A stretch of 59,915 bases of DNA, the filler included. It is 6 parts of 6 records of this genome, joined end to end, with 100 filler letters (N's around TTAATTAATTAA, not from the genome) between each part and the next. Parts side by side here need not be neighbours in the genome. Positions count along the whole stretch, not along the records: positions 6,129 to 18,807 come from DRR723986_25034; 5 more parts are not named here. The stretch is one strand, 5' to 3'. The notes beneath the pieces were generated by a model. That model was not told where the DNA came from. It ran no database searches and saw only the letters and a program-made list of their open reading frames with translations. Shown piece after piece: positions 1 to 59,915 of this stretch; the stretch's first letter is position 1; each line of letters starts with the position of its first letter. The translations under genes and the position numbers were made by a program.

Positions 1-772
1 CACCCATGGCATGATCCACAACATGGAATATTCGGGCATTAGCCTGCGCACTTTGTTGGAAGAGGCGGGTCTAGATGCTGCTGGCGATCTGGCCGACAAG
101 TGGGTCTATGTCGAAGGTGCGGATGCCTCCTCGAACGGGCGCTCCATTCCGATGGCCAAGGCGCTGGACGATGTGTTGGTGGCGTTCAAAGCCAACGGTG
201 AAGCGCTGCGCAAAGAGCATGGCTATCCTGTGCGTCTTGTTGTGCCTGGTTGGGAAGGCAACATGTGGATCAAGTGGCTGCGTCGCATCGAAGTGACCGA
301 TCAAGCGGTTGAAAGCCGTGAAGAGACCAGCAAATACACCGATACGCTGGAAAACGGGATTGCGCGCAAATGGACGTGGGAAATGGACGCCAAATCTGTC
401 GTCACCTCCCCCAGCCCACAAGCGCCTATCAAACACGGCAAAGGCCCGTTGGTGATCACCGGATTGGCATGGTCTGGACGCGGCGCGATCAGCGGTGTTG
501 ATGTCTCGATCGACGGCGGCAAAACTTGGAAAGAGGCGCGCTTGGCCGCCCCCGGTCAGGACAAGGCGTTGACGCGATTCTATTTGGATCATGTCTGGGA
601 TGGGTCCGAGATGCTGCTGCAAAGCCGTGCGCGCGACACCACCGGCTATGTCCAGCCAACCAAGGATCAACTGCGCGAAGTGCGCGGGTTGAACTCGATC
701 TATCACAACAATTGCATCCAGACATGGTGGGTGAAAGCAACCGGAGAGGCGGAAAATGTCGAAGTATCGTAA
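1..772 (+). CDS. soxC: Sulfane dehydrogenase molybdoprotein subunit SoxC (5' truncated by window edge)
   Basis: Sulfite-oxidase-family motifs (EHGYPVRLVVPGWEGNMWIKWLRRI, GLAWSGRG, LQSRA). Reading frame is open from base 2 and overlaps the next cytochrome gene. Confidence 0.93.
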   Translation, partial: THGMIHNMEYSGISLRTLLEEAGLDAAGDLADKWVYVEGADASSNGRSIPMAKALDDVLVAFKANGEALRKEHGYPVRLVVPGWEGNMWIKWLRRIEVTDQAVESREETSKYTDTLENGIARKWTWEMDAKSVVTSPSPQAPIKHGKGPLVITGLAWSGRGAISGVDVSIDGGKTWKEARLAAPGQDKALTRFYLDHVWDGSEMLLQSRARDTTGYVQPTKDQLREVRGLNSIYHNNCIQTWWVKATGEAENVEVS

Positions 773-1805
773 TCTGATCGTATCCACCGCTCTGGCGGCC
801 ACGCTGGCGGTGCCAGCCTACGCTGAAAAACTGGGCTTGGGGCGCACCGCCACACCGGATGAAATCGCCGCTTGGGACAAAGACGTCAGCCCCGATGGCA
901 CGGGCCTGCCCGAAGGGTCAGGTGACGTGTTCACAGGCGAAGAAGTCTTTGCTGAACAGTGCGCCATCTGCCACGGCGATTTTGCTGAAGGTGTTGATAA
1001 CTGGCCCAAACTTGCTGGTGGCATGGACACACTGGATCACGAGGATCCGCTGAAAACTGTTGGCTCTTATTGGCCCTACCTGTCCACCACTTGGGATTAC
1101 GTCAACCGGTCAATGCCTTTTGGCAATGCGCAGACTCTGACACCGGACGAGGTTTATGCTATCGTGGCCTATATCTTGTATTCCAACGATCTGGTGGATG
1201 ATGAGTTTGTCTTGTCCAAGGACAATTTCCTTGAGGTAGATATGCCCAACAAAGATGGGTTTATTCTCGATGATCGTCTGACATCCGAGGCACATTTTGT
1301 CGGCGAACCCTGCATGGAAAACTGCAAGGAAACTGTCGAGATTACCAAGCGCGCTTTGGTTCTGGATGTGACCCCAGACGAGGACAAGTCGGCTGAGGCC
1401 GCTCCGGTCGCCCAAGAAGCGAAAGCCGAACCTGTCGAAGAAGCTCCCGTCGAAGAACCAGCCGTTCAAGAGGCGGCTCTGGACCCAGAACTGGTGAAAA
1501 AGGGTGAAAAGACCTTTAAGAAATGTAAGGCTTGCCATCAGGTTGGGGATAAAGCGAAAAATAAAACTGGCCCGATCCTGAACGGTATCGTTGGTGCGGC
1601 AGCTGCCAAGGCGGACGGGTTCAAATACTCGAAGGTTATGAAAGCCGCTGCCGACGGTGGTCTGGTTTGGACTGATGAAGAACTGGGCGCATTTCTGACC
1701 AAGCCTAAGAAATACATGAAAGGCACCAAAATGTCTTTTGCCGGTTTAAAAAAGGACAAGGATATTGCGGCGGTGATCGCCTACCTCAAATCCTTCCCGC
1801 AGTAA
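756..1805 (+). CDS. soxD: Diheme cytochrome c SoxD
   Basis: Signal peptide, CAICH and CKACH heme motifs, KTVGSYWPY..DYVNRSMPFG; directly follows soxC. Confidence 0.93.
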   Translation: MSKYRNLIVSTALAATLAVPAYAEKLGLGRTATPDEIAAWDKDVSPDGTGLPEGSGDVFTGEEVFAEQCAICHGDFAEGVDNWPKLAGGMDTLDHEDPLKTVGSYWPYLSTTWDYVNRSMPFGNAQTLTPDEVYAIVAYILYSNDLVDDEFVLSKDNFLEVDMPNKDGFILDDRLTSEAHFVGEPCMENCKETVEITKRALVLDVTPDEDKSAEAAPVAQEAKAEPVEEAPVEEPAVQEAALDPELVKKGEKTFKKCKACHQVGDKAKNKTGPILNGIVGAAAAKADGFKYSKVMKAAADGGLVWTDEELGAFLTKPKKYMKGTKMSFAGLKKDKDIAAVIAYLKSFPQ

Positions 1806-1806
1806 A

Positions 1807-2517
1807 ATGCGGGGTTTGGGAGGAGTAATACTCACGTGGGCTGTGCTAAGCAGCATGGCCCACGCAGAAGAAGAAGCCATCAGCATTGGGGACGCGGCGC
1901 AGGGTGCTGAGGTGTTCCAGCAATGCGCATCTTGCCACGAAGTTGGGCAAGGGGCCCGTCACAAAGTGGGTCCGCATTTGAACGGTATTTTTGACCGCAA
2001 AGTCGCGCAGTTCGAAGACTTCAAATATTCGCGCGGCATTGAGCGTGCGCGTCGGGATGGCATGGTCTGGGATCTTGAACATCTGGATGCCTACCTAGAA
2101 AACCCCAAAGCGTTGGTCAGCGGCACCCGCATGGCGTTTCGCGGTCTCAAGAACCAAAAAGACCGCAATGATGTACTGGCTTACTTGCGGCAGTTTTCGG
2201 CGAATCCACAGGACATTCCCGAGGCCGCCCCAACTGCCCGAAAACGCGAAGTGGAGTTGACGTCCGATGTTCTCGCGATTGTGGGGGATCCGGAATATGG
2301 CGAATACCTCGCCACGGAATGCACCACCTGCCATCAAGTGGACGGTGAATATGATGGCATTCCGGTGATCACTGGTTGGGTGACCGAGGATTTTGTGATC
2401 GCCATGCATGCCTACAAGCGGGAAATTCGCCCACACCCGGTGATGCAAATGATGGCGGGGCGGCTCTCGGATGAAGAGATCGCTGCGTTGGCAGCCTATT
2501 TTAACGCGCTCGAGTAA
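1807..2517 (+). CDS. soxE: Diheme cytochrome c SoxE
   Basis: CASCH (c2-like domain) and CTTCH (c553-like domain); lies between soxD and the flavoprotein gene. Confidence 0.85.
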   Translation: MRGLGGVILTWAVLSSMAHAEEEAISIGDAAQGAEVFQQCASCHEVGQGARHKVGPHLNGIFDRKVAQFEDFKYSRGIERARRDGMVWDLEHLDAYLENPKALVSGTRMAFRGLKNQKDRNDVLAYLRQFSANPQDIPEAAPTARKREVELTSDVLAIVGDPEYGEYLATECTTCHQVDGEYDGIPVITGWVTEDFVIAMHAYKREIRPHPVMQMMAGRLSDEEIAALAAYFNALE

Positions 2518-2558
2518 CCACTCCGGCGCGTTTTGTTTTTTAAAGGAGGAGGAATACT

Positions 2559-3821
2559 ATGACTATGAAACGCAGAACATTTTTAGGGGCAGCAGCCGGA
2601 ACCGCTGCAACATTGTCAGCGCCGATGGTTTTGGGGGCAGGAAAGCCACGGGTTGTCGTGATTGGCGGGGGCGCAGGGGGCGCAACGGCCGCGCGATACA
2701 TTGCCAAAGGATCTAAGGGCGCGATTGATGTGACCCTCGTTGAACCGTCGCGGACCTATTACACCTGCTTCTTTTCAAATCTCTATCTAGGGGGATTCCG
2801 CGAGCTGTCTTCGATTGCCCATTCCTATGGCACATTGGCCAGCCAGTATGGTGTGAATGTGGTTCATGATTGGGCCGTAGGCATTGATCGCGATGCCAAG
2901 ACCGTCACACTGGCCGGTGGTGCGGCACTTTCCTATGATCGGCTGGTCCTGAGCCCGGGCATTGATTTTGTAGAGGGTGCTGTTGAGGGCTGGGATGTCA
3001 CTGCGCAGAACAAAATGCCCCACGCCTATAAGGCTGGGTCGCAATCAGAACTGTTGAAGGCGCAGATCGAGGCCATGCCCGAAGGCGGCACATTTGCAAT
3101 GGTCGCTCCACCTAACCCTTACCGGTGTCCTCCTGGCCCATACGAGCGCGTTTCGATGGTCGCGCATGTGTTGAAAGAGCGGAACCCAACGGCAAAAATC
3201 ATTGTCGCAGACCCCAAGCCCAAGTTTTCAAAAATGGCGCTGTTCCAAGAGGGGTGGGGCAATCACTACGATGGAATGATCGATTGGATCGGCCCGGATT
3301 TTGGCGGCAATAGCGTCTCAGTAGACCCGGATGCCATGGTGTTAACGATCGACGGCGAAGACACCAAAGTGGATGTCTGCAACGTGATCCCAGCGATGAA
3401 AGCCGGCCGAATTTGCGAAATGGCTGGCATAACGGATGGGAACTGGGCGCCTGTTGATGGGCGCACAATGCAAAGCCGCATGGATGAGAATATCCATGTC
3501 CTTGGAGATGCCTGTGCTCAGGGCGACATGCCAAAATCGGGCTTTTCCGCGAATTCTCAAGCAAAGGTGGCCGCGATGGCGATCCGTTCGGCTTTAACCG
3601 ATTCCAAGATGTTCCCGGCCAAGTTTTCGAACACCTGTTGGTCGCTGATCGGCACCAACGATGGTGTTAAAGTTGGGGCAACATACGAGGCAACCGAAGA
3701 GAAAATCGCCAAAGTTGACGGGTTCATTTCAAAGACTGGCGAGGATGCGGAATTGCGTCAGGCCACGTTTGAGGAAAGCGTCGGCTGGTACGCTGGCATT
3801 ACCTCAGACATGTTCGGCTAA
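2559..3821 (+). CDS. soxF: Sulfide dehydrogenase flavoprotein SoxF (FCSD family)
   Basis: Tat signal KRRTFL, GGGAGG FAD motif, RCPPGPYER, MPKSGFSANSQAK, NTCWS; RBS AAGGAGG. Confidence 0.92.
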   Translation: MTMKRRTFLGAAAGTAATLSAPMVLGAGKPRVVVIGGGAGGATAARYIAKGSKGAIDVTLVEPSRTYYTCFFSNLYLGGFRELSSIAHSYGTLASQYGVNVVHDWAVGIDRDAKTVTLAGGAALSYDRLVLSPGIDFVEGAVEGWDVTAQNKMPHAYKAGSQSELLKAQIEAMPEGGTFAMVAPPNPYRCPPGPYERVSMVAHVLKERNPTAKIIVADPKPKFSKMALFQEGWGNHYDGMIDWIGPDFGGNSVSVDPDAMVLTIDGEDTKVDVCNVIPAMKAGRICEMAGITDGNWAPVDGRTMQSRMDENIHVLGDACAQGDMPKSGFSANSQAKVAAMAIRSALTDSKMFPAKFSNTCWSLIGTNDGVKVGATYEATEEKIAKVDGFISKTGEDAELRQATFEESVGWYAGITSDMFG

Positions 3822-3829
3822 ATCGTTTG

Positions 3830-3851
3830 GGGGGCGGCATCTGCTGCCCCC
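3830..3851. terminator. GC-rich hairpin between convergent soxF and the regulator gene
   Basis: GGGGGCGGCA-TC-TGCTGCCCCC inverted repeat. Confidence 0.5.
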
Positions 3852-4855
3852 TAAGACCACGCTTTGCGATAGGAATGCGGGGAATCACCGTATTTGGCGC
3901 GGAACTGTCTGGAAAGGTGACTGGTGTTGGCAAAGCCAGTTGCGATTGAAATTTCAGCAACGGTCATATTCGTCTCGTTCAAAAACGTGAACGCGCGCGA
4001 AATTCTGAGGTCTAGGTAATAGGCCATTGGTCCCTGTCCGAGGTAGCGCTTAAACAGCCTTTCCAGCTGACGCCGTGAAATGCCCAATCGGTCACAAAGA
4101 TCAGTATTTGTGAGTGGGGTTTCCAGTTCGCTCTGCATCAGTTCGATGGCGGCAAGCAAAATGGGATTGCGACTGCCGATCACCACAGAATGCGACGACC
4201 GTTGGGGCGATTGCGTGCCGGATCGCATGTGTATGCACATGTCGGCGACCATGATGGCAAGCTGCGGCCCATGGCTTTTTTCGATGAGCGCTAGCATCAT
4301 GTCGATAGCGGCATTCCCACCGCCACAGGTGGTGATACGCCCATCAGATTCAAAAATGCTAGGGGATGGGATAAGGGACGGAAACGCCTCGATAAATCCG
4401 GGTTGATTCTCCCAGTGTAGGGTGAACCGCTGTCCACCCAGCAGACCAGCCTTGGCCAAAGCAAAGGCCCCGGTACAGATGCCACCAACAGACCGACCAA
4501 ACCTATATTCACGGCGAATCCAGTTCAGAACGGGTGTCGAGCAGGTTTTTTCGGGCTCAACCCCCGCGCAAACAAAGGCGTGTGCGTTTGATGGCAGCGG
4601 CTTTAACGCCTCATCCGGGGTGATGCGTAAACCATTGGAGCAATAGATCGGCGCCCCGTCTTCGGTCATGGTGTGCCATGTATAAAGCTGCTTTTTCGTC
4701 AATTGATTGGCGATCCGCAGCGGCTCAATCGCAGCCGCTAGGGCCAGCATCGTCGCCTTGGGGAGCAAGACAAAATAAAAGATCTCTGGTGGACCCTCAA
4801 ACGGCACATTGAAATTTGCCGATGCACCTTTCTGGACATAAGGGGTACGAGACAT
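3851..4855 (-). CDS. GlxA-family (DJ-1/PfpI + AraC HTH) transcriptional regulator
   Basis: AIEPLRIANQ, GGICTGAFALA, TCGGG, C-terminal SRRQLERLF..ATGF..SHLSR. Start placed at MSRTP. Confidence 0.88.
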   Translation of the reverse strand: MSRTPYVQKGASANFNVPFEGPPEIFYFVLLPKATMLALAAAIEPLRIANQLTKKQLYTWHTMTEDGAPIYCSNGLRITPDEALKPLPSNAHAFVCAGVEPEKTCSTPVLNWIRREYRFGRSVGGICTGAFALAKAGLLGGQRFTLHWENQPGFIEAFPSLIPSPSIFESDGRITTCGGGNAAIDMMLALIEKSHGPQLAIMVADMCIHMRSGTQSPQRSSHSVVIGSRNPILLAAIELMQSELETPLTNTDLCDRLGISRRQLERLFKRYLGQGPMAYYLDLRISRAFTFLNETNMTVAEISIATGFANTSHLSRQFRAKYGDSPHSYRKAWS

Positions 4856-5117
4856 AAGAGGGCCTTTCGTCCCGATAGGGATCGGGATGGGGTCGTGACG
4901 CCGGGTCAGAGCGCATTTCAATCACAGTTTGATATTAAATGCAGGTCATTGATATTAAAATTGCGCCACGAAAGAGTATTATTGCGACCAGCCCTTGCAG
5001 TCCCCTTTGGTTTGAATATCGTGCAACTGCCCTTGCAGCCCCCCAGAGGCAGCACTAAGACTCGGGTAACCCTTTATCGGGTATGGTCCCGATCCATTCC
5101 AAGAGCAGGCAGTCCAC

Positions 5118-5750
5118 ATGTTTGATCCCACCGAAACCTACATGAATACCCTCGTTCCCATGGTCGTCGAACAGACGAGCCGGGGTGAACGGGCTTACGA
5201 CATCTTTTCCCGACTGCTGAAGGAACGGATCATTTTCATTAATGGCCCGATCCATGATGGCATGAGCCATCTCGTGGTTGCACAGCTGCTGCACCTCGAA
5301 GCGGAAAACCCGACCAAAGAAATCAGCATTTACATCAACTCGCCAGGCGGCGTGGTGACATCGGGTCTGTCGATCTATGACACCATGCAGTACATCAAAC
5401 CCAAGGTGTCGACCCTGTGCATTGGTCAGGCTGCCTCGATGGGGTCTGTTTTGCTTGCTGGTGGTGAAAAAGGCATGCGGTTCTCGCTGCCGAACAGTCG
5501 CATCATGGTACACCAGCCCAGCGGTGGCTACCAAGGTCAGGCAAGTGACATCATGATTCACGCGGCTGAGACCCAAAAGCTCAAGGATCGGTTGTATGAC
5601 ATTTATGTCAAACACACCGGCCAGACCAAAAAATCCGTTGAAAAAGCTCTGGATCGTGACAACTTCATGAGCCCCGAAGAAGCCAAAGATTGGGGCCATA
5701 TCGACGAAATCGTCGAAAATCGCGCCAAAGGCGGAGACGAAGAGGCTTAA
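5118..5750 (+). CDS. clpP: ATP-dependent Clp protease proteolytic subunit
   Basis: [50 protein letters not shown]. Confidence 0.98.
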
Positions 5751-5899
5751 GTGCCTGAATGAACTGGCGCACTCCAATGACTGAGTTTGGGGTGCGTTTT
5801 GCGATTGTAGACCCTGCTGTGCTGTCTTAGATTGTTATGACAAGTGGGTGAAACGCCCCCCGCGGGGCACAAGCGGACACGGAGCCCGAAAGGTAGACC

Positions 5900-6028
5900 A
5901 TGGCAACGAATTCTGGCGGTGACAGCAAAAATACGCTCTATTGCAGCTTCTGCGGTAAGAGCCAGCACGAGGTGCGCAAGCTGATCGCTGGCCCGACTGT
6001 GTTCATCTGTGATGAATGCGTCGAGCTG
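5900..6028 (+). CDS. clpX: ClpX ATPase, N-terminal fragment (contig end)
   Basis: Translates to [43 protein letters not shown], the ClpX zinc finger; follows clpP. Confidence 0.95.
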
Positions 6029-6128
6029 NNNNNNNNNNNNNNNNNNNNNNNNNNNNNNNNNNNNNNNNNNNNTTAATTAATTAANNNNNNNNNNNNNNNN
6101 NNNNNNNNNNNNNNNNNNNNNNNNNNNN
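6029..6128. other. Artificial contig spacer
   Basis: 100 nt of N with a central TTAATTAATTAA. Confidence 0.99.
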
Positions 6129-6769
6129 GCCACAGGCTAACAGGTGGTGTGGAAAACTATTTATTCAGAAACCTGCCCGTTCAATGGATAAAACTGACCG
6201 CTCGAAGACTCGCTGAGAGACTTTAGACTTAATGGCTTGGATTTTCGAGTCGGCATACACTCTGCCACCCGGACAAATGTGATGCGAACTGCTATGAAGT
6301 AATAAAAGTAAGCACAAACTGGTCTCGAAACCTGGCGGATGGCAAAACAGACTGTGGCGCAAAAAAATGGTTCGAGCAGTTTCGACAGTATTCCAACCGT
6401 TGAAATCTTATGTCCAGCCGTACCCTTAAATATGATACTGCCGAAACCGCTCGAACCAAAGCTCATTCCCTATCATTAATCGCCGTAAATCTACAATCTC
6501 CGCCCTGGTGAGTCCAGTCATTTGCGAGTGGATCGACACATAGCCGGAGTGAATTTGATGCGGCGCGGATTGTAGCTCATGGCAGCCCAGAGCCTCAGAT
6601 TTTGGCTCCGCCTCTGCCAGGAAAAATCGCCGTGCAGTGGAAGCCCATGCAAGGGATTTGCCACATGTTATTGTGATATTCGGCAGAGTTTCACAACTTC
6701 CACTACGTGAAGCTCTGTTCCGTACCGTATGTCCGATAATATGTCCGATAAAATGCTTGGGGAATCCTG

Positions 6770-7888
6770 TTGATGCCACAGCCACGAAATTTTCGTTTAG
6801 AGCGGCTGACTGCTACTCCGCTCACTGCCTGCATTGTATTCACAATTGCTCTGCTATTCGCGGCCTGCACGCCAAAAACGGATAACGAAGAGCCCGCAGC
6901 CGAGGCGCCTAAAGTCGCTCAAACGCTGGAGGCGCGGCAGGCAGGTGACTTCAGCGAGGTGTGTATCTGGAATCATCCACAGACATCAAATCAAAGTCTT
7001 GTATTCGCTGCAGATGGTGAATCTGGCGACCTGTTTGCCTTTGGTCTCGATGGCGCGGCACTGCAATCGATAGCTTCGGAAAAAGCCGCAGGAATTGACG
7101 TGCGTTACGATGTAGCATATGGTGATGATGTAGTACATGGTACGGACACCAGTGACATTCTGGTTTTTCTCAATACTGCGTCTCCAGCTGAAATTCGCAT
7201 CTATGCTATCGATTCGGAACACCGCAGTCTGGATCGCGTCGATTCTGGAATCCGCTGCAGCGACGGAGCCGACGGCGGTGCACTGACTACAAGTCGGGCA
7301 TCTGGTGGGATGTTCTACTTTGCCAGCAACTCCAAAACCGGATTGATTGAACAATACACACTCAGCAGCGACAGTCTAAACGGTGGCATTAAAGGCGAAG
7401 CAGTTCGCGAGTGGACACTCGGATCGGCTGGCGACATACTTGCCGACGATCAGGCGGGCATCATTTTTGTTGCCGAGCCCGACAAGGGTGTTTGGCGACT
7501 GCACGGAGCACCACAGGGCGAAACACCCGGCGAACTGCGCATCAAAGTGGGCGAAAACGGCCTGAAAGCCGTCGGCCAGCTGGCTATGTACAAACGCCGC
7601 GAGGGCGACGGCTACATCATGGTCGCCGACGGCAAGGACAACAAAGTCCATCTGTACAAACGCCGCGCCAACAATGCTTATGTTGGCAGCTTTGAACTAC
7701 AAGGCAGCCCCGACGACGGCGCGATGGCAATTGTCAGCGCTGAGATGGACAGCCGCTTTCTCTACGGCATGTTCGTTAGTGAATCCGAAGACTCCGATTC
7801 CGGCGCGCGCCTGAACCTGACACCCTGGGAAACGATCGCAGATATGCACGGCTTCAACGTTGACAACTCCTGGGATCCACGCAAATAA
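6770..7888 (+). CDS. Beta-propeller phytase-like lipoprotein (degenerate active-site motifs)
   Basis: Lipobox LFAAC. Phytase-like segments IWNHP, GIDVRY, ILADD..GIIFVAE.DKGVWR, GDGYIMV, F.YGMFV, TPWETIA. Confidence 0.7.
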   Translation: MMPQPRNFRLERLTATPLTACIVFTIALLFAACTPKTDNEEPAAEAPKVAQTLEARQAGDFSEVCIWNHPQTSNQSLVFAADGESGDLFAFGLDGAALQSIASEKAAGIDVRYDVAYGDDVVHGTDTSDILVFLNTASPAEIRIYAIDSEHRSLDRVDSGIRCSDGADGGALTTSRASGGMFYFASNSKTGLIEQYTLSSDSLNGGIKGEAVREWTLGSAGDILADDQAGIIFVAEPDKGVWRLHGAPQGETPGELRIKVGENGLKAVGQLAMYKRREGDGYIMVADGKDNKVHLYKRRANNAYVGSFELQGSPDDGAMAIVSAEMDSRFLYGMFVSESEDSDSGARLNLTPWETIADMHGFNVDNSWDPRK

Positions 7889-7948
7889 ATTTGCCGCAGG
7901 CGAAGCTTAGGAAGATCACATTTACCGTTGTACGGTTTTGGAAAGCAC

Positions 7949-8842
7949 ATGGAATATGTTGCCATAATAGCTGCCATCTTCGGATTGGCAGTCCTCTATC
8001 GTGTTATCGTCAAACCGGCCCCCAGAGCGGATGAGCAGCTGGATATGCCCGCCGAGTGGCGACCGCTGCTCAAATCCAACGTGGCATACTATAACACACT
8101 CGATTCTGAAGCGCAGATGCGTTTTGAAAACCTGATCATGCACTTTCTGGCGCAAGTTGACATCACAGGCGTGGGCACACAAGTGACTGACCTGGATCGA
8201 ATTCTGGTGGCGTCCGGTGCTGTGATACCGATCTTTGGGCTCGATGACACCTGGCTGTATCCGGGCCTGCACGAAGTCCTGCTCTACCCGCGCCAGTTTG
8301 ATGAAAAATTTGCTTTCAGCGAAGGTGATAAGGATGACGACCGCAACATCCTGGGCATGGTAGGGCATGGTCAGATGAGTAGCGTTATGATCCTTTCACA
8401 ACCTTCCCTGCGCCGGGGCTTTGCCAACGCGCGCGACCGTCGCAACGTAGCCGTGCATGAATTCGCACATCTGATTGACAAGGCCGACGGCACGATTGAC
8501 GGCATTCCTGACATCCTGTTTGAACATCGTTTTACAGCACCCTGGCTGCAACGCATTCGCACCGAAGTCGCAAAAATCAGCGCCGGCGATTCCGACATCA
8601 ATCCCTATGGAGCCTCCAGACGCGAAGAATTTTTTCCTGTAGTCGCCGAGTATTTCTTTGAAAACCCCAAACTCATGCGTCGCAAACATCCAGAGCTGTA
8701 TGCGATGCTGCAGAAAGCATTCAGACAGTCGCTGGCAGACAAAGTCATGCGCCGCGTAAAACGCGCCAGTGCCGGGCGCAATGCCCCCTGCCCTTGTGGC
8801 AGCGGCCGCAAATACAAACACTGTTGCCTCAAGAACTCCTGA
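7949..8842 (+). CDS. M90 (MtfA-like) zinc peptidase with C-terminal SEC-C motif
   Basis: N-terminal TM, EVLLYP, NVAVHEFAHLID, NPYG..EEFFPVVAEYFFENP, tail GRNAPCPCGSGRKYKHCC. Confidence 0.88.
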   Translation: MEYVAIIAAIFGLAVLYRVIVKPAPRADEQLDMPAEWRPLLKSNVAYYNTLDSEAQMRFENLIMHFLAQVDITGVGTQVTDLDRILVASGAVIPIFGLDDTWLYPGLHEVLLYPRQFDEKFAFSEGDKDDDRNILGMVGHGQMSSVMILSQPSLRRGFANARDRRNVAVHEFAHLIDKADGTIDGIPDILFEHRFTAPWLQRIRTEVAKISAGDSDINPYGASRREEFFPVVAEYFFENPKLMRRKHPELYAMLQKAFRQSLADKVMRRVKRASAGRNAPCPCGSGRKYKHCCLKNS

Positions 8843-9098
8843 GCATGTCAACCACCTTGCCTGCTTGCCTGAACTCGGTAATAAATCATTTTCACATTCT
8901 TGCAACTTCCCTGGCTTAGGTCCGTATGCAGCCGGTCGTGCCAAGATGAAAGTCCAACTCGAAATCCAAATCTAGCGTTGGAATTGAAGTTGTGAGTCCG
9001 TTAACGTGACGGTGCGGAGTTGGTGGCATACGTCCCAGGCTGGGCATTCCGGCATTGTGGTAAAGCTTAAAAGTCATTCAAGGTCAGGGTTAAGCGGA

Positions 9099-9983
9099 AT
9101 GAGTTTCCACGCATCGATAGACCGAACGGTCGCAGATTTTGCAGCTATGATGCTCCCCGGCCTTTTCCGGCGCGGAATTGATGCACATACACTCCAGGAA
9201 CATTTGGAGGCGACAAATTTGACGCTGCCGGACCTGGAATCCCGCGCGATACATCGCCTGGATGTCAACGGCTTGGATCGCAGGCTGCAGTGCGCCTTCA
9301 GAATTATGCAGTGGCATGGCGAAACAGCACCGACGCTCATTTATCACCACGGGCTGCTTGAGTTTCCTTTCGATGGACTAATCAAACAAATCATTCCGGT
9401 TAATCGCGATAAATTTCCGCTTAATCTGATTGCCGTGCAGGCGGCCTACCACCGGTCCTTCTCGCACTTCAGCGGAGACTGCGACAGTCTGGAAAAATGG
9501 CTGGCCATGACGGCGGCCTCAATCAAATTGCTTGATGCTCTTACTTCGCGCATAAAAATTATGTCCACAGCGCGTGTGGCGCTGACCGGGCCGACTTTTG
9601 GTGGACATATCGTCAACTTCCACCACCGTCTTTTTGGCTCAGCAGATGTCTATATTCCTCTGTTTGCCAGTGGACGCATGGGCGATGAGATGCTGGTGGC
9701 CCCCCTGCGACGTCTGATCGGACGCAATGCACTCAAAAGTCAGGAAGAACTGCGCCGACGCCTCAACGCAGACATTCCCTTTCCCGCCCAGCCGACCAAC
9801 AACATTTTCCCATTGCTTCCGCGCCACGAAAACGAAGCGCTACTTGAATTGCAGCAGAAATACTACACTGACTGCGATGTTGAGATTATCGACCGTTCGT
9901 TTGTCTCCGGCACCTTGTCATTTAAACTGTTGCGTGCACACATTCTCGATAGTCTTTACAAGTCTTACCGGGTCAATGACTGA
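9099..9983 (+). CDS. Alpha/beta-hydrolase-fold protein, apparently non-catalytic
   Basis: PTLIYHHG and VALTGPTFGG at the GxSxG position; stop overlaps the Nudix start. Start placed at MSFHA. Confidence 0.55.
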   Translation: MSFHASIDRTVADFAAMMLPGLFRRGIDAHTLQEHLEATNLTLPDLESRAIHRLDVNGLDRRLQCAFRIMQWHGETAPTLIYHHGLLEFPFDGLIKQIIPVNRDKFPLNLIAVQAAYHRSFSHFSGDCDSLEKWLAMTAASIKLLDALTSRIKIMSTARVALTGPTFGGHIVNFHHRLFGSADVYIPLFASGRMGDEMLVAPLRRLIGRNALKSQEELRRRLNADIPFPAQPTNNIFPLLPRHENEALLELQQKYYTDCDVEIIDRSFVSGTLSFKLLRAHILDSLYKSYRVND

Positions 9984-10447
9984 TGGCTGATGCAGCCGAC
10001 AAATTATCTCCGCTTGTTCCACGTGCGGCCGTCGCCGCCTACATTTGCAATAACAATGGCGAGCGCGTGTTGCTTATCAAGCGCGGACATGCTCCGGCAG
10101 CCGGTGAATGGGCCCTGCCCGGCGGTAAGGTGCGCGCCGGCGAAACGCTCGAGGCAGCACTAAAGCGCGAAATACACGAAGAAACTGGATTGTGCGTTAC
10201 CGTCCAGCCGACGCCACTCTACGTATTTGATTCAATCCATCGCGATTCAGACGGCACATTACAATTCCATTATGTAATCATTGATTTTGCCGCCAAAGTT
10301 GTGGCAGGACAGATTCATGCCGGAGATGATGCCAAAGAGATTGCCTGGATCAGCAAAGATGAATTAGATAATTTGAACGTAAACACCAGTACGCTGCACT
10401 TCCTGCGTGAAATTGTTAACTTTGGAGAACACGATGGTAACTGTTGA
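9983..10447 (+). CDS. Nudix hydrolase
   Basis: Nudix box GGKVRAGETLEAALKREIHEETGL; HYVIIDF..AGDDA. Confidence 0.92.
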   Translation: MADAADKLSPLVPRAAVAAYICNNNGERVLLIKRGHAPAAGEWALPGGKVRAGETLEAALKREIHEETGLCVTVQPTPLYVFDSIHRDSDGTLQFHYVIIDFAAKVVAGQIHAGDDAKEIAWISKDELDNLNVNTSTLHFLREIVNFGEHDGNC

Positions 10448-10892
10448 CGCGACGATCTGCACGCGCACTATTGCGCTGATTGAACAAGCGGGCCGGGTTT
10501 TGGTGGCCACCGTTCCGGGACTGGACTACTACTTTATTCCAGGTGGCAGAGTTGAACATGGTGAAGATGCACGTAGCGCTCTGGAGCGCGAAATGCAGGA
10601 AGAACTGGGAGCCAATCTCCAGGATGCCCAATTACGCGCTGTAATTGACAACTTTTTTATTGAAAATGGCCGCCATGTGCAAGAGCTTGGCGTCTACTTT
10701 GCTGTTAAGCTGGACATTGACATCAATAGTGATGGAATTCTGGGCCGCGAAGAGACTCAGGACATGCCCTGCCACTGGTTGGACTTAAACGATTTAGAGA
10801 CCACAAACCTAAAACCGGCAATCCTAAAAACCATTTTGCCCGAAATCCTCAACCGCAAATCCCCAGGTTATTATGTTAACCGCGAGTGGTGA
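10434..10892 (+). CDS. Nudix hydrolase
   Basis: Nudix box GGRVEHGEDARSALEREMQEELGA; GGAG RBS before ATG 10434. Confidence 0.9.
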   Translation: MVTVDATICTRTIALIEQAGRVLVATVPGLDYYFIPGGRVEHGEDARSALEREMQEELGANLQDAQLRAVIDNFFIENGRHVQELGVYFAVKLDIDINSDGILGREETQDMPCHWLDLNDLETTNLKPAILKTILPEILNRKSPGYYVNREW

Positions 10893-10971
10893 GACATAAG
10901 ACCAGAGCGCCTACAACAGTAAGTCACTAAAATGCTTGCCACTGCCGACTCGGTGCAAAACAAGAAATTCA

Positions 10972-11022
10972 AAAAAGCCTGAGACGGAAGTGCAGCGCAG
11001 CGAAACAAACGGCTCAAAGCGC
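10972..11022. repeat. Dispersed REP-like repeat, copy 1
   Basis: AAAAAGCCTGAGACGGAAGTG-N17-CGGCTCAAAGCGC; both blocks recur exactly at 48176-48229. Confidence 0.8.
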
Positions 11023-11056
11023 TCAGCAAACACACTATTGTTTATTATTGGAATAT

Positions 11057-11090
11057 AAAAAAGCCGCGAATGTTAAACACTCGCGGCTTT
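11057..11090. terminator. Probable bidirectional intrinsic terminator
   Basis: AAAAAAGCCGCGA...TCGCGGCTTT between convergent genes. Confidence 0.8.
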
Positions 11091-11132
11091 CTTGTGTGCA
11101 TTTTGAGCCATAGAATGACTCAAAGTGTTAAA

Positions 11133-13085
11133 TTAATAGTCGCCACCAATCCTGCGTTTCTGAAGTTTGCTGTCATTGCTGAAACGCGGAAGACGCTCCG
11201 GACGCGAGGTTACTCCACTTGTATCAGTTAACGCACGCATAAATGTGATGACGTCGGCCTGCTCGGAATCTGTTAAGTCCAGCGGCGACGGCGGCAAGGT
11301 CTGGTGTTCAACATCAAGCCCCAGGCCAATCCCACCGCCGCGATTGTAAAAGTCCAGGACCTCTTCCAGCGTAGCGTAGGCTCCGTTGTGCATATATGGT
11401 CCGGTTAAGTCGATATTGCGGACGGTAACGGTTTTAAACGAATGTTTGTAGAATGGCGCGCGTTCCAGCAGGCGCCCACCCCAGCGGCCAATATCCGCAT
11501 CGAGGATTGGGTTAAGTGTGTCCGACGTGAGCGGAACACCTAAAACTTCAGACTCCGTTTCCACAAAGTAGGGTGGAACAAGTCCGTTAAACGTTGGTGC
11601 AAAATGGCAGGTACCACATGCGGCTTTGCCCATAAAAACGTTAAATCCGCGTTTAACTGCCGGATCGATGTTTTCGGTTTCGCCACGTACAAATTTGTCG
11701 AAAGGTGAGTTCAGCGCAACCAGGCTACGCACATAGGCAGCCAGCGCGCTCGTGATGCTGTGCGACACAATCGGACGGTCCTGCATGTGCGGAAATGCGC
11801 GCATAAACAGCTCGCGATACTCGTCACTCTGCTGCAGTTTTTCGGCAATATCAATAAAACTTGTGTGGAATTCGCGTTCGTCTGTTACTACGTGATCAAT
11901 CTGATCTTCGAGTTTGCCGGCGCGCAGATCGTAAAAAAAACGATCTGAAAATACGGCGTTAACCAGTGTGGGCGCATTGCGATCCAGCGTACCCTCAAAG
12001 TCAAGTGCCGTACTCTTGGCCATCCCATCGGTAAACGCTTTATCCGGATGATGACAGGAAGCACATGCGCGCTGATTGTTAACCGAAAGTACCGGGTCAA
12101 AAAACAGAAGTTTGCCAAGCTCAACCAGTTCGTCACCGGCTTCCTTGGCCGAAGTTTTTGTGAAGTAGTGCGCGTTAAGCAGCTCGGTGCTAAAGATATT
12201 GTCCGCGAAGTAATTGAGCGGCATCGACTGTGCCGTAAAGTCATCGAGAGTTTCAATGCCAAGACTTTGATGCGCCTTTAAGGTCAATGCAAACAGCGGG
12301 TTAACAACTTCAGTCAAAAAACCGAGACGGTCAAAAGAGTTAAAGTCGGAATTGGCATTCAACAGCGTCTGCGCCGTGGAGAATGTGGCGCTGAGCTCGG
12401 CGGCCAGTTCAACTCCCGACGAACCGGACTGATGCATGCGCGCGTAATAGGCACGCAGGGTTTGTTCCATCGAGGCAAAACTCTGGCGCGCCTCGGGAAT
12501 CGCATTCAAAGATCCGGGCGTATCAAACCCGGTCAAACCAAGCGTGAAGGTGCGAATGATATTTAAACGCACAGCTTCAAAGACTTCTCTATCGCGAAAC
12601 TGTTGGTGCAACCTGGCGCTGAAGAACAGCTTAGAATTTTTGTTAAGCAATTTAATCATTCTACCCAACTCGGCGCGGTCAATGACGTCGTCCTCAGGAG
12701 CAAACGCCAGCTCATCAATCACCTGCAAACCCTCGGGCTCGAGGATTGAAATTTCGCCGGTATTGCGTTCCAGCGCCGGCAGCGGCGCACCGTTAATAAA
12801 GTCATCAACAAACTCCGGATCGCTGAATGCGGCCAGGAATTCAATTTTTTTGTACGCCAGACGCATCTGTGTAACAACATCGCGAATATCAGCGTCACTC
12901 CCCGACTTCAGCGTCTGCCGGCTCTCCAAAATGCGCTGCTGAAACTGCGCCAAATTGGAGGTGTACGTGGACAGCACAGATTCGAGCGGGCTTTTTTGAG
13001 GGATGGGAGCACTGAAGGCGCTAACTAGGAGAGCTGAGCCAACAATGACAATAAAAGCGATGAGGGAAGTTAAAATCGTTCGCAT
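11133..13085 (-). CDS. Diheme cytochrome c peroxidase/MauG superfamily protein with a long N-terminal helical extension
   Basis: LGKLLFFDPVLS, CASCH, RNAPTLVN, CGTCH, FKT.TVRNI..TGPYMHNG. Start placed at MRTILTS (signal peptide). Confidence 0.9.
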   Translation of the reverse strand: MRTILTSLIAFIVIVGSALLVSAFSAPIPQKSPLESVLSTYTSNLAQFQQRILESRQTLKSGSDADIRDVVTQMRLAYKKIEFLAAFSDPEFVDDFINGAPLPALERNTGEISILEPEGLQVIDELAFAPEDDVIDRAELGRMIKLLNKNSKLFFSARLHQQFRDREVFEAVRLNIIRTFTLGLTGFDTPGSLNAIPEARQSFASMEQTLRAYYARMHQSGSSGVELAAELSATFSTAQTLLNANSDFNSFDRLGFLTEVVNPLFALTLKAHQSLGIETLDDFTAQSMPLNYFADNIFSTELLNAHYFTKTSAKEAGDELVELGKLLFFDPVLSVNNQRACASCHHPDKAFTDGMAKSTALDFEGTLDRNAPTLVNAVFSDRFFYDLRAGKLEDQIDHVVTDEREFHTSFIDIAEKLQQSDEYRELFMRAFPHMQDRPIVSHSITSALAAYVRSLVALNSPFDKFVRGETENIDPAVKRGFNVFMGKAACGTCHFAPTFNGLVPPYFVETESEVLGVPLTSDTLNPILDADIGRWGGRLLERAPFYKHSFKTVTVRNIDLTGPYMHNGAYATLEEVLDFYNRGGGIGLGLDVEHQTLPPSPLDLTDSEQADVITFMRALTDTSGVTSRPERLPRFSNDSKLQKRRIGGDY

Positions 13086-13249
13086 ATAAATACCTGGAGC
13101 TCTAAAATATTCCTGGAGAACAGCACCAAAATTTGAAAAAACCGACGGACACGATGGCCCGCCGGTTTTGGATATCAAGACTATTCTGGTTCTGACTGTT
13201 TAAGTTCCGTGAACTGGAGATTCACGTTCGTCAGAACAAATTGGTCAGC

Positions 13250-15100
13250 TTACTGGATCGATACTTTAGCTGTTTCGCCTTCTGCATTTTGCAGGTAGTA
13301 GGCGCCGGCAGGCAGATCCAGCACGTTGATGCGGTCTGTGTTTGACTTTGAACGAACAAGTTTGCCGTTCACGTCATACAGCGCAACATCCATTACTTTG
13401 TCGAACTTCAGCGTACGTGTTACAGGATTTGGGAAGACTTTGAAGGAGATACCATCAGGCGTATCACCACCGCGATCATCCTCTGCAACGTTAGTTACAA
13501 CCTGATCCCAACCGGTAATCTCGATTGTGCAGGAGTTGTTGTACGGGAAATTGTTAACAATGTCATTCGGGTGCTGGGAGTTAACCAGGATCGACTTTCC
13601 ATCAGGTGTGCCAACGGCACCAGTGATTTCAGCACCGATTGGTGTTACTGCAACACGGACGAGGTTATCGAGTGAAGCTTCTTCGTTCATGTCCAACATG
13701 TAGAGTTCACATGCGCGATTGGAAATACCCACCGGCATACGACCAACGCTTGTACCGTTAAGGTCTTCGCAGATTAACATGTAGGCGTTGCCGTTTACGT
13801 ACAGGAAGTTGAGGCCGTCAGGATTTGAAAGGTGCGTTTCTGGATACTCAGCACCTGGGCCTTCTGGATTCCAGAATGGACCGGCTTCCAGGAAAACTGT
13901 GACTTCATCTGTCTGCGGGTTGTACTGCAGAATGCGTCCGTAGTAATCCCAGTAAGATGGCAGGTTTTCGTCAGCATCATATACGTCGGCGCCTTGCTCT
14001 TGAGCGCGCTGAACGTGGTGGTAGGCTACTTCGGAACCACTGTCATCATGCTCGTCGGCCCAGCGACCGGCAGGATTGTCACGACCAGTTTCGGTCATAT
14101 AAATCATGCCGTTGTTTTGGTTGTATGCAATCCACTCAAGGCGGTTAAACATCGTGGCATTCAGCGCTTCTGCTTCGGCCGTAAAGTTTAACATTGTTTC
14201 CATTGAATTGTTACCATCAACTTCAACCCATTCACCTGTAAATGAATTTTCGTTCTGCTTGTAAATGTAGGTTGTTCCACTTGTGAAGTCACCGGCTACG
14301 TCGGCAACAAAACGTGTGAAGTAACCTGGCGTAGCGTCGGCACCGAGGTAAACAGTACGGTTGTCCGAAGCAATCGCGCCACCTTCAAATGGCTGGCGGC
14401 CCCAGTTGTACTGCTTGCGGATGGCTACAGCTTCGCGCGGATCAATTTCAACCATGTAGTTGAAGTTTTGGTAGCGCTCAATTGTTGTACCGTCAAAGTC
14501 ACCGTCCAGATCGGAGGAAACGGTGTATGGACTCAGGTCCGTAACGCCGCCTTCGATTGACTCATTGGAGCTACGGAACCACTCTTCAGCAGTCCAGATA
14601 CGACCGTCAACGGAGGACTGGATACCACCGCAGTTCATACCCGTTTCACCAACAGTATTGGCAAAGTCAACGTTAAAGAACTCACCAGTACGGCCATCGG
14701 AAAGTGTTTGATTAACAACTTCCAGAAAACCATCTGCACCACGACGAACCTTAAAAGCGGTCATCCCGCCACCGTCACCAATTTTTTCATTTGCCTGAAT
14801 CATCTCGTGGTTAACAGAAACCCATCCGAGGTCGTCCGACTCAGTGTCTTCCGTAAAACCAATGAAGTCATGCCATTGTTTGGCGGGCTCGGTACCATTG
14901 GGTGTACCGTTAGCATCACGTGTTTGAACTTCGTCAACACCACCGATAAACAGGACGTTTGTACGCAGCGGCGAAGCCGGCATTACAAATTCGGGCGAAA
15001 CGAATGGCGTTTCAAGCGTCATTTCCGGCGAAAACTGCGCCATGCTTGCTGAAGAGGCAGTCAGGGCTGCAACTGCCAGACACGTAGTCAACTTTTTCAT
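13250..15100 (-). CDS. phoX: PhoX-family (DUF839) alkaline phosphatase with T9SS type A C-terminal sorting domain
   Basis: VNHE, NCGG, TAEE, GR..FEG, NPDGL, CED, AEITG, NSQHP. C-terminus VFPNPV..LYDVNGKLV..LPAGAYYL. Sec signal MKKLTT. Confidence 0.85.
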   Translation of the reverse strand: MKKLTTCLAVAALTASSASMAQFSPEMTLETPFVSPEFVMPASPLRTNVLFIGGVDEVQTRDANGTPNGTEPAKQWHDFIGFTEDTESDDLGWVSVNHEMIQANEKIGDGGGMTAFKVRRGADGFLEVVNQTLSDGRTGEFFNVDFANTVGETGMNCGGIQSSVDGRIWTAEEWFRSSNESIEGGVTDLSPYTVSSDLDGDFDGTTIERYQNFNYMVEIDPREAVAIRKQYNWGRQPFEGGAIASDNRTVYLGADATPGYFTRFVADVAGDFTSGTTYIYKQNENSFTGEWVEVDGNNSMETMLNFTAEAEALNATMFNRLEWIAYNQNNGMIYMTETGRDNPAGRWADEHDDSGSEVAYHHVQRAQEQGADVYDADENLPSYWDYYGRILQYNPQTDEVTVFLEAGPFWNPEGPGAEYPETHLSNPDGLNFLYVNGNAYMLICEDLNGTSVGRMPVGISNRACELYMLDMNEEASLDNLVRVAVTPIGAEITGAVGTPDGKSILVNSQHPNDIVNNFPYNNSCTIEITGWDQVVTNVAEDDRGGDTPDGISFKVFPNPVTRTLKFDKVMDVALYDVNGKLVRSKSNTDRINVLDLPAGAYYLQNAEGETAKVSIQ

Positions 15101-15299
15101 TTGAAGCAAACCGTAATTAATGATACAAAGAATGAAGTAATCGAGTGACGTTCAAAATCGAAAAGTTTTACACTGGGAGTATGGACGTCGAATGTACGTC
15201 GGGGGCTTGTGTGAATCTGTAGCACAAGTATTAAACAACTGTCTAATTACATGCGCCACAGATTCAAAACATATTGAGCTTTAACAACTCTCGAAGACG

Positions 15300-15391
15300 C
15301 AAAAATAGTCCGGCGGTATTACGGAACTGTTAAGAGGACGACAAGATTCTGTTGCATTTGACAGATTAAATATTTGTTTAATTCATGTTTA
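15300..15391 (-). promoter_or_regulatory. Candidate phoX promoter with Pho-box-like direct repeats
   Basis: Minus strand: TAAACA-N5-TAAACA (15391-15375), TTAACA-N5-GTAATA (15333-15317), then TATTTTTG matching TAnnTTTG (15307-15300). Confidence 0.5.
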
Positions 15392-15989
15392 GCAGGTATT
15401 CACATCATGTTCATCAATTATTAAGCTCAGGTTGCAATCAGGTTGTCGCGACAACATTTTTATTTAACATTTCAACAACATATTTCTTTGGAGCGCATTG
15501 GTGAATTTGAGTGCCAGGGCTTGGATACTGGCTTCTTGATGGATCAAAGTCTTGAGGACTTGTGGCTTTGAAAGGTGTAAGCGGCTTCAAGTTTTCGCAT
15601 TTCCAGCCGGCGGGCTCCTTGCCAGTCGCCATATTGATCGCTATGCTCTGCATGCGCTTTTTTTGATATGTATGCTTGCCTCGCAGTTTGAAGTGACCGC
15701 TCCCCACGTGATGTCATGAATTGAGGCTGAAATGCTCTCGGACAGATTTTCAAATGATTGACTTTCAAATGATTGAACGTTGGTTGGGCCTGCGAGAAGG
15801 ACGAGCGTAGCTCCATTGCTACGTGAATGCATAAGGGCAACACCAGGCCAGTTTTTGCAAAGAAACAGCTACCAAATTATTAATTCCGCGTAATTTTAGT
15901 TATCTACACATAGATCCGTGAGCGATTCACATGTATTGCACGATCCCTATAATCAACACACGCTACGAATTGTGGGCAGCAAAACTCTA

Positions 15990-16868
15990 ATGATTCAATC
16001 CAAAAAGTGTTATTCAGCGAATTTTTCCTTCCGTACACTTTCGCAACTACTCGTATGCCTGATCATCTGGCTGTCAATCACTAGCTGTAGTGACGAATCC
16101 ACAGCTCCAGAAACAGACACGAACAATCAATATTGGCAGAGGCTTTCGGCCGGCAGGTATGCACTCCAGTTTTTTCTGGACGAATTTGATGACAGCAATA
16201 CCGTAGGGGTCATCGAGCTGAACTCGAGCTTATCGGTGCAGCTCCGCCAAAGTCCTCCAGGCATCGGACCACTGGTTGAGTTTAGAACTGAAGAAACTAA
16301 AGGAACTGCCAGTACATTTGATTTGGCCCAAAAGATTCGCGCCTCGCTTGGAAACATCACAGTCAACGGCACGACATTATCTGAATATGAGCCCGGCGGC
16401 TACCAACATCTTCGCTTATTTAATGATCCGGCATTGGAATTGAACTTTGGGTCCGGTCAAAACGATATCCTGATTGAAGGAAGTGAAATTTTTCCGCGGT
16501 ACGAAGGCAGCGTGACTTTTAAAGGCGCTCCAATGCTCTCAAATATCACACTAGGCCAAAAGGTTTCTCGCTCTGCGAACCTTACGATTACCTGGAATGG
16601 CGCAGCAACAGACCAAGCCGAAATTGTCCTGGCAACCTATGATCCCTCCACCGATCCGCTTGACGGTGAGATTCGTTTTTTCTCAAAGCTAGTTGAAAAC
16701 AGTGGCGAAACAACGATCGCGGCCGAGGAAATTCAGAATTTGTCCAAAGGATTAACAGACCTTGTCATACGACAATTTGAAGTGCTACCCGTTTCAATGC
16801 CAAACGGCCAAGTAATGTACGTTGCCGGAGTCACTTCTCATGCACTTTCGGTAGAGTTGGTTGAGTAA
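15990..16868 (+). CDS. Uncharacterised lipoprotein (paralog 1)
   Basis: Hydrophobic signal ending ITSC; end-to-end similarity to 17175-18044. Confidence 0.75.
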   Translation: MIQSKKCYSANFSFRTLSQLLVCLIIWLSITSCSDESTAPETDTNNQYWQRLSAGRYALQFFLDEFDDSNTVGVIELNSSLSVQLRQSPPGIGPLVEFRTEETKGTASTFDLAQKIRASLGNITVNGTTLSEYEPGGYQHLRLFNDPALELNFGSGQNDILIEGSEIFPRYEGSVTFKGAPMLSNITLGQKVSRSANLTITWNGAATDQAEIVLATYDPSTDPLDGEIRFFSKLVENSGETTIAAEEIQNLSKGLTDLVIRQFEVLPVSMPNGQVMYVAGVTSHALSVELVE

Positions 16869-17174
16869 ACATAAACAAACTCTTGACCGTGGTTTCGATT
16901 CCAGGAGTTGGTGTTCTAACTAATGGCTCATCGAATACCAGGGTTACTATCTTATGTGCCCCGATGGACGAATATTTTCTGAGAGCCCAATCACCATTTC
17001 TTTCAGGGAACAACACTTCCAGCCGGTTTTGCCCTGCCATCTTGATGAACGCTATGAGACCCCGTCAATTATTCACAAAAATACCACGATCCACAATGTT
17101 GTGATGAAGTTAAACGATGATTGCCCACTATGCGATTAACATGCCTCCAGTTTTAACAGAACTCTAACATACAA

Positions 17175-18044
17175 ATGATAGATACTATGAACGCAACTAC
17201 GAACTATTCACCTCTGAGACTTACATTCATAAGTCTTTCATTTTGTTTGATTGTTTCAGCTTGTGATGACGATGTGCTGCCCACTTCTGAAAATGCTCCG
17301 CCAACGGTTAATCTTGTGTATTCTGCCGGCAGATACCAATTGGAGGATTTGATCGAGCAATTTAATGCGAGTAATGTTGTCGGTGTTATGCAACTATACA
17401 AGCGCAATTTTGAAATCTTGCGACAATCGATTCCCGAAGTCAGTCCGTGGGAACCTCGCACCTTTGAAAGCTCCAGCGGCTATGCCACGCTCTATAACAT
17501 TTCTGACGAGACGCTTACCTCCGCCGGAATAGTCACTGTTAATGATGTTTTGTTTAAAGAGTATCAAACGGGAACATATCAAGACTGGAATTTGGCAGGT
17601 GAGACGAAACTTTCACTCAATTTTGGTGCAGGGACGAATGTTATTTTTCTTCAGGGAAGTGATGTAATACCGCGTCATACCAGCACGGTCTCGTTTGCTG
17701 CTGCGCCATCTGTTACTAATGTGATTCGCGGTCAGCAGGTATCACGCTCGGCAGACTTTACTGTTGAATGGGCCGGCTCAGGAGTTGGACACACCGAAGT
17801 TGGAATCGATGCAGGCAATGCCATCAGAAACCCACAGGCCGGCCAGATTAGTGGAATTGTACGATTCGTCGATAACTCAGGTTCTACAACTCTCTCGGGC
17901 AGCAGCCTGCAAGACTTGCCCAATGGAATTGTAGAAGTGTATGTTACTCAATTTGACCCCGTAGCGATTCACTTACCAAACGGCCAGCAAGTCTACGTGG
18001 TAGGCGTTTCCAGTCACGAGATTTCGATTGAACTAATTGACTGA
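17175..18044 (+). CDS. Uncharacterised lipoprotein (paralog 2)
   Basis: Signal ending VSAC; shares SAGRY, LNFG.G.N, GQ.VSRSA, NSG.TT and PNGQ..YV.GV.SH with paralog 1. Confidence 0.78.
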   Translation: MIDTMNATTNYSPLRLTFISLSFCLIVSACDDDVLPTSENAPPTVNLVYSAGRYQLEDLIEQFNASNVVGVMQLYKRNFEILRQSIPEVSPWEPRTFESSSGYATLYNISDETLTSAGIVTVNDVLFKEYQTGTYQDWNLAGETKLSLNFGAGTNVIFLQGSDVIPRHTSTVSFAAAPSVTNVIRGQQVSRSADFTVEWAGSGVGHTEVGIDAGNAIRNPQAGQISGIVRFVDNSGSTTLSGSSLQDLPNGIVEVYVTQFDPVAIHLPNGQQVYVVGVSSHEISIELID

Positions 18045-18070
18045 ACTTCACTTTGGATTGCGAGTGGCAA

Positions 18071-18781
18071 ATGTATCCAACATTTGAAGTCTTTGGCACC
18101 GAAGTTCAACTGTTTTTACTATGTATTTGTTTTGGTTTTACCGTAAGCAGTTTTGTTGTTCTGAAGTTGGGCAAAATCACAGGTCTTCAGAACTGGTGGA
18201 TATTTTTAGTAGGATTTTGGTTTTTCGGCCGCCTGGGCCAAGAGTTGTTTTATAACTTTGCGCAACAACTGCCCATCAGTTTTGGCGTTTCAGGAGGATC
18301 GACGATTCTCGGCTCAATCGCCGGCAGCTTTATCTTGGTCCCACTGCTGGCTCAACGGCGGAACATGGACTGGAAGTCCATGGCAGACTTCTTTGTGCTT
18401 CCCCTATTGATACTACAGGTTTCCGGCAAACTCGGGTGTTTTTGGGAGGGATGCTGTTATGGTTCAGCGACTTCCATGCCCTGGGGCGTTCATTCCAGTA
18501 TTAGTCCTTTAGTTTACATTCACCCGACTCAGCTATATGAATTTGTAGCATTACTTTTTTTGCTGCTTTTTTTGTTAACATGTGCCAAATACGCGCATAT
18601 CAAAGTTGGCGCATTAGCGGGTATGTATCTGTGCCTATATGGAATCGAACGTTTTTTGGTTGAGTTCATCCGGGGCGACGCTGTCAGATCAGGCATCCTC
18701 GGCTTAACAAGTGGTCAAGTATTGTCGGTAATATTTCTGGTGATCGGCCTGACAATGCTGGTTCGCTGCCGGCAGAGCTAG
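18071..18781 (+). CDS. Prolipoprotein diacylglyceryl transferase (Lgt) family protein, divergent
   Basis: MYP start, multiple TM segments, KLGCFWEGCCYG, HPTQLYE, YGIERFLVEFIRGD, LTSGQ.LS. Confidence 0.85.
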   Translation: MYPTFEVFGTEVQLFLLCICFGFTVSSFVVLKLGKITGLQNWWIFLVGFWFFGRLGQELFYNFAQQLPISFGVSGGSTILGSIAGSFILVPLLAQRRNMDWKSMADFFVLPLLILQVSGKLGCFWEGCCYGSATSMPWGVHSSISPLVYIHPTQLYEFVALLFLLLFLLTCAKYAHIKVGALAGMYLCLYGIERFLVEFIRGDAVRSGILGLTSGQVLSVIFLVIGLTMLVRCRQS

Positions 18782-18807
18782 TGGGTTAGGCGTAAAATTC
18801 GGTAACT

Positions 18808-18907
18808 NNNNNNNNNNNNNNNNNNNNNNNNNNNNNNNNNNNNNNNNNNNNTTAATTAATTAANNNNNNNNNNNNNNNNNNNNNNNNNNNNNNNNNNNNN
18901 NNNNNNN
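18808..18907. other. Artificial contig spacer
   Basis: N run with TTAATTAATTAA. Confidence 0.99.
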
Positions 18908-18908
18908 G

Positions 18909-20234
18909 ATGCAGTTCAACATGTATCACAGCTATACCGTGGACGAGCATACGATTCAGTGCATCACCACGTTGGCACAGATCGAACGCGGCGAGTTGAT
19001 TGAGGAGCTGCCGCTCGCGTCAGGCATTCTCAAAGATGGAGTAAACCGCAAGGTTCTTTATGCCGCGTTGCTGTTGCATGATATAGGCAAGGGCCGGCCC
19101 GAAGATCATTCGATCCTTGGCGCAAAGATCACCCGCAAAGTAGCGCCCCGCCTTGGTTTGACCAAATCAGAGGCCGAAACCGCTGAATGGCTTGTACGTT
19201 ACCACCTGCTGATGTCCGACATGGCACAAAAGCGGGACATTTCAGACCCGCGCACAGTGCGCGGCTTTGCCAAGGCTGTGCAAACTGTCAAACGGTTGGA
19301 TTTGCTGACTGTTCTGACGGTCTGTGACATTCGTGGCGTTGGGCCAGACACGTGGAACAACTGGAAGGCAACGCTGTTGCGGGCGCTGCACAGTGAAACC
19401 AAACGCGCGCTAGAAACTGGGATGGAAGATCTGAACCGTGAAAACCGCGGAACAGAAGCGAAAAAGGCCCTGCGCAAGGCTTTGCCCGAGTGGAGCAAAG
19501 CACAGCTCAAGCAAGAAACATCCCGCCACTATGCGCCTTATTGGCAGGGTCTGCATGTCAGCGCCCATGTTGATTTCGCCGAAATGCTGCAAGAGCTGGA
19601 AGCAAACGGAGACCCGAGCGAGATCTTGATCCGGTTGCACCCGGACGAGGATCGCGATGCCACCAGCGCCTTTTTTGCGATGGGTGACCATCCGGGCATT
19701 TTCGCACGTGTCGCTGGGGCGCTGGCGTTGGTCGGGGCCAATGTTGTGGATGCGCGCAGTTATACAACCAAAGACGGCTACGTGACCGATGCCTTTTGGA
19801 TTCAAGACGACGACGGACGCCCGTTCGAGGCGTCACGCCTGCCCCGTCTGACGCAAATGATCACCAAAACCTTACAGGGTGAAGTTGTCGCCCGCGATGC
19901 GTTCAAATCCCGGGACAAAATCAAGAAACGGGAACGGGCCTTTAACGTGCCGACCCATATCACTTTTGATAACGAAGGTTCCGAAATCTATACGATTATC
20001 GAGGTTGATACACGCGACCGTCCTGGCTTGCTCCATGATCTTGCACGCGCCTTAGCCGCAACCAACGTGTACATCGCAAATGCGGTGATCGCGACATACG
20101 GCGAACAGGTCGTCGACACCTTTTACGTCAAGGATATGTTCGGGTTGAAATATTATTCCGAAAGCAAACAACGCACCCTTGAAACAAAACTGCGGGCCGC
20201 GATTACCGAGGGCGCAAAGCGCGCAAACACATGA
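18909..20234 (+). CDS. glnD: [Protein-PII] uridylyltransferase, C-terminal part (HD + 2 ACT domains)
   Basis: MQFNMYHSYTVDEH, LLHDIGKGR..DHS, DRPGLL, ATYGEQVVDTFYV; 5' part is lost at the contig edge. Confidence 0.96.
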   Translation: MQFNMYHSYTVDEHTIQCITTLAQIERGELIEELPLASGILKDGVNRKVLYAALLLHDIGKGRPEDHSILGAKITRKVAPRLGLTKSEAETAEWLVRYHLLMSDMAQKRDISDPRTVRGFAKAVQTVKRLDLLTVLTVCDIRGVGPDTWNNWKATLLRALHSETKRALETGMEDLNRENRGTEAKKALRKALPEWSKAQLKQETSRHYAPYWQGLHVSAHVDFAEMLQELEANGDPSEILIRLHPDEDRDATSAFFAMGDHPGIFARVAGALALVGANVVDARSYTTKDGYVTDAFWIQDDDGRPFEASRLPRLTQMITKTLQGEVVARDAFKSRDKIKKRERAFNVPTHITFDNEGSEIYTIIEVDTRDRPGLLHDLARALAATNVYIANAVIATYGEQVVDTFYVKDMFGLKYYSESKQRTLETKLRAAITEGAKRANT

Positions 20235-21775
20235 AGCCTGCCCGTTTGATGTCAGGGTTTCTGACGGTTGGATTCTGGACTTTAGCCAGTCGTGTGCTGG
20301 GGTTTGTTCGGGAAATTCTGATCACGGCCTACATTGGGCCCGGTCCGGTCATGGACGCCTTTGTCGCCGCCTTTCGCTTGCCGAACATGTTTCGCCGCTT
20401 TTTCGCCGAAGGGGCGTTTAACGCTGCTTTTGTGCCGATGTTTTCCAAAAAGCTGGAATCCGGGGACGAGCCAGAGCGCTTTGCAAATAACGCGTTCAAT
20501 GTGTTGGGCATGGCCGTGCTTGTGCTGGTTGGATTGGGCATGGTTGCTATGCCTGCTCTGGTCTGGATCACTGCAAAAGGGTTCCACGGGGATGCCCGTT
20601 TTGATCTGACGGTTGGGTTTGGCTACGTCGTCTTTCCCTACATTTTTTTCATGTCACTCGCCGCCCTGTTTTCAGGGGTCCTGAATTCAAGCAATCGTTT
20701 CGCAGCGGCAGCGGCGGCGCCTGTGCTGCTTAATATCTTCGCCTGTTCAGCCATGATTGCAGGGGCTGCCTTGGGGGGGCAGGTGATTGATTGGTTGATT
20801 TGGACCATCCCCGTGGCAGGCGTTGCGCAGCTCGGACTGGTTTGGGTTGCAACGGAACGGGCCGGAATACGCATTCGCCCCGCGCGGCCCCGCTGGACGC
20901 CAGAGATGTCCAAGCTGGTCAAGATCGCAGTCCCTGCTGCGTTGGCCTCTGGGGTTATGCAGATCAATCTGGTGGTCGGGCAACTGGTTGCGTCGGGCAC
21001 AGAAAAGGCCGTGAGCTGGCTGTTTGTGGCCGACCGGCTGTACCAATTGCCCTTGGGTGTGGTTGGCATTGCCGTTGGCATCGTTTTGCTGCCCGACCTG
21101 TCGCGGCGATTGCGGGCCGGCGATGATGCCGGTGCCCGCGACGCCTATTCCCGCGCGGGCGAATTTGCCCTGCTGCTGACAATCCCGTCAGCAGTGGCAT
21201 TTCTGGTTATCCCCCTGCCATTGGTATCGGTCTTATACGAGCGGGGCGCGACCACATCTGATGACGTTGCCGCCATCGCTTTGGCCGTTGCGATTTACGG
21301 CGTGGGTCTACCTGCGTTCGTACTGCAAAAACTGCTGCAACCGCTGTATTTTGCCCGCGAGGATACGCGATCCCCTTTCCGGTTCGCTGTGTTTTCCATG
21401 ATTGTGAATGCCGGGCTGGCCGTAGGTTTGCACCCCGTTCTTGGCTGGATTGCCCCTGCGATTGCCGCCAGCCTGTCCGGCTGGGCCATGGTCGCGATGC
21501 TCATGTGGGGCGCCCGCCCGATGGGCGATGTTGCGAGATTTGATAGCCGGTTCAAACAGCGTGTTTGGCGCATCACCGTGGCCGCTGCCGTCATGGGGGC
21601 GGGCCTTGCCGGTCTGTCAGCGATGGGGGCGGAAATGCTTGTCACAAGCGGATTGCGGTATCTGGCACTGACCTTGCTGATTATCTTGGGCGCGATCATC
21701 TATTTCGCCACGGGGCAGATGATCGGCGCCTTTCACCTTTCGGAATTCAAGCAAGCCTTGCGGCGTGGGCGCTAG
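20231..21775 (+). CDS. murJ: Lipid II flippase MurJ
   Basis: SRVLGFVRE, AFRLPNMFRRFFAEGAF, ADRLYQLPLG. Confidence 0.96.
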   Translation: MKPARLMSGFLTVGFWTLASRVLGFVREILITAYIGPGPVMDAFVAAFRLPNMFRRFFAEGAFNAAFVPMFSKKLESGDEPERFANNAFNVLGMAVLVLVGLGMVAMPALVWITAKGFHGDARFDLTVGFGYVVFPYIFFMSLAALFSGVLNSSNRFAAAAAAPVLLNIFACSAMIAGAALGGQVIDWLIWTIPVAGVAQLGLVWVATERAGIRIRPARPRWTPEMSKLVKIAVPAALASGVMQINLVVGQLVASGTEKAVSWLFVADRLYQLPLGVVGIAVGIVLLPDLSRRLRAGDDAGARDAYSRAGEFALLLTIPSAVAFLVIPLPLVSVLYERGATTSDDVAAIALAVAIYGVGLPAFVLQKLLQPLYFAREDTRSPFRFAVFSMIVNAGLAVGLHPVLGWIAPAIAASLSGWAMVAMLMWGARPMGDVARFDSRFKQRVWRITVAAAVMGAGLAGLSAMGAEMLVTSGLRYLALTLLIILGAIIYFATGQMIGAFHLSEFKQALRRGR

Positions 21776-21778
21776 GCC

Positions 21779-22465
21779 TTAGTCCCGCTGCATCATTCTG
21801 CGCAGGCGGGCCCAACCGCCGGGCGCGAGTAGAAACGACAACCCGAACCCGGTTGCAAACCCGCCCAGATCCGCGACCCAATCTTTGGTGCCGCCAAACA
21901 ACAGGCCAAAAATCAGCTGTATGCCCATCAAAAACGCGATGAGGGTAAAGGCGCGGCTTTGGTGTTCACCTACGAGGGATAGCTTGACCCACAGCAAGAA
22001 CGTAAAAGCGCCGATCAGCCCGTAGACAGCGGGAAACCCACCGACCAGCGGATAAGAATCGCTAACCACCACGGCGTAGGCCAGTGCGCCCCCAGTGCCC
22101 GATAAAACAAAGATCACCAACATGGCGACACCACCAAACACTTCGGCCACCATTTTGCCCATCGCCAAGACAAACACACAGACGAACAGCGCCTGTGTGA
22201 AAGAGGCATGAACAAAGGGATAGGTGACGAACCGCATCACATGTTCCAACGGCCAGCGGCCCGTTTCCCACATCCAGTGCACGATATCGCTGGAGAACGA
22301 ATAGGTCTGGATCGCCGACAAACGCCACCCAACGGCGCTGGCGTCACCCACCAATCCGCGTGCACCCAATGTAAAGATAAACTCGATCCCCATAATAAAT
22401 AGGAACAGGGCCACCACCACGGGGGGCAGAGGATTGACTGCGGGGGGATTGGACGGACTGCTCAT
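21779..22465 (-). CDS. Rhomboid-family intramembrane protein
   Basis: RFVTYPFVH and multiple TM segments; usual Rhodobacteraceae position between murJ and trpS. Confidence 0.8.
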   Translation of the reverse strand: MSSPSNPPAVNPLPPVVVALFLFIMGIEFIFTLGARGLVGDASAVGWRLSAIQTYSFSSDIVHWMWETGRWPLEHVMRFVTYPFVHASFTQALFVCVFVLAMGKMVAEVFGGVAMLVIFVLSGTGGALAYAVVVSDSYPLVGGFPAVYGLIGAFTFLLWVKLSLVGEHQSRAFTLIAFLMGIQLIFGLLFGGTKDWVADLGGFATGFGLSFLLAPGGWARLRRMMQRD

Positions 22466-22567
22466 GGCCTCGGCTCCTGACTGGTCTATGTCGACGCCGC
22501 CTGTTGACGTCTCTTGACCCCATGGGTAAGCGACATGAGCCTATTATTCCAGACGGGAGTTGTCGCC

Positions 22568-23593
22568 ATGACCGAGACCCAATTCACGCCGCGCGTGTTT
22601 TCCGGCATCCAGCCTTCGGGGGACCTGCACCTGGGTAACTACCTTGGTGCCTTGAAGCGTTTTGTCGACTGGCAAAGCAAAGATGTCGAGACGGTCTATT
22701 GTATGGTCGATCTCCACGCGATTACGGTCTGGCAAGACCCCAAGGATCTGATGCATTCGACCCGTGAATTGTGCGCTGGGTTTATTGCGGCGGGCATTGA
22801 TCCCGAGAAGTCGATCCTGATCAACCAAAGCCAGGTTCCCGAGCATGCCCAATTGGCGTGGATCTTTAACTGTGTCGCTCGCATGGGTTGGATGCAGCGG
22901 ATGACCCAGTTCAAAGACAAAGCAGGTAAGAATGCGCAGAATGCTTCGCTTGGTCTGTTTGCTTATCCTGCCCTGATGGCGGCGGACATTCTGATCTACC
23001 ACGCGACCCATGTACCTGTGGGCGAAGATCAGAAACAGCATCTTGAATTGACCCGGGATATCGCGGCCAAATTCAACCACGACTACGGCGTTGATTTCTT
23101 TCCGATGACCGAGCCGGTTATCGAAGGAGCCGCGACACGGGTTATGTCGTTGCGCGACGGCTCCAAGAAGATGTCCAAGTCAGATCCTTCTGATGCGAGC
23201 CGGATCAACATGACGGACGATGCGGATGCCATTGCCAAGAAGATCCGCAAAGCCAAAACCGACCCTGACGCCTTGCCGTCCGAGGCCAAAGGTTTGGAGG
23301 AGCGCCCCGAAGCGCGCAATCTGGTCAACATCTATGCGGCCCTGAATGATCAAACCGTGGATCAGGTTTTGGCCGACGTTGGTGGCAAACAGTTTGGTGA
23401 ATTCAAACCCATGCTGGCCGATCTGGCAGTTGCCAAGATGGCGCCGATCTCGACCGAGATGGCTCGTCTGATGAACGACACAACTGAGATTGACCGCATT
23501 TTGACACGCGGGTCTGAACGGGCGCGGGAAATCACATCGCCAATCTTGCGCAAAACATACGACATCGTTGGGATGATCCCGCCCGTCGTCTGA
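22568..23593 (+). CDS. trpS: Tryptophan--tRNA ligase
   Basis: [42 protein letters not shown]. Confidence 0.98.
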
Positions 23594-23720
23594 TCACACA
23601 GTGATGCAATTTATGAACCGGCCCTGCATCAGCTTGGGCCGGTTTTGCATCTGAAAGGGTATGGACTTCTGACCCTTTTGGGCGCACCTTCTGCCCCGTG
23701 GCATTGAGGGAGAGCAAGTC

Positions 23721-24584
23721 ATGGCAACTGGCACAAACATCCGAACTTATTTCGAAGGCAGCTGGCACGAAGGCAACGCCCCGATCATGCGGGCGGCGGA
23801 CCACGGATCCTGGCTTGGCTCCAGCGTGTTTGATGGGGCTCGTTTTTTTGACGGTCTCACCCCGGATCTAGACGCGCATTGTGCCCGGACGAACCGCTCT
23901 GCCGAGGCTTTGATGCTGACGCCAACTGTTACGACTGACGAGATGGTTGAGATCGCGCTTGAGGGTCTCAAAGCCTATCGGCCCGAAGACGCTGTTTACA
24001 TTCGACCGATGTATTGGGGCATTGATGGGGACCCAACGGCCATTGTTCCAAAAGCTGACTCAACTGGCTTTGCGCTCTGCTTGGAACAGATCCCGATGGC
24101 CCCAGCAACCGCATCGGCAACGCTGACGACAACGCGGTTTCGCCGCCCTGTCATCGAAGATGCCGTGGTGAATGCCAAGGCCGGGTGTCTGTACCCAAAC
24201 AATGCCCGGATGTTGAAAGAAGCCAAATCCAAAGGTTTCGCCAACGCGCTGGTTGCGGATGCGATGGGGAACGTGGCGGAAACCGCCACCGCTAACATCT
24301 TTATGGTGAAAGACGGCGAAGTATTTACCCCGATCCCAAATGGCACGTTCTTGGCAGGTATCACCCGCGCGCGTCACATCGCAAACCTGCGGGCAGACGG
24401 TGTTAAAGTCCATGAGTCCGTGCTGAGCTTTGCGGATTTCCATGCGGCGGATGAGATTTTCATGTCCGGTAACATGAACAAAGTGACCCCGGTGACCGCG
24501 CTGGACGATACACAATTTCAGATTGGCCCTATCGCGAAACGCGCGCGCACGCTTTACTGGGATTGGGCCGCATCCGCCAGCTAA
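23721..24584 (+). CDS. Class IV aminotransferase (branched-chain/D-amino acid type)
   Basis: VFDGAR, YIRP, AKAGCLYPN, ETATANIF, FLAGITR. Confidence 0.9.
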   Translation: MATGTNIRTYFEGSWHEGNAPIMRAADHGSWLGSSVFDGARFFDGLTPDLDAHCARTNRSAEALMLTPTVTTDEMVEIALEGLKAYRPEDAVYIRPMYWGIDGDPTAIVPKADSTGFALCLEQIPMAPATASATLTTTRFRRPVIEDAVVNAKAGCLYPNNARMLKEAKSKGFANALVADAMGNVAETATANIFMVKDGEVFTPIPNGTFLAGITRARHIANLRADGVKVHESVLSFADFHAADEIFMSGNMNKVTPVTALDDTQFQIGPIAKRARTLYWDWAASAS

Positions 24585-24665
24585 CCCTCTGGGACATCAT
24601 AAAACCCCATTGGTTGCCAGTTGCTGCGCCGTGATGCATGATCCGGTGAAAGAGGAAAGATAACC

Positions 24666-25121
24666 ATGCGTAAGTTTCTTGTCGTCCTGGATGACAGCCG
24701 CGAGTGTTTGAACGCGATGCGTTTCGCTGCGTTGCGGGCGTCTCATACAGGGGGCGGCGTGGCCATTTTGTCGATCATCCCGCCAGATGAATTTAACCAT
24801 TGGATTGGCGTTGGCGAAGTCATGCGGGAAGAAACCCGCGAACGAATCCATGCCCATTTCGAAGTTTTTGCCAAGTGGATGCGCGATAAGCAGCATGTTG
24901 AGCCAGAGCTAATCATTCGAGAGGGCGAAGCTGTTTCTGAAATCATCGCTCAGGTGCAGGAAGACAAAGAAATTGGTGTTCTTGTTCTGGGTGCTGGAAC
25001 TGACAAAAAGGGCCCCGGACCACTGATCACTCAGCTGAGCCGCGCCTCTGGTTCGCTACCGATTCCCTTTACCATTGTTCCCGGCGATCTGAGCAAGGAA
25101 CAATTGGAAGCAATTACCTGA
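24666..25121 (+). CDS. Universal stress protein
   Basis: MRKFLVVLDDS..LVLGA..GPGPL..IPFTIVPG. Confidence 0.9.
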   Translation: MRKFLVVLDDSRECLNAMRFAALRASHTGGGVAILSIIPPDEFNHWIGVGEVMREETRERIHAHFEVFAKWMRDKQHVEPELIIREGEAVSEIIAQVQEDKEIGVLVLGAGTDKKGPGPLITQLSRASGSLPIPFTIVPGDLSKEQLEAIT

Positions 25122-25129
25122 GGCAAACA

Positions 25130-25723
25130 ATGGCTGGGCGTCTTCAATTCTGGTTCGAATTCGCCTCGACCTATTCTTATCTCAGCGCCATGCGCATCGA
25201 AGAGGCTGCCACAGCACGCGGAATAACCGTTGAGTGGCAGCCTTTTTTGTTGGGGCCTATTTTCGCGGCTCAGGGCTGGAACTCTTCTCCATTCAATCTC
25301 TATCCCGCTAAGGGTCGGTATATGTGGCGGGATATGGAGCGGCTTTGTCTGTCGCGTGGGTTGCCGTTTCATCCCCCTGATCCCTTTCCGCAAAATGGAT
25401 TGAAAGCCGCCCGTTTGGCTTTGGTGGCACGGGACGCCGGGGCTGCAGCTGCGTTTGTGAAAGCCGTTTATCGTGCTGAATTTGAATTGGGTCAGGATAT
25501 CTCTGACCCGGTGATTTTAGCTGACTGTTGGTCAGTGGCCGGGTTATCAGTCGACCTTATGGATCGCGCCAATGATTCAGTGATCAAATCTGCCCTGTTT
25601 GAACAAACCGCAAAGGCGCAAGCGCTGGATCTGTTCGGCGCGCCCAGCTTTGTCGCAAGTGGGGAATTGTTTTGGGGTGATGACCGCCTCGATGAGGCCT
25701 TGAACTGGGCGGCGTCAATTTAG
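25130..25723 (+). CDS. 2-hydroxychromene-2-carboxylate isomerase / DsbA-like protein
   Basis: FWFEFASTYSYL, W.PFLLGPIF, FGAPSF..ELFWGDDRL. Confidence 0.9.
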   Translation: MAGRLQFWFEFASTYSYLSAMRIEEAATARGITVEWQPFLLGPIFAAQGWNSSPFNLYPAKGRYMWRDMERLCLSRGLPFHPPDPFPQNGLKAARLALVARDAGAAAAFVKAVYRAEFELGQDISDPVILADCWSVAGLSVDLMDRANDSVIKSALFEQTAKAQALDLFGAPSFVASGELFWGDDRLDEALNWAASI

Positions 25724-25791
25724 AACCGTTCCAATTATTGACTTCCTGAGGTCTTGGCCGCATATCAATACCAAGCATCACGGAGACTCAC

Positions 25792-26355
25792 ATGTTCATC
25801 CAGACCGAATCTACGCCAAACCCAGCAACTTTGAAATTCCTGCCCGGACAGACTGTCATGGAAATTGGAACTGCTGATTTTCCAACCTCAGACGCGGCTG
25901 CGGCATCTCCGCTGGCGACTCGCATCTTTGCGGTAAATGGCGTTGCTGGCGTTTTCTTTGGCAATGACTTTGTAACCGTGACCAAAACAGACACCGTTGA
26001 ATGGGACCATATCAAGCCTGCTATTTTGGGCGCTGTCATGGAGCATTACCAATCCGGTCAGGCCTTGATGGCGGATGATGCGAAAACTAGTTCCGGACAT
26101 GCTGAGCATACTGGTGAAGACGCTGAAATCGTTGGACAAATCAAAGAACTTCTGGACAGCCGTGTGCGTCCGGCGGTGGCCCAAGACGGTGGCGACATCA
26201 CCTTTCACGGCTTTGATCGCGGCGTGGTTTACCTGCACATGCAAGGCGCCTGCGCGGGTTGCCCCTCTTCGACACTGACGTTGAAGATGGGCATTGAAAA
26301 TCTTTTGCGTCACTACATACCCGAAGTAACCGAGGTACGCCCCGTTGCAGTCTGA
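25792..26355 (+). CDS. NifU/NfuA-family Fe-S carrier
   Basis: MFIQTESTPNPATLKFLPG, VRPAVAQDGGDI, GACAGCPSS. Confidence 0.95.
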   Translation: MFIQTESTPNPATLKFLPGQTVMEIGTADFPTSDAAAASPLATRIFAVNGVAGVFFGNDFVTVTKTDTVEWDHIKPAILGAVMEHYQSGQALMADDAKTSSGHAEHTGEDAEIVGQIKELLDSRVRPAVAQDGGDITFHGFDRGVVYLHMQGACAGCPSSTLTLKMGIENLLRHYIPEVTEVRPVAV

Positions 26356-26401
26356 TCAAATCATTCTGGCATTCGACACATCGGCCGCGCATTGCGCGGC
26401 C
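26345..26401 (+). CDS. tsaB: tRNA t6A biosynthesis protein TsaB, N-terminal fragment
   Basis: TTG start, QSDQIILAFDTSAAHCAA; typical position after nifU; cut by contig end. Confidence 0.75.
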
Positions 26402-26501
26402 NNNNNNNNNNNNNNNNNNNNNNNNNNNNNNNNNNNNNNNNNNNNTTAATTAATTAANNNNNNNNNNNNNNNNNNNNNNNNNNNNNNNNNNNNNNNNNNN
26501 N
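26402..26501. other. Artificial contig spacer
   Basis: N run with TTAATTAATTAA. Confidence 0.99.
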
Positions 26502-29500
26502 ACCGTGGCGGCACCTTTACCGACATCGTCGGCAGGTCACCGGACGGCACGCTGCATCCGCACAAGGTGCTCTCCGAAAATCCGGAAGCCTATCGCGATG
26601 CCGCCATTCAAGGCATCCGGGAGTTGCTTGGCGTGGAAAAAGGCGCGGCTATTCCCTCGGACAAGATCGCGACCGTCAAGATGGGCACGACCGTTGCCAC
26701 CAATGCACTTCTGGAGCGCAAGGGTGAACGAACAGCTCTTTTCATCACGAAAGGCTTTCGGGATGCCCTCGAGATCGGTTACCAGGCGCGACCGCATATT
26801 TTTGCCAAGGAAATCATAAAGCCTGAGCTGCTCTATGAGAGCGTCCACGAGATCGTCGAACGTGTCCGCGCTGATGGCGAACTGGAACTCGCGCTGGACG
26901 AAGGACAGGCCCGAAGTGCAATGCAGGCCGCATGGGATGACGGCATTCGCTCCATCGCAATCGTGCTGATGCACGCTTACGCCTATCCGGCCCATGAACA
27001 ACTTCTGAAAAAGATTGCTGAAGACATCGGCTTCCCGCAGATCTCGGTGTCCCATGAAGTGTCACCGCTGATGAAGCTGGTGGGACGCGGCGACACCACT
27101 GTGGTCGACGCCTATCTGTCACCCATCCTGCGCCGCTATGTGAACCAGGTACAGGAAGAACTGGGCGAAGGTCCGCGGCTGATGTTCATGCAGTCTTCTG
27201 GTGGCCTCACCGCAGCCGATCTGTTCCAGGGCAAGGACGCAATCCTGTCCGGCCCGGCCGGAGGTGTTGTCGGCGCAGTCGAGACCTCACGCATGGCGGG
27301 GTTCGAAAAGATCATCGGATTTGACATGGGCGGCACGTCTACAGACGTCTGCCACTACGACGGCGACTACGAACGCGCATTCGAAACGGAAGTCGCCGGT
27401 GTGCGCATGCGCGCTCCGATGATGATGATCCATACGGTTGCAGCCGGCGGCGGTTCGATCCTTCATTATGCAGACGGCCGCTTTCAGGTGGGCCCCGATT
27501 CAGCCGGGGCAAATCCGGGACCGGCCTGTTACCGACGCGGTGGGCCTCTCACCGTTACCGACGCCAACCTGATGACAGGCAAATTGGCACCGGAATTCTT
27601 TCCGAAGATCTTTGGCCCGGACCAGAATCAGCCGCTTGACGGCGATGTAGTTCGCAAACGTTTCACGGATCTGGCTGTGCGCATTGGCGATGGACGCACC
27701 CCGGAAGATGTTGCAGACGGCTTCTTGAAAATCGCCGTCGAGAACATGGCCAATGCCATCAAGAAGATTTCGGTCCAACGCGGCTACGACGTGACCGAAT
27801 ACGCGTTGACCTGCTTCGGTGGCGCTGGTGGCCAGACCGGCTGCCGCGTTGCTGACAGTCTTGGCATGAAGACCGTCATTCTGCACCCGTTCTCGGGCAT
27901 CCTGTCGGCATACGGCATGGGACTGGCTGATATCCGCGCAGACCGGCAACAGGCCGTCGTCAAGACACTTACGGACGATTTGATCCCTGAACTGCAGGCT
28001 CTTCGTGATCAGCTTGCCAGCCAGACGGAAGCGGAACTCGACAGGCAGTCGATCACTGCCGCCGCGCGCCGCACGACCGCAACCGCGCATTTGCGTTACG
28101 ACGGCACGGACACGCCGCTACCGGTCCCCCTCGGGTCCGTCTCTGAAATGCGGGCAGCCTTCGAGGATGCACACAAGAAACAGTTCGGCTTTGCCTATGA
28201 GAAAAAGCCGGTCGTCGTTGAAGCACTGGAAGTCGAAACGGCCGGTGGCGGCGCCGGTCTCACCGAGCCGGATCTGACATTGGCCACAGGGACGCCCTCC
28301 CCGGCAACCTCCACAAGCATTTACTCCGAAGGCACCTGGCACAAGGCCGGTATCTTCAAACGCGAAGTGCTGAAACCGGGCATGAAGGTGACCGGACCTG
28401 CGGTGATCATCGAACCACATGCCACGATCGCGGTTGAAGACGGCTGGCAGGCAGAGATCAATTCAAAGGATCACGTGATCCTGAAGCGTATCGTGCCGTT
28501 GAAACGCGCAGAAGCCATTGGAACGCACGCTGACCCCGTCATGCTCGAAGTGTTCAACAACCTGTTCATGTCTATCGCGGAACAGATGGGGGTCACCCTT
28601 CAGAACACCGCATACTCGGTCAACATCAAGGAACGTCTTGATTTCTCTTGTGCCGTCTTCGACGCAGATGGCGCCCTGGTTGCCAACGCACCACACATGC
28701 CGGTTCATCTGGGGTCCATGGACCGTTCGGTGGAAACGGTCATCAAGCTCAACAAGGGCAAGATCAAGCCGGGCGACGTGTTTGCATTGAACGCCCCATA
28801 CAACGGTGGCACGCACTTACCGGATATCACAGTTGTGTCGCCGGTCTTCGATGATGAAGGCAAGGAGATCCTTTTCTGGTCGGCGTCCCGTGGCCACCAT
28901 GCTGATGTCGGCGGCTCCGCCCCTGGCTCCATGACGCCGCGCGCGACCAACGTGGACGAGGAAGGTGTTCTGTTCGACAACTTCAAGATCGTCGACGAAG
29001 GACGTTTCTGCGAACAGGAACTGGTTGAGCTTCTGACCAACCATCCCTACCCCGCCCGCAACCCGCATCAGAACGTCGCCGATCTGTCCGCACAGATCGC
29101 GGCAAACGAAAAGGGTATCCAGGAACTTCGGAAGATGGTCACCCATTTCGGACTGGACGTGGTCCAGGCCTATATGGGGCACGTCCAGGACAACGCGGAA
29201 GAAAGCGTTCGCCGCGTGATCGAGGCGCTGAAGGACTCCGAATACGAGTACCCGACTGACCAGGGCTCTGTAATCAAGGTCAAGATTACCGTCGACAAAT
29301 CAAAGCGCGAGGCAACGGTCGACTTTACCGGGACCTCGGGCGTCAAGCCGAACAACTTCAATGCGCCGGAACCTGTGACCCGTGCGGCAATCCTTTATTG
29401 CTTCCGGGTGATGGTAGACGGCGACATTCCGATGAACGCCGGCTGTCTCAAACCGATCAACATCATCATTCCGGATGACTGCATGTTGCGGCCTTCCTAT

Positions 29501-30058
29501 CCGGCTGCGGTCGTGGCGGGCAACGTGGAAACGTCCCAGCATGTCACCAATGCCGTCTTCGCAGCTCTTGGTGCCATGGCCAATGCCCAGGGAACGATGA
29601 ACAACCTGACATTTGGCAACAACACGTATCAGTACTATGAAACCATCTGTTCCGGCTCGCCGGCAGGGCCTGGCTTCAATGGTACGGATGGTGTCCATAC
29701 CCACATGACCAACTCCCGGCTAACCGACCCAGAAGTATTGGAGTTCCGTTTCCCGGTTCTCCTGGAGGATTTCCACATCCGCAAGGGGTCCGGTGGCAAA
29801 GGCAAGTGGTCAGCGGGTGACGGCACCAAGCGGACCTTGCGGTTCCTTGAGAAAATGGACTGTGCGATCCTGGCGTCCCACCGTACTGTTCCGCCGAAAG
29901 GATTGGACGGTGGCAGCGACGGCGAACTCGGCCGCACCGAAGTTCGGCGGCTGAATGGCGAGATCCAACAACTGGAGGGCTGTGATCAGACGGTTCTCGA
30001 GGCAGGAGAAGCGGTCACCGTTATCACGCCCACAGCGGGCGGTTGGGGCCACGCCTGA
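26502..30058 (+). CDS. Fused hydantoinase A/B / 5-oxoprolinase (5' end cut)
   Basis: Frame opens with [64 protein letters not shown]. Confidence 0.95.
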
Positions 30059-30080
30059 TCCAAATTCCAATAGATCGAAG

Positions 30081-30118
30081 AAAAAGAACGGCCACCTGAT
30101 TGGGTGGCCGTTTTTTTT
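30081..30118 (+). terminator. Intrinsic terminator
   Basis: AACGGCCACC-loop-GGTGGCCGTT followed by a T run. Confidence 0.85.
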
Positions 30119-30281
30119 GTTATCTCGCTGCAGATATGCACATCGTCAATTCTACCTATACGAGAATTATTCTTTCTCTCAGGGATAAAGTTTACCGTTT
30201 TTTCAATCTGAGTCCGCCTAAACTGACACAACCTCAACTCTGGCGCTGCCTATGGCGCTGAGAAACTCGGGCTTTTGAGAA

Positions 30282-32036
30282 ATGTTTGCATCAAATCCCA
30301 TTGCAACTTCAGTTGCCGCAAAAATTCTAGCATTGGTTGCCTTCCTCAGTCTTGGCCTGCTTGTTGTGGCCGCAGTTGCCATCATTCAGATGGGAATGAT
30401 CGGGAAGGAACTTCAGAACATTGCGGAAAAGGATATTCCACTCACGCAAGCAATCAGTCAGGTTGCCAATCATCAACTACAGCAGGCAGCGGTGATTGAA
30501 CGGATCATGCGCGTATCCGGCCTGACCTCCGGCGAAGATGCTGAATCAACCGCTGCATTGAAATCCACTTTGGCCGCTCTGAACGAGCAGGTTTCCGATG
30601 AAATTCTGAAAGCGGAAGCACTCGCCCTTTCGGCACTGGAAAAGTCGGCATCCGATACGCAAAGGGACGAGTTTTCCCAAACGCTCGAACAGCTCAAACG
30701 CATCGAGAATGAGTATCAAACCTATTCTGCAGAAATAGCTGGTATCTTGGCGAAGATCGAACAGAACAACCTCTCCGATGCGAGCACCCTTCTCGTTGAG
30801 TTGGAAAAGGAACAGACCCGCCTCGACCATGAACTGGTGTCGCTACTCACCGAGATCGAGCGTTTTACGCAAACGGCAGCGTCATCTGCAGAAGAACACG
30901 AGAAACAGGCCTTTCAGCAAATCGCGATCACCGCGGCGCTGACTTTGATTTTGTGCCTTGTCGGCTCAGTCCTTTTCGCCAGATATCTGATTTCCCGTCC
31001 CTTGCACCAGGTCACCGCAGGCCTTCTGGAGCTCGCTAGAGGCAACACGGATGTGGAAGTCAATGTACGCACGAATGACGAAATCGGTCAGGTGGCAAGC
31101 GCATTCGAAACCTTCCGTGAAAACACGATCGAGATGAAGCGCCTGCAGGAACAGGCTCGCGAAGAAGAAATGCAGGCAGAAGCGGATCGTCGCGATACAA
31201 GATTGCGGTTGGCCGACGAGCTTGAAAGGCTCCTGATGACCAGCTGCGACACAGCGGTTTCTGCATTGAGTGAACTTGCGTCCGGTGCCGACGAATTGGC
31301 GCGCAACAGTCATGAAACCATTGAAAGGTCCAACACGGTTGCCGCTGCAGCCGAACAGGCTACAGCATCGGTCCAATCTGTTGCATCCGCGTCTGAGGAA
31401 CTGGCGAGTTCAATTCACGAAATCAGCCGCCAGATTACACTCGCGAATTCCTCCACCTCTCGTACATCTGAACAGGCCGAAGTTTCCGGAGAGACAGTCG
31501 GAAAACTGTCTACATCGGCAGAGGAAATTACGGATGTCCTGAAACTGATCAGCGACATTGCTGCCCAGACCAATCTGCTGGCCTTGAACGCAACTATCGA
31601 AGCAGCGAGAGCTGGTGAAGCAGGCAAGGGATTTGCCGTCGTGGCTTCTGAAGTAAAGGCGCTAGCCACGCAAACCGGACAGGCAACCGATCAGATTGGT
31701 TCACAGCTGAGCGGTGTCCAGTCCGGGGCGGCAACCTGTTCTGATGCAATTACCACGGTTGTCAAAGCCATGATGGAAATTCGCGAACAGATTTCCGGAA
31801 TTGCCTCTGCGATTGAAGAGCAAAACGCAGTTACGTCAGAAATAGCCAAAAACGCGCATCAGGTCGCGCAAGGCAGTGCCGACATTACCTTCAATATCTC
31901 CGAAGTGAACCAGGCAGCGCAGGTATCCGGCGACAGGGTGCAGGAAGTCGTGGGAGGCATTCAGAACATTTCCTCCCAGATAACGACAATTCGCGACGGG
32001 TTAGGCGATTTTCTTGGTCACCTGCGCGCAGCTTGA
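30282..32036 (+). CDS. Methyl-accepting chemotaxis protein
   Basis: Two TMs, HAMP ([10 protein letters not shown]), [34 protein letters not shown]. Confidence 0.96.
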
Positions 32037-32150
32037 CAACTGCTCGCCACGCTCTCCGGAACACCTGCCAAAACGACTGACCGCTGCCCCGTGTCCGCAA
32101 CACGGACACGGGATCTGGAGCCATCCGGTTTCTAACTCCCGCTCCTGCGG

Positions 32151-32771
32151 TTAATCCGTGCAGACCAGATAATTCCAAAAGACCGATCTGTCGCTTGCTG
32201 GACCAATGCAAAGTTCGATACAGATCTTGTCGGGAACCCGTCTCTTCAAGACCTTTATATTGTTCATGGGAAATCTCAGCGATCCTTGTTCCACCAGGAG
32301 CAGAACGCGGATGCGCGAGAGGCCAAGCCCTTTTGCAAGGACCTTATCCAGACGGACCTGGACGTGATCCGAATTCAGGATTGTCAGCGCCACTTTGCAG
32401 GCATCTGCACAATCGCCGGCAACCATTCGTCGTTTCAGGCTGAAATCAGTGTCCCCCTTGCCTCCGCCTCTCTCTGTGGTGTTGCAGGCGAAAGCGCTCG
32501 CCACTCCCTCATCGTTCTGCTGCAAGGCTTCCATGAGTTCTGCCGAAAGGCTGCTCACGGCCCGACGTTCAAAAATGGCCCTGTTCCATCTGCTTCCACA
32601 GACATCGCAACGATAGATCAGCCAGGCGTCAAGCTGGCTTCCATTCGCGTTCAACCGGAATTTGCCCGTCGAACCAAAAGGCTTCACAAATCCGCATCGT
32701 TGGCAGGGACGCTTTATTCTAGGTGTCTGAGAACGGACAACGGACCATTCCATGTTCAATATAGACGACAT
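32151..32771 (-). CDS. DUF1062-family protein
   Basis: C..C, F.STGKFRLNANG..LDAWLIYRC..C..WN; C-terminal S4-like RLDKVLA.GLGLSR. Confidence 0.82.
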   Translation of the reverse strand: MSSILNMEWSVVRSQTPRIKRPCQRCGFVKPFGSTGKFRLNANGSQLDAWLIYRCDVCGSRWNRAIFERRAVSSLSAELMEALQQNDEGVASAFACNTTERGGGKGDTDFSLKRRMVAGDCADACKVALTILNSDHVQVRLDKVLAKGLGLSRIRVLLLVEQGSLRFPMNNIKVLKRRVPDKICIELCIGPASDRSVFWNYLVCTD

Positions 32772-33110
32772 TCCGTGGGTCTTCCTTGCACGGGAAGTCC
32801 GTCACAGGCAGTCGGGACGGCCGGACAGCGTCAGCTATCGGCACTCAGTCTGGCTGGAAGCTATTTCGAAATGTGTGCAGTGAACCGAAACAGGATCAGA
32901 TGCGCATGGCCACGCCACACCGGCCCCGATCCGCCGCCAGGACGAACAAAGTTCATGACGCATTCGAGCGAATGCTTGGCGGGATCGATGACCGGTCAGA
33001 GTGTTGGCAAAACAAACGTCCAAATTGAAACAGAAGAGCCTCGATAGCGCTTACGAAAATGACAAGCAAGCTCAACTTGGAGTTTCGACGAGACGTCGTT
33101 TGAATTGTGT

Positions 33111-33875
33111 TCAGGTGTTGCGCGCCTGCAAAGCCAGAGCGACCAATGCAGGCCTCAGTTCAGACGGATCTTCCAATGGATCTGCAAACCAGAGACGTTC
33201 AACCTTATCTCCAGCCACAAGATCAACGCCTTCGGGATCCAGACAGGCAAGCCGCCAATTGGCCTCTCCGGCCTTCAGCAAATTCTGCGCATAAAGTTTC
33301 ACCGCATCCCTATGATCTGCGTTCATATGCGCAACCGCTCCGGCTTCCATTGAAGACCAGTCACCAGGCGAACTTACTGTTGCCAACAAGTCCTCTGTCT
33401 CCAATTCAAAAGCCTTGCCAAAGCCTCCATTCAGGCTTGCCCTGGAGAGCTCCAACCTGAAAAAGGAAAAGTCTCCGAAATCGACATAAAGTTCGGCTTT
33501 GGGATGACGAGAGAGGTAACGGTTGCGCAACCGCTCATGATCTGAACTTCCTCTCGATATCTTCACTGCCTTGCAGAAAAGAGAAATTCTCGGATGAGCG
33601 AGCGGATCGCCTTTTCCAGGTTCGCCCAACAATAGCGAACATGAAGGGTTCTCCAGAATTGCCGCCGTGTGTCCGGACAATGTACTTGTGAGGATGACAG
33701 GTGCACCATCCAAATCGGTCGCCACCGCAACCCGACTGGCAAGTGGATGCCGCGTTGCGGCTTCGAGCACCGCCAAAGCACCAAACCTCGCGGTTCTGAT
33801 CAATTCCTTGGCCAATCTTCTGGCTTGATCATCCGTCGGCCGGATTACTGATTTCGGTTCTTTTTCCAGGCTCAC
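33111..33875 (-). CDS. HugZ/pyridoxamine 5'-phosphate oxidase-like protein with DUF2470 tail
   Basis: LSGHT, GEPGKGDPLAHPR, RHPKAELY.DFGDF, LNGGFGKA, HMNADH. Confidence 0.87.
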   Translation of the reverse strand: MSLEKEPKSVIRPTDDQARRLAKELIRTARFGALAVLEAATRHPLASRVAVATDLDGAPVILTSTLSGHTAAILENPSCSLLLGEPGKGDPLAHPRISLFCKAVKISRGSSDHERLRNRYLSRHPKAELYVDFGDFSFFRLELSRASLNGGFGKAFELETEDLLATVSSPGDWSSMEAGAVAHMNADHRDAVKLYAQNLLKAGEANWRLACLDPEGVDLVAGDKVERLWFADPLEDPSELRPALVALALQARNT

Positions 33876-33947
33876 GGCCCCTCCAAGTTCTTTTTTCTGT
33901 CGGCGCAGACAAGTTGCATTCCACGGTTTTCGCCTTCACCCGAATTC

Positions 33948-33985
33948 TGAACGTCAGATGAACAGACATCTCAGAACCGGTTCAG
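33948..33985 (+). promoter_or_regulatory. Candidate operator upstream of the BA14K gene
   Basis: TGAAC-N6-TGAAC-N6-CTCAG-N6-TTCAG: 11-bp-period repeats in an inverted arrangement. Confidence 0.4.
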
Positions 33986-34057
33986 GGCGTCTATGCGATT
34001 GTCTCACCATCAGATACGGCGCCAATCGAGAACAGCGCCTGCCTTTGGAGAAAACCA

Positions 34058-34498
34058 ATGAAGACCATGAGCAAACGTCTTGTTGCCGCCGCCCTCACGG
34101 GCGCCCTTCTTTTGCCGACCTTCGCGGCTGCTGAAGCCGGCTCGCGCAACGGTTGGCGTGACCACCGTGGCGGCCACCACCATAACCAGAGACACGATAA
34201 TCGAAATCATAACCGACACAAAAACAATGATAATCTTGGCGCGGCTGTCGCGGCAGGTGTCATCGGCCTCGCTGCAGGAGCAATTCTGCTGGGTGCGACC
34301 CGCCAGCCGAGCTACGCAGGCCCGCCGCCGGTAAATCACTACCCGCCGGCTCCCTATCCTGGTCGCGTCAACACGGCCATCGGTTATCAGCCGTGGAGCC
34401 CTGCCTGGTACCAGTACTGCTCATCGAAATACCGGTCGTTCAACCCGTCGACCGGTACCTATACCACCTACCAGGGTGAACAGCGTTTCTGCCAATAA
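34058..34498 (+). CDS. BA14K-family protein
   Basis: Signal peptide, His/Arg-rich tract, GLAAGAILLG, WYQYCSSKYRSFNPSTGTYTTYQG..RFC. Confidence 0.92.
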   Translation: MKTMSKRLVAAALTGALLLPTFAAAEAGSRNGWRDHRGGHHHNQRHDNRNHNRHKNNDNLGAAVAAGVIGLAAGAILLGATRQPSYAGPPPVNHYPPAPYPGRVNTAIGYQPWSPAWYQYCSSKYRSFNPSTGTYTTYQGEQRFCQ

Positions 34499-34668
34499 GC
34501 TTGCGCCCGCCTGGTGGTACTGAAGAACTCGTGGCAACAAACGACCGACCGGCCGAACCGGTCACCCGTTTGTTGTCATACTTTTCAGAAGAGTCATGCT
34601 CCAAGGGAACTGAACAGCCTCGGTGGGCAAGTGCAACCAGGTTGTTTCGTTCAATCGGCCTGTTTGAA

Positions 34669-35889
34669 TCAATCCGCCATGGTTTCTATTGAAGCGAAGC
34701 CTTCCGGCGCAGCACCGAAATCGAACGGCGTGTCGACCTCAATGACCTTGTCGGGATAAAAACCATTGAACCTTGTGCGAAGCGACAAGCTGTAGGCACC
34801 GATATGGCCAATCTCGATCCAGTCTCCCGTGTCGACTGTCTCCGGCAGCCAGAAAGGCCTGGAAAGAATATCAACGCTGTCGCAGGTTGCGCCGCAGACC
34901 TTGAAGGGAACAATCTTGTCGGGCTGACCAGCCCGTGTTTTGCGAGCCGGGTCCGGAATGAAACGAGCCGGCAGCGTGATCTTTCCGGTCCAACTGTCGG
35001 AAAGAGACGCCCAGATGCCATCATTGATGTAAAGGCGCCGCCCCTTCTTCAACAGCACTCTGACAATGAGAGAGATCGATCGGGCCACGATCACTCTGCC
35101 TGGCTCGGCGACAAGAGGCAGGTCATCAAATTGCCAATCAGCGATATCGGCTTTCAACTGCCCCATCAATTCCACGAGCGAGGGCATCTCAGGTGCTTTG
35201 CGGCGCGGATCGTGACCATAAACGGCGGGAAACCCTCCCCCGACATCAAGCTCCACAACGGGAACGCCAGCACGTGACCTGATCCAATCGGCTGAAGCCA
35301 GCGCTCGCTCATAGGTTTCCGGTTCTTCGATCTGGCTTCCAACGTGAAAACACAATCCGCATTTGAACCCGATACGGTCGATCCGTTGCAGCAACTCAAC
35401 GGCGTGACCTGGAGCCGCGCCAAACTTCTTCGACAACTCGTAAGCAGCATGCCCCTTGGTGGCGATACGAACGAAGAGCGTGATCGTTCCAGGATCTATA
35501 TCAAGAGCCCTAACCACTCGCAGGATCTTTGCGACCTCGTCTTCGTGGTCGAGCGAAAGGGTTCGAATACCGTAGGTTTCCAAAGCTAGCCGTATGTCCG
35601 ACTGTGCCTTGATAGGATGCATGTAAAGCATCTCAGCCTTCGGCGCTGCCTCTTTCACCGCGGCGAACTCTGCAGGCGATGCGACATCGAAACAACTGAT
35701 CCCGGCCTTTGCCAGTGCCTCAAGGACAAATGGCTCACCATTCGTCTTGACCGCGTAAGCCGTCTTGCCGGGGAAGAGCGACTGGAATTGCTGCGCATCA
35801 TGCCTGAGCACGTCCGGCCGGAAACAATACACAGGCTGATCGGGACGAAGATCCAAGGCGGCGTCAATAGCTGTTTTATAACGTTCCAT
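34669..35889 (-). CDS. Type III PLP-dependent (Orn/Lys) decarboxylase
   Basis: YAVKTN, FDVAS, KFGA, FHVGSQ, DVGGGF, EPGR, CDSVD. Confidence 0.9.
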   Translation of the reverse strand: MERYKTAIDAALDLRPDQPVYCFRPDVLRHDAQQFQSLFPGKTAYAVKTNGEPFVLEALAKAGISCFDVASPAEFAAVKEAAPKAEMLYMHPIKAQSDIRLALETYGIRTLSLDHEDEVAKILRVVRALDIDPGTITLFVRIATKGHAAYELSKKFGAAPGHAVELLQRIDRIGFKCGLCFHVGSQIEEPETYERALASADWIRSRAGVPVVELDVGGGFPAVYGHDPRRKAPEMPSLVELMGQLKADIADWQFDDLPLVAEPGRVIVARSISLIVRVLLKKGRRLYINDGIWASLSDSWTGKITLPARFIPDPARKTRAGQPDKIVPFKVCGATCDSVDILSRPFWLPETVDTGDWIEIGHIGAYSLSLRTRFNGFYPDKVIEVDTPFDFGAAPEGFASIETMAD

Positions 35890-35962
35890 CAGTCCTTCCG
35901 GCGTTAGAAGTCATCGAATAGAAAGGAACAAGCTTGAGGCTGATTTGCAAGCCGGGATTGGG

Positions 35963-36751
35963 TTACTGGCAGATAATGTAATTACAGCTCTTGCCGTGGC
36001 ATCCGATATCGAGATGGAAGTGGGATTTGTGATTTGGGTCTGCATCGGGGCCGAGAACGGTGGTGAACCTTTTACAGGCAGCCTTGTGTATGGCGGACAG
36101 GAAGCTTCCGCTCTGCGTGTTGCGCGCCCAATCCTTTTCAACTGAAATCTCAGTACCGTCACTTAATCGGAAGGCCACAATATCAATGGCTTTGCCAAGC
36201 GCATGTTCGGAGAGCTTTCCATCTGGAAGATTGTTTCGTCGGCGACACTGATAACCAGGGCCTGTGAGAAACTCGGACACTGGTTTCCCGAACTGTGCTT
36301 GCGCAATGGGCAAGACATCTTCAATCACCCACGCTGTAAGTGACGTCGCAAAACCGCATGATAGCGTGGCTTTCATCGGGAAGGTAACTTCGGCATTCTC
36401 GCCACGTAACCCAGAAAGGTTGACAGGTACGGTGATCCCGCAGTCCTCATTAGCTTGATCCCCTTGCATGGGAGCAAGTTGTTCAAATGTAGCACCCGGA
36501 ATATCGCAAGTTGCCGGTGTGGAGGATTCGCCCGCAGAAGCTTTTCTGCCACTGTCGTCCGGCCCTGCCAAAAGCCCTTCCGGAAGAGTAGCTGGCTTGA
36601 TCGCCGGCACATCAACCCCCTCGATGAATCGCGAACTACCGAGGCCAGGAAGCGGCTTTTCCTGTGGCAATGGAGGATTTGCGTAAACATCTAAAGGCAG
36701 CAGGCAACACAACGCGAGAGCAGTACAAATCGACACGACGTTTAAGTGCAT
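35963..36751 (-). CDS. Extensin-like C-terminal domain protein
   Basis: Signal peptide, GYQCRRRN..KLSEHALGKAIDI, AC.RFTTVLGP..H..HFHLD. Confidence 0.88.
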   Translation of the reverse strand: MHLNVVSICTALALCCLLPLDVYANPPLPQEKPLPGLGSSRFIEGVDVPAIKPATLPEGLLAGPDDSGRKASAGESSTPATCDIPGATFEQLAPMQGDQANEDCGITVPVNLSGLRGENAEVTFPMKATLSCGFATSLTAWVIEDVLPIAQAQFGKPVSEFLTGPGYQCRRRNNLPDGKLSEHALGKAIDIVAFRLSDGTEISVEKDWARNTQSGSFLSAIHKAACKRFTTVLGPDADPNHKSHFHLDIGCHGKSCNYIICQ

Positions 36752-36849
36752 TCCCAACTCCGCACATTGTACTTGCCAGCGACCCTCATGATTGATCAAC
36801 GCTTGTCCTGCGTCTATGGTTGCATGACCCAAAAAGTGGATGGCTCCCC

Positions 36850-37476
36850 ATGACATTAGAACTCTTTTTCGCCTATGTGATTGCCACATTGATCGTCCTC
36901 GCCATCCCGGGTCCGACGATCATGCTTGTTGTCAGCTATGCTTTGACCCAGGGACGCAAGTCTGCGGTTGCCAGCGTATTGGGTGTTGGCTTGGGGGACG
37001 CGACAGCAGCAGCTGCGTCGCTGATGGGTCTCGGCGCCATTCTGGCGACGTCTGCAACAGCATTCACCGTGCTCAAATGGGTAGGGGCGATCTACCTGGT
37101 CTGGCTTGGTCTGAAAATGTGGAGAAGCCGGCCAACTGCACTTGGGCCGCATCAGGTTGCGGATGTTCCCCCCAGAAAAATATTCTGGCATGCATATGTG
37201 GTCACAGCGCTCAATCCAAAAGGCATTGTTTTCTTTATGGCTTTCCTGCCACACTTCATCGCACCTCACGCCCCAGTTGTCCCGCAGCTCGCACTTCTGG
37301 GAACGACCTTCGTCGCATTGGGTGTTTTGAATGCAGCTGTTTACGCCTATGCAGCAGCAGCTCTCGGTCAAAAACTGAGAAGTCCTTCCCTGCTTAGACT
37401 GGTAAACAAGGTGGGCGGCGCATTCCTGATCTCCGCTGCTGCGATGACGGCAACATTGCAGAGATCTGCGAACTGA
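36850..37476 (+). CDS. LysE/RhtB-family exporter
   Basis: IPGPT, LKWVGAIYLVWLG, LNPKGIVFF.AFLP.F. Confidence 0.93.
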   Translation: MTLELFFAYVIATLIVLAIPGPTIMLVVSYALTQGRKSAVASVLGVGLGDATAAAASLMGLGAILATSATAFTVLKWVGAIYLVWLGLKMWRSRPTALGPHQVADVPPRKIFWHAYVVTALNPKGIVFFMAFLPHFIAPHAPVVPQLALLGTTFVALGVLNAAVYAYAAAALGQKLRSPSLLRLVNKVGGAFLISAAAMTATLQRSAN

Positions 37477-37482
37477 AAAAAA

Positions 37483-38634
37483 TCAGCGGCTTGATGCGAA
37501 GGGAATATTCTTTTTCGACCGTACGGCTTCCGCTTCGGTTTTTTCTTCTTCAGTTTTCAAACCGAAATTAGCACCGGATTGCTTCAAGGTTTCGAGTGAT
37601 CTCCGTGCGCCATCTTCACTAAGCGCTGCATAACGCTGGATGGCAGCATTCAGCTCCAATCCGCCAATGCGCAACCGCCTGGCCCTCATCGTGAGGATAT
37701 CCTTGTAGGCTTCGGCCGTAACGCCGTTCGCCTTGCAAAGAATTATCAATGGCTTGTCGCTTGCGCTGAACAAGAGCTGGGATACCGCACTGGGTGGCAG
37801 ATTGCTTACCTTGGCAAGCAACATCCCCAGCTCCGCTGTTCGATCCGAACGGGCGAACAAGGTCACGGCATCATCGATTTTGGTCTTCTTGCTCACCACG
37901 TCACGGATCAATGCGTTGGATTGTTCACGTGCCTCTTCAAGCTTGTGCGCACGAGCGGCCACTTCGGTAGCGGCACGTTCAGCCAGGAGCTGAACAAGCG
38001 TGCTGTCGGCACCGAGTGCACTCACCCTTTCTTTCAACTCTTCTGTCAAGAAAGGCAGCAAGGCATGAGCAGCTGCGTCCGGCAAGTCGGTGCGGTTGAT
38101 CAAGGCAGCCTGGATTGCTTCACTCGATCGGGCTTTTTCCACCAATTTCAGGAAGGATGCATCAGCGAACTCTGCACCCTGGTTTTCAGCGACTTTACTT
38201 AAAACCGCCGTATCCCCCCGATCCACCAATACAGTGGTAACTGCCTTGTCGACGGTTTCACGCCCGGCAATTGCCCCCAGATGCTTCATCGACGCAGAAC
38301 ATGCGATCTCAACCAGGTCTTCTGGGGTGAGCGCAGGTGAGTTTTCCAGAACCGGGCCGGCAACCGGAAATTCATCCTGTGCCAGCTTCACCATCAGTTC
38401 ACGAGGAGCGTCTTTCTCCTTGCAAACTCGTTTGGACAGAATGATCCTGGTTTCTTCCTCCAGCTGTCCGAGAACTTTGAGAACAATGTCGCCAAATAGC
38501 AGGCTGATCTGCTCGTCACGGTCGTCACCGGAGTTCACGAACAGGTCCGTCAGCATGCTGACCAGGCTTTTGCGCCCTCCAGCACTTGTGTCCCTCGCAA
38601 GATCAGCAAGTTTTGCAAGATTGATCATCGACAC
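37483..38634 (-). CDS. DUF2336-family protein
   Basis: LTDLF, LA.DE..VA.PVLENSPALT.EDLVEIA, HL.AIAGR, LVDRGD..V..VAENQGA.F. Confidence 0.85.
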   Translation of the reverse strand: MSMINLAKLADLARDTSAGGRKSLVSMLTDLFVNSGDDRDEQISLLFGDIVLKVLGQLEEETRIILSKRVCKEKDAPRELMVKLAQDEFPVAGPVLENSPALTPEDLVEIACSASMKHLGAIAGRETVDKAVTTVLVDRGDTAVLSKVAENQGAEFADASFLKLVEKARSSEAIQAALINRTDLPDAAAHALLPFLTEELKERVSALGADSTLVQLLAERAATEVAARAHKLEEAREQSNALIRDVVSKKTKIDDAVTLFARSDRTAELGMLLAKVSNLPPSAVSQLLFSASDKPLIILCKANGVTAEAYKDILTMRARRLRIGGLELNAAIQRYAALSEDGARRSLETLKQSGANFGLKTEEEKTEAEAVRSKKNIPFASSR

Positions 38635-38988
38635 TCCGGCGCGACAGTCGCGTAAGTCTCGACATTATCAGCAGGCCCTTAACATTAAGCTACCGTTGAT
38701 TGCCGCATAACCTGGAGAAACGGCCAGCAGCAGGAAGGCCTCCCCACAAATAATTCGACGCGCCAAATAATTAAATGCAACCCTCGATCGCACCACCAGG
38801 ACAAATTAGTTCTGTTTTTTCGCAAAAGGCAGTGAACGTTTCCAATCAAGGCTTTACTTAATGCTTCCTCAACAAACACAACCCTGGAATGCAATTCTCC
38901 GCTGCGCTGCAGCATCTTTTTTGCTTCGCTTCGGCATTATGCTGACTTAGTATCACCCCGTCAGAAAGAGGTAATCGGGAGCGGACAT

Positions 38989-39072
38989 ATGACCCTTGTA
39001 CGGAACCTGAACATGATTGCCTTCCTAGCAGCCTTTGCGTTTTTGGCTGCAATTGTAGTTGGTGCAATCTGA
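38989..39072 (+). CDS. Small hydrophobic membrane protein, 27 aa (below the ORF-track cutoff)
   Basis: GGGAG RBS then MTLVRNLNMIAFLAAFAFLAAIVVGAI*, a single TM helix. Confidence 0.65.
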   Translation: MTLVRNLNMIAFLAAFAFLAAIVVGAI

Positions 39073-39376
39073 ACCAAACGGCAAGAAATCAAAGAAAACG
39101 AGCTGCGCCGAGCAGACAGCAGGACAATTCAACAAACAATTTTAGATTCCCGGCGTAGTCGGCTGCACCAGAAGGTGCAGCCGCCGAAGACGCTGTGCTG
39201 ATTCCAGAATTGATCGCTCGTACGGGTGTCGAGGGTGAGAAATAGCACCCGAACGTACTGGAGACTGGGCAATTGCCGCAGCTGCCCAGACACAACCAAA
39301 AATTTCACTTCACAGGAAGCCTGTTGCATTCCGCAATTTCAAACACTGGTATATCAGGTCTGAACACAGGTTCCGC

Positions 39377-39976
39377 TCATGCGGCCAACTCTATCGTTTG
39401 AGCCAGTGCTGCGTCACGGTTTTCCGGTTCGATCATCAATTGATCTGCCGCGATCATTGTCACATCGGAGATGCCGATAAAGCCAAGAATATGCTTCAGG
39501 TAATTTCCGGCAAAGTCGATCTCTGATCCTATTTTGGTTCCACCAGAGGCAATGATGACGTACGCCTTTTTACCCTGAAGCAGACCGACAGGTCCGTTCT
39601 CAGTGTACTGAAACGTCTCTCTTGCTCGCGCGATCATATCAACCCAGGCTTTTAGCGTAGCCGGAATAGAAAAGTTGTAAACAGGCGTCCCAATTACGAT
39701 GGTGTCTGCATCCTTCAATTCTCCAACAAGCGTGTCGGACAGAGCAAGCACCATTTTTTGTTCTGCACTCCGTGCAGCAGGATCTGTAAAAGTCGCGCCA
39801 ATCCACTCTTCGCTCAGGAACGGTACCCCTTGTGAAACATCGCGAGTAAGGACTTTTGCATCTGGTGATTTTGCCAGCAAACGTGTCACGAAGGTCTGCC
39901 CGAGGTCACGCGTCACTGAACCGGCGGTACGTGCTGAGGCATTGACATGCAGAATTGATTTCAACGGTGAGGACAT
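39377..39976 (-). CDS. azoR: FMN-dependent NADH-azoreductase
   Basis: ILHVNASAR..SVTR.L, ADTIVIGTPVYNFSIPATLKAWVD, TFQYTENGPVGLL, ASGG. Confidence 0.9.
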   Translation of the reverse strand: MSSPLKSILHVNASARTAGSVTRDLGQTFVTRLLAKSPDAKVLTRDVSQGVPFLSEEWIGATFTDPAARSAEQKMVLALSDTLVGELKDADTIVIGTPVYNFSIPATLKAWVDMIARARETFQYTENGPVGLLQGKKAYVIIASGGTKIGSEIDFAGNYLKHILGFIGISDVTMIAADQLMIEPENRDAALAQTIELAA

Positions 39977-40108
39977 CTTGATCTCCAAAGTTTCAAAACC
40001 GGCATCGGCGTTTGTTCGTTAATTGGAGATAGTTTTGATATTTTCGAATAACTAGCATTAAAATGGTAAACAGTATGTCAAGTTAACGAACAATGCCTTT
40101 TTGAGTAT

Positions 40109-40363
40109 TCAAGCCCCCCATTTAATTCCCGACAGAAGCTTGTAGAGGCCAGCCAGCGCCAACGCCCCCACAACGGTATTGATCACCTTGCCTTTGACGC
40201 TGGACGTTCCTTTGCGCAGATCACGCAGAAAATGCATGTCCTTCTGCGCTTCGATGGTGTTCTCGATATCGACGCCGAGTGCCTTGAGCACTTCTTGGGC
40301 GGCTTCCCGGCCACCTTCTTTGCCACCTTCACGGGCGATTTCCCGCATCTGATCTTCGTTCAC
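40109..40363 (-). CDS. Small phage-like membrane protein
   Basis: AAQEVLKALGVD..EAQKDMHFLRDLR plus a C-terminal TM; GGAGG RBS; overlaps the stop of a truncated upstream ORF. Confidence 0.55.
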   Translation of the reverse strand: MNEDQMREIAREGGKEGGREAAQEVLKALGVDIENTIEAQKDMHFLRDLRKGTSSVKGKVINTVVGALALAGLYKLLSGIKWGA

Positions 40364-40402
40364 TGCACGCCTCCTGCGTAGCCCTGTTTGATTTCGTCGT
40401 AC

Positions 40403-40502
40403 NNNNNNNNNNNNNNNNNNNNNNNNNNNNNNNNNNNNNNNNNNNNTTAATTAATTAANNNNNNNNNNNNNNNNNNNNNNNNNNNNNNNNNNNNNNNNNN
40501 NN
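40403..40502. other. Artificial contig spacer
   Basis: N run with TTAATTAATTAA. Confidence 0.99.
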
Positions 40503-40532
40503 CGATGGGTCAGTTTTGAATGCAGATTGACA
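40503..40532. mobile_element. Terminal inverted repeat of a probable IS21-family element
   Basis: Reverse complement is TGTCAATCTGCATTCAAAACTGACCCATCG, a TG-starting IS21-like end; it sits at a contig break and abuts a truncated gene. Confidence 0.65.
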
Positions 40533-40959
40533 CACAGACGCGAAGACGCTGGAACTCATGGACCTTCTGCGCATCATGGCGGAGCGGAACCTCGCGCAGG
40601 TCGAGCGCATCTTGCGGGGTCTCGCGGGCGGCGAGGATGCGCCGGAGCCCGTCAGCCGCGCGGACCTCGCCGCACGGCTCGCGGAAGGCTCCGTCACCGT
40701 GCTCGACGTGAGGCCTGCCGACGAATACGCCGCGGGCCACATTCCCGGCGCGCTGAACGCGACCCTCGCGCAGCTGGAGCAGATCCTCCCCACGCTCGCG
40801 CCGGACGCCGAGATCGTCGCCTATTGCCGCGGCCCCTACTGCGTCTACGCCCATCAGGCCGTTGCTACGCTGCGCCGCCACGGGCTCAACGCACGGCGGC
40901 TGGAGGGCGGTCTGCCGGAATGGCGCGAGGAGGGACGGGAAGTCGCGCGCGTCGGTTGA
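40533..40959 (+). pseudogene. ArsR-rhodanese fusion, 5' (HTH) part removed by IS insertion
   Basis: TDAKTLELMDLLRIMAERNLAQVERI (ArsR tail and linker) then LDVRPADEYAAGHIPGA..YCRGPYC..LEGGLPEW. Confidence 0.7.
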
Positions 40960-40961
40960 CC

Positions 40962-41483
40962 TCAGGCCACCTCGTCAACCCTCGTTGTCACTTCCTCAAC
41001 CCAAGCCGTCAGCGCCGCGGGATCACACGGTAGTTGAACTGCCAGCCCTTCCGCGAAGCTCTCGAAGGCCGCCCGGTTGAGCGCGTTGAGGCCGACCAGA
41101 ACGGGGATATCCATCGCGACCGCCTCGGCGATCACGCCACGGAACCCTCTCCCTTCGGCCTCGTGTTTGCCGAACTTGTTGACGATCAGCAGGTCGGCGC
41201 CGGAGGACAGGCTGGCCGCAACCATTGCGACCGCCGTTTCCAGAGCGGCCGGGTCGAGGCGGCACCCCCGCGCCTGCGGGCCGAGGTCCTGGCTGATGCG
41301 AAGAACGGCACCAGCGGGCAGCACCCGCACATCCATGTCGCAAGGGCCAGCATCGGCGCGCTCGCTGTTGATTTGGACGGTGCCGCAGCATCTGAGGCCC
41401 CGGGCCGCGAGGTCTGCTGCCAGCCGTTCAAGCACCAGATCCGTATCGCCGCGTCCCGGCGCCATCGTGTAGGCGAGTTTCAT
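40962..41483 (-). CDS. DUF2478-family protein
   Basis: CDMD, ISQDLG..ARGCRLD, DLLIVNKFGKHEAEGRGFR. Confidence 0.9.
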   Translation of the reverse strand: MKLAYTMAPGRGDTDLVLERLAADLAARGLRCCGTVQINSERADAGPCDMDVRVLPAGAVLRISQDLGPQARGCRLDPAALETAVAMVAASLSSGADLLIVNKFGKHEAEGRGFRGVIAEAVAMDIPVLVGLNALNRAAFESFAEGLAVQLPCDPAALTAWVEEVTTRVDEVA

Positions 41484-41495
41484 GTTCGGGCTCCT

Positions 41496-42773
41496 TCAGG
41501 ATTGGCAGAATGGTTGGAATTCGACCAGCGCACCGGCTGGCAGGCTCTCGGCGTCGGCGGGCAGGAAGATCAATCCATCCGCCACGGAAAGCAGGCCGAC
41601 ACGGGCCGAATGTGTGGCATCCTCGAAACCGACGATCTCGCGACCATGGGCATCGAAACCGGCCAACCTGGCGGGCCGGAGTTCGCAGCGCCCGGGCTTG
41701 CGGCGGATCGGGCTTGCGGTCACGACATGGCGCCGGGTCGGAGTGGGTCCCTCGCCGCTCAGGGCACGAATCAGCGCCAGTCCGAAGACCTGCCATGTGA
41801 CGAAGGCTGATACCGGGTTGCCGGGCAAGCCAAGCCACTGAGCCTTGCCGATACGCCCGACCGACACCGGCTTGCCCGGTTTGATCGCGACGCCGCTGAA
41901 CAAGGTTTCGCCTCCGAGCGCCATGACGGCTGGTTTAACATGGTCTTCTTCACCCACCGAGATACCGCCCGTGGTGATGACCAGATCGGCCCGCGCCGCC
42001 ATGTCGCCCAATTGACGGACAAGACCGGCAAGGTTGTCGGCACCATGATCCGAGGCAACGATGTCGACATCCGCAGCTGCAAGGCTTGCCATCAGCATCG
42101 GTGTGTTGACGTCCCAGATCTGGGCGGCCTCACGCGCGCCTCCGGCGCGCCGAACCTCGTCGCCGGTGACCATTAAAGCCACGCGCAACCTGCGCCGAAC
42201 GCGCAGGATGCCTGCACCGGCGGCGGCACAGGCGGCGATCTCCCTCGGGCCGAGCCTCTGCCCCTTATCGATGACGGTCGCGCCCTTGGCCATGTCACTG
42301 CCCGCACGGCGGATGTTCAAGCCCGGTTCAGGTCGGCGCGACAGATGAATGACGTTCCCCTCACGCTGAACCTCCTCCTGCATCACGACCGCGTCCGTGC
42401 CTTCCGGGATTGGAGCGCCGGTGAAGATCCGGGCCGCCATGGCTCCTGCGACCGGTGTCGTCACCGCCTGCCCGGCAGGCACGCGCGCAACGACCGGTAG
42501 CACCCAGGGTCCGGCGCCAGTCAGGGCCGATGTCGCGATCGCATAGCCATCCATTGCCGCATTATCGAAAGCCGGTGCCATGGACCGGGACCGGACCGGC
42601 TGGGCAAGAATACGGCCAAAGGCGTGGTCAAGCGACAGGGCCTCGGTCCGGCCGACCGGTGCTACCTGCCCTGTAGTCCGGGCCAGGGCCTCGTCGATGC
42701 TGATCAGCGCGTGAAGCATATCCTGACTGTCACAGCCGCAGCCCAGAGACGCGATGGCTTGGTGTATGGTCAT
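41496..42773 (-). CDS. moeA: Molybdopterin molybdotransferase MoeA
   Basis: FDNAAMDGYA, RIFTGAPIPEG.DAVVMQE, TGDE, TTGGISVGEEDHVK, IKPGKP, GLPGNPVSA. True start MTIHQ overlaps the CA stop. Confidence 0.93.
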   Translation of the reverse strand: MTIHQAIASLGCGCDSQDMLHALISIDEALARTTGQVAPVGRTEALSLDHAFGRILAQPVRSRSMAPAFDNAAMDGYAIATSALTGAGPWVLPVVARVPAGQAVTTPVAGAMAARIFTGAPIPEGTDAVVMQEEVQREGNVIHLSRRPEPGLNIRRAGSDMAKGATVIDKGQRLGPREIAACAAAGAGILRVRRRLRVALMVTGDEVRRAGGAREAAQIWDVNTPMLMASLAAADVDIVASDHGADNLAGLVRQLGDMAARADLVITTGGISVGEEDHVKPAVMALGGETLFSGVAIKPGKPVSVGRIGKAQWLGLPGNPVSAFVTWQVFGLALIRALSGEGPTPTRRHVVTASPIRRKPGRCELRPARLAGFDAHGREIVGFEDATHSARVGLLSVADGLIFLPADAESLPAGALVEFQPFCQS

Positions 42774-43402
42774 TGTGCTGCCTCCTCGGCGGAATGGGTA
42801 GACTGGAAATGCCCGGGCCCGATGCTGCAATCGAGATCTCTCAGGCGCCCGTCCTTGAGGCCATAGATCAGGCCGTGCACGCGGATATCTGCTCCGCGGC
42901 GCCATGCCCTCTGCAGAATCGGCGTCTCGCAGACACGCCGCACGCCTTCGACCACATTGAGTTCGGCCAGCCGGTCGCGTTGTGCTTCGAGGTCGGCTTC
43001 GCGCCCCAGGTCGACCGCGTAGCCGCGGGCCAGGCGCCGGATCGGCTCGAGCCAGTGATCGGCCAGACCGTGTGGCAGATCTTCGGTCGCGGCCTTGACC
43101 CCGCCGCAGCCATAGTGGCCGCAAACGATGATCTCGCGGACATGCAGAGCATCGACCGCGAATTCCAGCGCCGACAGCAGGTTCATGTCCGAGGAATGAA
43201 CGATGTTGGCGACGTTGCGATGGACGAACACTTCGCCCGGATCCAGCCCCGCGACCACGTTGGCCGGAACACGACTGTCCGAACAGCCGATCCAGAAGAA
43301 CTCGGGCGCCTGAAGGGCGGCAAGGCGGGTGAAATAGTCTGGCTCCTCGACGTGACGTTGTTTCGACCACGCCACGTTGCGCGCCAAGAGGTCATTCAGC
43401 AT
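42770..43402 (-). CDS. Beta-class carbonic anhydrase
   Basis: WIGCSDSRVPAN, GEVFVHRNVAN, VCGHYGCGG. Confidence 0.95.
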   Translation of the reverse strand: MLNDLLARNVAWSKQRHVEEPDYFTRLAALQAPEFFWIGCSDSRVPANVVAGLDPGEVFVHRNVANIVHSSDMNLLSALEFAVDALHVREIIVCGHYGCGGVKAATEDLPHGLADHWLEPIRRLARGYAVDLGREADLEAQRDRLAELNVVEGVRRVCETPILQRAWRRGADIRVHGLIYGLKDGRLRDLDCSIGPGHFQSTHSAEEAAQ

Positions 43403-43961
43403 CGGTCGTCTCCGGAAAATCTGGCAGCCCGCGTCTTGACCGCATGTGTTTCGACAGGATCCGCAGATCGGCCCGAGTCAGCCGGACCCGGGCAATCGGC
43501 AAGAGGATTGCGTTCTCGGCCACCAGGTGGCGGCGCACGTGCCCCGCAAACTTGGACAACACCCCGCGCTCCTTAGCAGACAGAGCGCCCTCCCTATCGA
43601 GGTACCCGGCCAACATCGCACGCACCTCGGGCAGCAGACGCATCGCCTCATCCTGATCTGCCCTGATCCGGTCGATCACACCTTCGATAGCATCCTCAAC
43701 CTTGCAGCGCCGGGCAAGAAGCGGGAACAGGTCCTCTGCCTCGTCGCGCAGGTGGACATTCAGTTCCTCGTTCAGAAAGCGCAGCACCGTTGTCGCTTCC
43801 TGGCGATTGAGAGCGTCTGCCGTTGCCAGCCGGTCGATCATCGCGCAAACCTGACGTTCGCGCAGGTGGTCGTCGCTGATGAAATCCAGAGGATTTGCAA
43901 GCAGGCCCAGCCTCGTCGGGTTCTCACCGCTCCCACGCAGCAAAGGCTCTGACGGTTGCAT
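43392..43961 (-). CDS. Hemerythrin-like domain protein
   Basis: DDH, H..DE..DLFP, RRHL..EN.ILLP. Confidence 0.8.
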   Translation of the reverse strand: MQPSEPLLRGSGENPTRLGLLANPLDFISDDHLRERQVCAMIDRLATADALNRQEATTVLRFLNEELNVHLRDEAEDLFPLLARRCKVEDAIEGVIDRIRADQDEAMRLLPEVRAMLAGYLDREGALSAKERGVLSKFAGHVRRHLVAENAILLPIARVRLTRADLRILSKHMRSRRGLPDFPETTDAE

Positions 43962-43981
43962 GACACGTCCTTTCGCGTGGT

Positions 43982-44785
43982 TCAGATCGGCGCGAGGCTT
44001 GCGCCGGTGATTTGTGCGCCTTGGGCCAAGGTTTCGACGAATTGCCGAGAGGCCCTCGCCCAGGCTGCCTTCTCGAGAGCCTGCGCGATTCTGGGTCGGA
44101 CGCTCTCAAACGGCAGCACCTGACCCGGTGCGATGGCGTTCAGGCGGATGATGTGCCAGCCGTGCCGCGACAGAACAGGTGCGGGGCTGATGCCGCCCTC
44201 GGTCAGAGTGCGCAACGCCGTCTCGAACTCGGGCACAGTGTCGCCCGGGCCAAGCTGGCCAAGATGCCCACCGGACGCCTTGGAGCCGCAATCGCTTTCA
44301 CGGGCAGCGGCGGCAAACCCTTTGGCGTCGCCATCAAGCCGCGCCAGCAGAGCAACGGCCCGTGCCTCGGCCATGGCGCGTTCGGCGTCGTCGCGCGGAT
44401 CGCAGGCACACAGGATATGCGAGACATCCCAGAGCGGCGCGGAGCGGTAGCGATCAGGGTGCTTGGCCCATTCGGCGCGCACTGCCTCTTCCGTCACGGG
44501 CGCGATGGTCAGCACTTCGTCCAGAAGGGCGCGGATCCGTGCCTCTTCCTCGGTCTCAAAGCGGTTCGGCGCCAGTTCCATCGGGTCGGGCGACAGCCCC
44601 CGGCGCATCGCCTCCTGCAACAGAAGAGCGCGGATCGCCAAGGCCTGCGCTGCCTTGCGCCAGGCGATGCCCGGCTTGTCTTTAGGGGCTTCGTGGTTCT
44701 GGGCCTCGGCAGCGATAGCCGCCGAGGGGATGGTTTCGCCGTTCACGACGACATCGGGAAAGAGGGCCACATTCATCTGGCTCAC
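43982..44785 (-). CDS. Parvulin-type peptidyl-prolyl isomerase (NifM-like, nar-associated)
   Basis: VVNG, VSHIL, SDCGSK..GG.LGQL.PGDTVPEFE, SRHGWHII. Confidence 0.9.
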   Translation of the reverse strand: MSQMNVALFPDVVVNGETIPSAAIAAEAQNHEAPKDKPGIAWRKAAQALAIRALLLQEAMRRGLSPDPMELAPNRFETEEEARIRALLDEVLTIAPVTEEAVRAEWAKHPDRYRSAPLWDVSHILCACDPRDDAERAMAEARAVALLARLDGDAKGFAAAARESDCGSKASGGHLGQLGPGDTVPEFETALRTLTEGGISPAPVLSRHGWHIIRLNAIAPGQVLPFESVRPRIAQALEKAAWARASRQFVETLAQGAQITGASLAPI

Positions 44786-45549
44786 TCCGCTGGCGTCGTG
44801 GCGGTGGGACCGCGCTTGGCTTGCACCTTGTCATAGGCGCGACGCCGTTCTTCGAGCGGGCGATACCGTCTCGAGCGCACGATCTGGTAGCCGGCCCTCG
44901 AGAACAGGTAACGCAGCGGGGCGAAGATGCCAGAAGCAATATGGACCAGCCTTGTAAAGGGGAAGACCAAGAAGATCGTCAATCCGAGGAAGAGGTGCAG
45001 CTTGAAGATCAGGGCCACATCCTCGATCTGCGCCGCAGCGCCGGACCGGAAGGTGAATATCCCTTGAGCCCAGGACATGAACTTGGTCATCTCGTGACCA
45101 TCGAGATGCTGCAGCGATACGAACACCGTCCCCAAACCGAGCACCAGTTGCGCCAGAAGCAGCGCCAGAATGGCGATGTCGGCAAAGCTGGACGTCTTGC
45201 GAATGCGCGGATCTGTCCAGCGGCGGTGCATGAGCATCCCACCACCCACGAGGGCCATCACACCGGCGATACCGCCGGCGACCACGGCCAAAAGCTGTTT
45301 GGCCCCGTGGCTGATGCCTATGGCATCGAAAACCGCGATTGGGGTTAGCAGGCCGACGAGATGTCCGACAAAGATCACCAAAACGCCGACATGAAACAGG
45401 ATCGAACCGATGATCAACTGCTTGCGTCGCAGCATCTGGCTCGACGAGGTTTTCCACGTGAAGGGATCACGCTCGTAGCGCACGATCGATCCGAGCAGAA
45501 GAACAGACAGAGCGATATAGGGATAAATGCCGAAAAGAAAGTTGTGCAT
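44782..45549 (-). CDS. narI: Respiratory nitrate reductase gamma subunit
   Basis: FLFGIYPYIAL, WKTSSSQML, LFHVG..GH..GLLTP, HLFLG..FPFTRLVH; GGAGG RBS before MHNF. Confidence 0.96.
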   Translation of the reverse strand: MHNFLFGIYPYIALSVLLLGSIVRYERDPFTWKTSSSQMLRRKQLIIGSILFHVGVLVIFVGHLVGLLTPIAVFDAIGISHGAKQLLAVVAGGIAGVMALVGGGMLMHRRWTDPRIRKTSSFADIAILALLLAQLVLGLGTVFVSLQHLDGHEMTKFMSWAQGIFTFRSGAAAQIEDVALIFKLHLFLGLTIFLVFPFTRLVHIASGIFAPLRYLFSRAGYQIVRSRRYRPLEERRRAYDKVQAKRGPTATTPAE

Positions 45550-45560
45550 GTCTGCCTCCA

Positions 45561-46274
45561 TTATTCGGTCACGGGACGCGCATCTATTGCGCGGCGGCTC
45601 GGGCTGTCCATCGCCGCGAGCATGTCGCGGACTTGTGGACAACCTGCAATGGGATCGGGGCCGAAAGTGACTTCCGTTTCCTCCCAGACAGCGTCGAGCG
45701 CCGCGAGGTCGGTCGGGTCATCATCGGGCTGGGCCAGCATCTCGGCCACCGCTTCGGCGTCGGCCTGCGCGTCGGCGAGCTGGGAAAGAGCGGCGAACGC
45801 GGCGGCATATCCACTCTCGCGTCGGACAAGCCGGGCCGCGAGAGCGTCGAGGATATGCGCCGCGTCCGCCAAGGTTTCCTGCACTTCTGCGAAGGGACGC
45901 GTCGACAGGAATTCCAGCAGCACCGGCAGGTGGTCGGGCAGTTCCGTTGTGGCGGGCTCGAACCCGCCCGCCCGGTAGGTCTCGATCAGGCTGACCATCG
46001 CGCCGCCGCGGTCCCGGCTTTCGCCATGAACGTGCTCGAAGAGATTGAGCGATAGCGTTCGCGACCTGTCGAAGAGCATCACATAGCTCTCCTGCAGATC
46101 GTAGAGGTCGGCGTCTGCGAAGCCATCGGTCAACGAGCGCAGTGCGGCGCGTTTATCGGTGGCGATCCGGGGATCGGAACCAAGAATGGCCCCGATCTCG
46201 GGCATCGCCTCCTGAAGTTCCCGCGAGGGATAGCTCAGGATCAGCGATAGGGCTTTCAGGGAACGGTCCAGCAT
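45561..46274 (-). CDS. narJ: Nitrate reductase molybdenum cofactor assembly chaperone
   Basis: LSYP, Y..LFDRSR.LSL.LFEHVHGESRDRGGAMV, ELPDHLP..LEFL. Confidence 0.96.
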   Translation of the reverse strand: MLDRSLKALSLILSYPSRELQEAMPEIGAILGSDPRIATDKRAALRSLTDGFADADLYDLQESYVMLFDRSRTLSLNLFEHVHGESRDRGGAMVSLIETYRAGGFEPATTELPDHLPVLLEFLSTRPFAEVQETLADAAHILDALAARLVRRESGYAAAFAALSQLADAQADAEAVAEMLAQPDDDPTDLAALDAVWEETEVTFGPDPIAGCPQVRDMLAAMDSPSRRAIDARPVTE

Positions 46275-46781
46275 CAGAAGGTCTCCTGCGGAAGGGCGAA
46301 CTTTTTCTTCTTGCCGCCGAAGAGCGTCGTCTTGCCCGCCTCGCCGGTGGAACAGCCGTTGCCGTCGGTGAAGCCGCAGCCGCCGCGGATGTCGGCGCCG
46401 TGCTCGTTCTGCTCGCGGTGCGCCGTGGGGATCGCAAAACGATCCTCATAGTCGGCGATGGCCATGATCTTGTACATGTCCTCGATCACCCGGCCCGACA
46501 TGCCGACCCGGGCGGCGATCGCCTCGTCCCGCACGCCGTCCACTGTCAAAGCCCGCATGTAGAGCCGCATCGCGGACATGCGTTCGAGGGCGTGAACGAT
46601 GGGCTCTTCGTCGCCCGCCGTCAGCATGTTGGCGAGGTATTTGACGGGGATGCGCAGCGACCGCACGTCGGGCATCTGGTCGCTCATTGCGACCTGTCCC
46701 GCCTGAGCGGCGTTCTGGATCGGGCTGAGTGGCGGTATGTACCACACCATCGGCAGCGTCCGGTATTCCGGGTGCAGCGGG
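46274..46781 (-). CDS. narH: Respiratory nitrate reductase beta subunit, C-terminal fragment
   Basis: PLHPEYRTLPMVWYIPPLSPI, SLRIPVKYLANMLTAGD, AIADYEDRF.IPT, GCGF. Confidence 0.96.
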
Positions 46782-46881
46782 NNNNNNNNNNNNNNNNNNN
46801 NNNNNNNNNNNNNNNNNNNNNNNNNTTAATTAATTAANNNNNNNNNNNNNNNNNNNNNNNNNNNNNNNNNNNNNNNNNNNN
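46782..46881. other. Artificial contig spacer
   Basis: N run with TTAATTAATTAA. Confidence 0.99.
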
Positions 46882-46944
46882 TTGGCATGAATAGTTTGGC
46901 ATGAATAGTTTAGCATGAATAGTTTAGCATGAACAGTTTGGCAT
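46882..46944. repeat. 14-bp tandem repeat (TTRGCATGAAYAGT x4.5) at contig start
   Basis: Units start at 46882, 46896, 46910 and 46924, with a partial unit at 46938. Confidence 0.95.
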
Positions 46945-46955
46945 TATTTGCGCAA

Positions 46956-47504
46956 CTAATCAATCCACGGGCGATTTTGTAGTTCCGTTTTGGCTGCCTG
47001 GCAGGCTTCGATATTCGGAATAGGGTGCGGGGCCGGAACACTCATGGCAATCCGACTCTCCTGGGGCCGACCGGGAAGGTAAACAACCACACATTCCCTG
47101 CCGATTTCATGCGGCTGAATGATGCGGGAAGAAACTCGTGAAAATACGCCCGTGCCACCGTCAGTTTCGACTTCATACTCATAAATGGCATATTGTGCAC
47201 CGGGGCGACGCCCGTTACCGCCTGTGTATTTAATTCCAACAATCAAGCCGCTGGTGCATTTACCCGCCGTGTGCAGCTCAAGCAGGGGCTGACGGAAATG
47301 ATGATAATCCCAAGATAGGTACGCAAGCACAGCCACAACGGCGATGAGCGCACCAAGCATCAGCGGTTTGCGACGAACACGACGGGCTTCCTGTTGATCG
47401 CGATGGGGCTTGCGCCTGGGGTCCATGCGGCGCTCCAGAAAACTCAGGGCCCGGCGCTGCCATGGTACGCGCCGATTACTTTTGGACCTTTTTTGATGGG
47501 ACAT
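46956..47504 (-). CDS. Hypothetical single-TM protein (DUF3592-like)
   Basis: Basic N-terminus, one TM, then T.G.IVG..YEYEV..IG....VVYLPGRP.ESRI. Confidence 0.55.
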   Translation of the reverse strand: MSHQKRSKSNRRVPWQRRALSFLERRMDPRRKPHRDQQEARRVRRKPLMLGALIAVVAVLAYLSWDYHHFRQPLLELHTAGKCTSGLIVGIKYTGGNGRRPGAQYAIYEYEVETDGGTGVFSRVSSRIIQPHEIGRECVVVYLPGRPQESRIAMSVPAPHPIPNIEACQAAKTELQNRPWID

Positions 47505-47585
47505 CGCAGCACAACAATTGTTAAAATGAATTGCTTGTCGTTTACAGCGGCTACGTAATTCTGGCCGGCTGAGCTCATGGATGTT

Positions 47586-48068
47586 TTAGACTATCGGAAA
47601 ATCCATACCGCCCGCTGGTTTGCCAAGGATACGGCACATTGCCAAAATCTGGCCCTGATGGTGATACAGATGTGTTAAGGTACGCATAAAAACATGTGCC
47701 GGCATTAACATGCGTTTGTTGTCGCCCCATGTTAACATCTCGCGCTGTGTATTCAGTTCGGCATCGGAGGCATTGCGCAGGTATTCCTGTGTGATCGCAG
47801 CGACTCTTTGACGGTAGCCCACAATAGAATCGATGTCTGGATGCTTATCGCTTTCGTCGTCGGCATTAAACGCTCCAAGCAGGACGCCGATCCAATATTC
47901 TTCAGCTCCAATTTCGTGGCAGAGTTGGAAGCGCACGGTCGTAATTCCAAATCCGGGAATTTCACGGTTTAACTCTGCGTCAGTTAAAGTCCGGCAGTGC
48001 TCTATCAGGCTCTGCAGATTCTGGTGTGCGCGTGTGTGCAGGTCCAGCAGCGCGGCGGAAGTGTACAT
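47586..48068 (-). CDS. DinB/YfiT-family protein
   Basis: HEIGAEEYW and TH.YHHQGQI..MCRILG. Confidence 0.88.
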   Translation of the reverse strand: MYTSAALLDLHTRAHQNLQSLIEHCRTLTDAELNREIPGFGITTVRFQLCHEIGAEEYWIGVLLGAFNADDESDKHPDIDSIVGYRQRVAAITQEYLRNASDAELNTQREMLTWGDNKRMLMPAHVFMRTLTHLYHHQGQILAMCRILGKPAGGMDFPIV

Positions 48069-48175
48069 GTTTGTCTCAGCTTATGTTGGAACTCGTGCTT
48101 AACGGCAAGTTAAGATTTCTTGCAGACGACCACAATTGCTCTTGACTGAAGCAGCGCAGAATAGCATAAAAACAC

Positions 48176-48229
48176 AAAAAGCCTGAGACGGAAGTGACGC
48201 CGTCAGGCAAAACGCGCGGCTCAAAGCGC
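48176..48229. repeat. Dispersed REP-like repeat, copy 2
   Basis: AAAAAGCCTGAGACGGAAGTG-N20-CGGCTCAAAGCGC, matching 10972-11022. Confidence 0.8.
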
Positions 48230-48341
48230 CGCCCTGGAATCAAGAACACAACAGCAAGTTCGGCACTTACCGGTCTGATAGTACGTCCCTTGTTTCTGTC
48301 TCGCTGGGCATATCTGCCAAATTGCGAAACCCGATCCGATT

Positions 48342-50441
48342 GTGCCAAGAGATCTGGGACTACCAGGCGTGAGCCAGAACAACATAGACAAACTGCGCGT
48401 CAGAGTTGCCGCTACCCGTGGCCTGCGAAAAATCCGTGCCGAAGCCGAGCTCATAGCCGTACTCGTGCAGTCAAACCAGCAGGAAGCCCTTGAGATTGCG
48501 CGCGCCTCAACTAAACGTGCACGCGGCCTCCTTCACAAACAAGCGGGACGCCGTGCCGACTGCAGCGCCTATAAGAACAATCTGGCCTGGATCCTGCGTA
48601 CGCTCGCCTATTCCCTTAGATTTGGCCAGCATTACGAAGAAGCCGAATTACATATCCTGGAAGCTGTGGAGCTGTTCCGCCAACTGGAAGATCACGCCGA
48701 ATTACTACGCAGCCAGTATGTGCGCCACCTCCTTTTCCGTGACCAACGCCGTTTTGCCGAAGCCCTTGCCGTGATTGAAGATGCACTGGCAGTAGCGCAA
48801 CTGACGCAACATCAACAACAGGATGCGACACTGCACGGTGCACGCGGCCCGCTGCTTTCCTTTCTGAATCGCCCTGATGAAGCGCTGCAGGCTTACGAAA
48901 TGGCAATCGACCTGGCGCAAAACGCGGGAGAATTTATGACGCAGATGGTTGCGCTGGGTGACTCCGCAACTCTGTATGAAACACGCGGCCAGCCGGCCAA
49001 AGCCGCTGCGAACCTGCGTCAGGTATTAAATATTGACAGTCAACACGGTCTGCTGGGCAAAATCAATCTGGCCAATGTTCAGTGGAATCTGTTCCGCACC
49101 GAATATACCTGTGGCAGCATCCAGGAAGATACTTTGGTCCTGCTGGACAAGGCTATTGAGAATTCGCTGGAAATCGGCCAGACTATTCAGGCGGCCTACC
49201 AGCTATACCAGCGCGGACTTGCACAAGAAATACAGGGGCAGAACCTGGCGGCGCTGCAATCCCTGCTGCGCAGCCTGGAATTCTATCAATCCGGCACGCA
49301 CAAGCTTGGAATTGCGATGTGCAAAGTAAAAATCAGCGGAATGTTGCAAAGCCTGGATCTCCATGCACCGGCGCAGCATTTTCTTGACGAAGCCATCAGC
49401 TATTACAATGCGCTGGAGGTGCACGACATTCGCTCAAGTGATGAACTGCGCGTCGGCTTAACACAGGTGGCCAAGATGGGAGTCGCACAGCTTGACTATC
49501 ACAAGTTTCTGCCCTTGTTTAAGCTGCTCGTTACCCCCCAATCCGGCAACCGCTCAATGCTGGAACTCAGCAAACAACTGGGCTTGGCCAATATGCTGCA
49601 GTGCACCGGGGATTTGGCGGGGGCCAAGATTCACTATACAGAAATTATTGAAGTTGCGCGAAAACACGGCTATAACATGCGCCTTTTTAGCTGTATGATT
49701 TCGCTGGGAGAGCTACTGCTAAAAATGGGTGATCCGCATGCTGCCCGCAAGTATCTGCTGGAAGGTGCCCGGACGGCGGACGCGCACAATGCCAGGTCCT
49801 TGCAGTTTCACGCTTTAAATGCGCTGCTAAAATCCGAGCCCGACAATCCTGAGCTCCTTGCGCAAGTTAATGGCCTCCGGCAGGAATTGTTTGGACCCGC
49901 GCAGCGCTCACCCGCCGAAGCCCTGATCCAAAGTCATTTGCGTCAAGAAGCCGAAGACCAGGCCGAACAACTCAGGCAGCAGCTGCACAACTCTCAGCGG
50001 CAATTGGCTGAGAGCCGGCGTGCCCTCAGCGCGCGCGACGCACATATCAGCCACCTGACAGAACGAATGGAGCAAATTGCCGTAGCGCTCCAATCCATGC
50101 ACGGCAGGCGCACAGAAAACTCTGACAGTTTGCAAGATGATCTGCAAGAATTACTAAGACTCACGCAATCTGCCGGCGATCTAGACAGTTGGAAAAACTT
50201 AGAGGACGGCACTCGCAGCCAGGACGAGAAGTTTTTGCTGCGACTGGCTGAAAAATTCCCGGCACTTACTCCCAGTGAACGCAAACTCTGCGCTCTCATC
50301 CGCCTGGACAACACCACGCGCGATCTCTGCCGCCTGCTCAATCTCTCCACGCGTTCAGTCCAGGTCTACCGTTACCGCCTCCGCAAAAAGTTTGGCATCG
50401 ACTCCTCGGTTAAACTCAGCACCTTCATTCTGGAACTCTAG
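48342..50441 (+). CDS. TPR-repeat / coiled-coil / LuxR-type HTH transcriptional regulator
   Basis: TPR-like helical repeats, then FPALTPSERKLCALIRL..TRDL..LLNLS.RSVQVYRYRLRKKFGI. Start uncertain. Confidence 0.88.
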   Translation: MPRDLGLPGVSQNNIDKLRVRVAATRGLRKIRAEAELIAVLVQSNQQEALEIARASTKRARGLLHKQAGRRADCSAYKNNLAWILRTLAYSLRFGQHYEEAELHILEAVELFRQLEDHAELLRSQYVRHLLFRDQRRFAEALAVIEDALAVAQLTQHQQQDATLHGARGPLLSFLNRPDEALQAYEMAIDLAQNAGEFMTQMVALGDSATLYETRGQPAKAAANLRQVLNIDSQHGLLGKINLANVQWNLFRTEYTCGSIQEDTLVLLDKAIENSLEIGQTIQAAYQLYQRGLAQEIQGQNLAALQSLLRSLEFYQSGTHKLGIAMCKVKISGMLQSLDLHAPAQHFLDEAISYYNALEVHDIRSSDELRVGLTQVAKMGVAQLDYHKFLPLFKLLVTPQSGNRSMLELSKQLGLANMLQCTGDLAGAKIHYTEIIEVARKHGYNMRLFSCMISLGELLLKMGDPHAARKYLLEGARTADAHNARSLQFHALNALLKSEPDNPELLAQVNGLRQELFGPAQRSPAEALIQSHLRQEAEDQAEQLRQQLHNSQRQLAESRRALSARDAHISHLTERMEQIAVALQSMHGRRTENSDSLQDDLQELLRLTQSAGDLDSWKNLEDGTRSQDEKFLLRLAEKFPALTPSERKLCALIRLDNTTRDLCRLLNLSTRSVQVYRYRLRKKFGIDSSVKLSTFILEL

Positions 50442-50517
50442 TCCGGACCATCGTTTGGTCAATTCGATTTTACGTTGTTAAACCTGGCAGTCGCTTTCTG
50501 GCGTTCTGTTGGGCTTT

Positions 50518-50555
50518 TGTTGTATATGTGTTTCAACCAGCGCACGATACTTTTG
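50518..50555 (+). promoter_or_regulatory. Candidate Bacteroidota-type promoter TGTTGTA-N23-TACTTTTG
   Basis: TAnnTTTG -7 consensus; same architecture as 59495-59532. Confidence 0.55.
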
Positions 50556-50772
50556 CTGTTGCACATGACTGCGGAGCGACGGGTAACAGCAATTTTGCGG
50601 AGCTAATATTCTGTTTACGTGTTGAGCCGGTCGTTCCAGTTGACTTCAAAGCGGTCGGTTATTCCGAACGAGGTGGCACCCTCAGGAATAATTGACCGCC
50701 ATGAAGTGTAGCAATAGTTTTGGGACTGCATTTTTTGGTCCACGCAAGATTGCGCATTCGTTCTGGATTTGT

Positions 50773-50820
50773 TGGCTTACTGGTTAATTGGTTGATTGGT
50801 TGATTGGTTAACTGGTTATA
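50773..50820. repeat. 8-bp degenerate tandem repeat (TGGTTRAY-like x6)
   Basis: tggcttac tggttaat tggttgat tggttgat tggttaac tggttata. Confidence 0.85.
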
Positions 50821-50979
50821 CAATTTCAGATTGCAGCGCCGTTCGGCATGAAAATTCTCCGGCTTGCTTTTTGAGTTTTTTGTTTGGCGGTGAGTGTTTA
50901 ATGTCGCGCTATAGAATCTGAGCTCAGATTTTGGGTCTAAATGACAACAGCTGTTAGCCTAAGGCTAACAGCTGTTAAC

Positions 50980-51020
50980 AAAAAAGGGACCCCACTGGTG
51001 TGCCGGCCGGTGAGATCCCT
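50980..51020 (-). terminator. Intrinsic terminator of the giant adhesin gene
   Basis: Minus strand AGGGATCTCACCGG...CCAGTGGGGTCCCT followed by a T run. Confidence 0.75.
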
Positions 51021-51049
51021 ATGTCGTATGTAAAACTTTCGGAGTTAGA

Positions 51050-54000
51050 TTAACGTAGAATCACAGTCTGTTGCCTCTCATGCCTTACCTGCCCCTCGAT
51101 ATCCTGGTACTCCAGCACCAGTGAATACACACCAGCCGCAAGTGCCGAACCATCGCGGTTTAGCGCCGGCCACTGCATTTGCTGAGCGCCCGTCTGCGAT
51201 GCTGCGCGGCTCAGCGTGGCCACAGTGCGCCCACGCAAATCCAGAATCCGCACCGTAAAAGCAACATCAAGATTAACAGAAATCTCGGCTAAAGTGCCGC
51301 CCGGCACGGGGTTTGGCTGCATCGTCAACAGATGTTCCTTGGCTGCGTCAGCTGGATTTGTTCCTGGCGCCATTCCGCGCGCCTGCACAACGGTTAAACT
51401 CACCGTCGCTGTAGACTCTCCACCATGGCCGTCGCTGACGGTATACGTGAACTGGTCTGCACCCGTGGTGTTGCCGGCTGCATAGTTAAGTTCACTTCCG
51501 CCGCCGCCAATTGTCACAGTCCCCAGCGCCGGATCAGTCTTGGAGATAATAGATAAGATGTGACCGTCGGTATCCAGATCGTTGCTCAACGCCAGAATCT
51601 GCGTCGCTGCATTTTTAGCTACCGATGCCACAACATCATCTTCCGCCAATGGTTTGTAGTTGCGCTGCAGCACCGCCACGGCATCGTCAAGTGTTCCAAC
51701 TACGTAAGCAAACTCGCCGTCGCTGGAGAGCGCAGCAAAACGCGCGCCATTCAGTCCGTTAACTCCATTCTGACCGTCTTTGTACACTCCTGCTGGAATC
51801 AAATGTCCGTTGTTGGCCTTGCGTCGCAGCAAGGTCACGGCATCGTCAATTACCGCCGTTACCCACACCTGTGCGCCGTCGGGGCTGACAGCAATGTTAC
51901 TTATGCCGTTTAGGCCGTTGAAACCTGTAGTCCCATCGCTGTACTTCTTAACAAATGTCAGCGCACCGTCCAGGGCATTGCGGCTGAACACGACGATGGC
52001 ATCATCGTAATATCCAGCAGCATAAACGTGCAGGCCGTCAGGCGACACGGTTACATCGTAAACACCATCCAGACCGGAAACACCGTTCAGTCCATTTCTG
52101 AAACACTGTGAATAGCTAAGCGCGCCCGTGCTCACGTCACGCGTGAACATGGCAATTGCGTCTTCACCCATGCCTGCCACATATACGTGCGCACCGTCAG
52201 GGCTTACGTCCAGACCAAGCGCCTGTCGCAGGCCGTCGACACCGCCGCTGCCGTCTTTAAAACAACCGACGTAACTCACATCACCGGTAAACACATCCTT
52301 GTTGAAAACTGCAACCGAGTGGTCGTCCATCGCAGTCACAAAAATGCTGCGGCCGTCACTGCTGGTCTCAACCATCCGTGGACGTTTTAGTCCGCCTATC
52401 GTCAGGCTGCCATCCACCTGTCCGCGGCGTTTGCGCTCGGAAAATGTTAATAGGCCGGTAGATGGATTACATTCCAAAATCACAAGCGAGTTATCGCCAT
52501 AACCAGCAGCATACAGGTATTTGCCGGCAGGGTCCATTGCCAGGGCACTGGGATATTTGAGGCCCACAATGCTGTTTCTGCCGTTGCGCACCCGAGAGAT
52601 GTACGTCAAACTGCCGCTTGTCTGGTTGCGCTCAAAGATGGCGATCGAATGATCATTGCGCCCCGCAACATACACGTACTTGCCATTTGGGCTGACGGCA
52701 GAGCCATAGGCGCGACTGAGGCCGCGCACGGTTCCGCTGCGATTCTTACGTTGCTCCACATACTCGCCGTTAACAAGCGGAGACTGTGTGGCAGGCGTCA
52801 CAATCAGAACGGCACTCGTGGCAATGCAGTTGTCAATCGATTGCATCGAGTACTGCAGTGTCTCCTGACCGCTAAAGCCGGGATCCGGCGTGTATGTCAG
52901 CGTCGAACCAACGATACTGGTCTGACCATTCTGTGGACTGTCAACCTGCAAGAGTTGCAGGCCCGCGCCCTGATCATTTGCCAGAAGATCAAGGCTGGCG
53001 CTGCCATTGGTAACCAGCAAATAATCGTTAAGTGCCTGCGCCGCTTTACCTGTAATCTGTGAAGTTGTTGTGTTTACACAGCCGATCAGACTCGTGCGCT
53101 GCACTGTCAGCGATGTAATCGTGCTGCCCTGCTGCCAGGCCACCTGCACCTCATCACTGCCCTGCCCGCTCAGAATCGTGCCGCCAACAATTGTCCAAAC
53201 ATGAGTTGCTGCCGTATTGCGTGGCTCGGCCTGGTAGCTGAGCGCAACATCAAGACAGGCACAGGTAGCACCGCTGATCGACAGGGCGTCTATGGCTTGC
53301 AGCGTTACTGAAATCGTAGTACGCGCCTCAAATTCACCATCTGTCGCTAATATCGTGATCAGCGCCGTACCGGTCGCCTCACATTCGGGTGTTAACTTAA
53401 AATGTGTACTTGCTCCGGTAGAACTAAACATCAGGTTCTCATCGCGGAACAGTGCCTGATTACTTGAAGTCGCACTTACAATTGTTGCAGCAAAATTATG
53501 ATCAACATCAATAATGTTAATTTGAGTGCTGATCATTTTATTCTGAGTGCCAAACAAAGTTGCTTCTGCAAGTAAAGAGTGCGGATCATTCTGCGCCTGT
53601 ACAGTAAACGTGAATGTTGTTGAGCCACTCAGAATCCCGTCATTAACAAAAATCTCAATCGTAGCATTGCCGTTCGAACTTGAATTGGCATTGGTGACCG
53701 GTGCAAACATGACCGTAGTTGTAGCACCCGTCACGCCAAATGTTATTCCGGAATTTTCGATAAGCGCAGGATTGCTGGAGACGGCGCTGAGCGTAAGAGC
53801 CGTAAACGGCGTTTCATCCCACAGGCTGATTGTCACACTCGTAGATGTGTCTTCCAATGTCTGTACGATCGGCTCTGAGACTTCGATTGTCGGCACGTCA
53901 TCCACCGGAAGGACTGTCACCTGAATTGTTGTAGTACGCGTGAATTCTCCGTCCGAGACCGATACAGTTACAACCGCACTGCCGTTGGCATTTGGCAATG

Positions 54001-57000
54001 GAGAAATACTTAGTACACGTTGAGGGTTCAGGTAAAGCAGGTTAAAACTGGCCTGTGTAAACAGTGCCTGATTGCTCGAAGTCACAGAAATATTAAGTGC
54101 ATTGTAGGCCGTCTCAGGGTCGAGAATTTGAATGTTCGTCTGTGTGGTCTCATCCTCATCAGCCGTCAGATTTGTCGCAAATGCAACAACACTGGGCGGA
54201 TCGTTAACCGGTGTGACGTCCAGCGTAAAACTCGTGCTTGTAGTAAACTCACCGTCAAAAACTGAAACAGTAATCAAGGCCGAGCCAAAAGCATTCAAAA
54301 TTGGCGTCATCATTATTTGTGTTGAGGCCGCAGTCGCACCAAAACTCAGTCCCGCGCTCGTTATCAGCGCCGGGTTACTCGAAGTCGCCGTCAGAATCAG
54401 TTGATTCATCGGCGTGTCAACATCAGCGAGTGCCAGCGTCAGTGTGGTTGTTATGTCCTCGTCTGTTAACACATTGCTCGTCGCCGCAGCCAATTGCGGC
54501 TCATCGTTAACAGGCACAACATCCAGCGTGAATGTTGTGCTGACGGTATACTGACCATCAAAAGCCTCAAACGTCAGCGCTTGACCATTGAAATTCACAT
54601 TCTGCGCCGGGGTAACTAAAAATTGCGTCGTAGCGCCTGTCGCCCCAAGCTGAACGATCGAAGCAATCGTTGTAATATCAATTGTCGCGGCCGTTATCAC
54701 CAGCTTGCTCACGCCCGGCCAGACGTCGTTAAGTGACATGCTAAGCTTCAGCGGCGTATCCTCATTTGTCGTGACCACCGTCTGAATTGTTGCAATCTGC
54801 GGCTGGTCATTGTTGAGCGTCAGCACATTCGTCGTCTGTCCACCGTCCGTATCAAATATCAGAGTCAGGCTTGCAGCTGTAGCAGCAAGGCCGGCCGGAA
54901 TTGTTATCTGTGCGTTCGTTAATTCGGCCAGGTCAATTGTCAGTGCCGCCGAGCCAACTACCGCGCCACTGCTGTTAACAGTTTCAATTGTCGCACCAGT
55001 CAGCAGAATATCAGTTCCAGTCAAGTTAAGCGTCAGTGATCCCGTTGTAACTGTTGCGCTGGTTGGAAACATCGAACTAATCGTCGGTGCCGCAAGATTT
55101 TGCCAGATGCGCTCAAATCCCGAATGTGCCACGATTATTTCCAGAGCACCATCGGAGTCAATATCGCCCATGGCCGCACCGTAGGACGCTCCAATATCGC
55201 GCTGGCGGCGCGTAAAACTGGCGTCACCTTTGTTTAACCAAATTGCGTCGGCCTGATCCGTACAAACAAATACGTCCAGGAATCCATCCGCATTCAGGTC
55301 ACCCAGTTCGATGTCATTCACCGCAGCGTGCACGACCGTTGCGGAAGTAACAAATCCTCCGCTGCCGTCGCCAATCCAGGTTTCAATGCTTGCATTTGTG
55401 CCACTGGCACCGGCAAGCAAAGCGTCCAACTTTCCATCGCTGTTAAGATCACCCAGCGCCACCGAATGTGCCTCGGCCGACTCCAGACTTGTCTCCGTAA
55501 AGCTGCCATCATTTGCGTTGTTCAGGAATACTTTGCTTCCACCACTGCCATATGTAACAACGATATCAACGGCGTCATCACAATTGATGTCACCGAGTGC
55601 AAGGTTAGTTGGTGCGCCGGCAGCGAGTATGCTGATAGCCGGAATGCCACTTCCATTGTTTCGACCAATCAGGACCGCATTACTACCGGCCCAGATCACG
55701 TCCAGATCGCCGTCGCCGTCCAGGTCGTTAATTGCAACGTCATTACTTGTCCGCCCTGTGCCGGCGCCAAACTGCGTCATTGAAAAACTACCGGAGCCGT
55801 TGTTCATCCAGACCTCGGCCTGCGCGCTATTGGAATTGGCCAGCGCCGCATCCAGGTCACCATCACCGTCCAGATCACCCAGCGCCACCGCATTGTACTG
55901 GCCCGCCCCGAACAGCGTTTGGTTAAATGTTCCATCGCCCTGATTAAGCCAGGCGTAGGCGGGTGCCCCGTCAACCAATACAAGCGCATCCAGGTCGCCG
56001 TCAGCATTCAGATCTCCAATAGCCACGTTCTTCAGGAAATTGGGCCCATAATTTTGCGGATAGAGCCCGCCCGTTCCCGCCGGCACCGCCGCACGCATAT
56101 TAAACACCTGCGGGGTTTGTGCCTGCCCAAACGCGTTCGTCGCTCCCGTGGCGGAGACAATGAGTTGTTCACCGGGGAAGAAATCGCTGGATGGGTTAAT
56201 GTGAACCGTGTTGCTGGTGGCCGTAATACTCAGACCGGCCCCAGGCGTGCGATGTCCACCCTGCGCCCCCTGCAATGTTAAGTTCTTAAAGTCCAGAGCC
56301 GTTGAGAGCTCAAGCGCATTCGTCTCTGCGAGTTCGCGGTAGGTCAGATCAATATCGCTGTTAAGCGCAACTTCGTTGCTAAACTTAGCAGGCGCAATCT
56401 GCAGCACCTGTGGTAATGGATCAATGTTAAAGAAAAGCGTACCCGTCACTGCGTTTGAGGCGGCCAGGTCAATGTCACCGTCACCGTCAAAATCCGCCAG
56501 CGCCGGTCTGCGTGCTCCCAGGAATGCCTGAGCGACCTCGCCAAAGCTGCCGGCACCATTATTGAACAGAATCAGATTGGTCTGTGCAGTGGATAGAATT
56601 ACCACGTCCAGGTCAAAGTCGCCATCCATATCGGCGATGCCCACACCCGAACCATTGCCCGTATTGCCTACCAGTGTTTTGTTAAAAACAGCGTTGCCCT
56701 GATTCAGGTAAATCTCACTCTGAAAATTTGTGTCAGTTCCGGCTACGATGTCCGGAAAGCCATTGCCATCCAGATCCGCAACCGCAAGGTCATGATATTG
56801 GGCAATTGCAATGTCACAAACATTAAAAGTTCCATCACCATTGCCCAGCCAGAGTTGCAGTGGTCTGTCATCCGGAAAATTGCGCCGCGCCGCCACGGCA
56901 TCCAGAACGCCATCATTGTTAAAATCAGCAATTTCAACGGCGGAATAGCGATCGCCTATCAATTCGGTTTTGGCAAAGCTGCCACCACCAAAATTCTCGT

Positions 57001-59311
57001 AGAAAAACAAACCTTCCACCGCGGCAGCAAGCACATCTATGTCTCCATCACCATCCAGATCCCCAACGGCAAAATCAGTGATGGTACTTGCCACACCTTC
57101 CTCCAGCTCCGCCTCTTCGATGCTGAATACTCCACTGCCGTCATTCATCAGCAATTTCGGGAAGGCATTGCGACGTTCCAGCAAGGCGTCAAGGTCACCA
57201 TCGCCGTCAAAGTCGGCGGCAATTGCATGTGCGGCGTTACCTGGTGCAATTCCCACTGCACTGGTGGTCCAGGACTGATCCATGGCAACATCTACCAGGT
57301 AGACTTCAGCATCGTCGATCAGCAAGAATTCAGCGCGACCATCACCATCAAAATCGCCGGTCGTGACGTTCCCTCCATTACCGAGTGCATCGCCGTCTGA
57401 TAACTCACCGCTGCCGCCCAACACCGCCGCATGGAATTGGCTGACGATCGTATTTTCAATGGGTGTGCCTGACTGGGCTTCACCACCGGTGGAACTGATG
57501 CTAACAAGCTCACCCGGCAAAAAGTCGGCAGCCGGATTAACTGTTAATGTTTTGTCACCATTGGAGAGGCTCATGCTTGCGACTGTGACTCTCCCGCTTA
57601 GTGAGCCATGCACAAAAACGCTTGTATTAATTGGCGTAACGCTCGCAGAACTCATTGCCTGGTTATAGCTCACCGTTATATCGCTGTCCCGCGGCTCAGC
57701 GCCCTCCGCCGCACTTGGGGTGACCGCCAGCTGAACGGTAGCCAGGTTGTTTGTCAGAATGTAGTTCGTACCGTTGCGCACCGCTACGGCATCAAGATCA
57801 CCATCACCATCAAGATCACCGAAGTCAATTGAGTTAAACGTTGCAACTCCGGTAATCTGACTTGAAGAAAATGTGCCGCTGCCATCGTTAACATTTAAGC
57901 GCCCGCCACCTTGGTTACTCACATAGTCCACATCACCATCGTTATCAAGGTCGGCGTGATTGTAGCGATACGTTATAAAAGTCCGTTCAGGCACCCCGTC
58001 GCCATTGGTATCAAACAGACGTAAGTGATAGTAGCCGCCATTGTTAAACGTCGGCCCGCCAATGTTGCCCCATTGGAAGACTCCATCACCACGATTGTAC
58101 ATGCGGTGGCTCTGCCACAGACGACCGATCTGAAACATATCCAGATCGCCGTCCAGCTCGTAATCCACCAACCTGGTCTGATTCTGGCAACGCGTTCTGC
58201 CACCGTTGACGCCCTTAAACGTTCCGTCGCCATTGTTAAAAAATGTATCGTCGTAATCCAGGTTTTCCGAGAGCGAAACCACATCCAGGTCACCGTCGCC
58301 GTCAATGTCTCCAATCGAAATTCCGGTGTTTTCGCTGTTGTAACGCCCAAATAGATCGTAGGTAAACGTGCCGTCGCCATTATTAAAATAAATCAGATTG
58401 TAGCTCTGATATATCGACATTACGATGTCCAGATCGCCGTCGCCGTCCATATCTCCAAGGCCCATGCCGCGCGTATGGCGCTGAGCGCTCGGTGAAGTCA
58501 GCAGACTTGTAGTAAAGTTGCCGGCCCCATCGTTTAACCAGACTTCGTCCTGAGCATTCAAGTTGCCCACAACAACGTCAATGTCACCGTCACCATCAAG
58601 ATCGCCCAGTTTAACTTCGCGACTGTTTACGTTATTGGCACCATGCCCAAACTGCACGCGACTGAACGATAGTGTGCCACCGCTCACCGACTCAGCCGTA
58701 AACTGTGACACATTTGTTTTAGCCATTACGATCCCAGTGCTCGACTTTGCACCGCGCAGCGTAATATCGATGCGCTCACCGGGTTTAAACATTTGGGCCA
58801 CGCGCACACGCATTTGGGTGCTACCGGACTCAAATTTAACGGCTGCGTTAGCCGAAATATAGCCGGACTGTGAACCGTAGATTGCAATATTAGAACTTGT
58901 CGGAATAGTCGATGTTGTAACTGAGTTAACATCCATCTCGCGATCAAAGGTCACAATAAACTCAGCGTCGCGCGCTACCGCATACGCATTTGTGGTCGGT
59001 GAGATACTGATGATATTCGGTGCCTGCGCCTGTGCCGCTATCGGCAGCAACAGAATTAACACGAGTGCCGCCGCCATAATTGAGACGCCAGCCAGGATAC
59101 TGGCGAGTGATGTACCGCTGTTTGTGCCGCCCAAGCAGTCCGATCCATTAGCTATTGGCCGCGCGCCAGATGTTAAACTACTTTCGTTAACTCGACCATC
59201 GTCCGATGGATCTGTATTGGTCATATTAATTGTACCACAGGACTGCGCATGTTTTGCATCAGTCTTGACAGCCGCGGTGGCTGGTGCATTGCTGTTTGTA
59301 CTATTCCACAT
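51050..59311 (-). CDS. Giant secreted adhesin-like protein: 3x(Ig-like + FG-GAP/VCBS repeats), cadherin/Big_9-like repeats, lactonase-like beta-propeller, FlgD/T9SS C-terminal domain
   Basis: Many GDLDGDGDLD repeats, PVNDxP repeats, VSPDGxHVYV blades, C-terminal QPNP..RILDLRGRTVATL..LAAGVYSL. GGAG RBS before MWNST at 59311. Confidence 0.88.
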   Translation of the reverse strand: MWNSTNSNAPATAAVKTDAKHAQSCGTINMTNTDPSDDGRVNESSLTSGARPIANGSDCLGGTNSGTSLASILAGVSIMAAALVLILLLPIAAQAQAPNIISISPTTNAYAVARDAEFIVTFDREMDVNSVTTSTIPTSSNIAIYGSQSGYISANAAVKFESGSTQMRVRVAQMFKPGERIDITLRGAKSSTGIVMAKTNVSQFTAESVSGGTLSFSRVQFGHGANNVNSREVKLGDLDGDGDIDVVVGNLNAQDEVWLNDGAGNFTTSLLTSPSAQRHTRGMGLGDMDGDGDLDIVMSIYQSYNLIYFNNGDGTFTYDLFGRYNSENTGISIGDIDGDGDLDVVSLSENLDYDDTFFNNGDGTFKGVNGGRTRCQNQTRLVDYELDGDLDMFQIGRLWQSHRMYNRGDGVFQWGNIGGPTFNNGGYYHLRLFDTNGDGVPERTFITYRYNHADLDNDGDVDYVSNQGGGRLNVNDGSGTFSSSQITGVATFNSIDFGDLDGDGDLDAVAVRNGTNYILTNNLATVQLAVTPSAAEGAEPRDSDITVSYNQAMSSASVTPINTSVFVHGSLSGRVTVASMSLSNGDKTLTVNPAADFLPGELVSISSTGGEAQSGTPIENTIVSQFHAAVLGGSGELSDGDALGNGGNVTTGDFDGDGRAEFLLIDDAEVYLVDVAMDQSWTTSAVGIAPGNAAHAIAADFDGDGDLDALLERRNAFPKLLMNDGSGVFSIEEAELEEGVASTITDFAVGDLDGDGDIDVLAAAVEGLFFYENFGGGSFAKTELIGDRYSAVEIADFNNDGVLDAVAARRNFPDDRPLQLWLGNGDGTFNVCDIAIAQYHDLAVADLDGNGFPDIVAGTDTNFQSEIYLNQGNAVFNKTLVGNTGNGSGVGIADMDGDFDLDVVILSTAQTNLILFNNGAGSFGEVAQAFLGARRPALADFDGDGDIDLAASNAVTGTLFFNIDPLPQVLQIAPAKFSNEVALNSDIDLTYRELAETNALELSTALDFKNLTLQGAQGGHRTPGAGLSITATSNTVHINPSSDFFPGEQLIVSATGATNAFGQAQTPQVFNMRAAVPAGTGGLYPQNYGPNFLKNVAIGDLNADGDLDALVLVDGAPAYAWLNQGDGTFNQTLFGAGQYNAVALGDLDGDGDLDAALANSNSAQAEVWMNNGSGSFSMTQFGAGTGRTSNDVAINDLDGDGDLDVIWAGSNAVLIGRNNGSGIPAISILAAGAPTNLALGDINCDDAVDIVVTYGSGGSKVFLNNANDGSFTETSLESAEAHSVALGDLNSDGKLDALLAGASGTNASIETWIGDGSGGFVTSATVVHAAVNDIELGDLNADGFLDVFVCTDQADAIWLNKGDASFTRRQRDIGASYGAAMGDIDSDGALEIIVAHSGFERIWQNLAAPTISSMFPTSATVTTGSLTLNLTGTDILLTGATIETVNSSGAVVGSAALTIDLAELTNAQITIPAGLAATAASLTLIFDTDGGQTTNVLTLNNDQPQIATIQTVVTTNEDTPLKLSMSLNDVWPGVSKLVITAATIDITTIASIVQLGATGATTQFLVTPAQNVNFNGQALTFEAFDGQYTVSTTFTLDVVPVNDEPQLAAATSNVLTDEDITTTLTLALADVDTPMNQLILTATSSNPALITSAGLSFGATAASTQIMMTPILNAFGSALITVSVFDGEFTTSTSFTLDVTPVNDPPSVVAFATNLTADEDETTQTNIQILDPETAYNALNISVTSSNQALFTQASFNLLYLNPQRVLSISPLPNANGSAVVTVSVSDGEFTRTTTIQVTVLPVDDVPTIEVSEPIVQTLEDTSTSVTISLWDETPFTALTLSAVSSNPALIENSGITFGVTGATTTVMFAPVTNANSSSNGNATIEIFVNDGILSGSTTFTFTVQAQNDPHSLLAEATLFGTQNKMISTQINIIDVDHNFAATIVSATSSNQALFRDENLMFSSTGASTHFKLTPECEATGTALITILATDGEFEARTTISVTLQAIDALSISGATCACLDVALSYQAEPRNTAATHVWTIVGGTILSGQGSDEVQVAWQQGSTITSLTVQRTSLIGCVNTTTSQITGKAAQALNDYLLVTNGSASLDLLANDQGAGLQLLQVDSPQNGQTSIVGSTLTYTPDPGFSGQETLQYSMQSIDNCIATSAVLIVTPATQSPLVNGEYVEQRKNRSGTVRGLSRAYGSAVSPNGKYVYVAGRNDHSIAIFERNQTSGSLTYISRVRNGRNSIVGLKYPSALAMDPAGKYLYAAGYGDNSLVILECNPSTGLLTFSERKRRGQVDGSLTIGGLKRPRMVETSSDGRSIFVTAMDDHSVAVFNKDVFTGDVSYVGCFKDGSGGVDGLRQALGLDVSPDGAHVYVAGMGEDAIAMFTRDVSTGALSYSQCFRNGLNGVSGLDGVYDVTVSPDGLHVYAAGYYDDAIVVFSRNALDGALTFVKKYSDGTTGFNGLNGISNIAVSPDGAQVWVTAVIDDAVTLLRRKANNGHLIPAGVYKDGQNGVNGLNGARFAALSSDGEFAYVVGTLDDAVAVLQRNYKPLAEDDVVASVAKNAATQILALSNDLDTDGHILSIISKTDPALGTVTIGGGGSELNYAAGNTTGADQFTYTVSDGHGGESTATVSLTVVQARGMAPGTNPADAAKEHLLTMQPNPVPGGTLAEISVNLDVAFTVRILDLRGRTVATLSRAASQTGAQQMQWPALNRDGSALAAGVYSLVLEYQDIEGQVRHERQQTVILR

Positions 59312-59494
59312 CTGTTTAACTCCAGAACATTTGGCTCTTAAGGTTAGCCGCAATCCACTTTCGTTTAACAAGCGCGACCACTCAAAAATTGTTAACAAAA
59401 GAGCCCGCTCGGCCCCACGTGTGTGCCGGCAGCGTGGGGCCGAAGGCTTGGCTCCTGAATTTCTCCAAGCACTTAGTGCCCTTTGAATCCACTA

Positions 59495-59532
59495 CAAAAG
59501 TACGGTGAGTTGTGCCCTGCGCTCTTACGACA
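59495..59532 (-). promoter_or_regulatory. Candidate promoter TGTCGTA-N23-TACTTTTG for the adhesin gene
   Basis: TAnnTTTG about 180 nt upstream of the start; twin of 50518-50555. Confidence 0.55.
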
Positions 59533-59915
59533 TTTCTACAGCAAATTCCGGCGGTGATGTAGTAAAACGTCCAAAAGTTGTCCCTTTTTACTACAGGTAC
59601 TACGGCATTACGCAAATCGGGCAAGAAACGGATGGCAAATGCGCTTGGTTTGGGCACATCAGTACAGTATTCTTTGGTCTTGGCCGGAACGCCGCGCCCC
59701 CCGCATTACATTTGGTGGCTAGCTTTTTTCTCTTGTTAGTCGCGGAGTCACCATGCTCAAGAACAATAGTCTGTCAGTCTTTCATGAAGTCTCGTAGAAT
59801 TTCGGCTCAATTCCGGCTCACAGCGTCAGTGTTAACTCTGGGGGCTCACAGCTAAAAATCTGCGGGTCTTTGGGCTTGAAGAGGTGTGCATCTCCGGCTC
59901 ACAGCCCTTAGGGCT

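Follow-up and report, generated by a model that had tools for sequence, protein, structure and literature searches.

An imelysin-diheme fusion protein encoded beside a T9SS-sorted PhoX phosphatase as a candidate maturase of its iron centre

The window, by which we mean the whole 59,915-nucleotide stretch of DNA analyzed, consists of unrelated contigs joined end to end, and with N spacers at ~6030-6129 and 18808-18908 the true neighborhood of the genes described here is 6130-18807 only. Within it, a phoX gene and a gene for a diheme protein both lie on the minus strand, separated by exactly 164 nt (13086-13249). These coordinates, together with the matches to PF18962 and TIGR04183, confirm the co-oriented pair of a T9SS-secreted PhoX and a diheme gene described in an earlier note on this DNA. 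We refer to the diheme protein, which also carries an imelysin-like domain, as the helper. The features of the locus are as follows:

13250..15100, minus strand: phoX, Sec/T9SS type, 616 aa (Pfam/NCBIfam, profile alignment to 4AMF, Foldseek)
13268..13438, minus strand: T9SS type A sorting domain, PhoX residues 555-611 (PF18962 and TIGR04183 above cut-off)
11133..13085, minus strand: fusion of imelysin and diheme domains (650 aa) with a Sec signal but no lipobox (Pfam; AF2 model with pLDDT 92.4 and pTM 0.91)
12252..12995, minus strand: EfeO/EfeM/imelysin-fold domain, helper residues 31-278, charge-swapped pocket (VIA-align, hmmsearch)
11211..12152, minus strand: CCP_MauG diheme domain, helper residues ~312-625 (PF03150, alignments)
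11346..11348, minus strand: codon of Tyr580, predicted heme-2 axial ligand (MauG Tyr294, BthA Tyr463; alignments)
13138..13169, minus strand: terminator-like hairpin with a trailing U run in the phoX-diheme intergenic gap (-19.2 kcal/mol; z -3.6)
11057..11093, no strand assigned: strong hairpin after the diheme gene (z -8.2)
15375..15390, minus strand: possible Pho-box-like 11-bp-period repeat ~290 nt upstream of phoX, weak (pattern count against shuffles)

The PhoX of the window matches PF05787 with 90.7 bits (cut-off 24), ends in a T9SS type A domain (PF18962, 34.2 bits, cut-off 27; TIGR04183, 31, cut-off 23), and has a beta-propeller whose best Foldseek matches are 3ZWU (E 9e-22) and 4A9V (E 2e-21). 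All ten active-site positions are kept in the alignment to 4AMF (E99, C157, E173, E239, D255, R320, E322, D428, D446, and E491), the reference Fe, Ca, and phosphate ligands being those of P. fluorescens PhoX. From these residues we predict an Fe(III)2-Ca3 alkaline phosphatase with Fe/Ca-dependent phosphomonoesterase activity. Its export signal is of the Sec type and, judged by the Tat consensus, has no twin arginine, so that it lacks the Tat export of canonical PhoX.

The diheme domain belongs to the CCP_MauG superfamily (PF03150, 151 bits, cut-off 25.6), resembles BccP in fold (VIA Z 29.2), and finds its best sequence match in MbnH (6E1C). The only cysteines of the protein are the four of its two CxxCH motifs, CASCH at 341-345 and CGTCH at 490-494, and C341, C344, H345, C490, C493, H494, and the distal E405 are kept in all of 50 unbiased homologues. 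The Ca-site residues N370, T561, and P563 are retained, and the inter-heme residue is Y385, a position where MauG requires a Trp that only 8/50 homologues possess. The motifs quoted in the earlier note are all present, as is the N-terminal extension (~310 aa), and the note was also right that heme 2 lacks the Met ligand of canonical peroxidases, since Tyr580 aligns with Met258 of N. europaea CCP. Tyr580, within an FYN motif, aligns without gaps with Tyr294 of MauG and is invariant in 121/121 family members and 50/50 unbiased homologues; heme 2 is accordingly predicted to have Tyr/His ligation. The note's choice of the Tyr of PYMH (Tyr564) as this ligand is rejected, because canonical peroxidases carry the same Tyr and the ligand aligns with Tyr580.

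Like MauG and MbnH, the helper combines the CCP_MauG fold with the heme-2 Tyr position and the Ca-site residues, but it scores well below the cut-offs of both families (170 vs. 444 bits for TIGR03791 and 185.8 vs. 362.85 bits for TIGR04039), and it differs from MauG in its extra imelysin domain and in Tyr385, which stands where MauG has the inter-heme Trp. No mau or mbn genes were found near the diheme gene or among the scanned neighbors. With its Tyr ligand and an adjacent phosphatase gene, here phoX, the helper also fits BthA class A: in Burkholderia, the BthA-PhosA pair likewise has a Tyr/His diheme protein always beside a secreted phosphatase and lacks the inter-heme Trp (PMC6405878), in agreement with the earlier note's statement that BthA adjoins a phosphatase gene. 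Match coordinates and the His192 offset place Y580 at position 398 of the 6NX0 chain, which we infer to be BthA Tyr463. The two proteins are nevertheless distant (6NX0, E 7e-11), and whereas in BthA Lys444 replaces Ca and a Cys415-Cys430 disulfide is present, the helper keeps the Ca ligands, has no such disulfide, and bears the imelysin domain.

The N-terminal extension has the fold of EfeO (VIA-align Z 24.3, rmsd 2.7 over 232 residues), followed by EfeM (Z 23.9), IPPA (22.1), ICMP (21.0), and IrpA (20.4), with the best unrelated helical match at 11.6. Its two four-helix-bundle fold is accompanied by imelysin homology in hmmsearch (E 3e-11), and PF09375 is detected in 31/78 fusion members at E up to 1; a search for stand-alone imelysin domains returned 37 short matches, mostly fragment-like and with no gene context. 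The earlier note had overlooked this fold, as it had the prior publication of the gene pair (PMC8812569). In EfeO numbering (PMC9174327), the helper exchanges E90 for K79, D107 for N98, E179 for R178, and H126 for Q121, so that three of four acidic metal ligands are now Lys, Asn, and Arg; the equivalents of E93, E129, and E189 are still acidic (E82, D124, and D188), and the GxHxxE motif and most of the acidic site-IV ligands that mark EfeO/EfeM have been replaced. The swapped pocket is itself conserved (K79, R178, and N98 each in 48/50 helpers, Q121 in 46/50). This degradation of the EfeO ligands makes plain iron carriage doubtful. Imelysin folds and heme peroxidases also go together in the EfeO/EfeM-EfeB and imelysin/DUF1111 iron uptake systems (PMC9174327, and the accessible portion of PMC3143127), although there the peroxidase is DyP or DUF1111 rather than CCP_MauG, and the helper is linked to a phosphatase. 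In the same portion of the latter paper, Xu 2011 notes that imelysin-peroxidase fusions form a small group, to which this family may belong.

We surveyed 301 Bacteroidota genomes, counting a PhoX gene as linked when the fusion lies within ~6 kb of it; one locus outside the random sample (L160) was kept out of the counts, one with a shortened gene (L159) out of the helper tree, and one with an internal stop (L161) out of the PhoX alignment. The fusion family is present in 43 of the genomes. The earlier note had expected a conserved linkage to phoX, and 34/38 non-Tat PhoX genes do adjoin the fusion, one more being split at contig ends and three lying in fusion-less genomes, whereas the Tat-type canonical PhoX genes (11 RR, 3 RK, and 2 RL variants) never do (0/16), 14 of the 16 host genomes being without it. 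In the genus of one Flavobacterium locus, lipoprotein PhoX genes are adjacent to the fusion in 27/27 cases. The phoX-diheme linkage is conserved far beyond chance; the contrast between export routes draws on three clades of Sec type and two of Tat type (in a quick tree with long branches), and has only about five independent clades behind it. Six Sec-type PhoX or PhoX-like genes occur in genomes without a detected fusion (G261, G299, G067, G346, G379, and G380), and a PF09375 search in five of these gave no match. PhoD is found in 100/301 genomes, with no twin arginine in 23 of the best 30 matches, and only one PhoD-like gene adjoins the fusion; Sec export of an iron phosphatase alone therefore does not require the helper, and we rejected the idea that every Sec-exported iron phosphatase needs it. 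The lipoprotein PhoX-like clade is the helper's most frequent partner, and Pfam mostly misses it (PF05787 matches 2/16).

This distribution bears on the possibility that the helper is a protective or reactivating peroxidase, which would clear H2O2 near the Cys-ligated iron or re-oxidize a reduced site while first assembly proceeds independently. The Cys-Fe(III) bond of PhoX is unusual (PMC4223295), the distal E405 and Ca site are retained, co-localization is also compatible, and BthA consumes H2O2 despite its Tyr/His ligation (PMC6405878), so that the earlier note's assertion that the enzyme is not an H2O2 scavenger cannot be upheld. However, Tat PhoX has the same Cys and is also extracytoplasmic, and its complete lack of linkage would go unexplained, as would the conserved imelysin pocket; nor does a conserved cytochrome c donor gene adjoin the helper, a small cytochrome c being found at two divergent loci only. 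We regard such a role as unlikely.

Both the phoX/MauG-like pair and the idea of maturation have been published before: Lidbury 2022 reports the adjoining genes in Flavobacterium and proposes a maturation role (accessible portion of PMC8812569). In F. johnsoniae, phoX (Fjoh_2478) and the MauG-like Fjoh_2477 likewise form a Pi-starvation-induced operon (PMC8812569 and PMC8115612, accessible portions), and the 27/27 linkage above makes Fjoh_2477 very probably a member of the fusion family. Unlike in that operon, the PhoX of the window is T9SS cargo from another clade, and its helper has no lipobox. The accessible portions of both papers propose a protein-derived cofactor and do not mention the imelysin domain, the Tat/Sec split, the internal terminator-like hairpin, or the switching of partners, all of which we add to them here together with the anchoring match. 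A literature search, with subscription journals mostly outside its reach, found no paper joining imelysin, PhoX, and peroxidase, or BthA, PhoX, and diheme, and what is accessible of PMC13700237 has nothing on the diheme protein.

Helper partners switch between unrelated phosphatase folds, including PAP, which recurs in at least two helper clades, and TIGR03397 Burkholderia-type acid phosphatases (loci L078 and L142). Ferric-site families (PhoX, PAP, and PhoD) account for 37/38 close phosphatase partners, and neither PhoA nor PF01663 occurs among 62 other immediate helper neighbors scanned; a census of PF16656 (136/301 genomes above cut-off) was set aside, as the domain is FN3-like and unspecific. 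Six of 50 helpers have no phosphatase neighbor, and EfeU/FTR1 is absent from the scanned neighbors. A MauG/MbnH-type covalent modification of the phosphatase, by a cross-link or an oxidized residue, was suggested in the earlier note and by Lidbury 2022; it would suit the Tyr/His heme 2 shared with MauG, MbnH, and BthA, the closest match to MbnH, the one-to-one linkage of a sub-stoichiometric helper, and the inactivity of PhoX expressed alone (accessible portion of PMC8812569). Among the Trp, Tyr, Cys, His, and Met columns common to the three linked PhoX clades, however, only C157 and Y334 pass; the former is the universal iron ligand, and the latter is also Tyr in 9/15 Tat PhoX, so that no alignment column holds a modifiable residue common to these clades yet absent from Tat PhoX. 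Partner-fold switching and this lack of a shared target argue against covalent modification, as does the scarcity of the inter-heme Trp, and we consider it improbable. The other branch of the note's proposal, that the helper loads or oxidizes iron, fits the Tat/Sec split.

Helper anchoring follows that of the partner PhoX: a lipobox-position Cys is found in 19/19 helpers beside lipoprotein PhoX and in 0/5 beside PKD-type T9SS PhoX, and in 2/9 beside PhoX of the window's type, neither within a clear lipobox. A terminator-like hairpin lies between phoX and the helper gene in 25/28 operons, compared with 10/28 after the helper, 0/28 within phoX, and 3/112 shuffles, which fits a sub-stoichiometric catalyst. 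The hairpin at 11057..11093 is probably a bidirectional terminator shared with convergent NUDIX genes; a sigma-70 and terminator scan had no result above chance, and its loop limits kept it from detecting either hairpin. The 11-bp-period repeat pattern, which resembles a Pho box, precedes 10/28 operons (shuffle mean 0.9, maximum 4 in 200). In Flavobacterium, Table 1 of PMC8115612 lists the MauG-like gene as co-induced on Pi depletion and its product as detected in the cell proteome and absent from the exoproteome.

Such co-induction could also reflect an independent phosphorus-scavenging oxidase, whose cationic imelysin pocket would bind a P-oxyanion (phosphite, phosphonate, or Fe-bound organophosphate) for oxidation by the diheme domain, the linkage being that of a shared Pho operon only. 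The highly conserved, charge-reversed pocket, partner-fold switching, and orphan helpers speak for this, but shared regulation predicts neither the selectivity for non-Tat PhoX, nor the absence of PhoA and PF01663, nor matched lipidation, and no transporter gene is conserved next to the helper; we think it quite unlikely.

The reading we prefer, with a probability of roughly 0.5, is that the helper is a low-abundance extracytoplasmic maturase that oxidizes Fe(II) and builds the di-ferric oxo centre of a PhoX exported unfolded. Folds, ligand residues, linkage, export signals, and the hairpin are computed, and from them we infer every catalytic step. The two genes would form a phosphate-starvation operon, with PhoX crossing the inner membrane unfolded via Sec before T9SS secretion and hence, unlike Tat-exported PhoX, presumably unable to receive iron in the cytoplasm. 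The helper gene would be read through the terminator at a lower level to give a periplasmic maturase, in which the His/Tyr diheme and H2O2 would generate a high-valent, probably bis-Fe(IV), state that oxidizes Fe(II) at or within apo-PhoX to Fe(III), yielding the di-ferric oxo centre. The imelysin domain would more likely dock the acidic apo-enzyme or bind phosphate or an Fe-oxyanion than carry free iron.

In favor of maturation we count the Tat/Sec split, the speculation that PhoX and PhoD, which use Tat, acquire iron in the cytoplasm (PMC4223295), and the finding that Flavobacterium PhoX expressed alone in P. putida shows no activity (accessible portion of PMC8812569), along with co-induction, the cell-proteome location, the anchoring match, the intergenic hairpin, the ferric-site partners, and the parallel of an EfeO fold plus peroxidase with the EfeO/EfeB and imelysin/DUF1111 operons (PMC3143127, likewise). 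Against it stand the six helper-less Sec PhoX or PhoX-like genes, the mostly unlinked PhoD, the degraded EfeO ligands, the few independent clades, the orphan helpers, the activity in vitro of EDTA-treated, PhoX-like Psip1 once Fe and Ca are added (PMC11098088), and the alternative explanation of the P. putida result, misfolding or mislocalization, given in the same text.

More tentatively, the helper may be a single-chain cofactor maturase in which bis-Fe(IV) oxidizes the partner's iron rather than amino acids and an imelysin dock has turned from cation to anion binding; this could have freed several PhoX clades from Tat to Sec/T9SS or lipoprotein export, with the same logic for BthA beside PhosA. 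With the Tat/Sec contrast, both the entry of iron into PhoX and the role of BthA and other bis-Fe(IV)-type enzymes linked to phosphatases become directly testable in F. johnsoniae. If maturation is correct, a dedicated maturase would account for the inactivity of Flavobacterium PhoX expressed alone, as far as the accessible text describes it, and would link phosphatase activity in soil and marine Bacteroidota to the availability of iron and peroxide. The fusion family is currently annotated merely as cytochrome c peroxidase.

The window joins unrelated contigs, and the operon lies on the piece at 6130-18807, between N spacers with TTAATTAATTAA at window 6030-6129 and 18808-18908; the flanking pieces (clpP/clpX, glnD/murJ) have an alphaproteobacterial look. 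The phoX/diheme feature is real: as the earlier note described, the genes are co-oriented and separated by 164 nt, and every sequence motif it quoted is present.

15100-13250, minus strand: phoX, 616 aa
13138-13169: intergenic hairpin and U run, after phoX
13085-11133, minus strand: diheme gene (the helper, an imelysin-diheme fusion), 650 aa

The PhoX has a Sec signal that lacks the twin Arg, matches PF05787, and carries a T9SS type A domain; the best match to its structure model is P. fluorescens PhoX, and in alignment columns it keeps all ten positions of the active site. In the helper, the heme-2 ligand had been assigned to the Tyr of PYMH (Tyr564), which is the wrong residue: Tyr580 aligns ungapped to MauG Tyr294 and stands where N. 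europaea CCP has its Met. Even so, the conclusion that heme 2 has Tyr/His ligation is upheld, as Y580 is invariant (121/121 close homologues, 50/50 in a random sample). Retention of the MauG Ca ligands makes the helper similar to MauG and different from BthA, and the inter-heme Trp position is Tyr385, variable among homologues (Trp in 8/50). 

PhoX of the window's type (the Sec/T9SS type A clade) lies directly upstream in 35 of the 80 loci nearest to the helper; because this set is biased, the counts below come from 301 genomes drawn evenly across the phylum to which a Crocinitomix locus belongs. The imelysin domain occurs in 43 of these genomes, in 50 genes, every one fused to a diheme part, and a phosphatase is adjacent or one gene away in 38 of the 50.

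Phosphatase neighbors of the helper (n = 50 genes)
T9SS PhoX of the window's type: 8
Lipoprotein PhoX-like (hhalign probability 98 to window-type PhoX): 19
PKD-type T9SS PhoX: 5
PhoD-PhoX fusion: 1
Purple acid phosphatase: 4
TIGR03397 acid phosphatase: 1

The other 12 include one with a PhoX ~5 kb off, two with YaeI-like metallophosphoesterases, and one with a SixA-like gene; six of the 50 lack a phosphatase neighbor, and two lie at contig edges. Neither PhoA nor PF01663 appeared among the 62 other immediate neighbors scanned, and a single PF01663 gene lies two genes from the helper in locus L114. It is unlikely, in our estimate, that the helper acts independently of its neighbors as an oxidase of a phosphorus compound. 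In a tree of the helpers (80 rows, built by a quick method), partner type is clustered yet switches repeatedly, with five changes for purple acid phosphatase partners, at least two of them forced by well-supported branches.

Further genes adjoin the helper in particular loci. Directly downstream, five loci of one clade (L117, L120, L123, L124, L129) have a Rieske [2Fe-2S] gene in either orientation, possibly a redox partner, and two loci encode an 800-aa protein without a Pfam family (L138:3560-5968, L141:3445-5844). An IS3-type integrase separates phoX from the helper at L047:6292-7571; a 2,720-aa open frame with a PhoD-like domain, LamG repeats, and a PhoX domain lies directly behind the helper in L151 (G207:C8 from 2483); and a divergent fusion branch with an altered pocket (L157, L158) has no PhoX and is followed by a small cytochrome c gene.

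The reverse test, starting from PhoX in the 301 genomes, also finds the neighborhood co-occurrence that the earlier note had proposed checking. Among PhoX genes without a Tat motif, 34/38 lie by the fusion, one is split at contig ends, and three are in genomes without it, whereas all 16 canonical PhoX carry Tat-like signals (11 RR, 3 RK, 2 RL); not one of them sits beside the fusion, which is absent from 14 of their genomes. Lipoprotein PhoX is adjacent to the fusion in 27/27 cases in 81 genomes from the genus of a Flavobacterium locus; three weaker putative PhoX-like domains, in large Sec-type proteins, occur in genomes of that genus without the fusion. PhoD, present in 100/301 genomes, breaks the rule: twin Arg is missing from 23 of the best 30 hits, with one linked to the fusion. 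Independent events are few, since the contrast amounts to three Sec clades versus two Tat clades. PMC4223295 describes PhoX and PhoD as using Tat and offers the speculation that iron insertion takes place in the cytoplasm; PMC5768637 reports Tat signals for PhoX of another organism, along with ten conserved residues in the active site. The lipoprotein PhoX-like clade (L033:6170-7660 and related; alignments A3, A6), found in 18/301 genomes, keeps the PhoX ligands and is mostly missed by Pfam (PF05787 matched in 2/16). In PKD-type T9SS PhoX (L116, L133, L135, L136, L143, L041), usually beside an LRR gene, the phosphate-binding Arg is Gly (6/6).

The N-terminal extension of the helper is predicted to have an imelysin/EfeO fold. 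With an AF2 model (pLDDT 92.4) searched against 48,161 chains, residues 31-278 match EfeO (Z 24.3, rmsd 2.7, 232 aligned), followed by EfeM (Z 23.9), an imelysin-like protein (22.1), ICMP (21.0), and IrpA (20.4), the top unrelated helical match reaching Z 11.6; EfeO is also recovered, at E 3e-11, by a profile built from 78 helper N-terminal domains. Relative to the EfeM ligands described in PMC9174327, E90 is replaced by K79, D107 by N98, E179 by R178, and H126 by Q121, and positions equivalent to E93, E129, and E189 remain acidic. Because the replacements are conserved in the random sample (K79, N98, and R178 each 48/50; Q121 46/50), the pocket is under selection, though it is not an iron site of the EfeO type. 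Imelysin-peroxidase fusions are referred to as a small group in Xu 2011 (PMC3143127). Our literature search for imelysin or diheme combined with PhoX found no paper.

Anchoring of the helper follows that of its partner: a lipobox-position Cys is present in 19/19 helpers by lipoprotein PhoX, 0/5 by PKD-type PhoX, and 2/9 by window-type PhoX, neither of the two with a clear lipobox. A hairpin and U run follows phoX in 25/28 operons versus 10/28 after the helper (controls: 0 inside phoX, 3/112 shuffles), and an 11-bp-period repeat lies upstream of 10/28 operons (shuffle mean 0.9). The matched lipobox and internal hairpin are signs of a dedicated, catalytic helper.

Alignment columns contain no oxidisable position specific to the linked PhoX clades. 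The partners have in common a ferric active site and export through Sec rather than any particular residue. The lack of such a position argues against covalent modification of the phosphatase by the helper, which we consider improbable; for BthA, PMC6405878 suggests oxidation of a phosphatase partner and reports a putative purple acid phosphatase next to bthA, confirming the neighborhood given in the earlier note. The best reading, to which we give a probability of about 0.5, is that the helper is an extracytoplasmic PhoX maturase. H2O2 would convert the diheme, with its Tyr/His ligation, into a high-valent species; this would oxidise Fe(II), either at apo-PhoX or within it, so that the di-ferric oxo centre forms. 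The imelysin domain may dock the acidic apo-enzyme or hold phosphate or an Fe-oxyanion. That the helper serves instead as a protective or reactivating peroxidase we regard as rather unlikely. A strict need for the helper is less likely, because a PhoX-like enzyme in PMC11098088 was active after EDTA treatment upon adding Fe and Ca.

The phoX/diheme pairing and a maturation idea are already published. According to PMC8812569, every Flavobacterium phoX shares its operon with a MauG-like gene, and PhoX expressed alone in P. putida was inactive and may need a cofactor; in PMC8115612, both genes are Pi-induced (FC column 12.50 and 9.58), and no MauG-like protein was detected in the exoproteome. The altered imelysin domain, Tat/Sec split, matched anchoring, internal terminator, and partner switching set the present system apart as a distinct variant, and its proposed mechanism is sharply defined and open to testing.

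Two other regions of the operon contig were observed. A beta-propeller phytase-like gene at window 6770-7888 (plus strand; PF02333, 119 bits), 3 kb from the operon and downstream of a 24-bp inverted repeat (92%; 6368-6458), is a second predicted phosphorus-scavenging gene. At 15918-18781 (plus strand), two similar lipoproteins without a Pfam family, whose Atlas clusters are unnamed Bacteroidota proteins (score 0.95), precede a short Lgt-like gene (PF01790; under every NCBIfam cut-off), possibly forming a dedicated lipidation unit.
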